Source: Verrucomicrobiia bacterium
GTDB taxonomy: Bacteria > Verrucomicrobiota > Verrucomicrobiia > Limisphaerales > UBA1319
Direction of reading: 5' to 3'
DNA length: 64,000 bases
Assembly (NCBI GenBank): GCA_963664225.1
Contig: OY760937.1
Coordinates: 608,001 to 672,000, forward strand
A model generated the notes under the pieces. It had not been told where the DNA came from and made no database searches. It was given only the letters and a program-made list of their open reading frames with translations. A program made the translations under genes and the position numbers. Shown one piece after another: positions 1 through 64,000 of this stretch. The first letter of the stretch is position 1. Each line of letters begins with the position of its first letter.

Positions 1-765
1 ATAAGCCAGCAGCACGTTGTCCGGATCATGCAGATTTCCGGGTAGGGCGGGGTGGCTGCCTTTATCGTCCTGTCCGTTGGTTGCAGGGGCCCCTGCGGGG
101 GCCAGACAATAGGTTTCTATGCCCCGGGCTCCCGTGGAAGACGGCGCCGAATTAAAATGCAGGCTGATAAAAAGATCGGCTCTCGCGCGTTGTGCGATGG
201 CTGGACGATCGTCCAATTCCACAAACCGATCCGAATCGCGAATGAGTTGGACATTGAAGCCCGCCCCGAGCAGTTTTTTGCGAACCTCTTTGGCCAGTTG
301 CAGGGTCAGATATTTTTCCTTCTGGATGCCATCCAGATTGCCCGGGTCTTTGCCACCATGGCCGGGGTCCAGGGCGATGGTCTTGATCCGGCGGGGTTTT
401 GCACCGCCGATTTTTTGGGTGAACAACAGCGGGGCCAGGGTGGTATTGATGTCCTGGCGCGCGACGAGCAGGCTGCCATTGCGCGCAATGGGCGAACGCG
501 CCAGCCAAACCTCAATCCCGTTTATCTCCATGCGGCGTGAATCGACCTTCAATGCCAGAGTGCAAGATCGGGTGGTAATTACAAAATCATCTCCAGACTT
601 CTGGGTCTTGGGATACACTGCGCGAATTCGCAACCATTCGGAGAGATTAACGTAGTCGGCGGCAAAGCCCGCAACGCTGGCCGCTGGGACGCGTGTGGCA
701 CGGGCATCAACGCTGTTCCCGAAGGCCAGGAACAACAACGAACAAACAAGCCAGTGCCAACTCAT
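1..765 (-). CDS. N-acetylmuramoyl-L-alanine amidase (Amidase_3 family), truncated by the window edge
   Basis: Absent from the ORF track. Manual minus-strand translation from ATG at 765 gives a signal peptide (MSWHWLVCSLLFLAFG), then IALDPGHGGKDPG...EKYLTLQLAKEV...DLFISLHFNS, the Amidase_3 Zn-ligand motifs. The frame continues toward the window start. Confidence 0.9.
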   Translation of the reverse strand, partial: MSWHWLVCSLLFLAFGNSVDARATRVPAASVAGFAADYVNLSEWLRIRAVYPKTQKSGDDFVITTRSCTLALKVDSRRMEINGIEVWLARSPIARNGSLLVARQDINTTLAPLLFTQKIGGAKPRRIKTIALDPGHGGKDPGNLDGIQKEKYLTLQLAKEVRKKLLGAGFNVQLIRDSDRFVELDDRPAIAQRARADLFISLHFNSAPSSTGARGIETYCLAPAGAPATNGQDDKGSHPALPGNLHDPDNVLLAY

Positions 766-954
766 GCCGTTTATTTTGCCTCGGATATTCTGTCCACACA
801 ACCTGAAATCCCCGACATTTGCGTACTTTATGGGTTGCATGCACCACTTAGGCGGACCTGCTCATGAAGATTGTGATTGCGCATAGCCGATTGCCGCTCC
901 CAAAGGCATGAAGTGGAGACTTGTAATCAGGAGCCGGTTTCTTATTCTGGTTTT

Positions 955-1650
955 GTGGACCTGGCTGTTCCTTATAACACTTTGAGCGCAAAAATCGCTT
1001 CGGCGTGTCAGCGCTGCGGTCGTGATCCTTCCACGGTCACCCTGCTGGCGGTGAGCAAGAACCATCCGCCCGAGGCGGTCCGGTCCGCCGCGGATTTGGG
1101 GGTGGCGTTTTTTGGGGAAAACCGCATTCAGGAGGCGAAGATCAAGATAGGGCAATGCCCCTCCCGGTTACACTGGCATTTCATTGGCCATCTGCAATCC
1201 AACAAATGCCGCGATGCGGTCCATTTTTTCGAGATGATCCAAAGCGTCGATACTTTGGGCCTCGCAGAGGAAATCGACAAATGGGCCGATAAATCGGGCA
1301 AAACGATGCCTATCCTGCTCGAAGTCAACATCGCTGGCGAGGCTTCCAAATACGGTTATCGGCCCGAGGCGCTGCTGGCTGATTTGTTAAAAATCAACGC
1401 CCTGCGCAAAATCGAAATTCACGGTTTGATGACGGTGGCCCCGTGGTCGCCGGAACAGGAAAAGGCGCGGTTGATTTTTCGAGCGCTGCGTGAGTTGAAA
1501 ATCCGTTGCGAGGAACTCCTGGGCGCCCCTCTGCCTCATTTGAGCATGGGGATGAGCGGTGACTTTGAAGTGGCCATCGAAGAAGGGGCCACCATGGTGC
1601 GTGTGGGGACGGCGCTGTTCGGGGAACGTCCAAAGTTGCGCAAGGAATAG
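955..1650 (+). CDS. yggS: PLP homeostasis protein, YggS family
   Basis: LLAVSK, FGENRIQE, WHFIGHLQSNK, LSMGMSGDFEVAIEEGATMVRVGTALFG motifs. GTG start at 955 is inferred; the ORF is open from 877. Confidence 0.95.
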   Translation: MDLAVPYNTLSAKIASACQRCGRDPSTVTLLAVSKNHPPEAVRSAADLGVAFFGENRIQEAKIKIGQCPSRLHWHFIGHLQSNKCRDAVHFFEMIQSVDTLGLAEEIDKWADKSGKTMPILLEVNIAGEASKYGYRPEALLADLLKINALRKIEIHGLMTVAPWSPEQEKARLIFRALRELKIRCEELLGAPLPHLSMGMSGDFEVAIEEGATMVRVGTALFGERPKLRKE

Positions 1651-1669
1651 TCGGTTTCTAATCGATATT

Positions 1670-1972
1670 ATGGAATTAACGGTGGACCAGTTCGAAAAGG
1701 AGATTACCGAGGCATTGCTCAATTATGAGCGTTTTATCGTTTGCCTGGATAAGACACCCGAGCAATGCAGGGAATCACTGGTGTCCCTGACGCAGAAGGC
1801 GATCAAGGCCTATGTGAACCGCAATCCAAATCTGCGCCATGGCATTGCCCTCGATAAGCAGAACACCGTGATCATCAGCCAGTCGGACACCGAACGCCCG
1901 CTGTGCGGCATTTATTTCAATCTCCATTCGCCCTATCGCTTGCCTGCCTCTAACGCAAAGAAAGATCAATGA
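1670..1972 (+). CDS. hypothetical protein (~100 aa)
   Basis: ATG 20 bp after the yggS stop; protein-like composition (MELTVDQFEKE...GIYFNLHSPY). Confidence 0.75.
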   Translation: MELTVDQFEKEITEALLNYERFIVCLDKTPEQCRESLVSLTQKAIKAYVNRNPNLRHGIALDKQNTVIISQSDTERPLCGIYFNLHSPYRLPASNAKKDQ

Positions 1973-1993
1973 CCACCGTTCTTTTTTGGTCTC

Positions 1994-2521
1994 TTAATCC
2001 CGGCGGGTTTCGTCCCCAATTCTAATCTCCCCTGTGGTGATATCCGCCGCCACATAACCGGTTTGGGGCTGGCCGGAAATTTTCACCTCTCCCACGCGAA
2101 CCCCCTTGCGAAACACTGACAACCGCTGGCCCATGGGCGGCATTTGGCTCAGGGAATAATCGAGGATCACGAAGCGGGCCTCAGGATTAACGAAGGCCAC
2201 CTTTCCAGCCCACGGATCGGAAAGCGTGATGACCCGGTTATCATTGGTCACACTGAAACGGGTGTCACCGGAAGACGCATTAGACGTCAGATTGGTGGAA
2301 ATCGAAAGATTCGTGTTGGAATGCGCCGCAGGCGTCGTCCCGCTCATGCGTTTGGAATTGGATTTATCGGTGATGGTCTTTGGATGGAATTCCATGTCGT
2401 TTCTGCTGGCGCAACCATTGGCCAGTAAAAGCATGGAGACTACGAGCCATAGGATCAGGAAAGGCCATGAATTTCCGGAAAATCCCGTCCGCTCGATTTT
2501 GTTATGCGTTGGCAAATACAT
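1994..2521 (-). CDS. putative lipoprotein
   Basis: Hydrophobic stretch followed by the lipobox LANGC, a S/T/N-rich linker and a beta-rich C-terminal domain. Start uncertain. Confidence 0.7.
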   Translation of the reverse strand: MYLPTHNKIERTGFSGNSWPFLILWLVVSMLLLANGCASRNDMEFHPKTITDKSNSKRMSGTTPAAHSNTNLSISTNLTSNASSGDTRFSVTNDNRVITLSDPWAGKVAFVNPEARFVILDYSLSQMPPMGQRLSVFRKGVRVGEVKISGQPQTGYVAADITTGEIRIGDETRRD

Positions 2522-2617
2522 TCGTGTTTTCTGGTGGCCCCCCAGAGATTGTGTAATGCAATCGAGGTTAATGGGTAGCACCAATCGGATCAATTCCAAA
2601 GACCGCATGCGATGCCG

Positions 2618-2965
2618 TCACTCAGTGGCTTTTTTTTCACCCTCAGCCAGCGTGACTTTCCAAGATTCAATCTTCGCCTTGGCCCGGTAGTGCTCGGCTT
2701 TGGCTTTGTCCCCGGCCTTCATGTAGAACACGGAAAGGTTGGTGAAGACCATGGGATCCTCAGGCCGGATCAATTCGGCCTTGTGCCCCTCAGCGATGGC
2801 GTTGGGCCAATCACCCAACCGACTGTAGGTCATGCTCAGGGCAAGCCGGGCGTCGAACCATTCCGGTTCCGAAGCCAATACCGTCTGCAACTTCTGGATG
2901 GCTGCGGAATAATCACCCACCGTGAAATCCGCCATGGCGTCGTTATAATCGTCCTGGGCTGTCAT
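2618..2965 (-). CDS. tetratricopeptide repeat protein
   Basis: TPR pattern (GDYSAAIQKLQTVLASEPEWFDARLALSMTYSRLGDWPNAI...PEDPMVFTNLS). Confidence 0.85.
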   Translation of the reverse strand: MTAQDDYNDAMADFTVGDYSAAIQKLQTVLASEPEWFDARLALSMTYSRLGDWPNAIAEGHKAELIRPEDPMVFTNLSVFYMKAGDKAKAEHYRAKAKIESWKVTLAEGEKKATE

Positions 2966-3016
2966 ATTATTTTGACTTTTTACGTTAGCGCATGGATGTA
3001 CTCCTGCGCAAGAGAC

Positions 3017-3817
3017 ATGATGGAACTGCCTTTTAAAATTATTTGCACGGATTTCGACGGTACCCTCCACGCACCGGGGAGCATGCCGGCGGTGCCCTAT
3101 GAATTACAGGAAATGATTGGGGATTTGCAGACCCGGGGCATGCGCTGGATTGTGAATACCGGGCGGGATTTGCCGGGACTGCTGGCGATCATGGAGGAGG
3201 CGGGCCTCTCGATCCGGCCCGATTACCTCGTGGTCGTGGAGCGGGAGATTCACACTTTTACAGACCGCAAATATGTTCCCTGGACGCAATGGAACGAGCA
3301 GTGCCATCTGGAACAGCAGCAATTGTTTAGCCGCATCCATCAGCGTTTGCCTGAATTGGTGAGTTGGATTCACCAGCGCTACCATGCGTATGTGTATCAG
3401 GACGATTATTCGCCATTTTGCCTGGCGGCGGCCACAAATGCCGATACGGATGCCATTTTGGCGCATCTGATCGGGCTGTTTCAGGATGAACCGGAGTTAA
3501 CGGTCGTGCGCAACGATGTTTACGCCCGATTCAGTCATATCGCTTACAACAAGGGAACCGCTCTGGCCGCGATTGCGCGTAAATTGGAGTTGGGCACGGA
3601 CGACGTGTTTGCCGCTGGAGACCATTATAACGACCTGGCGATGCTATCACGCAAATATGCGAAGTGGCTCGTGGCACCCGCCAACGCGATTGCGGAGGTC
3701 AAATCCGCCGTTTCCAGCCAGGAGGGCTACGTCAGCGAACAATCCTGCGGCCATGGTGTGGCCGATGGATTGCGGCATTTCTTGAATGGCCAGTGGAAGA
3801 ACCGGCAGGGGAACTAG
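3017..3817 (+). CDS. HAD-superfamily (Cof-like/IIB) hydrolase
   Basis: Motif I DFDGTL, NTGR, KGTAL and GDHYNDLAML. Confidence 0.9.
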   Translation: MMELPFKIICTDFDGTLHAPGSMPAVPYELQEMIGDLQTRGMRWIVNTGRDLPGLLAIMEEAGLSIRPDYLVVVEREIHTFTDRKYVPWTQWNEQCHLEQQQLFSRIHQRLPELVSWIHQRYHAYVYQDDYSPFCLAAATNADTDAILAHLIGLFQDEPELTVVRNDVYARFSHIAYNKGTALAAIARKLELGTDDVFAAGDHYNDLAMLSRKYAKWLVAPANAIAEVKSAVSSQEGYVSEQSCGHGVADGLRHFLNGQWKNRQGN

Positions 3818-3823
3818 CGATTT

Positions 3824-4306
3824 TCAGGGTTTTTCCAGCGAAAGCGCCACAATCCAGATCTCGTCGTTCTTCTTCTTGATATCCCCCGCGATGATGAGGT
3901 ATTCGCCCAAGGGCAAGGGGTGACGGATGGTTTGGACGAGCTTGCCTTCACCGTAGAGTTTGACCTCAAAATGGCAATCGCCAAGGTGTTTGACCTCGAT
4001 GACGCAGTTATGACTCAGACTGGTAATGTTGGAACCGAGCTTGGCCAGATTGAAGGACTGTTTGTCCATCTCGAAGAAGTTCTTCCACTTGAACAAGTTA
4101 AGCTTGTTGAGTTTTTCGAGAAGTTTGACATCGACGTCCTTGACCGATTTGTCATCGGCGGGCTTTTGCTGATCGGTGCACCAAATCAACTGGGCCTTCA
4201 TCTTTTGATTGGCGGGTTCGGTCTCGCCCAACGCGGTCGCGACACCACCCAGGCACAGGACAAAGAGCAGTCCCCCCAGCCAGATTTGTGTTCCGATGTT
4301 CCTCAT
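3824..4306 (-). CDS. secreted hypothetical protein, last gene of the hisB-ECF operon
   Basis: N-terminal signal peptide; co-oriented 32 bp downstream of the anti-sigma gene. Confidence 0.75.
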   Translation of the reverse strand: MRNIGTQIWLGGLLFVLCLGGVATALGETEPANQKMKAQLIWCTDQQKPADDKSVKDVDVKLLEKLNKLNLFKWKNFFEMDKQSFNLAKLGSNITSLSHNCVIEVKHLGDCHFEVKLYGEGKLVQTIRHPLPLGEYLIIAGDIKKKNDEIWIVALSLEKP

Positions 4307-4338
4307 TGATAGCCGTTATATTTCAAGCCCGCTTCAGA

Positions 4339-4800
4339 TTAGTCGTTTGTTCCAATCCAGACAACGGAAATTCCTTCATTGTCCGAACGAAATGTCATGA
4401 CGTTGGCATCCGGGATCTCCGTCTGAATCTCCATGCCATTCAGCGACACCATGGTGCTGGTCATCGGATGCTGCAGGGCGATCATCAGCGCGAAAAGTGC
4501 CATCGCGCTTGCCGGTACGAGCAATTTCCACCATCGGGAGAACCACGGCTGCGGTGTCCGAGCGCGGGCCGGAGGGACGGCGATCTGCCGTTGGATCTGG
4601 GACCAATAGAAGTCCGGCGCGCAGGGAAAGGGCGTAACGGGCTCATTCCCGTGAAGCAGGGTTTTGGTATTGGCCAATTCCTCATACAAGGCTTTGGCTT
4701 CCGGGTCTTTGGACAACCAGTCCTTGACCTCGCGCGACTCCCGTTCCGGCAATTCGCCATCCAGGTAGGCCTGCATCTTTATTAAATTTGGCTCGATCAT
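4339..4800 (-). CDS. putative membrane anti-sigma factor
   Basis: AYLDGEL motif and one TM helix; ATGA overlap with the ECF sigma stop. Confidence 0.85.
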   Translation of the reverse strand: MIEPNLIKMQAYLDGELPERESREVKDWLSKDPEAKALYEELANTKTLLHGNEPVTPFPCAPDFYWSQIQRQIAVPPARARTPQPWFSRWWKLLVPASAMALFALMIALQHPMTSTMVSLNGMEIQTEIPDANVMTFRSDNEGISVVWIGTND

Positions 4801-5399
4801 AATGGTTCCTCTTTTCTGAGCCCTGCCAAAAGGGATGCCATGCGCCGCCGCGCGTAGAAAAGGCGCGACATCACGGTGCCGATGGAGCATCCCATTGTTT
4901 TGGCTATTTCTTTGTATTCCATTTCTTCAAATTCATGCAGCACCAGCACCGTGCGGTGCTCTTCAGAGAGCTGATCCAGCGCCCGATTGATCCGCATCCT
5001 TAACTCCTGCCGTTCCAACTTCTCCGTCGGATTGGGCGTAATCACGGGCAACTGCCTCTCCACGCCGCCGGTCTCCTCGTCCATCTGCTCGATGGAATCG
5101 GTCTTTTGCCGCTTTTGCTTTCGTAAATGATCCAGGCACAGGTTGATCACAATACGCGTTATCCACGTTACGAAGCTCGAGTCGCCCTGGAATTGGTTGA
5201 GCCGCTGCCAGGCTTTCACCCAGGCTTCCTGCGAAAGATCCACCGCTTCATCCTCATTGCGAAGCATGCTGAAGGCCCGCGCGAAGATCTTCTCGCGGTG
5301 GCGCTTCACCAGCTCTTCAAAGGCGTTCATATCGCCCTGATGAGCCGCCCGCACCAGTGATTCATCACTTGCGGATGAGTTTGTATTTTCCTTCGCCAT
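4797..5399 (-). CDS. ECF RNA polymerase sigma-70 factor (RpoE-like)
   Basis: Region 2 (AFEELVKRH...DLSQEAWVKAW...FVTWITRIVIN) and region 4 (YKEIAKTMGCSIGTVMSRLFYAR). Confidence 0.95.
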   Translation of the reverse strand: MAKENTNSSASDESLVRAAHQGDMNAFEELVKRHREKIFARAFSMLRNEDEAVDLSQEAWVKAWQRLNQFQGDSSFVTWITRIVINLCLDHLRKQKRQKTDSIEQMDEETGGVERQLPVITPNPTEKLERQELRMRINRALDQLSEEHRTVLVLHEFEEMEYKEIAKTMGCSIGTVMSRLFYARRRMASLLAGLRKEEPL

Positions 5400-5438
5400 G
5401 ATTTTGACGGTGATCCCTTGTGCGCTATTCACCTGGGA

Positions 5439-6101
5439 TCATAGTTTTCCTTTGGTGCTGGGCACCTGGCCTGAAATCCGGGGATCCCTCTGTCGCGCCA
5501 TATCCACGGCTTTGGCGAAGGACTTAAAGACGGCTTCCACAATATGGTGCGGCTCATCGCCATAGAGCAATTCCATATGCAGATTGCAACGGGCTTCGTT
5601 GGCAAAAGCCTGAAAGAATTCACGCGCCAATCCAAAGCGGAACGCCGAGGACATGTCCTGGGAACGTTCCTTCTCGGTGACGTTCTTGTAGGCCCAGTGG
5701 CTCATCCCGCGCCAGACCAGGTGGGAGCGGCCGCTAAAGTCGATCACGCACCGGACCAGGGATTCATCCATCGGTACGTAAGCCTCTGCGCAGAAAGGGT
5801 TTTTGGGGTCGAACCCGAATCCATAGCGGCGGATGCCCCGTTTATCGCCAAGCGCCTCCGCCATGGCCTGGCCGAGGGCGATACCGCAATCTTCAACTGT
5901 ATGATGCGCATCGACTTCCAGATCGCCGTCGCACTGCAGGTTCAAATCCACGACCGCGTGCTTGGCAAAAAGGGTCAGCATGTGGTCAAAAAACGGGATT
6001 CCCGTCCGGATGCTGGCTTTTCCCTGGCCGTCCAGATTCAGTTTCACCGCTATGCGGGTCTCCTGGGTTTCGCGTTTGACTGCTGCCTGACGTGTTACCA
6101 T
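5439..6101 (-). CDS. hisB: imidazoleglycerol-phosphate dehydratase
   Basis: RETQETRI, TGIPFFDHML, DAHHTVEDCGI, PMDESL, HHIVEAVFKSF and C-terminal PSTKGKL. Confidence 0.97.
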   Translation of the reverse strand: MVTRQAAVKRETQETRIAVKLNLDGQGKASIRTGIPFFDHMLTLFAKHAVVDLNLQCDGDLEVDAHHTVEDCGIALGQAMAEALGDKRGIRRYGFGFDPKNPFCAEAYVPMDESLVRCVIDFSGRSHLVWRGMSHWAYKNVTEKERSQDMSSAFRFGLAREFFQAFANEARCNLHMELLYGDEPHHIVEAVFKSFAKAVDMARQRDPRISGQVPSTKGKL

Positions 6102-6365
6102 GTCATTATGTGTAACTTAAGCGCGCCCAAAATGGAATGCCAAATTGCAGAGGGTAACTGGCGCTGGACAGGTTTCGCTGGAATGCATGGTTTGATGGGG
6201 AGGTCGACCCCGGTCAGGACCGTTTCAAATGATCCACCCCGAATGGAGTGGATATTTGCGTTCAACCGGTTGACCACGGGTTGACTGCTGGTCAACCGGA
6301 TTGAACGGGGTTGATTTCTGAAACCGTCTTTTAGGCAACTTGCCGACCCTGGCGAAGAATCATCA

Positions 6366-6740
6366 AGATGGATGGATAAGATGGGCAGGATTTTTAACCA
6401 CGGATATGACGGATGGCACGGATAGGGATAAGCAGGGGACATCCGCAGAGGGACGTAGATGGGATGGGGAGAACCGCTAATGGGGACATAATGAAAACAT
6501 ACATGGATGGACAGGATGACAGGATGGGGAGTGGATAAGGAGGGGAGAACCGCTAATTGGCACTGATCATCGCTAATACGGATGGGAATACAGGAACTTC
6601 AGCGCTTCGGTGTCAAGGAGCGAAAAAGATGTCATTGAGACGCAAAATGAAAACATACATTGATGGACAGGATGGGGGCTGGATAATTGATAAATTATAA
6701 TGGACAATGCGAGGAAAATGTGTCATTGAAACACATTGCC
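6366..6740. repeat. intergenic mosaic of short (7-9 nt) imperfect tandem repeats
   Basis: ACGGAT triad, GGATGGACAGGATG, GGGGAGAACCGCTAAT twice, AATGAAAACATACAT twice, GGATAATTGATAA. Confidence 0.7.
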
Positions 6741-6937
6741 GCGCTGATGGTCCGGTCTTGAAATAGGTTGTCTCAATTGAGACAATAAAACGGCGACCGA
6801 AGGGTTGGAATAAGGTGCAGTGAGTCGTTTAAAATGGTCGTGTTCAGGGAGTTGGAAGAGGGCGAAATGTCCTTTGAGGCGATGCGGGCAGCGTGGTTTT
6901 CGCGGTCGGATTCTGGTTGAGTGGAGGGAAAGGAGAG

Positions 6938-6975
6938 CCTCACCCCGGCCCTCTCCATCTGGCGACGGAGAGGGA
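6938..6975 (+). repeat. REP-like palindrome (CCTCACCCCGGCCCTCTCC...GGAGAGGG family)
   Basis: Stem CCCTCTCC/GGAGAGGG; related copies at 10795, 22764 and 47212. Confidence 0.75.
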
Positions 6976-7213
6976 GGAGTATTGGACGGTTCTTGAACGA
7001 TCGGGTGGTTTGGGAAGTGGCCGCCGCGTGGGATTTGCGCACGGGGGAATGAACCGCGTTCGACGAAACGCGAATGCTGCGATGGGTGAAATTGTCAAGG
7101 AAAAGTGTAATATGATGGTTTGACCTGCCCGATTTTTCTTCGGAGGAATTTGGTCTTGCAGGTGAATGGAATAATTATATTGCAGATGTGGCAGAACGGT
7201 GTAAAAGCCATTA

Positions 7214-8773
7214 ATGAGGAAAAAGGAACGGAACATCATTGGAAACGTGTCGCGGTGGCTTGCCATCCCCATATTCCTTATTCTTTCAGGCCTGTTCACC
7301 GTGGGGAGGGCTGAAATATATGGCAATTTCACTTACTCCACAGACGGGGCATCCGTTACGATAACCAAATACACCGGTTCTGAAGCCAGCGTTACCATTC
7401 CAGATTTCATCAGAGGCACAACAGTCAGCAACATCAGCAATTCTGCGTTCAAAGAATGCACCAGCTTGACGAATGTAATAATCGGCACCTACGTAGCCAG
7501 CATTGGAGATTGGGCGTTCGCTGGCTGTACTGGCCTAAAGAAAGTCGTGATTCCCGATGGTGTCACCAGTATCGGGGAGCAGGCGTTCCATAACTGCACT
7601 GGTCTGACGAGTGTGACATTCGGCAAAAGCGTCGGCAACTTTGGGATCGGGGCCTTCTCAAGTTGCAATGGTCTGACGAACATAACGATCCCTGATAACG
7701 TCACAAACCTTGGATTTCAAGTATTCGCTGGATGTTCAAGTCTGAGGATTGTGGTAATCGGTAACGGCGTCACCAAGATTGGGGATGGCGCGTTCGCTGG
7801 CTGTCCTAGCCTAAAGAATGTCACGATCCCCAACAGTGTCACTAATATTGGGAATGGGACTTTCGCAAATTGCACCAGCCTACAGAATATCACAATTCCC
7901 AACAGTGTTGCCATCATTGGTCCAAGTGCATTCGAATTCTGTAGAAACCTCACGAATGCCACACTTCCCAGTAGCATCACAAGCATTGGGAGCTACGCGT
8001 TTCGCAGTTGCACGAGTCTGACTTCTGTCACACTCCCAAACAGCGTTACGAATATGGGGGACTGGACATTCTCCGGTTGTTCTAGCTTGCAGAACGTGGT
8101 AGTCGGCAATGGCATCACCAAGATTTGGGACTGGACGTTCGCTTATTGTTCGGCCCTGACGAGTGTCACATTTGGAAATAGCGTCACAATCATTGAAGGA
8201 TATGATGTTTTCTATGAGTGTTCAAAATTGAGAATGGTATATTTTGCAGGTGACATCCCAACGTTCTTTCCTGCCGGTCTGTTTTATTCCGCCAAAGATG
8301 TGACTGTGCGCTATCGCGCCGAAACCACAGGCTGGGGACCTACATTTGGCGGCCGTCCGACTGCCCTATGGATTCAACAGCCCCCTTATCAGGAATGGGC
8401 AACGTCGGTGGGTTTGCGCGATAAATTCCCTGCCGCAAGCGGAGATATGGATGATCCCGATCAGGACGGCCTGAATAACCTCCAGGAATGGCAGGCAGGC
8501 ACGGACCCAACCAATCCGAATTCGGCGCTGAAATATGAATTTAAACCACGCCTTGCCGACTTGGAGGATGGGGATAAAACGCCATTAAACCCGGGAGAAT
8601 TCGCCCTCTATTTGCAGACCATGCCGTATCGGCAATATGACATTCAGAGTGCCACCTCGATCGGCGGAACCTGGCAGACGGAAGTCACCGTTTCCACCAC
8701 TACCACCCAAAAACGGATTTTGGTCTATAAGGGCCTCGACAAGGTCTTATACCGCGCGGTCCTGGTGCCTTAA
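7214..8773 (+). CDS. BspA-type leucine-rich repeat (LRR_5) surface protein
   Basis: Signal peptide, about 12 repeats of 23 aa (IPNSVTNIGxxAFxxCxSLxxVT), DPDQDGLNNLQEWQAGTDP Ca-binding-like motif and a C-terminal beta domain. Confidence 0.95.
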   Translation: MRKKERNIIGNVSRWLAIPIFLILSGLFTVGRAEIYGNFTYSTDGASVTITKYTGSEASVTIPDFIRGTTVSNISNSAFKECTSLTNVIIGTYVASIGDWAFAGCTGLKKVVIPDGVTSIGEQAFHNCTGLTSVTFGKSVGNFGIGAFSSCNGLTNITIPDNVTNLGFQVFAGCSSLRIVVIGNGVTKIGDGAFAGCPSLKNVTIPNSVTNIGNGTFANCTSLQNITIPNSVAIIGPSAFEFCRNLTNATLPSSITSIGSYAFRSCTSLTSVTLPNSVTNMGDWTFSGCSSLQNVVVGNGITKIWDWTFAYCSALTSVTFGNSVTIIEGYDVFYECSKLRMVYFAGDIPTFFPAGLFYSAKDVTVRYRAETTGWGPTFGGRPTALWIQQPPYQEWATSVGLRDKFPAASGDMDDPDQDGLNNLQEWQAGTDPTNPNSALKYEFKPRLADLEDGDKTPLNPGEFALYLQTMPYRQYDIQSATSIGGTWQTEVTVSTTTTQKRILVYKGLDKVLYRAVLVP

Positions 8774-9191
8774 AGCCGGCATTTGTTCGATCCCAAATAT
8801 TAAGGGGTCCACCCATAGGTTGGTTCGGTTATGGACTCACACGAATGAAAAGGGTGGGCGAATGGGGCCTTGTATGGAGCCCTGAATCCTGATTGTTCCA
8901 ACCAAGTCAGACTAGTTTTTGAAATGACTCAGTCCTCTCACGATATGGTCGCACCGAGACACGGAGAACGCTGCAAAGGGGCGCGCCGGGAGTGAATCGG
9001 AATTATTAATGACGAAAACTCAGGATGGAGTCAGAACCTGCAAAGGCGTTATCAAACCACAAAAAAACCATAAAAGAACAAGTTCTTTTTAATTAATATT
9101 GATGTAAACACAATATAACAATACACTTTATTAAAGTGTATGCATGTTCGAGCGCTCAGAATCTGCAGTCAAAAAGTATTCAACAACAGAT

Positions 9192-10532
9192 ATGAAACAT
9201 TTCGAATTTGTTAATGAAATTGGAAGAGGTGGATTTGGCGTGGTTGAAAAAGTCCAAGATGATGCCGGTAGCTTGTATGCTCGAAAGTCATTTGAACCCG
9301 CTTCGTTTATCCCGATATCTGCACACGATGGACTACGCGATCGATTCAAGCGAGAAGTAAAAATACAGGCAGCGATTGGAGGTCGTGAAATTATGCCCGT
9401 GTTACATTCTCATTTGGAGCATGCAAAACCATGGTTCATTATGCCTCTCGCGGACAAAACCTATGATCAACAGATTGTGGAAGAGCGGGCATCCGGCAGC
9501 GTTGATATTGACGCGATTGCCGACATATTGAACGCATTAGAGTACCTCCACGATTTGGGTTACGTCCATCGTGATTTGAATCCTAAGAACATTCTCCTAC
9601 ATGATGCTCACTGGAAATTGTCTGATTTCGGAGCTGTGCTGCCACCATCTGGTCAAACCGTGACATTGACCGAAGGCACTGTAATATACACAGAGCAATA
9701 TTGTGCTCCTGAGCAAAGAAACTCATTTCACAAAGCAAAAGCATCTGCGGACGTTTATTCCTTTGGCTGCATCCTACACGATATATTTGGGAAGGGACCG
9801 AGAATTCCATATTCTAAACAAAGTGCAATCGGGCGTGTTGGATTGCTTATAGAAAAATGTACTGAAATTAAACCCGACCGTCGACCGAGCATCAAGGTCC
9901 TTCGTGGAATGCTTCTCGAAACGCTCGTTGAAATAGGCGGCCATTGCAAAGTAGTCGACGAGAAGTCAGAGCATTGGCTGCAAAAATTGAGTTTAATTGA
10001 CGAATGGAGAGACGAAGAATTTGATGACTTTGCGAGATTCTTTGGCCAACTCGATATCGAAGAGCGATTAGATGGACACGAAAATGAGTATATTTGTTCT
10101 TTATCGACACCATTTCTAACGCGATTACGGCCTGAGATGTTAGTAAAAATTATGCAACGCGATGATGGTGTTTCAAATGCAGTTATGGAGAAATACTGTG
10201 AATGGTCCCGCAAAGATGAATGCGCATTTCATTTTGCTGACACGGTATGCGGTTGCTTAACTGCAATTTTCGATGCAGGGGATGCAGAAACTAAAGCTCT
10301 TGCCCTTACTGCACTTATCTCACTGGGAAATTCACATAATCGTTGGTATGTGATGCGGAATATGCTTCGACGATGTTCCGCTGAAAATATCAGTGCTGAG
10401 CTCGCTAGACGTTTTTCGATTGAAATTAAAACGGAAGAATTACAGTCGGAATTTAGACGTTGTGTTATTGAAATAAATTGGGATGCTCAGCTGCTTCATC
10501 CTGAGTTAGCTAAACTCTGCACCTATGCCTGA
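9192..10532 (+). CDS. Hanks-type Ser/Thr protein kinase with a helical C-terminal domain
   Basis: IGRGGFG, ARK, HRDLNPKNIL, DFG, APE and DVYSFG motifs; no TM helix. The ORF is open from 9144. Confidence 0.93.
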   Translation: MKHFEFVNEIGRGGFGVVEKVQDDAGSLYARKSFEPASFIPISAHDGLRDRFKREVKIQAAIGGREIMPVLHSHLEHAKPWFIMPLADKTYDQQIVEERASGSVDIDAIADILNALEYLHDLGYVHRDLNPKNILLHDAHWKLSDFGAVLPPSGQTVTLTEGTVIYTEQYCAPEQRNSFHKAKASADVYSFGCILHDIFGKGPRIPYSKQSAIGRVGLLIEKCTEIKPDRRPSIKVLRGMLLETLVEIGGHCKVVDEKSEHWLQKLSLIDEWRDEEFDDFARFFGQLDIEERLDGHENEYICSLSTPFLTRLRPEMLVKIMQRDDGVSNAVMEKYCEWSRKDECAFHFADTVCGCLTAIFDAGDAETKALALTALISLGNSHNRWYVMRNMLRRCSAENISAELARRFSIEIKTEELQSEFRRCVIEINWDAQLLHPELAKLCTYA

Positions 10533-10650
10533 TGGAACGAAAAGACAACATGGGGTGGTCGGGTGCGGGAAGATCCACTACACCTGATCACTGGGCTTGC
10601 TTCGATAAATCGGACACAGACGACGCATATAGGTTGATTGGATCTATTTT

Positions 10651-10970
10651 GGGTGCATGACAGAATTCTTCGGCAAGCGAAAAAGACCTTTAAAAGGGCA
10701 TGTGAGTATATACGAAACAAATATAGCAAGAGTTTCGGGAATGGCCGGGTGCCGATTGAGGGTCCGGCAAAAATCAGATCTGAAAGGACGACCGCCCTCA
10801 TCCCTTCCTTCTCCCCCAGGAGAAGGAGAAGTATTGCGAGCCCTGGGTTTATTGCACGGTTTGGAGGATACCACCGCGCCGGATTATATGCCCCACACCG
10901 CCGACTGGCGTTCTGGCTGGGTTCGTACGGTTTAGGCTTTTACCAGCTTCCTGAATTTTGTCCTGCACCC
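10651..10970. mobile_element. MITE-like element bounded by inverted repeats, with an internal REP-like hairpin
   Basis: GGGTGCATGACAGAATTC at 10651 and GAATTTTGTCCTGCACCC ending at 10970; homologous ends at 22716-22917 and 47160-47365. Confidence 0.7.
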
Positions 10971-10972
10971 AT

Positions 10973-11137
10973 CTAATTTAAAGCAGGAGACATGTAATCG
11001 AGTTTGCTGTGTAAATGCTGTCGATTATAGAAGGTCTCGATGTAATCAAAGATTGCCTGTCGGGCCTGGGCTCGGGTCGCATAGGCCCGGCGATAAACCA
11101 GTTCGTGTTTGACCGTGCTCCAAAAGGATTCCACGGC
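10973..11137 (-). pseudogene. IS3-family transposase C-terminal remnant
   Basis: [15 protein letters not shown]...[27 protein letters not shown] matches the IS3 integrase-core C-terminus. The N-terminal part is replaced by the tandem array. Confidence 0.88.
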
Positions 11138-14100
11138 GCGCCGTTGGCGCTGGGAATGTAAAACCGGAACGAATGTTTTGCGACCCCTGCCGGGGTCGGG
11201 GTCGATTGCATGGGGTTTCCGGGGGTGTCGGTCGCAGACGACCTCAACCGCCCGGCTAATCGCTAGCATCCCTCCGGGATGGTGTTGGTAAACATGGTGC
11301 TCTTGGAATGGGCGCGATTGAGAGCATGGATGGGCAGGTTTGGGAAAGGGGATTTGATTCAACGCCTACAGCGTTGGGGTTTCCAGGGGCGATTACCCTG
11401 GGTAGGCCTCGGCGGCCAATCCGGGGCTGAGTGATTGCAACCCGTTCCGGGTTGCCGGTGAGGAGGTTCTGGCAGGAGAGGCCGTGGATAGGGATAATGG
11501 ATAATTGACAATTGAAGGAAGGGAAGTTGCGCAGGTCGCGGGATGGGATGGAGCGGGCTTCAGCCCTTGTTGTGGTTGTGGCAGATTACCTGGGCCGGTG
11601 GCCCAGGCTGGTATGAGGTCGCGCCGTTGGCGCTGGGGCTGGGTGTGATTGAGGTTGGGACGGTGTTGTTCACGGGGGGGGTGATTGTGCAGCAGTTGAG
11701 GAAAAACGCGGAGGGCGAAGGGCGGATGATGGCTCGGCAGGAGCCTCGCCCTACCGGGGGTGACTGGGATTTGTAAATCCGGAATGAATTTTCTGCGACC
11801 CCAGCCGGGGTCGGGTTCGATTGCGTGGGGGTTCCGGGGGTGTCGGTCGCGGACGACCTCAACCACCCGGCTAATCGCTTGCATCCCTCCGGGATGGCGA
11901 TGAGAAACATGGCGCTCTTGGAATGGGCGCGATTGAGAGCATGGATGGGCAGGTTTGGGAAAGGGGATTTGATTCAACGCCTACAGCGTTGGGGTTTCCA
12001 GGGGCGATTACCCCGGGTAGGCCTCGGCGGCCAACCCGGGGCTGAGTGATTGCAACCCGTTCCGGGTTGCCGGTCGGGATGTTATGGTAGGAGAGGCCGT
12101 GGATAGGGATAATGGATAATTGACAATTGAGGGAAGGGAAGTTTCGCAGGTCGCGGGATGGGATGGAGCGGGCTTTCAGCCCTTGTCGCGATTGTGGCGG
12201 ATTACCTGGGCCGGTGGCCCAGGCTGGTATGGGGTCGCGCCGTTGGCGCTGGGGCTGGGTGTGATTGAGGTTGGGACGGTGATGTTCACGGGGGGGGTGA
12301 TTGTGCAGCAGTTGAGGAAAAACGCGGAGGGCGAAGGGCGGATGATGGCTCGGCAGGAGCCTCGCCCTACCGGGGGTGACTGGGATTTGTAAATCCGGAA
12401 TGAATTTTCTGCGACCCCTGCCGGGGTCGGGGCCGATTGCGTGGGGTTTCCGGGGGTGTCGGTCGCGGACGACCTCAACCGCCCGGCTAATCGCTTGCAT
12501 CCCTCCGGGATGGCGTTGGTAAACATGGTGCTCTTGGAATGGGCGCGATTGATCATGGATGGGCAGGATGGGGAAAGGGGATTTGATTCAACGCCTACAG
12601 CGTTGGGGTTTCCAGGGGCGATTACCCCGGGTAGGCCTCGGCGGCCAACCCGGGGCTGAGTGATTGCAACCCGTTCCGGGTTGCCGGTCGGGATGTTATG
12701 GTAGGAGAAGCCGTGGATAGGGATAATGGATAATTGACAATTGAGGGAAGGGAAGTTTCGCATGTCGCGGGATGGGATGGAGCGGGCTTTAAGCCCTTGT
12801 CGCGATTGTGGCGGATTACCTGGGCCGGGGCCCAGGCTGGTATGGGGTCGCGCCGTTGGCGCTGGGGCTGGGTGTGATTGAGGTTGGGACGGTGTTGTTC
12901 ACGGGGGGGTGATTGTGCAGCAGTTGAGGAAAAACGCGGAGGGCGAAGGGCGGATGATGGCTCGGCAGGAGCCTCGCCCTACCGGGGGTGACTGGGATTT
13001 GTAAATCCGGAATGAATTTTCTGCGACCCCTGCCGGGGTCGGGGTCGATTGCGTGGGGTTTTCGGGGGTGTCGGTCGCGGACGACCTCAACCGCCCGGCT
13101 AATCGCTTGCATACCTTCGGGATGGCGTTGGTAAACATGGTGCTCTTGGAATGGGCGCGATTGAGAGCATGGATGGGCAGGTTTGGGAAAGGGGATTTGA
13201 TTCAACGCCTACAGCGTTGGGGTTTCCAGGGGCGATTACCCCGGGTAGGCCTCGGCGGCCAACCCGGGGCTGAGTGATTGCAACCCGTTCCGGGTTGCCG
13301 GTCGGGATGTTATGGTAGGAGAGGCCGTGGATAGGGATAATGGATAATTGACAATTGAGGGAAGGGAAGTTTCGCATGTCGCGGGATGGGATGGAGCGGG
13401 CTTTCAGCCCTTGTCGCGATTGTGGCGGATTACCTGGGCCGGTGGCCCAGGCTGGTATGGGGTCGCGCCGTTGGCGCTGGGGCTGGGTGTGATTGAGGTT
13501 GGGACGGTGTTGTTCACGGGGGGGGGTGATTGTGCAGCAGTTGAGGAAAAACGCGGAGGGCGAAGGGCGGATGATGGCTCGGCAGGAGCCTCGCCCTACC
13601 GGGGGTGACTGGGATTTGTAAATCCGGAATGAATTTTCTACGACCCCTGCCGGGGTCGGGGTCGATTGCATGGAGTTTCCGGGGGTATCGGTCGCGGACG
13701 ACCTCAACCGCCCGGCTAATCGCTTGCATCCCTCCGGGATGGCTTTGGTAAACATGGTGCTCTTGGAATGGGTGCGATTGATCATGGATGGGCAGGATGG
13801 GGAAAGGTGATTTGATTCAACGCCTACAGCGTTGGGGTTTCCAGGGGCGATTACCCCGGGTAGGCCTCGGCGGCCAACCCGGGGCTGAGTGATTGCAACC
13901 CGTTCCGGGTTGCCGGTCGGGATGTTATGGTAGGAGAAGCCGTGGATAGGGATAATGGATAATTGACAATTGAGGGAAGTGAAGTTTCGCAGGTCGCGGG
14001 ATGGGATGGAGCGGGCTTCAGCCCTTGTTGTGGTTGTGGCAGATTACCTGGGCCGGTGGCCCAGGCTGGTATGGGGTCGCGCCGTTGGCGCTGGGGCTGG

Positions 14101-14984
14101 GTGTGATTGAGGTTGGGACGGTGTTGTTCACGGGGGGGGTGATTGTGCAGCAGTTGAGGAAAAACGCGGAGGGCGAAGGGCGGATGATGGCTCGGCAGGA
14201 GCCTCGCCCTACCGGGGGTGACTGGGATTTGTAAATCCGGAATGAATTTTCTGCGACCCCTGCCGGGGTCGGGGCCGATTGCGTGGGGTTTCCGGGGGTG
14301 TCGGTCGCGGACGACCTCAACCGCCCGGCTAATCGCTTGCATCCCTCCGGGATGGCGATGAGAAACATGGCGCTCTTGGAATGGGCGCGATTGAGAGCAT
14401 GGATGGGCAGGTTTGGGAAAGGGGATTTGATTCAACGCCTACAGCGTTGGGGTTTCCAGGGGCGATTACCCCGGGTAGGCCTCGGCGGCCAACCCGGGGC
14501 TGAGTGATTGCAACCCGTTCCGGGTTGCCGGTCGGGATGTTATGGTAGGAGAGGCCGTGGATAGGGATAATGGATAATTGACAATTGAGGGAAGGGAAGT
14601 TTCGCAGGTCGCGGGATGGGATGGAGCGGGCTTCAGCCCTTGTCGCGATTGTGGCAGATTACCTGGGCCGGTGGCCCAGGCCGGTATGGGGTCGCGCCGT
14701 TGGCGCTGGGGCTGGGTGTGATTGAGGTTGGGACGGTGTTGTTCACGGGGGGGGTGATTGTGCAGCAGTTGAGGAAAAACGCGGAGGGCGAAGGGCGGAT
14801 GATGGCTCGGCAGGAGCCTCGCCCTACCGGGGGCGACTGGGATTTGTAAATCCGGAATGAATTTTCTGCGACCCCTGCCGGGGTCGGGGTCGATTGCGTG
14901 GGGTTTCCGGGGGTGTCGGTCGCGGACGACCTCAACCGCCCGGCTAATCGCTTGCATCCCTCCGGGATGGCGTTGGTAAACATG
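11137..14984. repeat. tandem array of ~6.3 copies of a 614-615 bp non-coding palindrome-rich unit
   Basis: Anchor GATTTGATTCAACGCCTACAGCG recurs at 11351, 11966, 12580, 13194, 13809 and 14424. Confidence 0.97.
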
Positions 14985-15157
14985 CCTCCCCGATGGGGCA
15001 TGGAGGAAATGGATAATGGGGATTCGAATTTGCTCGATTTTGAGGAGGTGGATTTTTGGTGGCAGGGTGAACAATATGAAAGGCTCTGGCTTGATTGCGG
15101 CGGGGATTTATGAGAGGGATTGGGAAGGGCTGGGTTTGCGGTAAAATTGTTGAGGGA

Positions 15158-15592
15158 ATGATGAATCGATTTTTTTGGCAGCGTTGGTTGGTGACGACTT
15201 TGTCGGTGCTGGTGGCCAGTCATGTGGTGCCGGGGATTCGCTATGAATCGCTGGGGGGGCTCGTTCTGGCGGCACTGGCGCTGGGGGTGCTCAATGCGCT
15301 GGTGCGGCCTGTGATTGTTTTTTTTACGCTGCCGCTGGTGCTGTTCAGCCTGGGGTTTTTCCTGCTGGTGATTAATGCGGGGGTGCTTTACATGGTGGGC
15401 CAGATTGTTCCGGGGTTTCACGTGGTGGGATTCTGGCCGGCGTTCTGGGGAAGCCTGGTGATCAGTGTGGTGGGATTTTTTGCGAACCGGGTGATTGGAC
15501 CGCCGCAATTACCCAGGCAGGGATCAAATCCGGGAAGCGGACGGGCGAACGGGCCCGGCGGCAGTGGCAGTGGGCCGGTTATCGATGTTTAA
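15158..15592 (+). CDS. YvlD / phage holin family (Phage_holin_4_2) membrane protein
   Basis: Four TM helices; LGVLNALVRPV...LPLVLFSLGFFLLVINA...GFWPAFWGSLVIS signature. Confidence 0.9.
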   Translation: MMNRFFWQRWLVTTLSVLVASHVVPGIRYESLGGLVLAALALGVLNALVRPVIVFFTLPLVLFSLGFFLLVINAGVLYMVGQIVPGFHVVGFWPAFWGSLVISVVGFFANRVIGPPQLPRQGSNPGSGRANGPGGSGSGPVIDV

Positions 15593-15709
15593 CCCGAAAT
15601 CCGAAATAGGAACGGCCCGTCTGACGCAATCATTTGGCCATCCATGGTTTGAAATCGGCTGTGGAGTATTGATTTAATACACCCTCGCCGATTGCAAATC
15701 ATGGCTGCC

Positions 15710-16261
15710 TCAAAGCATTGCATCATCTTGACCCTTCGTATTTCGGATTTCGGGTTTAACGCCTTCGAGGGCCAGGAGGCGTTTTTTCCAATCCAATCCG
15801 CCGCTGTATCCGCCGAGGGCGCCGTTAGCGGCTAATACACGGTGGCAGGGTATGAGCAGGGGGATGGGATTGGCCCCGCAGGCAGCCCCAACGGCGCGGG
15901 CCGCTTTGGGCTTTTCGAGGGCGGCGGCCATTTTTCCGTAGGAGCTGGCTTCGCCCAATGGGATTTGCTGCATTGCAGTCCAGACACGCTTTTGAAAGGG
16001 GGTTCCCAGGCTCAGGTCCAGCGGGGGGAGTGTCGTTATTTTTTGGCCGGTCACGGCTTTTTGGACTGCGGCGGTTGTCTGCTTGATCCACGAGGCGGGC
16101 ACTGTGCCGGGTTCCAGCGCCGGATTGGCCTGGTGGGAATTATCCCCGGGAAACAGGAGGCGCAGCAGACCGTGGGTGGAAAAAAGGGCGGTAAATTCGC
16201 CCAGCTCTGTGGCGATTGGAACCGCCAAAACGGCTGTTTTCGAAAGCGCGTTCGATTTCAT
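15710..16261 (-). CDS. ogt: methylated-DNA--protein-cysteine methyltransferase
   Basis: GTPFQKRVW, IPLGEASSYG, AARAVGAACGANP, active-site PCHRV, GGYSGG. Confidence 0.95.
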   Translation of the reverse strand: MKSNALSKTAVLAVPIATELGEFTALFSTHGLLRLLFPGDNSHQANPALEPGTVPASWIKQTTAAVQKAVTGQKITTLPPLDLSLGTPFQKRVWTAMQQIPLGEASSYGKMAAALEKPKAARAVGAACGANPIPLLIPCHRVLAANGALGGYSGGLDWKKRLLALEGVKPEIRNTKGQDDAML

Positions 16262-16263
16262 GG

Positions 16264-16770
16264 CTAAAACTTTTTCAAAAGTAAGCCAAGAATGAACCAA
16301 AGCAAGAAGAGGAAGATGATGGCCAGGAGTATGACCCGTCGGCGGGCGATGCGTTTTTCGCGGCGGAGGGGTTGCAGGCCTTTGATGTTGCCCGCGGCCA
16401 GGAGGCTGAGCAGTTTGGGATTGGAGGGCGCGGGTGGTTTGATGATGGAGATGCAGCGGTCCCACAGGCCCACGAGATCGAATTTGCGCACGCCGGCTTC
16501 GTTGTAATGCAAGGGGCTGGATTCTTTTTCCTGGCCGTTGTGAATCCGGGTGTGATCCACTTCCTCGAAGATGGGTTCGCGATGGGCCTGGGAGGAGTCC
16601 AGGCGGCCCGCGCCGGGTTGGTGGGGAAGGGCGGTGGAACGGTAGTGGGGCTGGGGCGGTTCAGGGACCTTTTTGAGCTTTTGAATCTGGCTCTCCAGGG
16701 CGGCAATTTCCGCCTCGAGCTTTCGGGCCCGCTGCGATATGGGATCGCCTGGTTTTGAGAAAATCCCCAT
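16264..16770 (-). CDS. hypothetical protein with an N-terminal coiled coil and a C-terminal TM anchor
   Basis: Operonic spacing with its neighbours; hydrophobic C-terminus. Confidence 0.75.
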   Translation of the reverse strand: MGIFSKPGDPISQRARKLEAEIAALESQIQKLKKVPEPPQPHYRSTALPHQPGAGRLDSSQAHREPIFEEVDHTRIHNGQEKESSPLHYNEAGVRKFDLVGLWDRCISIIKPPAPSNPKLLSLLAAGNIKGLQPLRREKRIARRRVILLAIIFLFLLWFILGLLLKKF

Positions 16771-16784
16771 GGCCCCTGGTAGAT

Positions 16785-17459
16785 TCAACGGAACAGCAAC
16801 ACCAGAATGACGATGATCACGGCCAAAGCCACCGGCCAGGTCAGGCCCAGGCCCAGAAGGCAGATGTCCCGGAAACCGCCGCCTTCGATGAGCTTGTGGA
16901 GGTTGAGGGCGGGCGCGGATTGTCTGACGGGGTCGCCGGCATGTTCGCCCTCCAGGAGGGGCCATTTGAGCCGTGCGGCGTTCCATTCCATGCGGGCGTT
17001 TTCGAGGGCGGTCAGCGCGCGGGTAAGCTCGGTGTTGTAATTCTCCGTGTTCCAGGTTTCCTGGTGAATGGCCAGCACCTTGTCGAGCGCCTCGCGAAAA
17101 CCGGCCAGCGTTTTGGCCATTTGTTCGGCATCGCGCCGGGCGGAAATTTCGGCTTCGCCGAGCAGGCCCAGACCCCGGGTGAGGTTCTGGAGGGTTTCTT
17201 CGCGGCCGTTCTGGAATTCAGCCTGGCGGCGACGGGCTTCCTCGAGGGCGGCGCGCTCGCGTTCGAGGGATTCCTGGGCGTGCTTCAGCTCGATGAGGCG
17301 CTGCTGGGTCTCGCTGACCTTGGCTTCCAGTTCCTCGCGGGAGGGTGGGCGGCCGGGCGTTCCTGCGGCGGAGCGAACGGGTGCGTTGGCGCCGGTCGAT
17401 TGCCGCCCCGTCACAAATTCACTGTCCACAAAGTCGCTATGGTCAAATTCTGAAGCCAT
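16785..17459 (-). CDS. coiled-coil hypothetical protein with a C-terminal TM anchor
   Basis: Long E/R/A-rich heptad region and a C-terminal hydrophobic helix. Confidence 0.8.
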   Translation of the reverse strand: MASEFDHSDFVDSEFVTGRQSTGANAPVRSAAGTPGRPPSREELEAKVSETQQRLIELKHAQESLERERAALEEARRRQAEFQNGREETLQNLTRGLGLLGEAEISARRDAEQMAKTLAGFREALDKVLAIHQETWNTENYNTELTRALTALENARMEWNAARLKWPLLEGEHAGDPVRQSAPALNLHKLIEGGGFRDICLLGLGLTWPVALAVIIVILVLLFR

Positions 17460-18072
17460 GGGTGGGAATTTAGTCTGTAGAATCCAGAGTGTAAAGAAAT
17501 CGATGGCACGCGGCAGGAGGAGGGGAGTGACAGGATTTTTAAGGACGGGGGGAAGGGAGCGACAGGATTAACGGGGTTAACAGGATGGATGGGAAGGGAT
17601 GGTTAGTCAGGATCAAAAGGATGCATGGATGGACTTATTGGATTTTTCAGTATTGCGGAAGAATTTTGTCGTGAACCCGATGGGGCAGGGGTGTTTTTAA
17701 CCGTCTCGACAGGGCGATAACCCCACCGGCTAAAGCCGGGACTCCAAACCAAGAAGGTGGTTTGGCTATTGAGAGGAATGGGTATTGTTCATATGTAATA
17801 TTCTTATAATAAGTGAGTTATGCAGTGAATGTGTGGAATATGCACTTTTTCCGCAGGTCAGGGTTTAGCGAAAGATCATGGGCATGAATATGGGAGGTTG
17901 TTAAGGTTTTGATTAATATTCAATAAAATATACTTCCATCTTGACCCCATGGCCACGTTCCTCAATTCTGAGCACCGATTTGGAGAAACTGGCAAATGCC
18001 GAACGCGCCCGGCGATGGGCTTTGCGGTGGCTCTTAACACGTCAGAATTAAATTTCAAAAAGGAAACACGTT

Positions 18073-18885
18073 ATGTCCGAAACAGGTGGCAAATCCTCCG
18101 TTTTACCTGAGAAACTCGTCGTCACACTGCGCGCAGGCGGGGTGTTTTTCGCGCTGGCGAATGTGGTGTGTGTGGCGATCATCGCGTGGTCCTATGTGAC
18201 CGTGCGGTTGGAGCCGAAGACGCTGGCCGTGACGGGATCGGCCCGCAAAGCGATCGTTTCCGACCTCGTGACATGGTCGGGAACCCTGACGGCGCATGAC
18301 CCGGAGCTCGTCAAGGCGTATGACGTTTTGAAGGTGAACGCGGAGAAGGTGAAGGCATTCCTGATTGGCAGTGGGATTCCCGAATCCGACATCACTTTTT
18401 CAGCCATCACCACGGGCCGCCGTTACAAACAGGAGATCCTGCCGTCGCCCGCCGCAGTGGCCGGCGCGCCGGTGCCGCCGCCCACGGTCATTACGACTGA
18501 AAAAGTGGAGATGTACACGCTGACGCAGTCCATCTCCGTCAGTTCGAGCGACATGACCAAGGTGCCGGCCGTTTCCCGCTCGATCACCAGCCTGATCAAG
18601 GAGGGGGTGGAAATCGATTCCGAGGCTCCGCGCTATCTTTATACGAAGCTTTCCGAACTCAAAATCAACATGCTGGCCGAGGCCACCAAGGACGCCACGC
18701 TGCGCGCCGAGCAAATTGTCAATAATGCCAACGGCCATCTGGGCAAGTTGGTTGAGGCCCGCATGGGCGTGATGCAAATCAACCCGAAAGGCGTTACCGC
18801 CACCTCGGGGGAAGGCATCAGCGATACAAGTTCCTACGAAAAGGAGATCACCTCGATTGTGAGCGTTAAGTTTGAAGTGCGGTGA
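18073..18885 (+). CDS. SIMPL (DUF541) domain protein
   Basis: N-terminal TM, LAVTGSARKAIVSD, YTKLSELKINMLAEATKDATLRAEQI, GVMQI; AAGGA Shine-Dalgarno upstream. Confidence 0.9.
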   Translation: MSETGGKSSVLPEKLVVTLRAGGVFFALANVVCVAIIAWSYVTVRLEPKTLAVTGSARKAIVSDLVTWSGTLTAHDPELVKAYDVLKVNAEKVKAFLIGSGIPESDITFSAITTGRRYKQEILPSPAAVAGAPVPPPTVITTEKVEMYTLTQSISVSSSDMTKVPAVSRSITSLIKEGVEIDSEAPRYLYTKLSELKINMLAEATKDATLRAEQIVNNANGHLGKLVEARMGVMQINPKGVTATSGEGISDTSSYEKEITSIVSVKFEVR

Positions 18886-18991
18886 AAAGTGGCAAAAAGG
18901 TGGTGCAACACGCGGCGCTGCGTGGGAAAGGTTATTAACGCGAATCGATTCTTAAGGAATTGTGCTCCCAAAAAAGCTGAAACAAATAACT

Positions 18992-19567
18992 ATGAACACA
19001 ATGCAATTTACCGGTCGTTGTCGGTTGATTTTGTTCTCCATCTTTTTGGCTGCTTTGGCAGGTCAATATGATCGCCGAGCATTTGCTGGAACCGAAACTA
19101 ATCTGATGGGAACAAACTGCCTCCGCATCGAACTTCGAAGTTTGGAATCAACGAATAAGGCGTGGCTTAGATGGAACATTGTTTTGAGTAATTCTGAGCC
19201 ACAGGCGGTGCTCGTGAGCACTGCTGCGGTCAGGTCGATGTTGTGTGCAACCACATTGGAGGACGGGAATGGGAATATTTGGCGGGTAAAGGCATCCAAT
19301 GGGACAAATGTTCAGTCCACTATGGGAAAGGATAATTATATGCTGATTCGACAATACAAAACATTCGAAACCTCAATTGACACAGATGGAATCGATGTAA
19401 AACTTGCCGGGTCAGGCGGTGCCAACGTCACACAAAAGACCTTTGCCGTAAGATATAGCATTGATGCTTTCGTAAAAACCTTCGACTTCACTTCTCGCCA
19501 GCCCAGCAACCGACGGTGCATCGGTAAAGGCGCAGTCGATCTGCCTGCCGCCAGTCGAAACAGATAA
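18992..19567 (+). CDS. secreted hypothetical protein
   Basis: Signal-peptide-like N-terminus; AT-richer than the flanks. Confidence 0.6.
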   Translation: MNTMQFTGRCRLILFSIFLAALAGQYDRRAFAGTETNLMGTNCLRIELRSLESTNKAWLRWNIVLSNSEPQAVLVSTAAVRSMLCATTLEDGNGNIWRVKASNGTNVQSTMGKDNYMLIRQYKTFETSIDTDGIDVKLAGSGGANVTQKTFAVRYSIDAFVKTFDFTSRQPSNRRCIGKGAVDLPAASRNR

Positions 19568-19634
19568 GCCAAAACAATGCGAGCATGTCGTCTTTACGTT
19601 TCTGAATTCTAGTCCTGAACCCTTACGAAATTGC

Positions 19635-20048
19635 ATGATCGCCACGCTATCTTTGTTTGGAATCGAGAAGGCTCCGCTGAATAGCGATGTCGTGCTGGTG
19701 GGTTTGCATTCCCTGATGGGGATCGGCAAAGCATATCTTTCGTTGGTTTCGTTGGTGAACTTGTGCGTTTTGAGATTGCTTTGCGCAATAGTGGCGAAGG
19801 AGCAAACTGAATTCCGAGAAGTCTTTTGCGTGTTTATTATCGCAATGCCAAGTGAGATGCTGATCAGCGAATTGACTTCCCGATTCATGGGTGTGTTTTC
19901 CATCGTTCCGATCTTTTTTGTTACGATGCTTCTCCTGATGCGATTTTGCGGGATTGTTTTGACGAAGGCAGCAGCCATAAGCGGCCTGTATTACGTTTAC
20001 CAGGCGATTTCAATTATTCTTGTGAGAATGGTGTGGTTAAAAGTGTGA
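19635..20048 (+). CDS. hypothetical membrane protein
   Basis: Several hydrophobic segments; start uncertain. Confidence 0.5.
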   Translation: MIATLSLFGIEKAPLNSDVVLVGLHSLMGIGKAYLSLVSLVNLCVLRLLCAIVAKEQTEFREVFCVFIIAMPSEMLISELTSRFMGVFSIVPIFFVTMLLLMRFCGIVLTKAAAISGLYYVYQAISIILVRMVWLKV

Positions 20049-20074
20049 CAAACGTTCAGCGGGATTGCGGTTAA

Positions 20075-20323
20075 ATGGATGACGTTACCATCAAGAAGAC
20101 GATTGCGCTTCTCCGGCAGGCACAGGGTGACGAGCCAGCCATGCGGGATGTGCTTCTCAATTTTGTTCGAGAGAGCTTGAATGCCGGGATGACTCTGGAA
20201 CAAGCGATTTCGATGCTGGCACTGGGTCCAGACAGCGTCGCCTCACGCGCATTGTTCACCGAAGAAGAACACCAGCGAGTGATTCAAATCCTCCAGAACT
20301 GCAGTTTGGGCGAGTTGCTATAA
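20075..20323 (+). CDS. small hypothetical protein
   Basis: 82-aa helical ORF filling the gap before ruvB. Confidence 0.55.
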   Translation: MDDVTIKKTIALLRQAQGDEPAMRDVLLNFVRESLNAGMTLEQAISMLALGPDSVASRALFTEEEHQRVIQILQNCSLGELL

Positions 20324-20376
20324 GGGCGCGGTTTAGCCTTGAGGGGCGGGGGGTGTTTTCATAGGGTTTGGCTCTT

Positions 20377-21396
20377 ATGGCCGAACGCACCGTAACCGAT
20401 ATCCTGACCAAGCCCGACGCCGTGTTGGAGATGACACTGCGGCCCTCGCTGATGAGCGAATTTGTGGGGCAGGCAAAGGTCAAGGAGCGCCTTGGAATTG
20501 CGGTGGAGGCGGCCAAGCAACGCGGCGAGTCGTTGGACCACATCCTGTTAAGCGGGCCTCCGGGTCTGGGGAAGACGACTTTGGCCAGCATCATTGCCAA
20601 GGCGATGGGGGCGAATTTGAAGAGCACCAGCGGTCCCACGATCGAAAAGGCGGGCGACCTGGCCGGTTTGTTGACGAATCTGGAAGAGGGGGATGTGCTC
20701 TTTATCGATGAAATTCATCGCCTGCAAAAAACCATCGAGGAATATCTTTATCCGGCGATGGAGGACTTCAAGCTGGACATCATCATCGACCAGGGGCCCA
20801 ACGCCCGCAGCGTGCGGCTGAATCTGCCGCGGTTCACGCTCATCGGGGCCACCACGCGCAGCGGACTGTTGACCGCGCCGCTGCTGACGCGGTTTCCGAT
20901 GCGCGAGCGCGTGGATTATTACGAGGCCGGGCAATTGCAGCAGATTGTGGTGCGGTCCGCGCGGTTGTTGAATATCGATATGGACCCGGCCGGGGCCTAT
21001 GAAATTGCCCGACGCAGCCGGGGGACGCCGCGCATTGCGAATAATCTATTGCGCCGGGTGCGGGATTACGCGCAGGTGCGCGGGGATGGCCGGGTGACGG
21101 TGGAGATTGCGGACCAGGCGCTGGCCATGCTGGAGATCGACCAGAATGGACTCGACGAGATGGACAAGCGGATTCTGGAGACGGTGATCGTTAAATTTGG
21201 CGGCGGGCCGGTGGGGGTTTCCTCACTGGCGGTGGCCGTGGGCGAAGAACCCGACACGATCGAGGAGGTTTATGAACCCTACCTGATCATGGAAGGGTAT
21301 TTGAACCGGACGCCGCAAGGCCGCGTGGCCACGGAATTGAGCTATGTGAAACTGGGGCGCAAACCGCCGATGGGCGCGCAGGGCCGGTTGATTTAG
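20377..21396 (+). CDS. ruvB: Holliday junction branch migration helicase RuvB
   Basis: [50 protein letters not shown]. Confidence 0.98.
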
Positions 21397-21408
21397 AACA
21401 TCTGATTC

Positions 21409-22740
21409 ATGAGCCTGAACCGCAGAAAATTCGTCGTGGGGATGGCGCTGCTGGGTGCAATGGGCGCCACTGGCGGGCGGGTGGCGCGCGCTTTGGCCGC
21501 GGATGCGCCGGAGATTGTTTCCACAGGGCCGGGGGCTTCCATTGGCGTGTTCGATCGCACAATGACCGACTACATGCGGGAACGCAAAACCCCGGGCGGG
21601 GCGTTGGCCGTGATCAAAGAAGGGCGTCTGGTGTATGCGCGGGGCTACGGTTGGGCGGATCGTGAAAAGGGCGAGGCCGCCACACCGGGAACGCTTTTTC
21701 GCCTGGCCAGTATTTCAAAACCGATCACGGCTCTGGGTATCTTCAAGCTGGTGGAGGAAGGGCGGTTGAGTTTGGACGATCTGGTTGTGGACCGGCTTTC
21801 GCTGGATCAGCGGCCCTTGAAGCACGGCACGAAGGACGCGCGATGGAAGAAGATCACCCTTCGGCATTTGCTGCAACATTCCGGGGGATGGAACCGGGAT
21901 CGATCGTTTGATCCGATGTTTCGGCCCGGGACCATTGCATCGGCGCAAGGCGTGAAAGCGCCCGCCGGGCCGTGGGCGATCATCGATTACATGCGCGGGG
22001 AGCCGTTGGATTTCGATCCGGGCCGCGAATATGTGTATTCCAATTTTGGCTACTGCCTGCTGGGGCGAGTGATTGAACGGGTCAGCGGGATGGAATATGG
22101 CGATTACATGCAGCGGCGCATTCTCGAGCCTTGCGGTGTGCATAACATGCGGCTGGGACGCACGCGATTTGCGGAACGCGCGCCCCATGAAACGCGGTAT
22201 TACACCGAGCCTGCGCGGTTGGTTTCCAGTGTGTTTGAAGGCGATGACCATAAAGAGCGGGAACGCGCGGCCGAACCTTACGGTGGGTTTTATCTGGAGG
22301 CGATGGACGCTCACGGGGGATGGCTGGCGTCGGCCGTGGACTTGGCGCGGTTATCGGTGAAGATCGAGGATGTGAGCCAATGCCCCATATTGAAGGCGGG
22401 GACGCTTTCCAAAATGTATGAGCGGCCCGCACCGCCCTTGGGAGTGAATGCGAAGGGAGAACCGGCGGATGCGTATTACTCCGGCGGTTGGATGGTCCGA
22501 CCCAACGGGACCGCCGGGAAACCCAACTACTGGCATTCGGGGAGCCTGCCGGGAACGTTTACTTTATGGGTCCGGCGCGGGGATGGGGTGAGCTGGGTGA
22601 CGCTGTTTAACCAGAGGTCGGAAGACGCGCATTTCCCGGACGGGACGATTGACGCGGCGATGCATCATGCGGCGGATGCCGTGCGCGAATGGCCTGACGT
22701 GGATTTTTTAGAGGAGGTGCATGACAAAATTCTTCGGTGA
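21409..22740 (+). CDS. Tat-exported serine hydrolase (beta-lactamase/AmpC-like family)
   Basis: NRRKF twin-arginine signal, SISK (SxxK), YSN and HSG motifs. Confidence 0.92.
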   Translation: MSLNRRKFVVGMALLGAMGATGGRVARALAADAPEIVSTGPGASIGVFDRTMTDYMRERKTPGGALAVIKEGRLVYARGYGWADREKGEAATPGTLFRLASISKPITALGIFKLVEEGRLSLDDLVVDRLSLDQRPLKHGTKDARWKKITLRHLLQHSGGWNRDRSFDPMFRPGTIASAQGVKAPAGPWAIIDYMRGEPLDFDPGREYVYSNFGYCLLGRVIERVSGMEYGDYMQRRILEPCGVHNMRLGRTRFAERAPHETRYYTEPARLVSSVFEGDDHKERERAAEPYGGFYLEAMDAHGGWLASAVDLARLSVKIEDVSQCPILKAGTLSKMYERPAPPLGVNAKGEPADAYYSGGWMVRPNGTAGKPNYWHSGSLPGTFTLWVRRGDGVSWVTLFNQRSEDAHFPDGTIDAAMHHAADAVREWPDVDFLEEVHDKILR

Positions 22741-22917
22741 AAAAGGAAGGACTCTTAATGAATCCCCTCTCTCCGGCTCTCTCCCCGCTCGTGCCTCGCA
22801 GGGCGAGAGAGGAGAATGGCGCGACCGGTGCATTCAGTTTAGCGAGGAAATTCTCCCTATATACTTTTATGGCGTTTTAGGGCCTTTGGATTTCCTGAAG
22901 AATTTTGTCCTGCGCCC
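22716..22917. mobile_element. ~200-bp MITE-like element with an internal REP-like hairpin
   Basis: GGTGCATGACAAAATTCTTC ... GAAGAATTTTGTCCTGCGCCC inverted ends; the left end overlaps the last codons of the hydrolase gene. Confidence 0.72.
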
Positions 22918-22981
22918 TGTGGATTTGTCTGGCAAAGAGTTATGATGCGGGGGAGAAGCGGCTTTAATTTAAGAATTTCAC

Positions 22982-23776
22982 ATGCGGCAATATCACGAAC
23001 TATTACGGCTGGTGCTTGAACAGGGGAAGTTCAAGCCAGACCGCACCGGCACGGGCACTTATTCGGTGTTCGGCGCACAGGCGCGATTTCCATTGGCGGA
23101 CGGATTTCCACTTCTCACGACCAAGAAACTGCATCTCAAGTCGATCATCCATGAGCTGCTGTGGTTCCTGTCCGGCAGCACCAACATCCAATACCTGCGC
23201 GATAATGGCGTGACGATCTGGGACGAATGGGCGGATGCCAATGGCGATCTGGGGCGGGTGTATGGGGCGCAGTGGCGGGATTGGCGCACGGCGGACGGGC
23301 GATCGATCGACCAGATCACGCAGGTCATCGGGCAGATCAAATCCAAGCCGGACAGCCGCAGACATATCGTGACGGCGTGGAATCCGGGCGAGGTGGAGGG
23401 GATGGCGCTGCCACCGTGCCACGCGCTGTTTCAGTTTTATGTGGCCGATGGCGAATTGAGCTGCCAGCTTTACCAGCGGAGCGCGGATTTGTTTTTGGGG
23501 GTGCCCTTTAACATAGCGTCCTACGCGCTGCTGACCCTGATGGTGGCGCAGGTGTGCGGATTGAAAGCGGGCACATTTGTTCACACCTTCGGCGATTTGC
23601 ATCTGTATAAAAACCACCTCGAACAGGCGCGGTTGCAATTAAGCCGGGACTTGCGTCCACTACCGACCATGACGATCAACCCGCTGGTGAAGGATATTTT
23701 TGGGTTTCAGTATTCGGATTTCACGTTGAGCGGTTACGATCCGCATCCATCGATCAAGGCGCCGATTGCGGTATGA
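22982..23776 (+). CDS. thyA: thymidylate synthase
   Basis: [43 protein letters not shown]. Confidence 0.98.
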
Positions 23777-24240
23777 AATATTTTCAGGCGATAGCGGCCA
23801 TGGCGGAGAACCGGGTGATCGGGTGCGGGAATAAAATACCGTGGCATTTGCCGGAGGACTTTAAGTGGTTCAAGAAAATGACCACCGGCCAGGTGATTGT
23901 GATGGGGCGCAAAACCTTCGAATCCATCGGCAAGCCACTGCCCAATCGGGAGACGATCGTGCTGAGCCGACACGGCGCCGAAATCCCGGGCGTGCGAGTG
24001 GTAAGGTCGCTTTCGGAAGTCGCCATTGAAAATGAGACGCGCAAGGTGTTCATTTGTGGCGGCGCGGAGGTGTATGAGCTGGCGCTGCCGTTGTGCTCGG
24101 ATCTGTATCTGACACGCGTTAAACGCACCGTTGCGGGCGATGTGTTTTTTCCTGCGTTTGAGGATCGATTCGTTGAGGAAAGCCAGGTCGTGGACACGCC
24201 GGATTTTGAGATTATTCATTACGTGAACGAGGCGCTGTGA
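23773..24240 (+). CDS. folA: dihydrofolate reductase
   Basis: [35 protein letters not shown]; overlaps the thyA stop. Confidence 0.97.
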
Positions 24241-24244
24241 AATT

Positions 24245-24260
24245 GGGCATGCAGGTTGCT
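24245..24260 (+). promoter_or_regulatory. candidate sigma-54 (-24/-12) promoter
   Basis: GGGCATGCAGGTTGCT has GG-N10-GC spacing and matches TGGCAYG-N4-TTGCW at all but the first base; ~80 bp upstream of the MBL gene. Confidence 0.5.
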
Positions 24261-24342
24261 CTATGATGGGATCGCAAATCTGAGAAACAGAGCGAGAGTG
24301 CCTGGCAGGACGGTGGGGGTTGCGGCGGCGATTTGGATTTAA

Positions 24343-25146
24343 ATGGACAAGCTGGTTTTAAATTGTTTCGGGGTGGGGGATGGATGGCCGTGTGCGGATC
24401 GCGGGCATTCCTCGTATCTCTATAATCTGGCTGGGGCGTCCGTATTGATCGACTGTGGCGAACCCCTGAGCCACACTCTCAAGCTGACCGGTCTGAGCCC
24501 GGACACGATCGATCAGGTTTTTCTTTCGCATCTTCATTTTGACCACATTGGGGGCTTCTTCATGCTGCTGCAGGGACTGTGGCTGCAAAAGCGCCGCAAG
24601 GAACTTCTGGTTCACATGCCCAAGGATGGACTGCGACCCATACGGCAGTTGCTCGATGTCGCCTGCCTGTTCGATGCATTGCTTCCGTTTCCATTCTCCA
24701 TGAAGGGCCTGAAGCACGGCCAGACTGTGCCGGTTGGAAATCTAAGAGTGACCCCATTGGCCAACCGCCATCTGAATGGTTTGCGCAAATCGTATCAACA
24801 GGATCACCCGCAGCAATACGAGGCCTTCAGCTTCCTGCTCGAGGCCGGCGGCTGGCGGGTGGGGCATAGCGCCGATATTGGCGGGGTGGAAGACCTGGTC
24901 CCGCTGGTGGAGCGTCCGCTCGATCTGCTGGTGTGCGAACTGGCGCATGTGACTCCTGAGAATTTGTTCGGCTTCCTGAGCGACAAACCGATCAAACGCC
25001 TGATCTTAACGCATCTGAACGATCGTTTATGGAAGCAGCAGGGGAGGGTTGCGGAACTGGCGCGGCGGATGATGCCGGAGATCAATTTTTCCATCGCCCG
25101 TGACGGGGAGGAAATTGTGGTGGAGCACGCAATCCAGGGTGCATGA
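24343..25146 (+). CDS. metallo-beta-lactamase fold hydrolase (RNase Z-like)
   Basis: LIDCGE, SHLHFDHIGG (HxHxDH), SADIG, LTHL. Confidence 0.9.
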   Translation: MDKLVLNCFGVGDGWPCADRGHSSYLYNLAGASVLIDCGEPLSHTLKLTGLSPDTIDQVFLSHLHFDHIGGFFMLLQGLWLQKRRKELLVHMPKDGLRPIRQLLDVACLFDALLPFPFSMKGLKHGQTVPVGNLRVTPLANRHLNGLRKSYQQDHPQQYEAFSFLLEAGGWRVGHSADIGGVEDLVPLVERPLDLLVCELAHVTPENLFGFLSDKPIKRLILTHLNDRLWKQQGRVAELARRMMPEINFSIARDGEEIVVEHAIQGA

Positions 25147-25339
25147 CAAGAAAAAGTAATTAGCATGGATGGACAGGATGGACAGGATTGGAAATGGGAT
25201 GCGTGAGCGCGGGCGGGGAAGCCACAGATTGGCACAGATAAACACAGATTTGGGAGGGGCACGATTGGGGGAAGGGACTGTGCAAGGCCAATATTTCACA
25301 TTGTAAATTGGCGGCAAACGGTTATGACAACCCACCGGT

Positions 25340-25834
25340 TTGAATGCAGAGGCACAATTTGGATATGCGATCCGGCCGGCGACTGCGAAAGATGCGGCTG
25401 CGCTGGGATTGCTTTTTGCCGCACATCTTCAGGCGCTGGGAGCGACACCCGATGCTGAATTGGATGCGGATATGGCGAACTATATGGCCGTTTATCATGG
25501 AACGGCCAATGGATTTTTGGTGGCGGAAAGCGATGCGGAGGGCGTGGTGGGCATGGGTGGGGTGGCCGATGGAGTCATCCGCAGGTTGCATGTGTCAGAA
25601 AAGTGGCGTGGTCACGGAATCGCCCGCGCGCTCGTGATGCGATTGATCTCGCGGCATTGTTCGGTTTCCTCCCAACCTCTGACCGCCCTGGTGGGGGGGT
25701 GGAATGTCCCGGCCCGGCGGCTTTTCCTGTCATGCGGTTTTCAACCGACGGGTCCTTTTTCACAGCACCCGAAAATGTCCGGCTGCGAAATACTTTCCTT
25801 CGTGGGTTCCTGCCCACCGCTGCGGTGCGTTTGA
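25340..25834 (+). CDS. GNAT family N-acetyltransferase
   Basis: IRPAT, IRRLHVSEKWRGHGIARAL (acetyl-CoA motif A), NVPARRLFLSCGF; TTG start. Confidence 0.85.
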   Translation: MNAEAQFGYAIRPATAKDAAALGLLFAAHLQALGATPDAELDADMANYMAVYHGTANGFLVAESDAEGVVGMGGVADGVIRRLHVSEKWRGHGIARALVMRLISRHCSVSSQPLTALVGGWNVPARRLFLSCGFQPTGPFSQHPKMSGCEILSFVGSCPPLRCV

Positions 25835-25898
25835 GTCGGCGCGCCCGGTGTCTTTTCCCTAAAAATCATTTATTAAATCATTGTATAAATATTAATGT

Positions 25899-26291
25899 AT
25901 GTTAGTTATTCCTGCACATATTGGCAATAGTTCCCTGGAAGGTCTGGGGGTGTTCACGCGCGATGCCATTCGCGCCGGACAGGTGGTGTCCCAGTTCCGG
26001 CCGCCGTTGGATGTGATGGTGACGCGCGAATTTGTTGCGGCGCTGAGCGAGCCCGAGCGGGCTTATCTGCATCATTTCGCCTATTTGAGCATGTTCCTGC
26101 ATGTGTATATTCTGACGGGCGATCATGACCGGTATATGAACCACAGCGGAGAGCCCAATGTGGGCATCGCGGAGGATCGCACGACGGACAGTGTGGCGTT
26201 GCGGGACATCGCGGCGGGTGAGGAATTGACGTGCGATTATCGCACCTTCGACGCCGAGTGGCAGCGGAAGCTGCCTTTCCTATGCAGTTAA
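25899..26291 (+). CDS. SET domain protein (putative lysine methyltransferase)
   Basis: GLGVF, RYMNHSGEPN and ALRDIAAGEELTCDY SET signatures. Confidence 0.92.
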   Translation: MLVIPAHIGNSSLEGLGVFTRDAIRAGQVVSQFRPPLDVMVTREFVAALSEPERAYLHHFAYLSMFLHVYILTGDHDRYMNHSGEPNVGIAEDRTTDSVALRDIAAGEELTCDYRTFDAEWQRKLPFLCS

Positions 26292-26962
26292 ACACGGATC
26301 ACGAACAATTTTACGACGCGGTCTTCGACCGCCGCGGGCCGGTGTTTCATCGGATGGCGTACACGCGGGGCGGTCTGTCCAAGAAGGCGCAGTTCGCCTT
26401 GTTCGAATCCCTGCATCTGCCAACGCCGCCGCATGGAACGGTTTCCGAACTGGCGGCGCAGCTTCAGACGGGCATGGAAACGGGGGCGGTGTCCGCGGCA
26501 TTGCAGGCTCATTATCAATGCGTGGTGTATGGGGACGAGCTGGCGCATCGCGGTGAGGGGAAGGAATTGCTCACTTTGATCGAGGCATCGGGACGGGATC
26601 CGGGAGCTTTTGCCTCGATGTTCATCCCGCAGAACGGTCCGCCGGTGTCGTTCCGGCTGATACGGTTTGGGCGGTTGATTTTTTGGTTGCGGCAGCAGGG
26701 GGAGAAAGGCGGTTGGCGCTCAAACCAGCGGGATGAGGAGACGTTTTTGGGCCGGGAAATGGCGCAGGGGACCAATCCCATTCCGCGGGTTTTGTGGGCG
26801 ATTGATTTTATTCCGGGTCCGTCGGGACTGCTGGCGGTGGATTTCAACACCGCGCCTGAATTGGTCACATTGGGGGAGTGCGGGGCGCTGACAAGTGATG
26901 AGGCCCTGGCAGAACTGGTTTTCGCGGCGGAACAGGCGCCGGAGCAGATGAAGCAGTTTTGA
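26282..26962 (+). CDS. hypothetical protein, divergent RimK-like ATP-grasp fold (inferred)
   Basis: Overlaps the SET stop; WRSN and AIDFI...GLLAVDFNTAP resemble RimK FRSN and GVDIL...EVNASP. Confidence 0.6.
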   Translation: MQLNTDHEQFYDAVFDRRGPVFHRMAYTRGGLSKKAQFALFESLHLPTPPHGTVSELAAQLQTGMETGAVSAALQAHYQCVVYGDELAHRGEGKELLTLIEASGRDPGAFASMFIPQNGPPVSFRLIRFGRLIFWLRQQGEKGGWRSNQRDEETFLGREMAQGTNPIPRVLWAIDFIPGPSGLLAVDFNTAPELVTLGECGALTSDEALAELVFAAEQAPEQMKQF

Positions 26963-27035
26963 AACAGGGGGTTGCCGGGTTGCGCACAAAAACCCTTTCA
27001 GGAATGCGTCCTTTCTGTTTTATTCGTGCCCGCGA

Positions 27036-28337
27036 ATGAAAGTATTGGTCATAGGTTCAGGCGGGCGCGAGCATGCGCTGGTGTGGAAACTGGCGCAATC
27101 GCCGAGGGTGACCCAGATGTGGTGCGCCCCGGGGAATGCGGGCATCGGCCAGGAGAGGCTGGCGGCCAAGGCCGCCAATGGACGCATGGTGGAGTGTGTT
27201 CAGATCAGCGCCGAGGCGCTGCAGGAGTTGTTGCAGTTCGCGACCGACAACCGGGTCGATATGACCGTGGTGGGGCCGGATAATCCGCTGGGCCTTGGGA
27301 TTGTGGATTTGTTTCAAAAGCACGGGCTGAGGATTTGGGGGCCGAACCAGAAGGCGGCGCAATTCGAGGCGTCCAAGGTGTTTTCCCAGCAATTCATGCA
27401 GCGGCACGGGATTCCGACCGCGCGGGCGGGGATGTTCCGGGATGCGGCCGAGGCGTGGGCTTTTGTGGGCACACTGGGAGGCCGGTGCGCGGTCAAGGCC
27501 GACGGACTGGCGCTGGGCAAGGGGGTGCTGATGTGCACGAATCTGGCGGAGGCGCAGGCGGCTGTGGACGAGGTGCTGGTGAAGAAGACGTTTGGCGCCG
27601 CCGGGGATTCCGTGGTGATTCAGGAGTATCTGGAGGGGATGGAGGTTTCATTGCATGCGTTGTGCGATGGGAAGGTGGCGCGGCTTTTTCCCACATCCCA
27701 GGATCACAAAAGGGCGTTCGACGGCGATCTGGGTCCGAACACGGGCGGCATGGGGACTTATTCTCCGACGCCATTCGTCAGCGCGAAAGAGATGGCGCGG
27801 ATTGAGAAGGAGATCGTGGAGCGCTGGCTGGCGGGATGCCGGGCGGATGGGATCGATTATCGCGGGATTATTTATCCCGGAGTCATGCTGACGGCCGAAG
27901 GACCGAAGGTGCTGGAATTTAATGCGCGGTTTGGGGACCCGGAGACTCAGGTGTATCTTCCGCTGTTGAAGAACGATCTGGTGGACGTTTTTGAAGCCTG
28001 CATCGATGGGACGCTGGGTTCGATATCGCTCGAGTGGTCGAATCAGAGTTGCGTGTGCGTGGTGATGGCTTCGGGGGGGTATCCCGGGTCTTATTCCAAG
28101 GGCAAGGTTTTCGAGGGATTGGAGGCGGTGGCGCCCATGCCGGGCGTGAAAGTATTTCACGCGGGCACGGCTTGCAAGGATGGGCGCGTGGTGACCAGCG
28201 GGGGCCGGGTGCTCGGTGTGACGGCGTGGGGGCAAAGCCTTGAGGACGCGCGGGGTCTGGCATATCAGGCGGTCGAAAAAATACATTTTGAAGGCGCGCA
28301 GTACCGGCGCGATATTGGAGCGAAGGCACTTAAATAG
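27036..28337 (+). CDS. purD: phosphoribosylamine--glycine ligase
   Basis: GSGGREHAL, KADGLALGKGV, QDHKR, GPNTGGMG, EFNARFGDPETQ. Confidence 0.98.
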   Translation: MKVLVIGSGGREHALVWKLAQSPRVTQMWCAPGNAGIGQERLAAKAANGRMVECVQISAEALQELLQFATDNRVDMTVVGPDNPLGLGIVDLFQKHGLRIWGPNQKAAQFEASKVFSQQFMQRHGIPTARAGMFRDAAEAWAFVGTLGGRCAVKADGLALGKGVLMCTNLAEAQAAVDEVLVKKTFGAAGDSVVIQEYLEGMEVSLHALCDGKVARLFPTSQDHKRAFDGDLGPNTGGMGTYSPTPFVSAKEMARIEKEIVERWLAGCRADGIDYRGIIYPGVMLTAEGPKVLEFNARFGDPETQVYLPLLKNDLVDVFEACIDGTLGSISLEWSNQSCVCVVMASGGYPGSYSKGKVFEGLEAVAPMPGVKVFHAGTACKDGRVVTSGGRVLGVTAWGQSLEDARGLAYQAVEKIHFEGAQYRRDIGAKALK

Positions 28338-28346
28338 CGGATCACT

Positions 28347-29432
28347 ATGGAAAAGCGATTGAGTCGGTTTTTTTGGATGGGATGCGTGTCCGCCCTCGTG
28401 GTTGCGACGGGTCCGCAAGCGCAGGGCGCGGAAACGAACCTCTGGCCGGAATTTCGCGAAGTGTATGATTTGCTGCGCACCCATCTGGTTGGGGTCAGCG
28501 AGGCGGAGTTGAACCAAAAGGCGGTGGAGGGATTGCTGCAGCAGTTCAAATCCAGGGTGCTCATGGAAGGGGAGGGAGCGGCCCCGGGGGCTCATGTGGC
28601 CGCGGGCGCGCTGGCGGCGACCAATGTTTTCGAGAATGCGTATGGGTATGTGCGTGTTGGCGCGGTGGAGATCGGGCTCAAGGAGGGAATGGCCCAAACA
28701 TTGAATACTTTCAGGCAAACCAACGCCATCAAAGGATTGGTGATCGACCTGCGGTTTGCGGATGGAATGAACTATGCGGAGGCGGGGGCCGTGGCAGATC
28801 TGTTCGCGAATGGGGACAAGGTGTTGCTGAGTTTTGGAAAATCCACGGTGCGTTCCACGGAGAAAAAAGAAGCTTTCGGATTGCCGCTGATGATATTGGT
28901 CAACGGGCAGACAACGGGCGCGGCGGAGGCGCTGGCGGGCGCGTTGCGGCAAGCCACGTCTTCCATGTTGCTCGGTGCGCCCACGGCAGGCCGGGCATTT
29001 GTGTATCAGGAATACGCCCTGAGCCAGGGATCGAAATTGCTGCTGGCGGATGCGCCGGTGGTCTTTAGCGATGGAACGTCGATTTCCACATCGGGTTTGA
29101 AGCCGGACCTGGCCGTGGCGGTGCGGCCTGAGGATGAGCAGGCGTATTTGAGCGATCCCTTCAAGATGACCGCCAGAACGCCGGTGGCCTTGTTATCCGC
29201 GGTTGAAACGAGTGCGAGCGGGAAGACCGGGGCGACGAATCGCGCGGCGCGTCATCGCATCAATGAGGCGGATTTGGTGCGGATGCAGAAGGAGGGGGGA
29301 GGATCGGATACGGATGAATTTGTGGTCGCCACCGGGCCTCTGCCTCAGAGTCGGCTGCTGGTTCAGGACCCGGTATTGGCTCGGGCTCTGGATCTGCTGA
29401 AGGGGCTGGAAGTGTTGCGGAAAACGAAGTAG
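28347..29432 (+). CDS. S41 (CtpA-like) peptidase homolog, probably inactive
   Basis: Signal peptide; IDLR, LVNGQTTGAAEALAGAL, GLKPDL and DPVLARAL align to S41 motifs. Confidence 0.8.
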   Translation: MEKRLSRFFWMGCVSALVVATGPQAQGAETNLWPEFREVYDLLRTHLVGVSEAELNQKAVEGLLQQFKSRVLMEGEGAAPGAHVAAGALAATNVFENAYGYVRVGAVEIGLKEGMAQTLNTFRQTNAIKGLVIDLRFADGMNYAEAGAVADLFANGDKVLLSFGKSTVRSTEKKEAFGLPLMILVNGQTTGAAEALAGALRQATSSMLLGAPTAGRAFVYQEYALSQGSKLLLADAPVVFSDGTSISTSGLKPDLAVAVRPEDEQAYLSDPFKMTARTPVALLSAVETSASGKTGATNRAARHRINEADLVRMQKEGGGSDTDEFVVATGPLPQSRLLVQDPVLARALDLLKGLEVLRKTK

Positions 29433-29498
29433 GGAACCGATTTCATGGAGGGGCGGCAAGTATTGAGCCGACCCCTCAGGCAATCGTTTTGGGCGAAA

Positions 29499-29801
29499 TC
29501 AGAACGTGGGTCCGCGGTGGTTCTTATTCATCGTGATGCTGTCCTTGGGGCAAACCTCGATGCAATAGCCGCAGACGATGCATTGGTGCGGATGGAAGCT
29601 CCAGGTTTTGGTGGGCTTGCGGATGACGGTGATGGCATCGGTGGGGCATCGTTTTGCGCAAACGCCGCAGTAGGAGCAGTTCTCGGGGTTCATTTCGAGC
29701 ATGCCGCGGTTTCCGGCGAAAGGTTCGCGCGCCTCGAACGGATAGAGGCGGGTCACCGGCTTGTTCAACGAATTCCTCAGCAAATTTCTCAGCAGTTCCA
29801 T
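29499..29801 (-). CDS. echF: Ech hydrogenase 2[4Fe-4S] subunit
   Basis: CSYCGVCAKRCP and CIVCGYCIEVCP; NuoI-like N-terminus. Confidence 0.9.
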   Translation of the reverse strand: MELLRNLLRNSLNKPVTRLYPFEAREPFAGNRGMLEMNPENCSYCGVCAKRCPTDAITVIRKPTKTWSFHPHQCIVCGYCIEVCPKDSITMNKNHRGPTF

Positions 29802-29868
29802 AAAACGATCTCTGTAAAATCAATACCAATTCACTTGCGCCGACATCCCATGCCTGTGGCGCCAGGGA

Positions 29869-30948
29869 TTAACGTTCCGTGCAACTAATGCATGGATCGA
29901 TGGAAATCACGATCACGGGCACATCGGCCAATTGATAGCCCGGGAGCATGTGCAGCAGGGGCGGAATATTGGCAAACGTTGGGGTCCGGGCGCGGAAACG
30001 ATCCAGGTTCTTGGTTCCGTTGCCTTTGACAAAGAACATCAATTCGCCGCGGGGCTGTTCGATGCGGGCGGCGACCTCGCCGGTGGGGTTGCCTTTGACA
30101 GGGACGTTAAAAGGACCCTCGGGAAGCATTTTGATGGCTTTGTGGACCAGATCCGCGGATTGATCCAGCTCACGCAAGCGGATCATCATGCGGGCGTAGC
30201 AATCGCCGGCTGTTTCGATGATCGGTTCGAAGGCGAGATCCTTGTAAGCGGCATAGCCGGTCTGGCGCAGGTCCATGACCAGGCCGCTGGCTTTGGCCAC
30301 CGGACCGACAGCGCCCAGTTCCATGGCTTTCTCCGTGGAGAGAACGCCCACGCCGATCAAACGTTTTTTGACGGTGTAATCGTCGGCAAAGGCGGGACGC
30401 AGGTCCTTCAACTGTTGGAAAACGCGGTCCAGGGCCTTATGGACTTCACTGAGCATTTCCGCCGGGATGTCCTTGCGCACGCCGCCGATGCAGCAGGTGG
30501 TGAGCAGGATGCGGTTTCCGGCGGTCATTTCCATGACATCGATGATGTCCTCGCGGCAGCGCATGCACTGCATGAAGAGGTTTTCGAAGCCAAAGGAGTC
30601 CGCCAGCAGGCCCAAAAAGAGCAGGTGACTGTGCATCCGGTGGAGTTCCGCCCAGATGACACGCAGGAAACGGGCGCGATCCGGGATGGTGATATCCATG
30701 AGGGTTTCGATGCCCTGGCAGTAATTCATGGCGTGCATGAAACTGCAGATGCCGCAAATGCGCTCGACGATATAAACGTCCTGAATGAAATCCCTTTGTT
30801 CGGCGAGTTTTTCCAGACCGCGATGGACGTAGCCAATGGCCGGGAGGGCTTCAATGACCTTCTCATCTTCGAGGACCAGACGGAGCTGGATCGGCTCGGG
30901 GAAAACCGGATGTTGCGGGCCGAAGGGGATGACGGTGCGGCGGCTCAT
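29869..30948 (-). CDS. echE: Ech [NiFe] hydrogenase large subunit
   Basis: GPQHP, GYVHRGLE, L1 RICGICS and L2 DPCISCTER with no C-terminal extension. Confidence 0.95.
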   Translation of the reverse strand: MSRRTVIPFGPQHPVFPEPIQLRLVLEDEKVIEALPAIGYVHRGLEKLAEQRDFIQDVYIVERICGICSFMHAMNYCQGIETLMDITIPDRARFLRVIWAELHRMHSHLLFLGLLADSFGFENLFMQCMRCREDIIDVMEMTAGNRILLTTCCIGGVRKDIPAEMLSEVHKALDRVFQQLKDLRPAFADDYTVKKRLIGVGVLSTEKAMELGAVGPVAKASGLVMDLRQTGYAAYKDLAFEPIIETAGDCYARMMIRLRELDQSADLVHKAIKMLPEGPFNVPVKGNPTGEVAARIEQPRGELMFFVKGNGTKNLDRFRARTPTFANIPPLLHMLPGYQLADVPVIVISIDPCISCTER

Positions 30949-31367
30949 GCGGCACCTCCTTTCACGGCCGGGGCGGCGGCTGGCGCGGCAGCGGGAACAC
31001 GGGCGTCAATATCCATGCCGCAACGTTTGTTCATTGGGGCGCGGGGGGCGTCCTCGGTCAGGACGAGGCGTCCCTGAAAATCAATCGAGAGACCGGAAAT
31101 GGCGATGCCGAAATGGTCTTTAATTTCGTTTTCCACAATCATGGCTGCGGGGTAGAGGCTGCAAATGCTGGGGAGCGTGGCGCCTTCGGCCAGGTGCAGG
31201 CGGAAGTGCGACATTTGATATTTTTTGTCGAAATGATAAAGAATGTCGTGGCCATCGCCGGTATGAACGCAGGTCATGGTGACGAGGCGGCATCCCTGCT
31301 GGCGCATTTGGGCGGCCTGGCCCATGAGATTCTCCAAAGTGACTTCGGTGGCGGTGAGTGTGCTCAT
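30945..31367 (-). CDS. echD: Ech hydrogenase NuoC-like subunit
   Basis: RLVTMTC, LYHFD, LPSICSLYPAAMIVENEIKDHFG; position in the operon. Confidence 0.9.
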   Translation of the reverse strand: MSTLTATEVTLENLMGQAAQMRQQGCRLVTMTCVHTGDGHDILYHFDKKYQMSHFRLHLAEGATLPSICSLYPAAMIVENEIKDHFGIAISGLSIDFQGRLVLTEDAPRAPMNKRCGMDIDARVPAAAPAAAPAVKGGAA

Positions 31368-31912
31368 GCGATTTTCTGGTTCAATGGGGCGGCAGGGACG
31401 GCATCCGCAGGGGCTGGGGCTGGTTTTGGGGCCTCCGGCGGTGCGGTAAAGGAGATGGTTTCCTGATGAGGAGTCGTTACGGCAATATTGCGGCGTTTTT
31501 CATCGAGCTTGCGGGCGGCTTGAAGGATGCCGTCAATCATGGCTTCAGGGCGGGCGGGGCAACCGGGCACAAAGACATCGACGGGGATGACCTTTTCGAT
31601 GCCGCCGAGGACGTTGTAGCATTCCTTGAAGATGCCGCCTGTGGCCGCGCAAACTCCCAGGGCGACGACGGCCTTTGGCTCGGGCATCTGGTCATAGACG
31701 TTTTTGAGGACGCGAGCATTACGGTGGTTGACCGAGCCGGTGACCAGCAGCACATCGGCATGCTTGGGATTGCCCACATGGACGATGCCGAAGCGTTCCA
31801 AATCGTAGAGCGGGGAGAGACAGGCGAGCATTTCAATGTCGCAACCGTTGCAGCTATTACAATTGAAATGCACCACCCAGGGTGACTTCTCAAACCTAAC
31901 CTGATTTTTCAT
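31364..31912 (-). CDS. echC: Ech hydrogenase small subunit (NuoB-like)
   Basis: SCNGCDIE, NPKHADVLLVTG, GVCA, VPGCPARPEA. Confidence 0.93.
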   Translation of the reverse strand: MKNQVRFEKSPWVVHFNCNSCNGCDIEMLACLSPLYDLERFGIVHVGNPKHADVLLVTGSVNHRNARVLKNVYDQMPEPKAVVALGVCAATGGIFKECYNVLGGIEKVIPVDVFVPGCPARPEAMIDGILQAARKLDEKRRNIAVTTPHQETISFTAPPEAPKPAPAPADAVPAAPLNQKIA

Positions 31913-31942
31913 GGGATCAAAAATAAGCGCCAAAAACAATTT

Positions 31943-32794
31943 TTAACGCCAATACAGCCAGACAATGTTCGTGAGAGCCAAGCCAAGAACCACCGTCCAC
32001 ATGAATCGGAACATCCAGAAGGTCGTCAATCGGGCGCACAAATTATCGGCAACTATAGTTAACACAAATACCACGGCCATCAAGACAAAGGCGATGGCCA
32101 GGTGCGGGGTCCAGAAAAGGCCCACCAAAGCCAGGAAGAACGCGGCTTCGTAGCAATGGGCGATTTCAATCAAGCCCAGATATGGACCCGCAAACTCGAG
32201 GGTGACGCCTTTAACGATTTCCTGATGGGCGTGATGGGAGGTCGCCAAGTCGAAGGGCGATTTTTGGAATTTGATCATCACCACGGTCAAATAGGCCAGA
32301 AACAGGAGGGGCATGGAGAGCAGCAGGGGCTTGCTGGAATCATAGATGGACTGGATCTGGAAATTGCCGTTGATGAGATAAAAACCGATGACCATGAGGA
32401 TGAGGATCGGTTCATAGGCGACCATCATGACAATTTCGCGCTGGCTGCCGATGCGGCTGAAGGGCGAACGCACGCTCATGCCGCCCAGCACGAGGGACAG
32501 GGAGGCGAAGGCCAGAATGAAGAGGAGCATCAGGCTGTCCTGCCCCATGGCCAGCATGAAGGTCGAGAGGACCATCAGCATGAGGTGCAGGATGGCGTAA
32601 GTCACCTGGATGCGGTTGACGACCACCGGCTCCTTGCGCATCAGCTTGAGGATGTCGTAGAAAGGCTGGAGCAGGGGCGGACCCACGCGGCTCTGCATGC
32701 GAGCGGTAATAACGCGGTCAAGGCCGCGAATAAAGCCACCAATAACGGGCGCCAAAACAACGGCGCCCAAGGCCAGACTCACCTTGGAATTCAT
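31943..32794 (-). CDS. echB: Ech hydrogenase membrane subunit (NuoH-like)
   Basis: RVITARMQSRVGPPLLQPFYDILKL, PFDL...HQEIVKG...EFAGP. Confidence 0.93.
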   Translation of the reverse strand: MNSKVSLALGAVVLAPVIGGFIRGLDRVITARMQSRVGPPLLQPFYDILKLMRKEPVVVNRIQVTYAILHLMLMVLSTFMLAMGQDSLMLLFILAFASLSLVLGGMSVRSPFSRIGSQREIVMMVAYEPILILMVIGFYLINGNFQIQSIYDSSKPLLLSMPLLFLAYLTVVMIKFQKSPFDLATSHHAHQEIVKGVTLEFAGPYLGLIEIAHCYEAAFFLALVGLFWTPHLAIAFVLMAVVFVLTIVADNLCARLTTFWMFRFMWTVVLGLALTNIVWLYWR

Positions 32795-34719
32795 ATCAGG
32801 CTAATGCGTGCGAAGAAACTAATGAGAATGAGGAATGCCACCGGATTGGCCCAGCGAGTGATTATTGTTTCACCGAACCACGGTGCGAAATAGTAACTGG
32901 TCACCTGCGCGGTATTTTTACCGTCCATCAAGCTGCGGAATTCGAAGCTTTTCGATTCGGAACCGACATTTTCACCGCAGAGGAAGGGCAGGCGGACCTG
33001 GGTTTTACGCCAGGTAACGATGGAGGCCAGGCCGACGATGGCGACAATGGCCAGGATGGGATACATGGCCCAGCTCATGTAGTCATCGACGGTTTTCATG
33101 AGGGCTTCGGAGCCTGGTTGGGCGGTGACATTGGCCAGGGCGTTTATCGCGATGGGTTGGAGCCAATTCTTATACACGGCCATGGAAGCCGCGCCGGAGA
33201 TGACCACCGCCGTTGCCAGAAGAACCAGGGCGGCCCTCATGGTATTGGGCATGGATTCAATGGTGTAATGGTCGTGATACGAGGTGGTGGTGATGCGGCC
33301 CATCCATTTGGCCCAGAAAAAGACCGTCAACGCGCTGCCCAGGATGAAGAGCATGACAACCACCGGAGTGTGGGCAGCGGCCACGATGGCCATCCACTTG
33401 CCCACCAGCATGCCGAAGGGCGGGGCCATCATCGAGATCATGCCGACAATGGCGATGGTGGTGGTCATGGGCATTTTAAACATGATGCCGGCCATGTCAT
33501 CGATGTTGCGGCTGCCGATCTGCTGTTCGATGGTGCCGACGCACAGGAAGAGCAGGGCTTTGGAAATCGCGTGATAAACCAGGATGATCAGGGCCGCGGT
33601 ATAAGCCAGCGGCGAATTAATGCCCGCGCAGGCGACGATCAAGCCCAGGTTGGCGATGGTCGAGTAAGCGAGCACTTTCTTGGCGTTGTTCTGGCTGATG
33701 GCAATGGCCGAAGTAATGGCGAAGGTAAATCCGCCGGCCAGGGCGACCAGGAGCGCCAATGGGGTGTCCTGAAACGCGGGCGCCAGGCGCAGGACCAGGT
33801 AGGAACCGGCTTTGACCATCGTGCTCGAGTGGAGCAGGGCCGAAACGGGTGTCGGGGCCACCATCGCGCCCAGGAGCCAGCTTTGGAAGGGCAGTTGGGC
33901 GGATTTGGTAAAGGCGGCGATGAGCAGCAAAAGGATCGGGAGAAGAAGGGTTATGGGCGATGCGGTATGAATCATCCCGCTGATAGTGCCGTTGCCGCCC
34001 TCATGCGCGAACGCCACCGCCGCAGCGGTCATGGCGACGCCGCCGATCATGTTGATCACCAACGCGCGCCGGGCATTCTGGCGGGCTTCCGTGGTGCGAT
34101 CATGACCGATCAGGAAGAAGGAGCAAAGCGTGGTGCATTCCCAGAAGATCGACAACCATTTCAGGCTGTCGGTGAGCACCAAACCGTTCATCAGGCCGAG
34201 GAAACCGGTAAGAAAGAAGAAAAAGCGGCCATTGGTGGCGGCTGTGGATGGCGCATGGTGCTCGTGGCGGTGCATGTAGCCAATACCGAAGACCACGATG
34301 GTCGAGCCGACCAGAGTGATGATCAGAATGAGCACGGTGGACAGGGAATCCAGCACGAAGCCCGCACCGGCATGTTCGGCCCCGCCGTGGAACAATTCAT
34401 ATACGGCCATGGCGAATTGGAGCACCGTCATGCCGACCACAGTCCAGATGCGAAAACGAATGCCGATTGTCGCGACTGTGGCGATGACGCCAAATTCCAG
34501 CACGGTGGCGAGATGGCCCGCCCAAGGCCCGGCTTCAAAGACAAACGGTCCTCCCCGGGCCAGCAATATGCCCAGCGATGCGGTCAGCACCGCGGCGGTC
34601 ATGACGATTACATTGCGTATTCGCTCCGCGCGCACCGCCCAGGCCGCCATCCCCAAGAGGATGGGCCCGGCAATGATCGCCAGCAATACGCCCGATTGAA
34701 ATTCAGAGCCTGTCAACAT
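32791..34719 (-). CDS. echA: Ech hydrogenase antiporter-like subunit (NuoL/MrpA-like)
   Basis: FWECTTLCSFFLIG, TKSAQLPFQSWLLGAMVAPTPVSALLHSSTMVKAG, KKVLAYST. Confidence 0.93.
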   Translation of the reverse strand: MLTGSEFQSGVLLAIIAGPILLGMAAWAVRAERIRNVIVMTAAVLTASLGILLARGGPFVFEAGPWAGHLATVLEFGVIATVATIGIRFRIWTVVGMTVLQFAMAVYELFHGGAEHAGAGFVLDSLSTVLILIITLVGSTIVVFGIGYMHRHEHHAPSTAATNGRFFFFLTGFLGLMNGLVLTDSLKWLSIFWECTTLCSFFLIGHDRTTEARQNARRALVINMIGGVAMTAAAVAFAHEGGNGTISGMIHTASPITLLLPILLLLIAAFTKSAQLPFQSWLLGAMVAPTPVSALLHSSTMVKAGSYLVLRLAPAFQDTPLALLVALAGGFTFAITSAIAISQNNAKKVLAYSTIANLGLIVACAGINSPLAYTAALIILVYHAISKALLFLCVGTIEQQIGSRNIDDMAGIMFKMPMTTTIAIVGMISMMAPPFGMLVGKWMAIVAAAHTPVVVMLFILGSALTVFFWAKWMGRITTTSYHDHYTIESMPNTMRAALVLLATAVVISGAASMAVYKNWLQPIAINALANVTAQPGSEALMKTVDDYMSWAMYPILAIVAIVGLASIVTWRKTQVRLPFLCGENVGSESKSFEFRSLMDGKNTAQVTSYYFAPWFGETIITRWANPVAFLILISFFARISLI

Positions 34720-35183
34720 CAGTCACCTGCGCAAAAGCCATTAAAATTGGCCAACTCGGGTTCAGATTCAATAGAAATTTGCATATTTTTTGATTATGCT
34801 CATCAGCTTCCGGGGGTTGGAACGATTGTAATAAATTGGCATGCAGATACATGTAGCGTATTTTATCCGAACAATGAGGGTATAAAAATAATAATCAAAA
34901 CTAATGTATCGCGCTAAAATACGGGCTCTTTTTAATTTTGTGATGGGAAACCAAGTTTAATGTGGATGATTAGAAAATAAGAACAATCCGGGGAAGGGGA
35001 AAAGGGAAGAATGGATACGTGACAATGGACCCGAAGATGCCGCCGCGTGGACTGGGCTGGATGGGGATGCGGGATTTGATTCAACGCCGGGACGCAGCCG
35101 CGTCGGACCGCAAGTCGAGAACCGCAAAGCGGAACTGGATTCGCGATCAGACGTTGGCGCAGTTTCCTATTGTCCGGCTGGGA

Positions 35184-35270
35184 TCAGCGTCCGCGTCTGT
35201 TGTAGAAGAAGCCGCCGCCGCCCAACAATAGCACCAGCACTACAATGATTAAGATGGTTTCGTTTGACAT
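35184..35270 (-). CDS. small single-TM peptide (28 aa)
   Basis: Manual translation MSNETILIIVVLVLLLGGGGFFYNRRGR*; too short for the ORF track. Confidence 0.7.
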   Translation of the reverse strand: MSNETILIIVVLVLLLGGGGFFYNRRGR

Positions 35271-35666
35271 ATATTCCAAACGTATGACTTGTGGTGGCTT
35301 CGCGAAATGGGGTGTTCACCCCACAAGTTTGTTGACCAGGCGGTTTCGGTGCGGTGTCGGGGGCTGGCGCAAGGAAAGAAGAATGGATAATTGAAAATGG
35401 ACAATGGACAATGGAATTGAAAAATGCATTGACGTACGCCATAATCCATGCTTTCTCCAAAAGGAGAATGAGAAGTATTGCGGGTTCTGGGTTTGTTGAA
35501 CGGTTTGAGGGATGCCGCCGCGCCGGACTTAATGCCCCACGCCGCCCTTGCCCGGCTCGTCCGGTTCTGGCTTTTACCAGGTTCCTGAGTTTTGTTCTGT
35601 GCCGTCGAATTCAATCGATGGCGATTTCGAATTGCCATTGCGGAAATTTGCGCAATTATTCTGTCC

Positions 35667-36830
35667 ATGAGTAAGACGAGCGCCGCAAAGGCGAAACTGG
35701 CGAAATTTCCCCGGCTGAATCCTTCGGGTTTGACGAAGAGTGTTTCGGTCGCGGATTTGATGGATAAGACTTTTCTGGCGTACAACGCGGGGCGACTGCG
35801 CGAGGCGGCGCAGTTGTTGACGCGGAAGATGCTGCCGAAGGACGGGTATATCGGCATGAGCCTGACCGGGGCGCTGACGCCGGCGGGGCTGGGAAAATCC
35901 TGCCTTATTCCGATGATGAAGGCTGGGTTTGTGGATTGGATTGTCTCGACCGGGGCCAATTTGTATCACGATCTTCATTACGGGCTGGACTTGAAGTTGT
36001 ACGCGGGGTCGCCGTTTCTGGACGATGTGCAGTTGCGCCAGGACGGGGTGATCCGGATTTACGATATTCTGTTCGATTACGATGTGTTGCTGGATACGGA
36101 CGCGTTTGTGCGGGAGGTGATTCAGGCGCCGGAGTTCCAGCGGACGATGGGGACGGACGAGTTTCATTATATTTTCGGCAAATACGTGCATGAACGGGAG
36201 AAACGGCTGGGGATCACGGATTGTTCGGTGCTGGGCGCGGCGTATCGGTATGGGATTCCGGTGTTCACGAGCAGTCCCGGGGATAGTTCGATCGGCATGA
36301 ATCTGGCGGCGATGTCGCTGCGGGATTCGAAGTTGCTGCTGGATGTGAACCGGGATGTGAACCAGACGGCGGCGATTGTGTATGATGCCAAGTCGAGCAA
36401 GCACACGTCGTCGGTATTCATATTGGGCGGGGGTTCGCCGAAGAATTTCATGCTGCAAACGGAGCCGCAAATCCAGGAGGTGATGGGGATTCCCGAGCGC
36501 GGGCACGATTATTTCCTGCAGGTCACGGACGCGCGACCGGACACGGGCGGTTTGAGCGGGGCAACGCCTTCTGAAGCCGTGAGTTGGGGGAAGGTGGATC
36601 CGGAGAATCTGCCGGATTGCGTGGTGGCGTATGTGGATACGACGGTGGCGCTTCCGCTGTTGGCCAGCTATTGCCTGAGCCGTCACCCGGCGCGCAAGCA
36701 GAAGCGTCTTTACGATCGCCGCGATGCGATGTTTGGAGCGATCAAAGCCCAGTATTTAAAGCATGGTTCGGTGGATAAAATCGAGCCCAAACGAAAACCG
36801 GCATCGGGTCGAGCGCAAAAGAAAGGTTAA
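35667..36830 (+). CDS. deoxyhypusine synthase-like protein (probable homospermidine synthase)
   Basis: [39 protein letters not shown] with the active-site Lys. Confidence 0.9.
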
Positions 36831-36917
36831 GCCGCGCTTGCAATTCGATCCGGTTCTTATCATTCTGGAAAAAATCAATGTCACAGCCGGGCGGTTGTCC
36901 GGTGAACATAAAAACAA

Positions 36918-38735
36918 ATGAGCAACGTGCCAGATAGTAACTTTGACCTCGAGACGCTGTTCCTGCCCGCATGGGCGCAGAAGTCCGCATCGGTTAATCA
37001 GTTTGCTAATTTTAACGGCGATACGGAAGGTGGCGATCGACGCCGTTTCCGTGGCGGTGATCAGCGTTCAGACCGTGGACCACGACGGGGGCCTCCCGGC
37101 GGCGGCGGCGGTGGTGGCGGACGCGGACAGGGTCAGGGCGGGGGACGCAGCCAGGGCGGTCAGGGCGGTTTCAACCGCGGGCCTCGTCCAGGTGGCGCGC
37201 CGCAAGGCCGATTCGCCGAGGAACGCCGCGAGCGCGAGCCAGAGGTGCAGTTGCCGCAGATCGAGACTTCGATCCTGCCTGAGGAAAAGGGAGTGGAATC
37301 CCTGGCGCGACAGATCAAGCTCACGGGCCGCGCCTATCCGCTTTTTGACATTGGTCATCTGATTTTGAAGAAGCCTGAACGCTACAATGTGGAGTTCAAG
37401 GTCATCAAGAAGGCGGACGGACAAGTGGCGCAGACGATGGTGCTGTGCTCGCTGGACGAAACGCTGTGGCTGTCCGAGACGGACGCGATGAACCACATTC
37501 TGGACCGGCATTTCGGGACTTTCTACCAATCGGAGAAGATTCCGTCCGATCCGCCCAAGGGAGTGTTCACCTTCGTGGCGCAATGCGGCATCAGCGGGAC
37601 GGTGCTGGGGCCGCCGAATTATCACGATTACCAGACCAAGCTGCGCAAGCTTCATACGGAGCGTTTTCACAACATGCCTTTCGAGATGTTCAAGGCGCGT
37701 GTGAAGATTGTGAAGGACGAGGCGGTGGTCAAGAAATGGGTGGAAGACCAGAGTTTCAAGACGGAGTACATCTGCCTGAACGTGCCGGAGGCCCTGCGCC
37801 TGACGAGCCGCGAAGAGGTGGAGAACCATTTCCGCGCGACGCATCTGGCGACCGTGGTTCAAAAGCTGGAGACCTACACTTTGAATGGTGTGGCCGCGCG
37901 GGCATTGCCTTACGGTCCTTTTGCGGCGCTTGCACGGCGCGCCTTCGAGGAGCAACGCCGGTTTCCGTTGAGGGTTGTGACGGCGCTGAGCCAGTCCTTT
38001 GCGCATCACGGGCTGCAATTCTTCAAGGTGGACAAGACTGTCACGCATGTGGCGGTATCGCGGCCGCACTTCCTGGATGTCAATGTGACCCCGGTGTCCA
38101 CTGGCGTGAAGGCGGTTCTGAACTTCATCGACACCCACGCGAACACGACTCGCAAGAAACTGGTGGAAGCACTGGCTCCCACACCTGCGGCGGCAAAACC
38201 GGCGGCTCCTGTGGCCCCTGTTGCTCCCGCTGTTCCGGCACCTGTGGCCGTTGCTCCTGTTGCTCCTGTTGAAGGCGCGGAAGCCGCTGCTGCAAGTGAA
38301 ACGCCTGCGGCTCCGGCGGCACCGGTCGCGCCTGTGCCGACCGCTCCTGAAGCGCCTGCACTGACAGCGGCGCAAAGCGCGGTGATCGGGGATTTGCATT
38401 GGCTCATTCACCAGGGGCACGTCATCGAGTTTGCCAATGGTGTGCTCGAGACGGCGAAGCAGCCCGCGCCACGGCCGCCGAAACCGGCGCCCAAGGTTCA
38501 GGCCCAACCCAAGGAGAAACCCGCTGTTGAAGGCGCAGCCGCCACACCTGCGGTTGCCCCCGAGGTGGCTGCTGTTGCAGCCGCTGAAGTGGCCGCTCCG
38601 GCAACTCCGGTTGTCGTGGAAGCCGCGGCTCCGGTCGCGGAGGCACCTGTTACACCTGTTGCACCGGTCACGCCTGCAAGCGAGACTCCGGCGCCGACCC
38701 CAACGACTGCTGGCGAACAGCCCGCCGCCCAATAA
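36918..38735 (+). CDS. hypothetical protein with an RG/G-rich N-terminus and Ala/Pro-rich linkers
   Basis: 605-aa ORF with strong codon bias and a globular core at about aa 110-420; followed by a terminator. Confidence 0.85.
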   Translation: MSNVPDSNFDLETLFLPAWAQKSASVNQFANFNGDTEGGDRRRFRGGDQRSDRGPRRGPPGGGGGGGGRGQGQGGGRSQGGQGGFNRGPRPGGAPQGRFAEERREREPEVQLPQIETSILPEEKGVESLARQIKLTGRAYPLFDIGHLILKKPERYNVEFKVIKKADGQVAQTMVLCSLDETLWLSETDAMNHILDRHFGTFYQSEKIPSDPPKGVFTFVAQCGISGTVLGPPNYHDYQTKLRKLHTERFHNMPFEMFKARVKIVKDEAVVKKWVEDQSFKTEYICLNVPEALRLTSREEVENHFRATHLATVVQKLETYTLNGVAARALPYGPFAALARRAFEEQRRFPLRVVTALSQSFAHHGLQFFKVDKTVTHVAVSRPHFLDVNVTPVSTGVKAVLNFIDTHANTTRKKLVEALAPTPAAAKPAAPVAPVAPAVPAPVAVAPVAPVEGAEAAAASETPAAPAAPVAPVPTAPEAPALTAAQSAVIGDLHWLIHQGHVIEFANGVLETAKQPAPRPPKPAPKVQAQPKEKPAVEGAAATPAVAPEVAAVAAAEVAAPATPVVVEAAAPVAEAPVTPVAPVTPASETPAPTPTTAGEQPAAQ

Positions 38736-38751
38736 GGTTAAGAAGATTCAA

Positions 38752-38801
38752 AAAACAGCCTTTGCGAGTTCAACAGGAACCTGCAAAGGCTGTTTTGTTT
38801 T
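38752..38801. terminator. bidirectional intrinsic terminator
   Basis: AAAACAGCCTTTGC ... GCAAAGGCTGTTTT stem flanked by A and T tracts, between convergent genes. Confidence 0.85.
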
Positions 38802-38853
38802 CAATGTGAGAGGGAGGAAGCCCGTTTTCAAGCGGGCTCAAAGAGGAGTGCGC

Positions 38854-39234
38854 TCAAATATGTTTTGAGTCGTCTGCGTTCTTCGCGGTGTAGCCTGTGT
38901 CCTGGCGTTGGAAATTGACGGCGTTCTTCTTGAGGTAAGCCTGGAAGACGTCATCGGCACTCATGCCGAGGACCTGGGCGGAGCTGATGAGGAAATGAAA
39001 GAGATCGACGACCTCGACGCGGGCGTTTTGAGCATCGAATTTCTGATATTTGGCCCACCACTTCCAGGGAACACTGTCGGTTAATTCAGCGATTTCCTGG
39101 GTCATGGCGCGGCAATAATTCAAAATCCACTCTGTTTTCTGGGCGTCGGTCATGTTCTCGGTGTGAACGCCGATACGCTCGTTGAGGGACTTCTGCATGC
39201 GGAACATTTCCCGCAATTGATCTGGTGTATCCAT
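38854..39234 (-). CDS. dimeric all-alpha dUTPase (dUTPase_2 family)
   Basis: QEIAEL, WKWW, VEVVDLFHFLIS, KNAVNFQRQ. Confidence 0.88.
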   Translation of the reverse strand: MDTPDQLREMFRMQKSLNERIGVHTENMTDAQKTEWILNYCRAMTQEIAELTDSVPWKWWAKYQKFDAQNARVEVVDLFHFLISSAQVLGMSADDVFQAYLKKNAVNFQRQDTGYTAKNADDSKHI

Positions 39235-39408
39235 GCGTCCACGATTTCCACAGACGGGCGCGGAGGCAAGCGAATTTAGCATTAAAATGCTTAAGGAATG
39301 CGCGCGGGCCGTGGAACTTTTGGCGGCAATCGCCCGTTTTTCTTAAAAAGAGTCATTTTTCGTGATATTTGGCTTGTCAAAAGACCGGGAGCTTTGGCAA
39401 CTATTCGT

Positions 39409-40971
39409 ATGGTAACTTTAAAGGAACAAGAGAACCTTGATTCCGTTTTTTTCAAATTGGCCGATGAGTTTTTTCAAAGCCGTGACACCGGACTGACGTT
39501 CGACGATGTCACGCTGGCCACCTTGTATTCTGAGATCCTCCCGCGCGAAACGCAGTTTGACGTGGAACTGGCAGAGGGATTGCGCCTGAACATCCCCATC
39601 ATTTCCTCCGATATGGATACGGTTACGGAGTCGAGAATGGCGATCGCCATGGCTCTGAACGGCGGTTTGGGGCTGATTCATTACAACATGCCGGAACGCC
39701 AGCAACTCTCAGAGGTTTCGCGTGTCAAAAACCATGTTCACGGATTGATTCAGGAGCCGATCAAAGTGGCGCCCGAACAACTGATCGGCGATGTGCTGGA
39801 ATTGGTTGAGGAAAAGCATTTTGGTTTTCGGACCTTCCCGGTGGTGGATGGGACCGGGAAGTTGATCGGGCTGTTGTCAGGGCACGTCGTGAAGCCACGT
39901 TATGCCAAAAGCACGGTTTCCCAACTGCTGACTCCACGCGATCAAGTCGAGACGATTCAGAAAAAGGACCTTGGAAAAGATCCCGTTGGTCGCGCCGATA
40001 AGTTTTTTGCGGAGCATCCTGGGATTAACAAACTGCTGGTGGTGGATGAGAATGACCATTTGCGGGGTCTCTTCACGATGAGCGATGTGGAGCGCATCAG
40101 CCAGGAACGCAAAGCCCAGTTTCGGCCCGCCCGTGATTCGCAATACCGGTTGCTTTGCGGAGCGGCCATTTCGGCCACACGCAATGCGTTTGGGGATTTG
40201 GATCGCGAACGCATTCTAGGCCATGTTGGGGGCATGGTGGAACGCGGTCTGGATGTGGTGGCGGTTTCCACGGCCCATGGTCATTCCAAAGGGGTGGGAG
40301 ACACCGTGAAGTTATTAAGGAGCGCTTTTCCAAGCTTACCCATTATTGCTGGCAACGTTACGAGCAGTTCGGGCGTGGAATATCTGGCGGAGTGTGGCGC
40401 CAATGGCATCAAAATCGGTCAAGGCCCCGGTTCCATCTGCACAACGCGACTGGTCGCCGGAGTGGGCATTCCACAGATGACGGCGCTGTATCTGGCTTCC
40501 CGCTCGGCCCGCAGGAAGAAAGTATCCATTATCGCTGACGGTGGCATCACGAAGTCCGGCGACATGGTGAAGGCATTAACCCTGGCCAATGCCGTTATTT
40601 GCGGCGGGCTCTTTGCCGGATGCACCGAGGCTCCCGGCGAACTTCTTGAAATCAATGGCAAGGTTTACAAACAATACCGTGGAATGGGGAGCATGGCGGC
40701 GATGAAGTCAGGTTCCGCCTCCCGATATGGGCACGAAAAACATCTCACACAAAAAGTCGCTCCGGAAGGGATTGAGGCTTTGAAAGAAGTGTCGGGTTCG
40801 GTCGATCAAGTGTTGGGGCAGCTCATTGGGGGTATTCAATCGGGAATGGGGTATCTGGGCGTGGCCAATCTGGAACAACTTCGGCAAAAAGCCCGATACA
40901 TGGAAGTCAGCGCCGCCGGCCAACGAGAGGCCGCACCGCACGATGTTGTGGAATTAAAGACGGGTAAATAG
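39409..40971 (+). CDS. guaB: IMP dehydrogenase with a CBS pair
   Basis: [21 protein letters not shown] (catalytic Cys), ADGGI, YRGMGS, flap RY, PEGIE. Confidence 0.95.
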
Positions 40972-41141
40972 AGGAAGAGGGGCGGTTCTGCAAAGGATCG
41001 CGACTTTGATAAATCCTTGCGCGATTGTGGCCGGCCCGGGGTAGTCAATGCCCTGGCCACTCCCATTTCAAATGGTGCCGGTCGTCTGTTTGATTGCATC
41101 AACTCCTTGCAGGCGGGTTGGCTGGAGATTATAAATGGGGG

Positions 41142-41768
41142 ATGTTGCCGACTTTGTTAAGCCATGGCGGCCCTGTGATGTGGCTGCTAATCGTGGTCAG
41201 CGCGGTGGCGATGGTGGTATTTTTGGAACGCTTTTTGCATTATCACCGTGCGCAGATCAATTCGACCGAGTTTTTAAACGGGGTGCGAAATGTGATGCGC
41301 CGTGAAAACGTGGTGGAGGCGATCTCGATTTGCGAAGCGACGCCCGGGCCGGTGGCGCGGCTGGTGAAAACCGCGATTTTGAACCGGGAACGCGGCCGCG
41401 ACGGCGTGAGGGAGGCCCTGGAGGAAGCAGGGCTGGTGGAAGTGCCGCGGCTGGAGGAAAAGCTCAATTTGCTGGCGACCATTGCGCATATCGCGCCATT
41501 GATCGGGCTGTTGGGAACGGTGCTGGGATTCATCCGGATGTTCATGGAGCTCCAAAAGGCCGGGCTTTACGCGAATGCGGGCGTGCTGGCGGGGGGGATT
41601 TGGGAGGCGTTGATCGGAACCGCCGCGGGTCTGGCGCTGGCGATTCCCTGCTATGCGGCGTATAACTACCTTGTGAGCCGCGTCAATGCGATCGTGCTGG
41701 ACATGGAGAAGGCGGCCACGGAGGTGCTGAACATCGTCACCGAGACCACGAATAACAAGCAGCCGTGA
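41142..41768 (+). CDS. exbB: MotA/TolQ/ExbB proton channel
   Basis: GGPVMW, APLIGLLGTVLG, GGIWEALIGTAAGL. Confidence 0.9.
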   Translation: MLPTLLSHGGPVMWLLIVVSAVAMVVFLERFLHYHRAQINSTEFLNGVRNVMRRENVVEAISICEATPGPVARLVKTAILNRERGRDGVREALEEAGLVEVPRLEEKLNLLATIAHIAPLIGLLGTVLGFIRMFMELQKAGLYANAGVLAGGIWEALIGTAAGLALAIPCYAAYNYLVSRVNAIVLDMEKAATEVLNIVTETTNNKQP

Positions 41769-42196
41769 AATTTCCCCGCAACGCCAAAATATTTCGTGGG
41801 CAAATGGACGCCGCGCCATTCATGGGCGTTTTCTTTTTGCTGACGATCTTTTTGCTGTTGAACACGAGCCTGGTGTTTACGCCGGGCGTGCAGATACGAT
41901 TGCCCGAGGCGTCCGGTCGGCCATTGCCCGGGGTGGAGAATCCCACGGTGGTGGTATCCATGGATTTGAGCGGACAGCTCTATTTTGAGAATCAAGCCAT
42001 TCAGGAGAAGGAGTTGTCGAGGCGCTTGAGGGAGAAAGCGGCGATGTATAACGACCTGGTGGTTGTGATCGACGCGGACAAGGCGGTGGAACTGGAGGCG
42101 TTATTCCGGCTCAGCAAGCTGGCCGGGGATGCCGGGGTCAAGGAAGTGCTGGTGGCCGGGCGACCGGCAGCCCGGAGAACACCTTTTGTGCCATGA
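41765..42196 (+). CDS. exbD: ExbD/TolR family protein
   Basis: Single N-terminal TM, LPEA, IDADK; GTG overlaps the exbB stop. Confidence 0.88.
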   Translation: MKFPRNAKIFRGQMDAAPFMGVFFLLTIFLLLNTSLVFTPGVQIRLPEASGRPLPGVENPTVVVSMDLSGQLYFENQAIQEKELSRRLREKAAMYNDLVVVIDADKAVELEALFRLSKLAGDAGVKEVLVAGRPAARRTPFVP

Positions 42197-42981
42197 ACGG
42201 CGCGGTCATGGAGAATTCAGCCTGGCCGGGGAGTCGCTGGGTCTGGCTGTTGGTTTTGCTGGCGGGCCTGCAAGTGTTCTTGATCTGGGAATATTCAGAA
42301 CAGGCCGAGCCACCCAGGGAGCGAATTGCGCGACCGGCGGTGTCGAGTCTTGTTTTCAATGCGCAATCCAACGCCGCATCGGTCGCGTGGCTTGCGTTGG
42401 GCGATCCCACCATTTTTTCACTGGCCAATCCCAATAATTTTTCGGGGCGCGCCTGGCTCAACGGTCAATCCATGGCGCATCCGTGGAAGGATTGGGTGGA
42501 GACGCATGGGGGACAAAAGTTGAATCCAGCGGATTTGGGGCAGACATTCGTTCGTGGTTTTGGAAACCGAACGGAAGTGTCCGGGGTGATGGTTGAAAAA
42601 CCTGAAGCGGCGCTGGCGGTTTTGATGGTCAATGGCGGCCCCATAACAACACAATCCGTAATGCGGATCGAAGGAGATCTGGCAAGACTCAAGCTTGAAA
42701 AAGCGGCCGATTTACCCGGATGGACCAATGCGGAAACGCTGGCTCCAACCACGGTGGAAATGGGGGTGGGATCCGATGGTTTGCCGTTCTCGGTGCGATT
42801 GATGGAGCGCTGTGGATTGGCGGCGGCGGATCAGTATGCCGTGAACGCGGCGCGCGGTTTGCGGTTTGCGGCCCAGAGCTTGAATCTTGAGCCAAGTCCG
42901 GATCTGACATGGGGGCGCGCGGTGTTTCAATGGCAGACCTTGATGGTGGCCGCCACCAATAGCGCGGCTGCAAATCGTTGA
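42193..42981 (+). CDS. TonB/TolA-like energy transducer (inferred)
   Basis: N-terminal TM; C-terminus (VEMGVGSDG...CGLAAADQYAVNAARGLRF) resembles TonB_C; follows exbBD. Confidence 0.6.
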   Translation: MNGAVMENSAWPGSRWVWLLVLLAGLQVFLIWEYSEQAEPPRERIARPAVSSLVFNAQSNAASVAWLALGDPTIFSLANPNNFSGRAWLNGQSMAHPWKDWVETHGGQKLNPADLGQTFVRGFGNRTEVSGVMVEKPEAALAVLMVNGGPITTQSVMRIEGDLARLKLEKAADLPGWTNAETLAPTTVEMGVGSDGLPFSVRLMERCGLAAADQYAVNAARGLRFAAQSLNLEPSPDLTWGRAVFQWQTLMVAATNSAAANR

Positions 42982-43024
42982 CTCGCATGAATCTGAGAGA
43001 ATCATTCATCTGGACCAGTATGCG

Positions 43025-43273
43025 ATGGGATGGCAAGGGGGTGGTTTGTTGACGCCGGACGCGCTCATTTTCGGCTTCGCGGTTTCGATGCTTGCGGCGC
43101 TTTCGATCGTTGCCCTATATTCAGAACTGCGTCGCAAGCGCTTCGAATCGCCGCCCAGCGCGGACCGGATTTTCCGATGCGAGAAGTGCGCGTTTGTCTA
43201 TACGGATGACGCGGATGTGGAGCGTTCGCGGTGTCCACAGTGCGGGTGTTCGAACCGTTATATCGTGTTTTAG
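43025..43273 (+). CDS. small membrane-anchored zinc-ribbon protein
   Basis: TM helix followed by CEKC...CPQC. Confidence 0.7.
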   Translation: MGWQGGGLLTPDALIFGFAVSMLAALSIVALYSELRRKRFESPPSADRIFRCEKCAFVYTDDADVERSRCPQCGCSNRYIVF

Positions 43274-43390
43274 CGCCACGGTGGACGACGGTTCGCAGAG
43301 CCGTCCGTTTAAATTTACCGATCCAATCATCAGACACAAAGCGTGGTCAGGAGCCGACTTCCAGCCGCGCATTTTTTATCAGGAAACATC

Positions 43391-44062
43391 ATGAAAGAAT
43401 TTTTCATAGCCACACGCAACCAGCACAAGGCGCAGGAAATCATGGCGGTGCTTGGAGGTGAATTCGGATGCCGGACGTTGCGGGATTGCGCGTCCGCACC
43501 GGAGGTGGAGGAGGATGCGGACAGCTTTGCGGGGAACGCGCGGAAGAAGGCGGCGGCGCTGGCGTCCTGGCTGGAGAAGAATCCGCGGGCGGCAGATCGC
43601 AAGGGCGGCAAGGGTGGCAGGGGATTGGCGGAGGTTTATGTGCTGGCGGACGATTCGGGATTGGAAGTCGATGTGTTGAATGGCGCTCCGGGGGTGTATT
43701 CCGCGCGTTTTGCGGCCATGGACTCGGGTGCGAAAGGTAATTCGACGGATGCGGAGAATAACGCCAAGCTGCTGCGTTTGCTGGCCACAGTGCCTGCGGA
43801 AAAGCGCACGGCCCGGTTTCGATGTGTCATGGTGCTGATCCGCTTGGGCCAGCGAGAGACGGGTCCTGTGGTGTTCGATGGCGTGTGCGAGGGGATGATC
43901 GGTTTTGAACCACGCGGGAAGGGGGGCTTTGGTTACGATCCGCTATTCATGCCGGTGGGGCATGCGGTTTCCTTTGCGGAGCTGGGCGCGGAAGTGAAGA
44001 ACACGATGAGCCATCGGGCCAAGGCGTTGGAGAAGCTCAAACAGTATCTGGCGGGCATTTGA
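43391..44062 (+). CDS. rdgB: non-canonical purine NTP pyrophosphatase (RdgB/HAM1)
   Basis: ATRNQHK, ADDSGLEV, PGVYSAR, GFGYDPLF, KNTMSHR. Confidence 0.96.
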   Translation: MKEFFIATRNQHKAQEIMAVLGGEFGCRTLRDCASAPEVEEDADSFAGNARKKAAALASWLEKNPRAADRKGGKGGRGLAEVYVLADDSGLEVDVLNGAPGVYSARFAAMDSGAKGNSTDAENNAKLLRLLATVPAEKRTARFRCVMVLIRLGQRETGPVVFDGVCEGMIGFEPRGKGGFGYDPLFMPVGHAVSFAELGAEVKNTMSHRAKALEKLKQYLAGI

Positions 44063-44147
44063 AAAATGGGTGGTTGGCGCGCTCGTGGGACGGTGCGGGT
44101 TTCGAGGGCTTTGACAGGGTGCGGACACCCGTTAGATTGGCAGGGCA

Positions 44148-47117
44148 ATGCGTAATGACCATCAGGCCGGGATCATCCGATTATGCGGGGTGCGGCAAAA
44201 TAATTTGAAGAACTTCGATCTGGATCTGCCGAAGAACCAGTTGATCGTGGTGACGGGATTGAGCGGATCGGGGAAAAGTTCGCTCGCATTCGAAACGCTC
44301 TTTGCGGAAGGGCAGCGCCGGTATATCGAGACTTTTTCGCCGTATGCGCGCCAGTTTTTCGACCGCATGGACAAGCCCCAAGTGGACCGCATCGAGGGCA
44401 TACCGCCGGCCATCGCCGTGGAGCAGCGCAACACCGTGCGCACCACGCGGTCCACGGTCGGCACCATGACAGAGGTCTGCGATTACATGAAGGCGGTGTG
44501 GCCGCATGTGGCGGTGCTGCATTGCCGGGGTTGCGGGAAGACGGTGCGCAAGGATACACCGGCTGGAATCTGGGAGGGATTGCAGACGACGGCGGGGGTC
44601 GGTGCGGAGGCGCTGATCACCTTTTCCGTGAAGCTGTCCGAAAAACTGAGCCTGTCCGAATCCCTCGTGCTGATTGCCAGGCAGGGTTATTCGCGGCTGT
44701 TTGCCAACGGAAGCGCGGTGCGGATCGAGGAGGCGGAGGCGTTTTTCAAAGATACCGAGATTCATGAATTGACGGTGCTTCAGGACCGGATCCGGCTCGA
44801 ATCCAGGAACCGGGCGCGTTTTGCCGAGGCCTGCGAGCAGGCGTTTCATTTCGGCAAGGGGCAGGTGGGAATTTTCTGCACGACGGTGGAGAATGGGGCT
44901 GCCAATGGGCAGAAAGATTTGAAGCCAATGCGGTTTTCGAACCGGCTGCATTGCGCGGAATGCGACCTGGCTTATGCGGAGCCGACCCCAGCGCTTTTCA
45001 CTTTTAATCACCCCGTGGGGGCCTGCCCGGCGTGCCACGGGTTTGGGCGAATCATCACCATCGATTACCGCAAAGCCCTGCCGGACCGATCGCTGACACT
45101 GGCGCAAGGAGCAGTGAAGCCGTGGCAAACGGGAGTTTCCGCGGAATGCCAGGAGGACTTGCTCAAATATTGCAGCAAGCGAAAAGTGAAGACGGATGTG
45201 CCGTTTGAAAAGCTGCCCAAGGCGCATCAGGATTGGGTGATTGAGGGGGATGCGGATTACGGGACGGACCCGCAGCACGAATGGCCGCACGCCTGGTATG
45301 GGGTGAAAGGATTCTTCCGTTATCTTGAGAAGAAGTCCTACAAAATGCATGTGCGCGTATTGTTGTCGCGTTACCGCACCTATACAACGTGTCCAGACTG
45401 CGGGGGAAAACGCTTTCAACCTGAGACATTGCTGTATCGCGTGCCCGGGCCCGAACCGATCTCCCTGGCGGATTTTTATCAAAAACCGGCTGCGGATGCC
45501 CTGGTTTACATGGAGAAACTGGCAATCCGAAAGAAATTCAAAAGCACGGACACGATCGGTCTGGCATTGACCGAGGTGGAATCGCGTTTGCGATATCTGG
45601 TGGAGGCGGGCCTGGGCTACATCACATTGGATCGGCCCATGCGATCGCTTTCCGGCGGAGAGACGGAGCGTGTGAACCTGACGACCTGCCTGGGAACGCG
45701 CTTGGTGCAGACACTGTTTGTGCTGGATGAGCCCAGCGTGGGACTCCATTGGCGGGACACGGAACGGCTGGTTCATATCCTGGAAACTTTAAGGGATACG
45801 GGGAACACCGTCGTGGTGGTGGAGCATGAGGCCACGGTCATGCGGGCGGCGGATCAGATCGTCGATCTGGGGCCGGGATCGGGCGAGCAGGGGGGACACA
45901 TTGTTTTTCAGGGGAATTATGGTGAGTTATTAAAATCCACGGAATCGCTGACGGGGCATTATTTAAGCGGGCGGAGGAGTGTGGAAATTCCGGCGCGCCG
46001 CCCGGTGAAGAGAAAGCAGGGCGACTGGATCGTGCTACGTCACGCCTGTCTGCATAACCTGAAAGATCTGACATTTGAATTGCCGTTGGGCCGCCTCGTC
46101 TGCCTGAGCGGAGTGAGTGGCTCGGGCAAGACCACGATCATTCGCGAAGTGCTCATGCCGGTGCTGGAGCAGAAGTTCACTTCCAAGCCGGAGGAACCGG
46201 ACGAGGAGGCGAATGGCGGAGACGATGCGGTTGAATCCCAGCAGACCCAGTCGATCGAGATTGAGGGATGGGAGGCATTGGGGCGGGTGTTGCTGGTCGA
46301 GCAATCGCCTTTGGGAAAGACGCCGAGGTCTAATCCGGCGGTTTACTCCGGCGCATTCGACGACCTGCGCGAGTTGTTTTCACAGAGTGAAATGGCGCGC
46401 CAACGGGGCATGAACGCCAGCGCATTCAGTTTCAACTCGGCCCAGGGACAATGCGAGCGATGCCGGGGCGCGGGGTATGAAAAAATCGAGATGCAGTTCC
46501 TGAGCGATGTGTTTGTCCGCTGCCCTGAATGCAATGGACGGCGCTACCGCCCGCATATTCTCGAGGTGACGATTTCCAATGGAGAGAAGTCCTGGAGCAT
46601 TGCGGACCTGCTCGAGGCAACGGTGGACGACGTGGTGCGATTTCTGACCAGCCGACCCGACGACAAATTTGCCGTGCGCGCCCGGGAGCGGCTAAAGCTG
46701 TTGCAGGAAGTGGGCCTCGGTTACTTGCGTTTGGGCCAACCGATCAACACGTTATCGGGTGGAGAAAGCCAGCGGATGAAATTGGTCCGCCACCTGGCCG
46801 AATTTGGGGCAGGGGCCGCCCAAGGGGATAAACCGGCGTTGTTCCTTTTCGACGAACCGACCACGGGGCTGCACTTCGAAGATGTGCGCGTGTTGTTAAA
46901 AGTCTTTCAGCGGATTGTGGACGGCGGACATTCAGTCCTGGTCATAGAGCACAATTTGGATGTGATCAAGTCGGCGGATTGGGTGATCGATCTGGGGCCT
47001 GAAGGGGGCGAGCAGGGCGGTCGCATTGTTGTTGCTGGAACACCGGAGACCATCGCGGCTTGCGAGGCCAGCCACACGGGGCGGGCGTTGAAAACCACAG
47101 AGCAAATCCGGCCCTGA
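44148..47117 (+). CDS. uvrA: excinuclease ABC subunit A family protein
   Basis: Two Walker A motifs (GLSGSGKS, GVSGSGKT), two LSGGE signatures, Zn fingers, EGQRRY. It may be a paralog rather than the main UvrA. Confidence 0.9.
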   Translation: MRNDHQAGIIRLCGVRQNNLKNFDLDLPKNQLIVVTGLSGSGKSSLAFETLFAEGQRRYIETFSPYARQFFDRMDKPQVDRIEGIPPAIAVEQRNTVRTTRSTVGTMTEVCDYMKAVWPHVAVLHCRGCGKTVRKDTPAGIWEGLQTTAGVGAEALITFSVKLSEKLSLSESLVLIARQGYSRLFANGSAVRIEEAEAFFKDTEIHELTVLQDRIRLESRNRARFAEACEQAFHFGKGQVGIFCTTVENGAANGQKDLKPMRFSNRLHCAECDLAYAEPTPALFTFNHPVGACPACHGFGRIITIDYRKALPDRSLTLAQGAVKPWQTGVSAECQEDLLKYCSKRKVKTDVPFEKLPKAHQDWVIEGDADYGTDPQHEWPHAWYGVKGFFRYLEKKSYKMHVRVLLSRYRTYTTCPDCGGKRFQPETLLYRVPGPEPISLADFYQKPAADALVYMEKLAIRKKFKSTDTIGLALTEVESRLRYLVEAGLGYITLDRPMRSLSGGETERVNLTTCLGTRLVQTLFVLDEPSVGLHWRDTERLVHILETLRDTGNTVVVVEHEATVMRAADQIVDLGPGSGEQGGHIVFQGNYGELLKSTESLTGHYLSGRRSVEIPARRPVKRKQGDWIVLRHACLHNLKDLTFELPLGRLVCLSGVSGSGKTTIIREVLMPVLEQKFTSKPEEPDEEANGGDDAVESQQTQSIEIEGWEALGRVLLVEQSPLGKTPRSNPAVYSGAFDDLRELFSQSEMARQRGMNASAFSFNSAQGQCERCRGAGYEKIEMQFLSDVFVRCPECNGRRYRPHILEVTISNGEKSWSIADLLEATVDDVVRFLTSRPDDKFAVRARERLKLLQEVGLGYLRLGQPINTLSGGESQRMKLVRHLAEFGAGAAQGDKPALFLFDEPTTGLHFEDVRVLLKVFQRIVDGGHSVLVIEHNLDVIKSADWVIDLGPEGGEQGGRIVVAGTPETIAACEASHTGRALKTTEQIRP

Positions 47118-47159
47118 AACGGGCCTGTTTTGCGATTTTCAGGAATTCTCCAATGCCAC

Positions 47160-47365
47160 GGGCACCGGACAAAATTAATCGGTGAAAGGGCAAGGACCCA
47201 ATATTATTGAACCTCCTCTCCCCAGGCCCTCTCCTCCATGGGCATGGAGGAGAGGGTGAATACCGGACCCTCAATTCCATGGCCTGACTGTGTTCAGTCG
47301 GCCTGTATACCTCCATGTCGTTTTAAAGCCTTTTTCGGCATGCTGAAGAATTTTGTCATGCACGC
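47160..47365. mobile_element. ~205-bp MITE-like element with an internal REP-like hairpin
   Basis: GGGCACCGGACAAAATT ... GAAGAATTTTGTCATGCAC; internal perfect stem CCCTCTCCTCCATG/CATGGAGGAGAGGG. Confidence 0.68.
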
Positions 47366-47451
47366 CATGGCCACACATACCTGCACCCGCGCCTCGACGG
47401 CGGGCCGTTCGTCCACTACTTTAATTGTGATTGAAGGTTTGGGTTCAAAGC

Positions 47452-49245
47452 ATGGAACGCATCTGGAACGCAATGGCCAATTTCATCAAGGGTCATTGGC
47501 GTCTGGCGCTGCCCTGGCGGGAGCGCCTGAAGATCAGCGAGGAGGCGATTCATCTCCTTCTGGCGGGGGTTGTCGGCGTGATTGGCGGGTTTGTAAATCT
47601 GGGATTTCATCTGGCCAATGAGGCCATCGAGGCGTTGCTCTTCCATCGTCCGGGCGAACTGGCGTCTGTAGCGGCATCCCTGCCGTGGTGGGGCCGCCTG
47701 CTGGTGCCGTGCGCGGGCGGACTTCTGGCCGGCCTGATTTTGTATTGGGGCCTGCGCATGCTCAACAACACGGGTCCGACCAACCTGCTGGAGGTGGTGG
47801 TGGCCGGGGATGGCCGCCTGCCTTTTCGCTCAGGCATGGTCAAAGGCATTTCCTCCCTTGTGAGCATTTGCTCAGGCGGATCGATCGGCCGCGAAGGTCT
47901 CATCGTTCAACTGTCGGCCACGCTGGCTTCCAAATGGGGCCAACTCGCCCACTGGCAGCCCTACCGTTTGCGACTTCTCGTGGGGTGTGGAGCAGCCTCC
48001 GGAATGGCCGCCGCCTACAATGCTCCCGTGGCGGGCGCGGTATTCGCAGCCCAGATCGTCATGGGCAGCTTCTCCATGCATCTCTTCGCGCCCCTGGTGT
48101 TTTCCGCAGTCGTCGCCTCCATGGTCTCCCGTTCCTTCTTCGGGATTGAACCCTGGTATCAGGCGCCCGAATTTATCTTTACCAGCCTGCGTGAACTGCC
48201 CTGGTTCATTCTACTGGGAATACTTTCGGGATTCGCCGGGGCGGGCTTCTTGAAATTGCTGCGCACCAGCAGCGCGTTGTTCCGCAAGCTGCCGGCTCCG
48301 CTCTATATCCGTCTGGCCCTGGGCGGCCTGATCACCGGCGCCATTGCCATTCTCTATCCCGAAGTCTGGGGGAATGGTTATGAGGCAACCAATCGCATCC
48401 TGCATTCGACACTGCCTTTGACCTTTATCATTGGCCTGCTTTTCGCAAAAACCCTGGCCACTCTATCGACCGTTGGCTCGGGCGCGGTGGGCGGCGTTTT
48501 TACCCCCACTCTTTTTGTGGGAGCCACGCTTGGATGCGTCTTTGGAACCTTGCTCCACCTGGCGGGCCTGGCCCTGAACCTCCCCACGGGCGTCTTTGCG
48601 CTGGTGGGCATGGGGTGTGTGCTGGCCGCGACGGTGCATTCTCCACTGCTGGCCATGATCATGGTTTTTGAATTATCCATGAATTACACCTTCATGCCCC
48701 CGCTCATGATCGCCTGCGTCCTATCCTCCCTCATCGCCCGGAACCTCCACCCGGCCTCCATTTACACGGAGCCTCTCCGGCTTAAGGGATTGCAGGTGGC
48801 GGCGGAACGGGCCGAGCCAGCCTCCGCTTTGGAGAAAACGGTGGGCGACCTGATGCGTGAGAGTGTGCGCCCCGTGCGCGTCAACGCCCCCTTCTCGGAA
48901 ATAACGGATCGGTTTCTCACCAGTTCGAATAATTACCTGCCCGTGGTCAATCCCCAGGGTCGATTGGTTGGCATTGTGGCCCTGCACGATCTAAAAGCCC
49001 ATCTCAACGAAGGCGGAGACCTGGCGCTGGTCATCGCCTACGACCTGATGCGTCCTCCGCCGGCCACACTGACCCCAACCCAGCGGCTCATCGATGTGCT
49101 GCCTGTGGTTCTGGCCAGCGATCTCCACAACATCCCCGTCGTCAGCAGCAACATCGAAGGCCGCCTTGTTGGGGCCATCGTTCGCGCCGAGGCCCTGGGC
49201 GTACTTTCAGAGGCGCTGGCCGCGCGCAATCCCGAGTCGAACTGA
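47452..49245 (+). CDS. ClC-family (ClcB-like) chloride channel/antiporter with a CBS pair
   Basis: GSIGREG, AYNAPVAG, GGVFTPTL and C-terminal CBS domains. Confidence 0.92.
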   Translation: MERIWNAMANFIKGHWRLALPWRERLKISEEAIHLLLAGVVGVIGGFVNLGFHLANEAIEALLFHRPGELASVAASLPWWGRLLVPCAGGLLAGLILYWGLRMLNNTGPTNLLEVVVAGDGRLPFRSGMVKGISSLVSICSGGSIGREGLIVQLSATLASKWGQLAHWQPYRLRLLVGCGAASGMAAAYNAPVAGAVFAAQIVMGSFSMHLFAPLVFSAVVASMVSRSFFGIEPWYQAPEFIFTSLRELPWFILLGILSGFAGAGFLKLLRTSSALFRKLPAPLYIRLALGGLITGAIAILYPEVWGNGYEATNRILHSTLPLTFIIGLLFAKTLATLSTVGSGAVGGVFTPTLFVGATLGCVFGTLLHLAGLALNLPTGVFALVGMGCVLAATVHSPLLAMIMVFELSMNYTFMPPLMIACVLSSLIARNLHPASIYTEPLRLKGLQVAAERAEPASALEKTVGDLMRESVRPVRVNAPFSEITDRFLTSSNNYLPVVNPQGRLVGIVALHDLKAHLNEGGDLALVIAYDLMRPPPATLTPTQRLIDVLPVVLASDLHNIPVVSSNIEGRLVGAIVRAEALGVLSEALAARNPESN

Positions 49246-49388
49246 ACTTTTTTCCCGGCGAATTCCGGTCTCCATTGAGCGCCCCCATTCGCGGAATTCC
49301 TTGCCTGAACGCGTGCCCTGGTCGTAAGTTACCAAAAGCATGAATTGATCTGGATCTGGCCATTATCTGGAGAAACACATGACAGGTT

Positions 49389-50048
49389 ATGAGTAAACCG
49401 CGCATTTTGATCGTGGAAGACGATGATCTCCAGTACGAGATTTACGAGGAGGCATTGTCGGATTACGAACTGACTCGCGCCAAGACGGGAACCGAGGCCC
49501 TGGCGCAACTGGCCAAGGGACTCCCACACATCATCGTCCTGGACCATATTCTGTCCGACGGCGAACTGGGCCTGGATTTCCTGCCCGAACTAAAGGAAGC
49601 ACTGCCGTTTGTACCGATAATCATCGTCTCCGGCGCACTTGAAGTGCATGAGCAAATGAGCGCGCTGCAGGGACCACGCCGCGCGCACTACTGCATCACC
49701 AAGCCCGTCGATGTCGAGGAATTGAAGCGCACGCTTGCCGTGGCCCTCAAGGAATGCGGTGAGACCGAGGTGGTCCGCCGTTTCGAGGCGCTCGAGCGCT
49801 CCAAACGGATCGACATCGAGGCGCTCCTGAGCCGTTCCACGGATCGGCTGGCCCGCCAGAACCAAATCTTCGAGCAGGTCAAAGACGCCCCCGGCCGACC
49901 TAATGTATCCGCTTTGGCGCGCCAGTTTCGCGTGGCGCGCCGGACCATTATTCGCGATCTGCAGGAATTAATACGCAGAGGTCAGCTTTCGCCCGAAAAA
50001 TTCCCCAAATGGGAGGAGGAGGCCGAATGCGGGGAAGATATTTCATGA
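49389..50048 (+). CDS. response regulator with a C-terminal HTH
   Basis: ILIVEDD, VLD phospho-acceptor, ITKP; C-terminal SALARQFRVARRTIIRDLQEL HTH. Confidence 0.9.
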   Translation: MSKPRILIVEDDDLQYEIYEEALSDYELTRAKTGTEALAQLAKGLPHIIVLDHILSDGELGLDFLPELKEALPFVPIIIVSGALEVHEQMSALQGPRRAHYCITKPVDVEELKRTLAVALKECGETEVVRRFEALERSKRIDIEALLSRSTDRLARQNQIFEQVKDAPGRPNVSALARQFRVARRTIIRDLQELIRRGQLSPEKFPKWEEEAECGEDIS

Positions 50049-50923
50049 AATTATTATTCATTCACGCGCATTTCGACGATTACGAATTCACCGCTGCAGG
50101 CGCCTTTGAAATCTGGCGTCAAAGTCTGGGCGAAGCCTGCCAGACCAAGGTCGTTGTCTGCACCGATGGCGAAAGCGGACACCAATTCCGCACAAGAGAA
50201 GAAACCGGCCGTTTGCGTCTGAAAGAACAACTGGCCTCCGCAGGTGTCGGCGGTTACGGTTTTGAGCTTCTGCGCCTGCCCAACGGACGCGCCCCAAGGG
50301 AAGCCTGTCTGGAACGCACTCCCAGTCTTCTGCCCGCCCTGTGGAAGACCATCCGCGATTTCGAGCCGGATTACCTCTTTTGTCCGCCGCTGGCTCCCGA
50401 TCCGCTGGCCGGCGTCCACATCGACCATCTCGCCGTTGCGGAAGCCATCCGCAAGGTCGCCTATCTGATCAACGTGCCCCACTGCTTTACCCCGGAATAT
50501 CCAGCCGAGGAAACGCGATCCGAACCGTGCAAAGTGCCCGTCATCATCAACGTTCACGACAGCTACATGGCCCCCGGGGCATTCGACTTTGCCATGGATG
50601 TCGAATCCACGTTTGCCAAAATCGCTGAAATGTCCTACTGCCACAAATCTCAGATTATGGAATGGCTTCCATGGGTCGGCCGCCACTCCATGAATCCCCC
50701 AAAATCCATCGAAGACTGGCGGGAGATTCTGCGTAAACGTTACCTGCGCAAGAACGCCGCGCTGGGAATTCCGAGCGACCACGCATTGGAAGTCTTCACC
50801 GTCACCGCGTGGGGTGAGGTCCCCACCAGCCGTCAATTATTGGCCGACCTGCCACAGATCATGCCCGATCCCAAACGCCTGGCCACCCTGGAAAAGCGCC
50901 TGGAACTCTGGCGCAGCGCCTGA
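50045..50923 (+). CDS. PIG-L/LmbE family deacetylase
   Basis: HAHFDD, TDGESG, HIDH, HKSQ; ATGA overlap with the regulator. Confidence 0.88.
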   Translation: MKLLFIHAHFDDYEFTAAGAFEIWRQSLGEACQTKVVVCTDGESGHQFRTREETGRLRLKEQLASAGVGGYGFELLRLPNGRAPREACLERTPSLLPALWKTIRDFEPDYLFCPPLAPDPLAGVHIDHLAVAEAIRKVAYLINVPHCFTPEYPAEETRSEPCKVPVIINVHDSYMAPGAFDFAMDVESTFAKIAEMSYCHKSQIMEWLPWVGRHSMNPPKSIEDWREILRKRYLRKNAALGIPSDHALEVFTVTAWGEVPTSRQLLADLPQIMPDPKRLATLEKRLELWRSA

Positions 50924-51006
50924 AATGCCACCGTATTCCGCGCGGCGTAGCGCGGATTTTTCTGCTTTTGCAGCGGCTCCATCCGGTGCATAGTTCTAAT
51001 TAAGGC

Positions 51007-52263
51007 ATGGTCCCGTTCGTATTGGCTGTTTTACTGATCGTCGTGTTTGCGCTGGCAAGTTTCTTCTTCGCCGTGGCGGAAACGTCTCTTTTTTCGCTGG
51101 GCAAATGGCAGGTGGGGCGTCTGGCGGAACACGCCGGAGCGCCGGGCGCCAAGGTTGCCAGCCTCCTGGCCAAACCCCAGGAACTGCTGGCCACGATCGT
51201 CCTGGGCAACACTTTTTCCAACGCGGGCATAGTCGTCATGGGTTTGTGGTTCTGCCTCTATGGAGACTGGCCGGTGGGCCTGACTGCGGCGGGGGTGATC
51301 GCCCTGGTGCTTCTGGGCTGCGAGGTGGCCCCAAAAACCCTGGCCGTGCGCATGGCCGACCGCTGGGCGTTGCGGGTGGCCCAACCCATGCAGTGGATCA
51401 TGGCTCTGACCCGGCCCGTGCGCTGGCTTTCGCATTTCCTGAACACCAACCTGCTCAAGGTGACTGTTCCCAGCTCGCTGACTCCCCAGCCTGCTCTAAG
51501 TGACGGGGAATACCAGGAGCTGCTCGAACTGGCTTTCCAACAGGGCACGCTGGCGCGATCCGAGAAGGAAATCATTCTGCAAATCATCAGCCTGGACCAC
51601 CGCATCGCCCGCGAAGTCATGAGGCCGCGTTCGCGAATGGCCTGCATTGCAGATGATCTTAGTGTCGAAGATATGATCGCCGCGGCGCGCCGGCTCAAGC
51701 ACCGCCGTCTGCCCATGTATGACGAGGCCGAGGATACCATTGTCGGCGTCCTGAACACCCGCACCTTATTGCTCGATCCGTATGCGGATCTGGCTGAGGC
51801 CATCGAATTCCCCTCGTTCGTTCCCGAGACGATGAACCTGCTGCAACTGCTCAAAAGCCTCCAGCGCCAGCAGCGCGGTCTGGCCATCGTGCTCGACGAG
51901 TACGGCGGCGTGGCCGGGCTGGTGACCGTGGAGGACATTTTGGAAGAAGTCATCGGCGAAATTCACAGCGAAGGCGAGGAATCTGGATTTGTCATGGAGA
52001 AGCTGGGCGAGAACCGCTGGCGCGTGAGCGGCACGATGCGCCAGGAGGATTTCCAACGCGAGTATCCGCTGCTACAGCCGCTTCCTGACGTGGAAACACT
52101 CGGCGGCGTCATGCTCAAACTCATGGAGTGCGTTCCCGCGAGGGGCGATTCCGTGCTTTTCCAGGGGTTGACGCTGATTGCCGCGGCAACGGATGAACGG
52201 CGTGTGCGTGAAATCATCATTGAAATCTCGCGGCGCAAGAACGGCGGGGGAGGCCCAACGTGA
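51007..52263 (+). CDS. CNNM/DUF21-CBS-CorC (hemolysin-like) protein
   Basis: FFAVAETSLFSL, EVAPKTLA, VMRPR, VLDEYGGVAGLVTVEDILEE. Confidence 0.92.
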   Translation: MVPFVLAVLLIVVFALASFFFAVAETSLFSLGKWQVGRLAEHAGAPGAKVASLLAKPQELLATIVLGNTFSNAGIVVMGLWFCLYGDWPVGLTAAGVIALVLLGCEVAPKTLAVRMADRWALRVAQPMQWIMALTRPVRWLSHFLNTNLLKVTVPSSLTPQPALSDGEYQELLELAFQQGTLARSEKEIILQIISLDHRIAREVMRPRSRMACIADDLSVEDMIAAARRLKHRRLPMYDEAEDTIVGVLNTRTLLLDPYADLAEAIEFPSFVPETMNLLQLLKSLQRQQRGLAIVLDEYGGVAGLVTVEDILEEVIGEIHSEGEESGFVMEKLGENRWRVSGTMRQEDFQREYPLLQPLPDVETLGGVMLKLMECVPARGDSVLFQGLTLIAAATDERRVREIIIEISRRKNGGGGPT

Positions 52264-53249
52264 ACGACTGGCTCCTGCAAATCATCGCGGTCATCGCCTG
52301 CATGACCTTTTCCTTTTTCCTGTCCGGCATGGAAGTGGGTGTGTTTGCGCTGAACCGTTTGCGCATTCGCCAGCGGATGCGCACTGGCGACCGCCAGGCG
52401 CGCGTGCTTCATGGCTTTCTGGAGAATCCCGAGAATTTCCTTTGGACCATCCTTGTGGGCAACACACTGGCCAATTGCTTCAGCGTGTTCATGGTGGCCG
52501 CCGGCCTGCATTATTGGATCGGGGACCAAACGGCGCTGTTCGCAGTCGCTTTTGTGGTCTTCCTTTTTCTGCTGTATGGCTTGGGCGATCTCCTGCCCAA
52601 AATGCTTTTTCAAGCGCTGCCCAACCGGCTTTGTCTCGCGCTGGCGCAACCCTTCAAACTGATCCATTTCGCGCTTTCGCCGCTGGTCGGATTGGTGACC
52701 TGGTTTGCGCGCGGCCTGCTGCGATGGACCGGTGGGAAAACCTTTACCGGTCGGCTCTTTGGCAACCGCGAAGAGCTGCGGCTGATCATGCAGGAAACCG
52801 GCCAGTCATTTTCCTCCGAGGAAAAGGCCATGATCAACCGCGTGCTCGACCTCCAAAACCTGACGGTTCGCGAGGTCACCATTCCTCTGGACAAAGCTGT
52901 AACCGTTCCCATGGATACACCCATGAGCGAGGTTCTGCGTCTATGTCGCGAGCGCCAGCTTACACGGCTGCTTGTTGCCCAAAATATTGGCCAACGCCGC
53001 CGCATACTTGGGCTGGTCAGCCTTAAAACCGCGCTTTACCGGCCGGACCTGGACCTCAACAAAACCGCAGGCGACTATGTCAAACCCGCACTTTACCTGA
53101 ACGAAAACCTGCGCCTCGAAGTGGCGCTTGGGCGCATGCAACGCACGGGCCAGCGCCTGGCCGTGGTTCTGGATCGCGACCGCAAAGAGGCGGGAATCGT
53201 CAGCCTGGAGGACATGCTCCGTTCGCTCTTTGGGGAGGTGAGTCTGTAG
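52260..53249 (+). CDS. CNNM/DUF21-CBS protein lacking the CorC domain
   Basis: FFLSGME, ILVGNT, LPKMLF, GIVSLED; ends right after the CBS pair. Confidence 0.9.
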   Translation: MNDWLLQIIAVIACMTFSFFLSGMEVGVFALNRLRIRQRMRTGDRQARVLHGFLENPENFLWTILVGNTLANCFSVFMVAAGLHYWIGDQTALFAVAFVVFLFLLYGLGDLLPKMLFQALPNRLCLALAQPFKLIHFALSPLVGLVTWFARGLLRWTGGKTFTGRLFGNREELRLIMQETGQSFSSEEKAMINRVLDLQNLTVREVTIPLDKAVTVPMDTPMSEVLRLCRERQLTRLLVAQNIGQRRRILGLVSLKTALYRPDLDLNKTAGDYVKPALYLNENLRLEVALGRMQRTGQRLAVVLDRDRKEAGIVSLEDMLRSLFGEVSL

Positions 53250-53251
53250 CC

Positions 53252-54586
53252 ATGGAAATCGACTCCTTCATTTTGCTGATTGGAAAAGTCCTGCTCATCG
53301 TGGGTCTGGTGATGCTCAACGGTTTTTTCGTCGCCGCCGAGTTCGCCCTGGTAAAAATCCGGGACACCCAGCTCGACCCACTCGTGCTCAAAGGCCATCG
53401 CCGCGCCAAGCTCGCCCGGCGCATTCTCTCGAACCTCGATACTTACATCAGCACGACCCAGTTGGGCATCACCTTGGCCGGACTCGCGTTGGGCGCGCTG
53501 GTGGCCCCGGTCTATGAAGCCCTGCTCAGCCCGCTCTTTCTCTGGCTGGGGCTTGCCGATCCGCACGTTCGCAATGGCGTGGCGCTTGTATTTGGTTTTT
53601 TTGTAAACACCTTTCTGCTGATTGTGATGGGCGAACTGGCCCCCAAGGCGCTGGCCATTCGCAAGACCCTGCCCACGACTCTCTGGGTCGCCCAGCCCCT
53701 GATTCTGTTCAACCACATTTCCTACCCTTTCATCTGGGTGCTAAACCAATCCGCCCAATGGGTGCTCCGCCAGGTGGGCATCAAACCCGTGACGGAGGCC
53801 GAATCGACCCATTCACAGGAGGAATTGCGGCTCATGTACGCCTCTTCACAGCGCCATTCGCATACCTCCCGCATCGAGCGGGAAATCGTCCTGAATGCCA
53901 TGGATCTGCCCCATCGCGTGGTCCGCGAAGTCATGCGCCCGCGCCAGGAAATCGTCAGCCTGAGCACCGAAAACAGCATCGCCGAGTGTCTCGAAATCGC
54001 CGAGAAAACGCGCTACTCGCGCTTTCCACTGTGCGAGGCCGGAGACATCGACCGCACCCTGGGCGTGGTGCATATCAAAGACATTTATGCCATGCGCATG
54101 AAAGCCATCTCCGGGGCGGACCTGACACCGGCGGCGCGCAAAATCATCTATGTCCCCGAATCCGCGCGCCTGGAAAAAGTCCTGCAACTAATGTTGGACC
54201 GCCGCCTGCACATGGCCATCGTGGTCGATGAATACGGCGGCACCGTCGGGTTGTTATCCCTGGAAAACATCATCGAGGAATTGGTGGGCCAGATTCAGGA
54301 TGAATTCGACCAGGAAACCCCGCTCTCTCAAAAGACCGGAGATAACACCTGGCAACTGGATGGCGCATTGCCGCTGCACGGCTTGTCGGACATCCTCGGC
54401 CAACCGCTGGGGCACGAGGATGTCGCCACCGTCAGCGGCCTGGTCACCTTGCGGTGCGGTGGTTTCCCAAAAGTCGGAGACAGCGTTCGCGTTGGCCCCT
54501 GGGAATTAAAGGTTCAGTCCATGGATGGCCTGCGCGTTTCACGCCTAACCCTGACCAAACTTCCAGAGGATACCGCAGAGATTTAG
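53252..54586 (+). CDS. CNNM/DUF21-CBS-CorC (TlyC-like) protein
   Basis: NGFFVAAEFALV, QLGIT, GELAPK, YSRFP, VVDEYGG, IQDEFD. Confidence 0.94.
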   Translation: MEIDSFILLIGKVLLIVGLVMLNGFFVAAEFALVKIRDTQLDPLVLKGHRRAKLARRILSNLDTYISTTQLGITLAGLALGALVAPVYEALLSPLFLWLGLADPHVRNGVALVFGFFVNTFLLIVMGELAPKALAIRKTLPTTLWVAQPLILFNHISYPFIWVLNQSAQWVLRQVGIKPVTEAESTHSQEELRLMYASSQRHSHTSRIEREIVLNAMDLPHRVVREVMRPRQEIVSLSTENSIAECLEIAEKTRYSRFPLCEAGDIDRTLGVVHIKDIYAMRMKAISGADLTPAARKIIYVPESARLEKVLQLMLDRRLHMAIVVDEYGGTVGLLSLENIIEELVGQIQDEFDQETPLSQKTGDNTWQLDGALPLHGLSDILGQPLGHEDVATVSGLVTLRCGGFPKVGDSVRVGPWELKVQSMDGLRVSRLTLTKLPEDTAEI

Positions 54587-54629
54587 CCCGTTTCCTCGGT
54601 CGTCGGACCTTTGACGCACCGTATTCTTC

Positions 54630-54658
54630 TGTAACCTTTTCGCGACTTTTTGCGAATA
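54630..54658 (+). promoter_or_regulatory. candidate ECF sigma promoter
   Basis: TGTAAC-N17-CGAATA, ~90 bp upstream of an operon containing an ECF sigma and its anti-sigma. Confidence 0.55.
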
Positions 54659-54748
54659 CCTGTGTAAATCAGTCAGGAGTGGCAGGGGCCATTCTCAAGA
54701 CCATTGATTGAATAAACCGAAATCTGGAATCTAAAATAAGGCAATATC

Positions 54749-55738
54749 ATGCTTCGCATCGCTCGCACCGCAGTCCTGTTCGTAGCCCTGGCCACACCGG
54801 TCCTGGCAGGCCCCATTCAAAAGGAAAATATTCCTGCAGACGCCAAGTGGCTACTGCATTGGGACTTGGAGAAATATCGCAGCACGGAGGTGGGCCAGTT
54901 TGTTGAACGCGAGATTGTAACAAAACAAATCGCAAAGCCCCGCGCCGATCTCAAGCAGTACTTTAATTTCGATCTTGAGTGGGAAAAATTCACCTCGCTG
55001 ACTGCGTATGGGACCGATTTCGAACCCAAAGACGGCCCCCACGGCGTGCTGATTATTAAAACCGATCTCACCACGGCAAATACCGCCGAAATGGCCTTCA
55101 TTAAGCAAGCCGACTACGCCAAAACCAACGGGGGTCCTGTCGAAGAGGTCAAAGCCGGGCCTTTCGGGACCTACTCCATCCACAAAAACATTTTCGTATC
55201 CGTTCAAAAAGAGGGGCGCATCGTCCTGGGCAAATCGCTCGATCAGGTCAATAAAGCCACCGCCCTCTTTCAGCGCAAAAGCGCGAACGCTGCCGTCTCC
55301 CCCGCTTTGAGCGGAATTCCATCTGGCGACAACGATTTCTTTCTGGTCGGGTTGGCGGAGGGTTTCGGCGACCGCATCCCACTGCCCCCCAACGCCAAAA
55401 TCCTGCAGACCACGGAAGGTCTTCGCGCCATGCTGTGCGAGAAAAACAATAGACTCAGTCTGAACCTGACCCTCAAGGCCAAGTCATCGGATACCTGCAA
55501 ACAAATGCAGCAGATCATTCAAGGCATGATCGCGCTGATCAACCTCAGCCAGCAGGAAAACAAGGACCTGATGCTTCTGGCCCAGTCCGCATCCGTCACC
55601 GCCGATGACCGCCTGGTATCGCTCGGGTTGGATTACCCCGTGAAAGACGCCATCGCCAAACTGGCCGAATTCAACCGGATGAAAAACTCCGAAAAACAAG
55701 CGGAAAAATCCGAGAAAAAGTCCGCCCGCAATAACTGA
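54749..55738 (+). CDS. secreted hypothetical protein (ECF operon)
   Basis: Signal peptide ending VLA; 2 bp from the sigma gene. Confidence 0.85.
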   Translation: MLRIARTAVLFVALATPVLAGPIQKENIPADAKWLLHWDLEKYRSTEVGQFVEREIVTKQIAKPRADLKQYFNFDLEWEKFTSLTAYGTDFEPKDGPHGVLIIKTDLTTANTAEMAFIKQADYAKTNGGPVEEVKAGPFGTYSIHKNIFVSVQKEGRIVLGKSLDQVNKATALFQRKSANAAVSPALSGIPSGDNDFFLVGLAEGFGDRIPLPPNAKILQTTEGLRAMLCEKNNRLSLNLTLKAKSSDTCKQMQQIIQGMIALINLSQQENKDLMLLAQSASVTADDRLVSLGLDYPVKDAIAKLAEFNRMKNSEKQAEKSEKKSARNN

Positions 55739-55740
55739 TC

Positions 55741-56379
55741 GTGAGTCCTGTCCTCCCAATGGACGTTTCCGTAGTGTCCGCCGCCAGGCCTGAGCGTTCC
55801 ATCGCCCCGGGCCTGCGCGCCGTCATCACTGAAACGCCGGACACGCTGGCCCTCCGGGCGCAGGCCGGTTGCGAGGACTCGTTTGGCGAACTGGTCCAAT
55901 TGCTCGGGCCCCGGCTCCACAACTTCCTTTTCCAACTCCTGGGTAACACCCATGACGCCGAGGATGTCACCCAGGAGACCTTTATTCGCGCCTACAAAGG
56001 GCTGCCCAATTTCCAGGCAACCCGCGCCAGTGTCACCACCTGGCTCTATGCCATCGCCCGGAATACCGCCATCACCCATTTGCGCCGCCGCAAATCCAGC
56101 CAGCCGATGGATGATTTTGAATTCTCCACCGACGTCAATCCATCGATCCTTCTGGAAACCAGGGACGAAAACCGTGCGCTCTGGACGCTGGCGCGCTCGT
56201 TGAAACCGCGCGAATTCGAGGTGCTCTGGTTCCGTTATGGCGAAGGCTTTGCGGTTGCCGAAATCGCCCGCGTCATGAGCCTGACTCAAATCCACATCAA
56301 AGTGCTTCTCCACCGCGCGCGCAAACATCTGGCCGAGAAAATCGCCCAGTCTCAAACCATCCACCCGAATTTCCTATGA
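55741..56379 (+). CDS. ECF RNA polymerase sigma-70 factor
   Basis: DAEDVTQETFIRAY, TWLYAIARN, EIARVM...KVLLHRARK. Confidence 0.93.
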   Translation: MSPVLPMDVSVVSAARPERSIAPGLRAVITETPDTLALRAQAGCEDSFGELVQLLGPRLHNFLFQLLGNTHDAEDVTQETFIRAYKGLPNFQATRASVTTWLYAIARNTAITHLRRRKSSQPMDDFEFSTDVNPSILLETRDENRALWTLARSLKPREFEVLWFRYGEGFAVAEIARVMSLTQIHIKVLLHRARKHLAEKIAQSQTIHPNFL

Positions 56380-56945
56380 TCCACTGCTGGCTTTATCAAA
56401 AGGTGGGATTCTGGTTCCGTGAAGACTCCCGGTCGCTCCCCGCGCCGGTGCAAAACCACCTCAAGGCCTGCGCCTCCTGCCGCCAGCACTTCGCGATTCA
56501 CGACGCCCTGATCCATCGCCTTTCGGCAGAAAGCGCCCACGCGTTCCGGCCCGGGCCACCTTTTCTCCAGGAGAAGATCATGGCCTCCATTCGCGCGTGC
56601 AAAAACTCGCGCAATGCCTCGGAGCAGGCCCGCTCCGGCTGGCTGCTTCCCGCTGCCGGTCTCGCCCTGCTGGCGTTGCTTGTGGGCCTGACTCTTGCCA
56701 AATCACCACAGTCGAGTCACAACACGACGATGACTACAACGGTCACCACTCCTGCAGCCAACCAGACCGCGCCATTCCCGGCGAACACTCTGGCGTCCAT
56801 TGTTCTCCCCACAAATTCCGTCGCTCAATGGAGCGCGCTACTCGATGATCCTTTACAGGTGGAAATGGCCAGCGTGATCAAGGATGCCAAAAATGCCGCT
56901 CTGGTTCTGGCCGCAAATTTCCTGCCTCCCAATTATCTCGAATAG
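56376..56945 (+). CDS. zinc-binding anti-sigma factor (ZAS)
   Basis: HLKACASC (HxxxCxxC) plus one TM; ATGA overlap. Confidence 0.88.
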   Translation: MIHCWLYQKVGFWFREDSRSLPAPVQNHLKACASCRQHFAIHDALIHRLSAESAHAFRPGPPFLQEKIMASIRACKNSRNASEQARSGWLLPAAGLALLALLVGLTLAKSPQSSHNTTMTTTVTTPAANQTAPFPANTLASIVLPTNSVAQWSALLDDPLQVEMASVIKDAKNAALVLAANFLPPNYLE

Positions 56946-57003
56946 GCGGATGGCCCTGACGTTGCCGCGCAGGAAACAGGGAGTCGCTGCGGGACCATCG
57001 TAT

Positions 57004-58725
57004 CTATTTCAGGCGCAAAATGTAGAACTGCTGGGTGGTTCCAAACACCATCGCATTGGTTGCGCTGAAGCATCCATTGGATTGAAATTGATTGGTCGCG
57101 ACCGATATCCAGTCCGCACTTTGTAATGCCAGGTTTGTCCCAACCAGTACGCTGTAGCCACCTCCCGGAAAACCATTCGTTCCGGCGACGATCAGGTTCG
57201 TCGAATCCCGCACAACGCTCGTAATGACGGGAGGAGCCATCACCGCTCCGCATCCATAAACCGCAAAACCATGTATTGGGCACGAGGCAAGCATGGCATT
57301 GCTGCTGCCAGAGAAGCCCTCCGCAATGCTGTAGGTGATGTTTGAGAATCCGATGGAACTCCAACGATCTGGAACAATCTTTTTTGCGTCGCTGGGGCAG
57401 AATAACCGCATCGGAGTATCCAGACTTGTGGTGTAGGTCAAAATGTCGGCTGGCACCACTTTGTGGAATTCCTGCCACGCCGCGAATATTTGATGCAGAT
57501 TATTGCTGCAGGAAAGCGCCTTCCAATCATAGCGGCCGGTGATGTTGGTCAATGGCTCGACACGCAAAAATGCCATTGCACTGGTCGCAGTGATACCGGA
57601 CGAATGACTCACAACAACGCTGAAATAGCCCTCATTCGTGCTTTGGCAATTGGTCAAAACAAGGCTGGCATTGGTCGCGCCAAGAAAGGACAGCGCGTTA
57701 GTGAAAGGCCCTCCAGTTGCGTCGAATGGCGACTCCTTGCGCCACTGAAATGAAAGTGCCGCATCAGGATAATCAGAGGCAACCTGAAGCGTGATCCCGG
57801 CTCCCGGGTTGACGGTCTGACTTATGGGACTGCTTCGGATCAGCGCCGGAGTCTCCCAGACGGTTGAATCCACCACCGTGCTCAGGTCCGCATTGACGTG
57901 CGCACCATGGTGCAGGCAACGGATAAAGACCGCATTCGGATCGCTGTATTTGGTTATGGGCTCCATCAGGTAATCACCCCCTGCAAGGCCAGACGCGGGA
58001 CAGATCAACCAGTCGGGCCTGTCGGCCAGTCCATAGGCGAGCAAGTCCTGAAAGGATTGTGCCGGCGCATCCGCATTATCCATGGCAAATCCAGACGCGC
58101 AAATTGCAAGCTGGCGCAAATTCGCCAGGCATTGGACCACCTGGCGGGCTTTGGATGGATAGTCTGCAACGCTGTACGACGTAAAAAGCTCGGCATCATG
58201 GGCTGCCGGAAACAGTGCGTAAGGGTGCTTCACGATGACCCGCCCATCACAGAGCAAACGGTTGTCGTCATACAGGCAGGTCGTATTGGTGCAATTGGGA
58301 TGGCTGCCATCAAATTCAGGCGCGGTGTAACTGGCTTGCGCAAAATCGAACTGATCCCAGTTGGTGCCTGAAGGCTGGTAGGGGGACAATGGGCAAATGA
58401 GGAAAGAAGGACTGCCGATATAAAGCCGCATCGTTGCCCAGGCCTTCGGGAACTGGGCATTATAATCGATGGCATAAAGACTTTCGGCTTTGTAAAGCTG
58501 ACTCAGATTGTTTGAGCAATGGTCTATCAATGTTCTTTTGGCAAGTGCAGAGGATTGGGTTCCCGCACCCCGGAACACCGCAATTGAATCCGTTGTTTGC
58601 CATTGTTGACCAAAAGTTGTATGGCAGAACACCAATAAGCCGAACAGCAATACTGGATGGCGAAATGAGATGGCCAATTTAATGAAACGGGAGGCAAACG
58701 GTGACTTTCTACATTTGTTTTGCAT
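57004..58725 (-). CDS. secreted Ig-domain protein with three pilin-like CxNNLxQ modules
   Basis: Signal peptide; Ig motif (PISQTVNPG...FQWRK...GATNASL...EGYFSVVVS); repeated CxxNLxQ[LI]...CP. Confidence 0.8.
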   Translation of the reverse strand: MQNKCRKSPFASRFIKLAISFRHPVLLFGLLVFCHTTFGQQWQTTDSIAVFRGAGTQSSALAKRTLIDHCSNNLSQLYKAESLYAIDYNAQFPKAWATMRLYIGSPSFLICPLSPYQPSGTNWDQFDFAQASYTAPEFDGSHPNCTNTTCLYDDNRLLCDGRVIVKHPYALFPAAHDAELFTSYSVADYPSKARQVVQCLANLRQLAICASGFAMDNADAPAQSFQDLLAYGLADRPDWLICPASGLAGGDYLMEPITKYSDPNAVFIRCLHHGAHVNADLSTVVDSTVWETPALIRSSPISQTVNPGAGITLQVASDYPDAALSFQWRKESPFDATGGPFTNALSFLGATNASLVLTNCQSTNEGYFSVVVSHSSGITATSAMAFLRVEPLTNITGRYDWKALSCSNNLHQIFAAWQEFHKVVPADILTYTTSLDTPMRLFCPSDAKKIVPDRWSSIGFSNITYSIAEGFSGSSNAMLASCPIHGFAVYGCGAVMAPPVITSVVRDSTNLIVAGTNGFPGGGYSVLVGTNLALQSADWISVATNQFQSNGCFSATNAMVFGTTQQFYILRLK

Positions 58726-58971
58726 ATGGATATTTGCAAACAGTTACACCTTGTTTTCTGAGCAGCAGGACACGGCGAACCTACTCTCTCCTATTTACAC
58801 TGGCAATACGTTATTCCAGCAGCGTTATTCCAGCAGTGTCAGCGATTGACATCCGGCTCGTTTTGATCGAGAGTTTTTTGAGGCTAAGTTGCCACCGTAC
58901 GATCCCGCTTCATTGGAGCCGCAGACCGGGCGATTCCATCTTGACCAGAAAGAATATTTTACGGCGAAGCT

Positions 58972-60921
58972 ATGACAAAAAAGGTCCTTTTAACCAGTGT
59001 GTGCCGCCCCTTGGGGCCGAAATACGGCGAGTCTCCATCCGTTGGCTATGAATTGCTGCACGGGCAGGTGACGCGCGCCCAGGGATTGTTCAGCCCGCGC
59101 GCGGTGCATCTGCAATTCGGTCTCGAATATATCGCGGAGAACCTCGATGCGCCAACCGTGGTGCTGCAGTATCCGTCGAAGCGCGAGCTGATCGAAGAGT
59201 TGAAGAAGGGCTACGAATACGTGGGCGTCTGTTTCGTAATGGCGGTGATGCACAAGATGAAGGACACGGTGGCCTTGATCCGCCAATATGCGCCGCAGAG
59301 CAAGATCGTTCTCGGAGGTTACGGAACGGTGCTCAAGGATGAGGTGCTTGCGCCCTTCGCGGATTACATTTGCCGCGAGGAAGGGGTGGCCTTCATGCGG
59401 CGGTTGCTGGGCGAACCCGAGATTCCGATTCCCTACAAACATCCGCTCCTGGTGAGCAGCCTGAAGGTGTTTGGTCAAAAGGTTTCAAGCACGGGGATGA
59501 TTTTTGCGGGCCTGGGTTGTCCCAACGGTTGCGATTTTTGCTGCACTTCGCACTTCTTTTCCCGGAAACACATCAAGCTGCTGCCGACCGGGCAGGACAT
59601 CTTTGGCGTGATGGAGCGCTACCTCGATACGGACCCGAACATGGTTTTCACGGTTCTGGACGAGGATTTTCTGCTCAACAAAAAGCGGGCGATGGAGTTC
59701 CACGAATGCGTCGTGAAGAGCGGAAAAACGCTTTCGATCTTTGTCTTTTCCAGCATCAAAGCGATCAGCCAATACACGGTTGAGGAAATCCTGGAAATGG
59801 GCATCGACGGTTTCTGGATTGGCTACGAGGGGACACGCTCGGGCTACGCCAAACAGCAGGGGCGGCCCGTGGAAGAGATTCTCACGGAGTTTCGCGCGCA
59901 TGGCATCACTGTGCTGGCTTCGATGATTCTCGGGTTTGATTATCAAAATCAAGAGGTTGTGGCGAAGGAGTTGGATGGATTGCTGAAGCTCAAACCGGCG
60001 CTGGCGCAATTCCTGATCTACGGTCCGGTGCCGGGCACGCCGTTTTATGAGCGGGTTATCAAGGAAAAACTCTTGCAGGATAAATTTACCAACGACAAGG
60101 ACCTTTACTATCGCCGGGCGGACGGGTTTGCGACGATGATCAAACATCCGACGCTCTCAACCGATGCCATTGAAGAGATGCAGCGGTGGTGTTTCGAGGA
60201 GGATTTTCGACGCCTGGGGCCGAGCATTTTCCGGGTCCTGGAAACCCGGTTTCTTGGATACCTGAAACTCAGGGACTCGCCCAATGCCCTGCTGCGCGAA
60301 AAGGCGTCATTCTACGCCAGGGATCTGCGGGTGGCGTACCCAGTGTTTCTCGCGGGCAGGCTCCTGGGCCCCAATGCCGCGGTGCGGCGCTGGATTGCCG
60401 ATTTGGAAGCGAGCATCCATGCCGAATTGGGACGCCCTGGATTCGTTGAAAGGGTTAAATCCGTGCTGGCCGTGGGGGCTGCCGCGTGGACCGGAGCAAC
60501 GTTGAAACTGAATCTGTTCCAGCATCCCAAACTGACACGCACGCCTTACCGGATGCCCGGGAGCCGTTGGAGCGCGTATGAACTGTGGGAGCAATTCCGC
60601 CGCGAGACATCGATTCCCGATCTGTCCATTCAAGTCGAAGTGCAGCACTCGAAGCGGCAGGTCTGGTTGCGTCTGGAAGGCAGGATTTCCGCAGCGACTG
60701 CCGAGGGACTGGGCCAACGAATCCGTGATTCCCTCGCGCGGAGCAAGAGCCGGCTAGTGCTGGATTTGAAGAAGCTCCATTGGGAGAAGGGGGAAGACCT
60801 GAGCCCACTCAGAGAAAAGCTTGCGGCCTATCGCTCCAGAATTCGGCTGGTCTTACCAAAGCTCTCGGCGGCACATCCTGAGTTGTTGGTGATTGCCAGC
60901 ATGTTTCAGCATTACAAGTGA
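58972..60921 (+). CDS. B12-binding radical SAM protein with a C-terminal STAS-like domain
   Basis: KIVLGGY...REEG cobalamin-binding fold, CPNGCDFC, PVPGTPFY. Confidence 0.88.
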   Translation: MTKKVLLTSVCRPLGPKYGESPSVGYELLHGQVTRAQGLFSPRAVHLQFGLEYIAENLDAPTVVLQYPSKRELIEELKKGYEYVGVCFVMAVMHKMKDTVALIRQYAPQSKIVLGGYGTVLKDEVLAPFADYICREEGVAFMRRLLGEPEIPIPYKHPLLVSSLKVFGQKVSSTGMIFAGLGCPNGCDFCCTSHFFSRKHIKLLPTGQDIFGVMERYLDTDPNMVFTVLDEDFLLNKKRAMEFHECVVKSGKTLSIFVFSSIKAISQYTVEEILEMGIDGFWIGYEGTRSGYAKQQGRPVEEILTEFRAHGITVLASMILGFDYQNQEVVAKELDGLLKLKPALAQFLIYGPVPGTPFYERVIKEKLLQDKFTNDKDLYYRRADGFATMIKHPTLSTDAIEEMQRWCFEEDFRRLGPSIFRVLETRFLGYLKLRDSPNALLREKASFYARDLRVAYPVFLAGRLLGPNAAVRRWIADLEASIHAELGRPGFVERVKSVLAVGAAAWTGATLKLNLFQHPKLTRTPYRMPGSRWSAYELWEQFRRETSIPDLSIQVEVQHSKRQVWLRLEGRISAATAEGLGQRIRDSLARSKSRLVLDLKKLHWEKGEDLSPLREKLAAYRSRIRLVLPKLSAAHPELLVIASMFQHYK

Positions 60922-61068
60922 GCGGTCGATTGCGCCTTCGTTAATCCACACACCGGGCGACGGTTCAAACCCGTTTCCCGGGAGCTGAAGACGTTTTTTT
61001 GGCGAGGAGTTTTGCGGGGCTTTTGTGGGGAAAAAATAGCGCGCTGCAATCGGTGTTCCCTCATTGGT

Positions 61069-62850
61069 TCAGACGTTACAGCCGCAACCCATTTCCCAAA
61101 GGCGTCCATCCGCACCAAAAATGGGGGTGTGACTGTGTTGTGCCGCAGGTGCATTAACGTAGCCGCCATAGCGTCCAATGGGTGACCAATCGGGACTTAC
61201 AGGAGGCAGGGGAGGATTCAACGAAGCAAATTCCTCTGCCGCGTATGCGATCTTTCCATCGCAAAGAGTGAGCACTGATTCGATTCGACGGATTTGCTCG
61301 TCGGCGCAGGTGATGAAGTCATCGCTCAATACAGCCATATCGGCAAATTGCCCATTCGACAACGTGCCCTTTTTATCCGCTTCGCCGCTGAACCAGGCGC
61401 TGCCCTGTGTGTAGAGGCGCAAGGCCTGTTCGCGTGAAAGCAGATTCTCGGCTGAGGTCAATGGGGTGCCGCCGACCGACTTTCCGGTCACCAGCCAATA
61501 GAGACAGGTCCATGGATGATAACTGGCGACCCGTGTGCCGTCCGTTCCCGCGCCAACGGGAAGACCGGCTGCGAGCATTTTCTTGATTGGCGGACAAGCC
61601 ATTGCGGCGCCGCGTCCGAAGCGCCGGATGAAATACTCTCCCTGGTAGGCCATGCGGTGTTGGATGGCGATGCCGCCGCCCAGGGCGCGCGTGCGGTCCA
61701 GGTTCTTCTGGGAAATGGTTTCCGCGTGATCGAAGAACCAGCGCAGACCCTTGAAGGGGATGTCGCGGTTGACCCGCTCAAAAACGCCAAGGAAACGTTC
61801 GATGGTTTCATCGTAGGTCGAATGAATGCGGAACGGCCACCGGGCGGTCACCACAGCGCGCACAACAGCTTCAAGCTCGGATTCCATCACGGGACGCAGT
61901 TCAGGTCTCGGCTGAAGGAAGTTTTCAAAGTCGGCGGCGCTCCAGACCAGGTTCTCACCCGCACCGGCCACCCGGAGCATGTCGTCGCCTTCACCGGGTT
62001 TGGTCATGCCGATCCAGCGTGTGAAATCCGCCAATTCGCTTCCGGCCTTCTGTGCGAAAAGACTGTAGGCAATTCTTACGGTGAGTTGGCCGTCCTGGGC
62101 CAGGCGACGGATGACGGCATAGTCGTCTGGGAAATTCTGCCAGCCACCGCCGGCATCGCAGACGCTAGTCACTCCGAAGCGGTTCATTTCCCGCAGGAAA
62201 TGGCGCGACGAATTCAGTTGGTCATCGAACGAGAGTTTTGGGGCGCGGCCGATGGTCGAATAGAGAATGAACGCGTTGGGTTCGGCAATGAGCAAACCGG
62301 TTGGCTCGCCGCTGGCGTCGCGGGCGATAAGACCCTCGGGTGGGTTCGGTGTGCCGCTATTCATGCCCAGCGCACGAATCGCAGCGCGATTCAACAGAGC
62401 GCAGTCGTATAAGTGCAGCACTATGACTGGAGTATCCGGTGCGGCGGCGTTCAATTCATCCAGTGTGGGCATCCGTTGTTCTGCAAATTGCCACTCATTC
62501 CAACCGCCAATGACCCGCACCCAGTGTGGGGGCGGCGTGCGCTGGGCCTGTTCCTTGAGCATTCTTAAGGCATCGGCCAACGAGGGCACGCCATCCCAGC
62601 GTAGCTCGAGGTTGTAGTAAAGGCCCGCCCGGATGATGTGGAGATGGGAATCGTTCAGGCCGGGAATCACGCGTCTTCCGTGCAGATCGATGACTCTCGC
62701 ATCCGGATTGCGCAGGTCGGGGTTTGGATTGTCCACGCCGACGATGTGTCCTCCCCGAAGCGTGAGGTTTCCGGCCTCGGGATGGTTGGGATCGAGCGTG
62801 GTGATGCGTCCGTTGTGCAGAATCACCTCAGGAATATTTGGAGTTGTCAT
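61069..62850 (-). CDS. YtcJ-like amidohydrolase (Amidohydro_3)
   Basis: PGLNDSHLH, RIHSTY, DHAE, GAGTD, GQFADMAVL. Confidence 0.92.
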   Translation of the reverse strand: MTTPNIPEVILHNGRITTLDPNHPEAGNLTLRGGHIVGVDNPNPDLRNPDARVIDLHGRRVIPGLNDSHLHIIRAGLYYNLELRWDGVPSLADALRMLKEQAQRTPPPHWVRVIGGWNEWQFAEQRMPTLDELNAAAPDTPVIVLHLYDCALLNRAAIRALGMNSGTPNPPEGLIARDASGEPTGLLIAEPNAFILYSTIGRAPKLSFDDQLNSSRHFLREMNRFGVTSVCDAGGGWQNFPDDYAVIRRLAQDGQLTVRIAYSLFAQKAGSELADFTRWIGMTKPGEGDDMLRVAGAGENLVWSAADFENFLQPRPELRPVMESELEAVVRAVVTARWPFRIHSTYDETIERFLGVFERVNRDIPFKGLRWFFDHAETISQKNLDRTRALGGGIAIQHRMAYQGEYFIRRFGRGAAMACPPIKKMLAAGLPVGAGTDGTRVASYHPWTCLYWLVTGKSVGGTPLTSAENLLSREQALRLYTQGSAWFSGEADKKGTLSNGQFADMAVLSDDFITCADEQIRRIESVLTLCDGKIAYAAEEFASLNPPLPPVSPDWSPIGRYGGYVNAPAAQHSHTPIFGADGRLWEMGCGCNV

Positions 62851-62862
62851 GGCAGGAATTGG

Positions 62863-64000
62863 TTAAAAGCGGAAGGTCATCCAGGTCGAAACATAGTCAA
62901 CGTCCGCAGCCGGCGGATTCGCCTGGAGGAATGTCCCGGCAAAAAAGTGCGAATAATTGGCGGACCACGAGAGGAGCCTCGAAAGGCGCCTGTCAACTTG
63001 CGCGGCGCACTGTGCTCCGATGTAGCGGGAGCCGCCGTTGACGCCTGATCGGGCAATGTTGAGGCCGGTATTATACACTCCGTCATGAATGCTTTCGCGC
63101 CAGAAGAAATCGGCGTCAGTGGTAAAAGTGATGGATCGCGTGGGATGTAAATCAATCGAAGGATGCAGATCGATGTGGTTCTGCGGACCTATCAATCCGG
63201 TCTCACCAAAATAGGCGCCTTTTGGGAATAGGGGATTGAAAGTCTGGAGGTCAGGATTCTTTGGGTCGCGGTCGCCGCTTGTTGCGTCCGCCTTGAAGCC
63301 CAGACGCGGAGTCCACATGGTGTTTTCGAACGTGAAGCCCGTGTCGCTTGCCGCCGTCCATGCCGAGATGTTGCCGTCACCAAACTCGCCGAACTGATAG
63401 ACAAACTCAAAATTCCAGTCCCAACCGGCGTGGCGTCCCCAGAGGCGTGTGCCGACCGAATGGCGCAGTTCCCGCGCCGTGCCCTGGTCATAATGAGCCG
63501 CGTCCCTTTGCAGTCCAAGATAGTAGAAGTCCGCATGGCCCCCCGGCACCCACTTGAACGGAGCGACGCCATACAATCCCCAGAACCCGGTATGCGGATC
63601 GGGGTGGTCATCGAATATGCCGGGATTGGTTTCGACGGGCCGCGTGGCAAACGCGTCGAATTGCCAGTTCTCCAACTTCAAGGTTGCGCGCGCGCCATCG
63701 AAACTCTGCCGGACGTTTGGAGATTCACGAACGGAGACCAATCGTTGGGATCCAAACGACAATTCCTGACGCCCCAAACGCAGGGTGAGCGACTGTTGCG
63801 CATCCCACGGAATCCTTGCGTCGGCGAAGAGTTGATGGACATCTAAATCATCGCGATCCGTGGGGCGGGGTCCGCCGTCGCGGTCGTATTCCAACCCGGT
63901 CTTGAACTGCGTGAATAAACGGAAGTATTCGCCGGCGTGCGCATCGGCGTGAAGCATGAACCGTGTCAGGGAGTAACCGTTGTCGTCCTGCGGGCCGCGG
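62863..64000 (-). CDS. alginate export family outer-membrane protein (5' end outside the window)
   Basis: LGRQELSFGSQRLVSVRESPNVRQSFDG, SGDRDP...TFNPLFP, C-terminal Phe. Confidence 0.9.
   Translation of the reverse strand, partial: RGPQDDNGYSLTRFMLHADAHAGEYFRLFTQFKTGLEYDRDGGPRPTDRDDLDVHQLFADARIPWDAQQSLTLRLGRQELSFGSQRLVSVRESPNVRQSFDGARATLKLENWQFDAFATRPVETNPGIFDDHPDPHTGFWGLYGVAPFKWVPGGHADFYYLGLQRDAAHYDQGTARELRHSVGTRLWGRHAGWDWNFEFVYQFGEFGDGNISAWTAASDTGFTFENTMWTPRLGFKADATSGDRDPKNPDLQTFNPLFPKGAYFGETGLIGPQNHIDLHPSIDLHPTRSITFTTDADFFWRESIHDGVYNTGLNIARSGVNGGSRYIGAQCAAQVDRRLSRLLSWSANYSHFFAGTFLQANPPAADVDYVSTWMTFRF

What the first reader, a model, noticed from the sequence alone, without database searches (positions are those of the whole stretch)
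11137..14984. 3.85-kb non-coding macrosatellite of 614-615 bp composite units
Seen: six full units plus a partial one, with periods 615, 614, 614, 615, 615. There are no unique spacers. Indels (a G-tract of 7, 8 or 9 nt and others) break every ORF, yet the period stays within 1 bp. Each unit strings together four palindromic modules and two micro-repeat types that also occur singly elsewhere in the window. Long non-coding tandem units of this kind are uncommon in bacteria. Inference: an amplified, BIME-like higher-order REP mosaic, or an array of structured RNAs or ssDNA substrates for an HUH (RAYT/IS200-like) nuclease encoded elsewhere. This is the best candidate here for an undescribed system.
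Basis: partly seen in the sequence, partly recalled or inferred. Interest (0 to 1): 0.8.

Follow-up and report, generated by a model that had tools for sequence, protein, structure and literature searches.

The report
Tandem array of REP-type hairpin mosaics
This is a real 3.85-kb non-coding tandem repeat whose 615-bp unit is stitched together from small hairpin repeats that belong to hairpin-cutting (Y1/RAYT-type) transposase genes elsewhere in the genome; it is an unusually large example of a known kind of bacterial repeat cluster.

Summary
Window 11138-14984 carries six 612-616-bp units plus a 153-bp partial unit, 93-98.5% alike, with no spacers and no gene.

Each unit is a one-orientation mosaic of dispersed, extragenic hairpin modules.
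- Module B abuts two Y1 transposase genes (R6, R7) in this genome. It flanks R6-type genes in 50 of 80 loci from other genomes; the C profile, as control, hit 3 of 80.
- Module C flanks R8 here and R8-type genes in 24 of 29 loci; the B profile, as control, hit 0 of 29.
- Module A forms arrays on both sides of a TnpA-REP-like gene (R10).
- Module E flanks a Y1 gene in relatives only.

The array reads (B-X-C-D-E-F-A)x6 + B. That layout fits amplification by unequal recombination between two direct B copies, followed by homogenisation. This mechanism is inferred, not shown.

18 of 54 long-period tandem arrays in this genome contain the same module families, so this is the extreme case of a genome-wide habit.

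Tandem REP/REPIN clusters, BIMEs and TIR-flanked Y1 genes are in print. This scan has also noted REP mosaics in other Verrucomicrobia, on other DNA. Interest is modest.

The parts
10596..11137 (-). Truncated IS3-family element: the 3' end of its transposase gene plus its terminal region. It is interrupted at 10651-10970 by a ~320-bp multi-copy MITE-like element. This forms the left border of the array.
   Evidence: Pfam rve_2 at 5.8e-12 on ORF 10973-11362. Eleven other genomic copies cover about 10600-10650 and 11000-11137 (sampled every 20 nt); the inserted 10651-10970 segment has about 12 full-length copies and up to 50 partial ones. Contigs of intact copies leave the window after 11137 and join 10650 to 10984.
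11138..11154 (+). Isolated copy of the third hairpin of module E (GCGCC-GTT-GGCGC), lying directly before the first module B. The F-A segment that separates E from B in all later units is missing here.
   Evidence: Sequence read. The same direct E-to-B adjacency occurs at genome 1105698-1105916 and 4882035-4882280.
11144..14831 (+). Six tandem units: u1 11144-11758, u2 11759-12374, u3 12375-12986, u4 12987-13601, u5 13602-14216, u6 14217-14831. Each reads B-X-C-D-E-F-A.
   Evidence: u1 is the most divergent (92.9-94.0% to the others). u2 and u6 share variants, as do u3 and u5. TRF prefers period 1229.
14832..14984 (+). Terminal partial unit. It consists of module B only and ends close to the 3' limit of the dispersed B family.
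   Evidence: 100% to the internal consensus over the B core. Family extent comes from nhmmer coverage.
11786..11900 (+). Module B in unit 2, about 115 nt with three hairpins: 11795-11813, 11834-11870 and 11881-11896. It is the flanking repeat of the Y1 transposase genes R6 and R7.
   Evidence: About 30 copies outside the array. It abuts the stop codons of R6 and R7, with an inverted partial copy upstream of each. It flanks R6-type genes in 50 of 80 loci of other genomes. Stems are kept in 27-29 of 29 copies, and one stem pair switches between U-A (17 copies) and C-G (9 copies).
11905..11934 (+). Linker X. By eye it resembles a degenerate copy of the repeat that flanks Y1 gene R4.
   Evidence: Compared by eye with the R4 flank and with the paralogous locus. 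No copy outside the array at 60% coverage or more. Inference only.
11963..12070 (+). Module C in unit 2, about 108 nt with three hairpins: 11975-11991, 12011-12041 (contains GTAG) and 12052-12070. It is the flanking repeat of Y1 transposase gene R8.
   Evidence: About 76 copies outside the array. An inverted pair flanks R8. It lies within 150 nt of R8-type genes in 24 of 29 loci of other genomes.
12077..12153 (+). Linker D, which holds the micro-repeat GGATAATGGATAATTGACAATTGA at 12107-12130.
   Evidence: One 16-mer of it occurs at 11 other genome sites. The 12-mer also occurs at window 15008 and 35382.
12153..12258 (+). Module E in unit 2, with hairpins at 12170-12182, 12205-12223 and 12237-12249. 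No cognate Y1 gene was found for it in this genome.
   Evidence: About 8 copies outside the array. E-like inverted pairs flank a Y1_Tnp gene in 3 of 3 fetched loci of relatives; those loci were picked because hits coincided. That protein is only 43-49% identical to any Y1 protein of this genome.
12287..12298 (+). G-tract inside linker F. Its length varies between units: 8, 8, 7, 9, 8, 8.
12336..12371 (+). Module A in unit 2, a short REP: stem GGCTC, loop GGCAG, stem GAGCC, tail TCGCCCTACC, set inside a longer GGGCG/CGCCC stem. It is the repeat that surrounds the TnpA-REP-like gene R10.
   Evidence: 80 copies outside the array, 72 on the + strand and 8 on the - strand, many of them in short tandem arrays. 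Arrays at genome 4676162-4676400 and 4677135-4677752 bracket R10 at 4676433-4676888. R10 scores 70.6 bits on NCBIfam REP_Tyr_transpos and matches PDB 4ER8.

Best explanation
The stretch is non-coding repeat DNA: a higher-order tandem array whose 615-bp unit is a one-orientation mosaic of REP/TIR-type hairpin modules from at least four families (A, B, C, E), joined by array-specific linkers (X, D, F).

Shown here: each module family is a dispersed, extragenic, hairpin-forming repeat. Each is the flanking repeat of its own Y1 (HUH) transposase lineage. B goes with R6/R7 and C with R8; these are IS200-like proteins with ~105-nt three-hairpin flanks. A goes with R10, which is TnpA-REP-like. E goes with a lineage seen only in relatives.

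Inferred from what is known of TnpA-REP and IS200/IS605 enzymes: these proteins bind and cut the hairpins as single-stranded DNA, and this is how the modules spread and pile up next to each other.

Inferred from the anatomy: a cluster E-B-X-C-D-E-F-A-B first formed in one intergenic gap. Unequal homologous recombination or replication slippage between the two direct B copies then amplified the B-to-B segment to six copies. Gene conversion and further unequal exchange, partly in a two-unit register, have since kept the units 93-98.5% alike and the period within a few bases.

I take the array to have no dedicated cellular function. At most it acts as a hairpin-rich spacer.
For: 1. The array is real and non-coding.
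- Extent, period and unit identity.
- 0 of 5 array ORFs have a Pfam match.
- No Rfam family comes near its gathering score; the best is 19.1 bits against 37.

2. The modules are dispersed repeats. nhmmer gives 112 hits outside the array: about 30 for B, about 76 for C and about 8 for D/E. A has 80 copies outside the array.

3. The modules are extragenic. 91 of 112 dispersed hits lie fully outside any ORF of 200 aa or more, whereas 83% of random 120-mers lie inside one.

4. The modules form hairpins. Fold z-scores are -4.0 and -5.9, and B stems are kept in 27-29 of 29 copies.

5. The modules have cognate nucleases.
- The genome has 9 PF01797 genes, plus R10.
- B abuts R6 and R7, and C flanks R8.
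- The commonest flanking 16-mers occur 23 times for R6/R7 and 32-35 times for R8, against 2-3 times for the two IS200-like genes R1 and R2.
- No near-identical Y1 gene pairs exist; the closest pair is R6/R7 at 79.7%.
- Across genomes, B occurs in 50 of 80 R6-type loci against C in 3 of 80. C occurs in 24 of 29 R8-type loci against B in 0 of 29.
- The HUH and Tyr positions align with solved IS608/ISDra2-type TnpA structures for R6, and with E. coli TnpA-REP (4ER8) for R10.

6. Evidence for the amplification model.
- The array is (B...A)x6 plus one extra B that ends near the B family's own 3' limit.
- The edge unit u1 is the most divergent. Non-adjacent units share variants (u2/u6, u3/u5), and TRF prefers period 1229.
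- 18 of 54 tandem arrays with period 100 or more in this genome carry the same module families.
- An unamplified paralogous mosaic with the same module order, 88-95% identical, lies at genome 4882035-4886477.

7. Independent support for the tandem layout. Short-read contigs of four public runs run through E-F-A into B. A u1-specific contig sits at about flank depth (20.6 against 18.7 in X2), and contigs matching the other units sit at 4-5.8 times flank depth in X2 and 3.8 times in X3. The tool warns that depth is not copy number, and these runs may be the source sample.
Against: - No step of the mechanism was observed. Nothing here shows that R6, R8 or R10 cut these modules, or that recombination rather than the nuclease made the array.
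- The expected signature of two different parental B copies is weak. u1's B core is 94.6% identical to the internal consensus and the rest of u1 is 96.7%, so the first B is not clearly a separate paralogue.
- B, C and E are about 105 nt with three hairpins and lack a leading GTAG. They do not meet the textbook REP definition of 20-50 nt preceded by GTAG (PMC8266576, passages).
- NCBIfam files R3-R8 under IS200/IS605, not under REP-associated tyrosine transposase.
- All modules lie in one orientation, with strong G-over-C excess on the + strand (GC skew 0.27-0.39). Neutral piling-up does not explain this. It could point to a strand-specific role as RNA or as single-stranded DNA.
- Exact copy number rests on one assembly.
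Confidence: 0.75

Rival explanations
1. The array was built by the nuclease itself. A composite segment bounded by hairpins was excised as a single-stranded circle by a Y1/HUH enzyme, copied by rolling-circle synthesis or repeated strand transfer, and re-inserted as a concatemer.
For: HUH enzymes leave a 3'-OH that can prime replication. [quoted passage not shown] The unit starts and ends at hairpin modules. The B-X-C composite recurs co-linearly in 7 nhmmer hits at four other loci, as if composites could move as blocks.
Against: The array is not a whole number of units. The extra terminal B is what recombination between two B copies predicts, while a concatemer cut at one site predicts whole units. 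Shared variants between non-adjacent units and the 1229-bp super-period fit unequal exchange. No circle junction could be looked for: only contigs were available, not raw reads.
Confidence: 0.1
2. The array is functional as RNA or as a protein-binding platform. It could be a transcribed multi-hairpin leader, sponge or stabiliser for the downstream membrane-protein gene, or a landing pad or decoy for the Y1 enzymes.
For: All modules lie in one orientation, the same as the downstream gene at 15150-15592. There is a strong G excess on that strand. The + strand folds better as RNA than the - strand, -260 against -198 kcal/mol. The period has been maintained.
Against: Promoter-like and terminator-like sites are not enriched: 2 found against 2.4 expected, and 1 against 6.5. 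No Rfam family fits. The syntenic holin-like/ogt locus of the same-genus genome G001 has no B or C module and no tandem repeat in 8.2 kb, so the neighbouring genes do without the array. Stems are almost all Watson-Crick, so the G excess sits in linkers and loops rather than in G-U pairs.
Confidence: 0.08
3. The copy number, or the 614/615 variation, is an assembly artefact of a long-read assembly.
For: The genome is a single contig. The 1-nt period differences sit partly in a G homopolymer of 7-9 nt, a typical long-read error site.
Against: Units differ at 80 columns in a structured, mosaic pattern. Independent short-read contigs carry the head-to-tail junction and inter-unit variants, and sit at several-fold flank depth.
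Confidence: 0.04
4. The array is a decayed gene for a repetitive protein with 205-residue repeats (615 = 3 x 205).
For: The period is a multiple of three in some units. Minus-strand stop-free stretches reach 314 codons.
Against: The tested ORFs have no Pfam match. The unit is made of modules that are extragenic repeats elsewhere and that flank transposase genes. Frames are broken every one to one and a half units.
Confidence: 0.02

Closest known systems
Tandemly repeated REP/REPIN clusters of Pseudomonas fluorescens SBW25, including the GI-GIII two-family tandem clusters (Bertels and Rainey 2011, PMC3116915; passages read)
   Same: Nearly identical units that contain REP-type hairpins plus their flanking sequence are repeated head to tail in extragenic space. 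More than one REP family can share a unit. Each REP family has its own Y1 gene elsewhere in the genome.
   Different: The passages give the largest SBW25 cluster as four REPINs and just over 700 bp. Here there are six and a quarter units of 615 bp (3.85 kb) and four families per unit. The modules are single and in direct orientation, not inverted REP doublets, and the host is a Verrucomicrobia lineage.
E. coli BIMEs and the REPtron (rayT/TnpA-REP with Y, Z1 and Z2 REPs; PMC8266576, passages read; PDB 4ER8 matched)
   Same: These are also mosaics of hairpin repeats that occur as consecutive tandem copies, with a cognate HUH Y1 enzyme flanked by them. R10 with its A arrays looks most like this layout.
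   Different: BIMEs alternate REP and inverted REP of one system, each 20-50 nt and preceded by GTAG. Here all modules point one way. Three of the four families are about 105 nt with three hairpins and belong to IS200-like rather than TnpA-REP-like proteins.
TIRtrons / TIRYTs (Di Nocera et al. 2013, PMC3733652; passages and section 16 read)
   Same: Y1 transposase genes are flanked by long inverted repeats that partly self-pair, are members of moderately abundant repeat families, and occur singly, as dimers or in clusters. That paper also notes that a Verrucomicrobia species (O. terrae) is rich in GTAG repeats.
   Different: I did not compare R6 or R8 with that paper's TIRYT groups, whose alignment is in a supplement I did not open. 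Nor did I test its GGGGWSAS motif properly. The text I read describes no 615-bp multi-family tandem array.
REP-mediated tandem chromosomal duplications in Salmonella (Shyamala et al. 1990; recalled, seen in no call)
   Same: Recombination between two direct REP copies gives a tandem duplication whose join point is a REP. This is the mechanism I propose for the first step.
   Different: Those duplications span genes and are unstable laboratory events. Here the amplified segment is itself only repeats and has persisted long enough to diverge by 1.5-7%.

Membership tests
REP / RAYT (REPtron-type) repeat system | Multi-copy, dispersed, mostly extragenic repeat | tested here: met
   Copies outside the array: about 30 for B, about 76 for C and about 8 for D/E; 80 for A. 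91 of 112 hits lie fully outside ORFs of 200 aa or more, against 83% of random segments inside one.
REP / RAYT (REPtron-type) repeat system | Imperfect palindromes able to form stem-loops | tested here: met
   Unit fold z-scores are -4.0 and -5.9 as single-stranded DNA. B stems are kept in 27-29 of 29 copies, with one U-A/C-G switch. C pairs show CG/GC/UA/AU alternatives.
REP / RAYT (REPtron-type) repeat system | A cognate Y1 (HUH) gene flanked by the same repeats | tested here: met
   In this genome: B at R6 and R7, C at R8, and A arrays on both sides of R10. In other genomes: B in 50 of 80 loci against control C in 3 of 80; C in 24 of 29 against control B in 0 of 29. E is met in relatives only, 3 of 3 picked loci.
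REP / RAYT (REPtron-type) repeat system | HUH motif and catalytic tyrosine in the protein | tested here: met
   PF01797 at E 1e-19 to 6.5e-38 for R1-R8. R6's DHVHIL and EGY align with DYVHLL and PSY of PDB 2FYX. R10's PDHLHF and Y..NPV align with PEHMHC and YIYINPV of 4ER8. That these are the catalytic residues is recalled from the solved families, not tested.
REP / RAYT (REPtron-type) repeat system | Gene essentially single-copy, with abundant flanking 16-mers (criteria of PMC5581495, passages) | tested here: met
   The closest Y1 pair is R6/R7 at 79.7%. Maximum flanking 16-mer counts are 17 (R4), 10 (R5), 23 (R6, R7), 35 (R8) and 64 (R9), against 2-3 for R1 and R2. R3 does not meet it (2 and 5).
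REP / RAYT (REPtron-type) repeat system | Repeat of 20-50 nt preceded by a conserved tetranucleotide, usually GTAG (PMC8266576) | tested here: not met
   B, C and E are about 105-115 nt with three hairpins. GTAG occurs only inside the middle hairpin of C. A is 25-36 nt but has no GTAG. The modules therefore work like REPs but are not textbook REPs.
REP / RAYT (REPtron-type) repeat system | Protein passes NCBIfam REP_Tyr_transpos (NF047646, cut-off 80 bits) | tested here: not met
   R9 passes at 98.7 bits. R10 scores 70.6, below the cut-off. R3-R8 instead pass transpos_IS200 at 56-77 bits against a cut-off of 55.
BIME (E. coli type) | REP and inverted REP alternate, separated by linkers, as consecutive tandem copies | tested here: not met
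   All 7 array hits, and every module within them, lie on the + strand. The unit holds four different families rather than one REP/iREP pair.
Tandemly repeated REPIN cluster (SBW25 type) | Nearly identical units of repeat plus flanking sequence, head to tail | tested here: met
   Six units at 92.9-98.5% identity, including linkers X, D and F, which have 0-1 copies outside the array.
Tandemly repeated REPIN cluster (SBW25 type) | The repeated core is a REPIN (two REPs in inverted orientation forming one long hairpin) | tested here: not met
   Within a unit each family occurs once, in direct orientation. Head-to-head doublets of B or C are seen only in other genomes' loci.
TIRtron / TIRYT (Di Nocera 2013) | Y1 gene flanked by long terminal inverted repeats that belong to a repeat family | tested here: met
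   Inverted B or C copies of about 100 nt lie within a few to about 30 nt of the gene ends, here and in other genomes.
TIRtron / TIRYT (Di Nocera 2013) | Shared GGGGWSAS motif in the TIR; protein groups as in that paper's alignment | not tested
   I ran no motif search. The protein alignment is in a supplement I did not open.
Known structured RNA family (Rfam) | Match at or above the family's gathering score | tested here: not met
   Only Acido-Lenti-1 matched, at 18.4-19.1 bits against a gathering score of 37, once per unit on the third hairpin of B.
CRISPR array | Short repeats separated by unique spacers | tested here: not met
   Units abut without unique sequence.
Repetitive protein gene | One frame open across units, and a recognisable domain | tested here: not met
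   The longest stop-free stretch is 314 codons. 0 of 5 ORFs have a Pfam match.

The most novel reading that the evidence does not exclude
The array is not a passive product of recombination. In this reading the Y1/HUH enzymes made it, or use it. A hairpin-bounded 615-bp composite would be copied as a single-stranded circle or rolling-circle concatemer and re-inserted. Once present, the one-orientation, G-rich multi-family array would serve as a shared landing pad, reservoir or decoy for four different Y1 transposase lineages. That would make it a bacterial analogue of a satellite maintained by its own nucleases.
Probability: 0.1. Interest if true: 0.6.

Novelty: new member of a known kind. Interest (0 to 1): 0.3.

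Why it matters
The case shows how far REP-type repeats can go in a bacterial genome. Hairpin modules belonging to four different Y1 transposase lineages are fused into one 615-bp unit and amplified to a 3.85-kb macrosatellite, and about a third of the genome's long-period tandem arrays are built the same way.

For annotators, it explains a class of spurious proline/arginine-rich ORFs and assembly-breaking repeats in Verrucomicrobia.

For people who study REPIN-RAYT systems, the useful by-product is a set of cleanly paired module-enzyme couples with cross-genome controls: B with R6-type, C with R8-type, A with R10-type and E with a fourth lineage. These pairs could be tested biochemically for hairpin recognition.

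It does not open a new kind of system.

Tried and rejected
- TRF with default settings found nothing, because its longest period is 500. I reran it in a script with period 2000.
- My first repeat finder had a mistyped reference and was corrected.
- The Rfam permissive scan gave only sub-threshold Acido-Lenti-1 hits. I rejected them as an identification.
- The promoter/terminator scan showed no enrichment.
- Replication-strand bias of module orientation could not be assessed. The cumulative GC skew rises monotonically with no clear origin or terminus.
- The look-up of sequencing runs listed no RNA holder, so expression is untested. Read laying had contigs only, so no starts, ends, circles or true copy number could be read.
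- The test for a 'parental' first B copy was not decisive: 94.6% against 96.7%.
- RNAalifold on the C family alignment failed to recover the hairpins because the loops vary. I relied on single-sequence folds and on the pair counts it did give.
- The composite unit was not found in 300 other genomes of the order at E <= 1e-22, but only 2 candidates per genome were scored and most are fragmented MAGs. At module level, 16 of 40 other genomes matched, and the same-genus genome G001 did not.
- The A-flanked ORF of relative G036 has no Pfam match. It was placed only through NCBIfam, at 71.9 bits, below the cut-off.
- R5's flanking repeat resembles module E in layout only. blastn found a match of just 14 nt, so I do not call R5 the partner of E.
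- A sequence look-up in the scan's earlier findings found no look-alike stretch.
- I did not use the search for homologous proteins, structure prediction or complex prediction. Nothing here depended on them.

Full report
**Observation**

The window is bases 608001-672000 of a single-contig 5.78-Mb genome with 56% G+C.

The repeat finder gives start-to-start spacings of 615, 614, 614, 615, 615. blastn of one unit against the genome places the array at window 11150-14984. It comprises a 526-nt copy, five full copies and a 237-nt copy, at 93.5-100% identity. TRF with its default 500-nt limit saw nothing. With a 2000-nt limit it reports period 1229 x 3.1 at 96% matches.

Cut at module B, the array is six units of 612-616 nt plus a 153-nt partial unit. 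Pairwise identity is 92.9-98.5%, with 80 variable columns of 619. The G-tract is 8, 8, 7, 9, 8, 8 nt long. There are no spacers.

Minus-strand stop-free stretches reach 314 codons, but 0 of 5 tested ORFs match Pfam. The + strand has a strong G excess, with GC skew 0.27-0.39 across the array.

As single-stranded DNA the unit folds far better than shuffles on both strands: z = -4.0 and -5.9, with 0 of 20 shuffles reaching it in each case.

Short-read contigs of four public runs cover the unique left flank exactly. They run through E-F-A into B, that is, across the unit-to-unit junction. A u1-specific contig sits at about flank depth, and contigs matching the other units sit at about 4-6 times flank depth in two runs. 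The tool warns that such depth is not copy number, and the runs may be the source sample.

**Surroundings**

To the left lies a Ser/Thr kinase gene (9144-10532). Next comes a truncated IS3-family element on the minus strand (rve_2 match). Its homology to 11 other genomic copies stops at 11137, and a ~320-bp multi-copy MITE-like element is inserted in it at 10651-10970.

To the right lie a Phage_holin_4_2-family membrane protein gene (15150-15592, + strand) and an O6-methylguanine methyltransferase gene (15710-16465, - strand).

In the same-genus genome G001 the holin-like and ogt genes are also neighbours. In 8.2 kb there I found no B or C module and no tandem repeat.

**Anatomy of the unit**

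Coordinates below are for unit 2, 11759-12374.

- B (11786-11900): three hairpins.
- X: a linker.
- C (11963-12070): three hairpins, the middle one containing GTAG.
- D: a linker with a GGATAAT/TGACAAT micro-repeat.
- E (12153-12258): three hairpins.
- F: a linker with the G-tract.
- A (12336-12371): a short palindrome with a TCGCCCTACC tail.

B, C and E share one layout: a small hairpin, a spacer, a long CCGGG/CCTGGG-stemmed hairpin, a CT-starting linker, then a small hairpin. I read this layout from the sequence.

The array begins with an isolated third hairpin of E (11138-11154) followed directly by B. It ends with a B that stops near the B family's own 3' limit. The array therefore reads [E fragment] (B-X-C-D-E-F-A)x6 B.

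**The modules are dispersed extragenic repeats**

nhmmer with one unit finds 112 hits outside the array: about 30 cover B, about 76 cover C and about 8 cover D/E. A, too short for nhmmer, has 80 blastn-short hits outside the array, 72 on the + strand and 8 on the - strand, many in short tandem arrays. X and D have none outside the array, and F has one.

91 of 112 dispersed hits lie wholly outside any ORF of 200 aa or more, while 83% of random 120-mers lie inside one.

B stems are paired in 27-29 of 29 copies, and one stem pair switches between U-A (17 copies) and C-G (9 copies). C shows CG/GC/UA/AU alternatives at two pairs.

Within the 64-kb window the palindromic modules do not recur outside the array. 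One micro-repeat does recur, at 15008 and 35382.

**The modules belong to Y1 (HUH) transposase genes**

The genome has 9 PF01797 matches.

- R1 and R2 look like ordinary IS200 genes. They are 71% identical to each other, and their commonest flanking 16-mers occur only 2-3 times.
- R6 and R7 are 79.7% identical. Each has a full B starting at its stop codon and an inverted partial B just upstream.
- R8 has inverted C copies on both sides.

Flanking 16-mers occur 23 times for R6/R7, 32-35 times for R8 and up to 64 times for R9.

The pairings hold across genomes and are specific.

- A B profile built from this genome's copies hits 50 of 80 loci that encode R6-type proteins. These are mostly Verrucomicrobiota, Planctomycetota and Kiritimatiellia MAGs at 54-72% protein identity. 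Typically an inverted copy ends about 10-15 nt before the gene and a direct copy starts 3-30 nt after it. The C profile hits 3 of the same 80 loci.
- The C profile hits within 150 nt of the gene in 24 of 29 loci that encode R8-type proteins in other genomes of the order. The B profile hits 0 of 29.
- E-like inverted pairs flank a PF01797 gene in three relatives. I picked these loci because hits coincided. That protein is only 43-49% identical to any Y1 protein here, so E's partner was not found in this genome.
- An inverted A pair flanks a 164-aa ORF in relative G036. Its 60%-identical homologue here (R10, genome 4676433-4676888) sits between two A arrays. R10 scores 70.6 bits on NCBIfam REP_Tyr_transpos (cut-off 80) and matches E. 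coli TnpA-REP, PDB 4ER8.

R6 matches solved IS608/ISDra2-type TnpA structures, with the HUH and Tyr positions aligned. NCBIfam files R3-R8 under IS200/IS605, and R9 under REP-associated tyrosine transposase.

**How the array most likely arose**

The following points are shown by the calls.

- The array has the (B...A)x6 + B layout.
- The edge unit is the most divergent. Non-adjacent units share variants (u2/u6, u3/u5, and u1/u5 in part of E). TRF prefers a two-unit super-period.
- 18 of 54 tandem arrays with period 100 or more in this genome carry the same module families, with periods from 108 to 1331 nt. This array is the longest of them.
- An unamplified mosaic with the same module order lies at genome 4882035-4886477. 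It reads E-B-X, then an IS3 insertion, C, D/E-F-A, a gene, and B-X, at 88-95% identity.
- B-then-C co-linear composites recur in 7 nhmmer hits at four other loci.

My inference has three steps. First, modules accumulated next to each other in one gap. Second, unequal recombination or slippage between two direct B copies amplified the B-to-B segment. Third, conversion has kept the units alike.

That REP copies can serve as join points of tandem duplications is something I recall from work on Salmonella (Shyamala et al. 1990), seen in no call. The action of the Y1 enzymes on these hairpins is inferred from the TnpA-REP and IS200/IS605 literature (PMC8266576, passages). It was not tested.

A weakness of the model is that the first B is not clearly a different paralogue: its core is 94.6% identical to the internal consensus, and the rest of u1 is 96.7%. 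The uniform orientation and G excess also remain unexplained.

**Comparison with what is known**

- Bertels and Rainey (PMC3116915, passages) describe 16 tandemly repeated REPIN clusters in P. fluorescens SBW25. The largest has four REPINs and is just over 700 bp. They also describe GI-GIII two-family tandem clusters and RAYT genes next to such clusters.
- Corneloup et al. (PMC8266576, passages) define REPs as 20-50 nt preceded by GTAG, and BIMEs as REP/inverted-REP pairs in consecutive tandem copies.
- Di Nocera et al. (PMC3733652, passages and section 16) describe Y1 genes flanked by long inverted repeats that form repeat families ('TIRtrons'). They note GTAG-repeat richness in a Verrucomicrobia species and mention that complex REP arrays might arise from circular intermediates.
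- Bertels et al. 2017 (PMC5581495, passages) give the single-copy and abundant-flanking-16-mer criteria that I applied.

I searched for 'RAYT, REPIN, tandem', for 'repetitive extragenic palindromic, Verrucomicrobia' and for 'RAYTs, domesticated, IS200, REPINs'. I saw no description of a multi-family 615-bp array of this size, but these three searches are a thin basis for saying there is none.

Earlier notes of this scan record REP/BIME-like mosaics and a RAYT inside a 166-bp hairpin array in other Verrucomicrobia genomes. No look-alike of this sequence was found among them.

**Verdict**

The array is an unusually long, four-family, one-orientation member of a known kind of element, the tandemly amplified REP/TIR cluster with cognate Y1 transposases. 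It is not a new system.

Still open: whether it is transcribed, whether the nucleases rather than recombination made it, its exact copy number, and why every module points the same way.

Noticed in passing
window 10596-11137: Nested mobile elements. A truncated IS3-family copy (11 other copies in the genome) carries a ~320-bp MITE-like insert at 10651-10970, which has about 12 full-length and up to about 50 partial copies genome-wide.
   Followed up: partly
L023-L102 (R6-type loci of other genomes): The ~105-nt module B is recognisable at the nucleotide level beside R6-type Y1 genes in 50 of 80 loci from several phyla, by record title: Verrucomicrobiota, Planctomycetota, Kiritimatiellia, BRC1, Nitrospirales and others. 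Some loci carry head-to-head doublets without a gene between them. This suggests the gene plus its flanks moves, or has moved, as a unit between lineages.
   Followed up: partly
genome 4676162-4677752 (outside the window; L139): A TnpA-REP-like gene (R10, 4676433-4676888) sits between two tandem arrays of the short module A with a ~33-34-nt period. This layout resembles the E. coli REPtron. TRF arrays of A at 756183-756600 and 4677104-4677756 lie in fully open frames, probably only because the period is a multiple of three.
   Followed up: partly
genome 4882035-4886477 (outside the window): An unamplified paralogue of the unit with the same module order. It is interrupted by a full IS3-family element between X and C, and its X position carries an intact R4-type repeat.
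   Followed up: partly
whole genome: The cumulative GC skew rises almost monotonically, from 0 to about 21 in 10-kb steps, with a plateau from about 1.45 to 3.8 Mb. It lacks the usual V shape, so origin and terminus cannot be read from it.
   Followed up: no
window 12107-12130 and per unit; also window 15008 and 35382; 11 other genome sites: A short motif, AATGGATAATTGACAAT, often followed by GGACAAT/TGACAAT repeats and preceded by GGGCGGAGG-like runs, recurs in intergenic places. I do not know what it is.
   Followed up: partly
window 11248-11281 and once per unit: The third hairpin of module B gives weak Rfam Acido-Lenti-1 matches, 18.4-19.1 bits against a gathering score of 37. That Rfam motif may itself be a REP-type hairpin.
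   Followed up: no
whole genome: Of 54 tandem arrays with period 100 nt or more, 36 lack the module families I defined. Several are long, near-identical and fully open, so probably coding: for example 4947558-4949715 (216 nt x 9.9), 5251312-5253675 (678 nt x 3.5) and 3373957-3380939 (1860 nt x 3.7).
   Followed up: no
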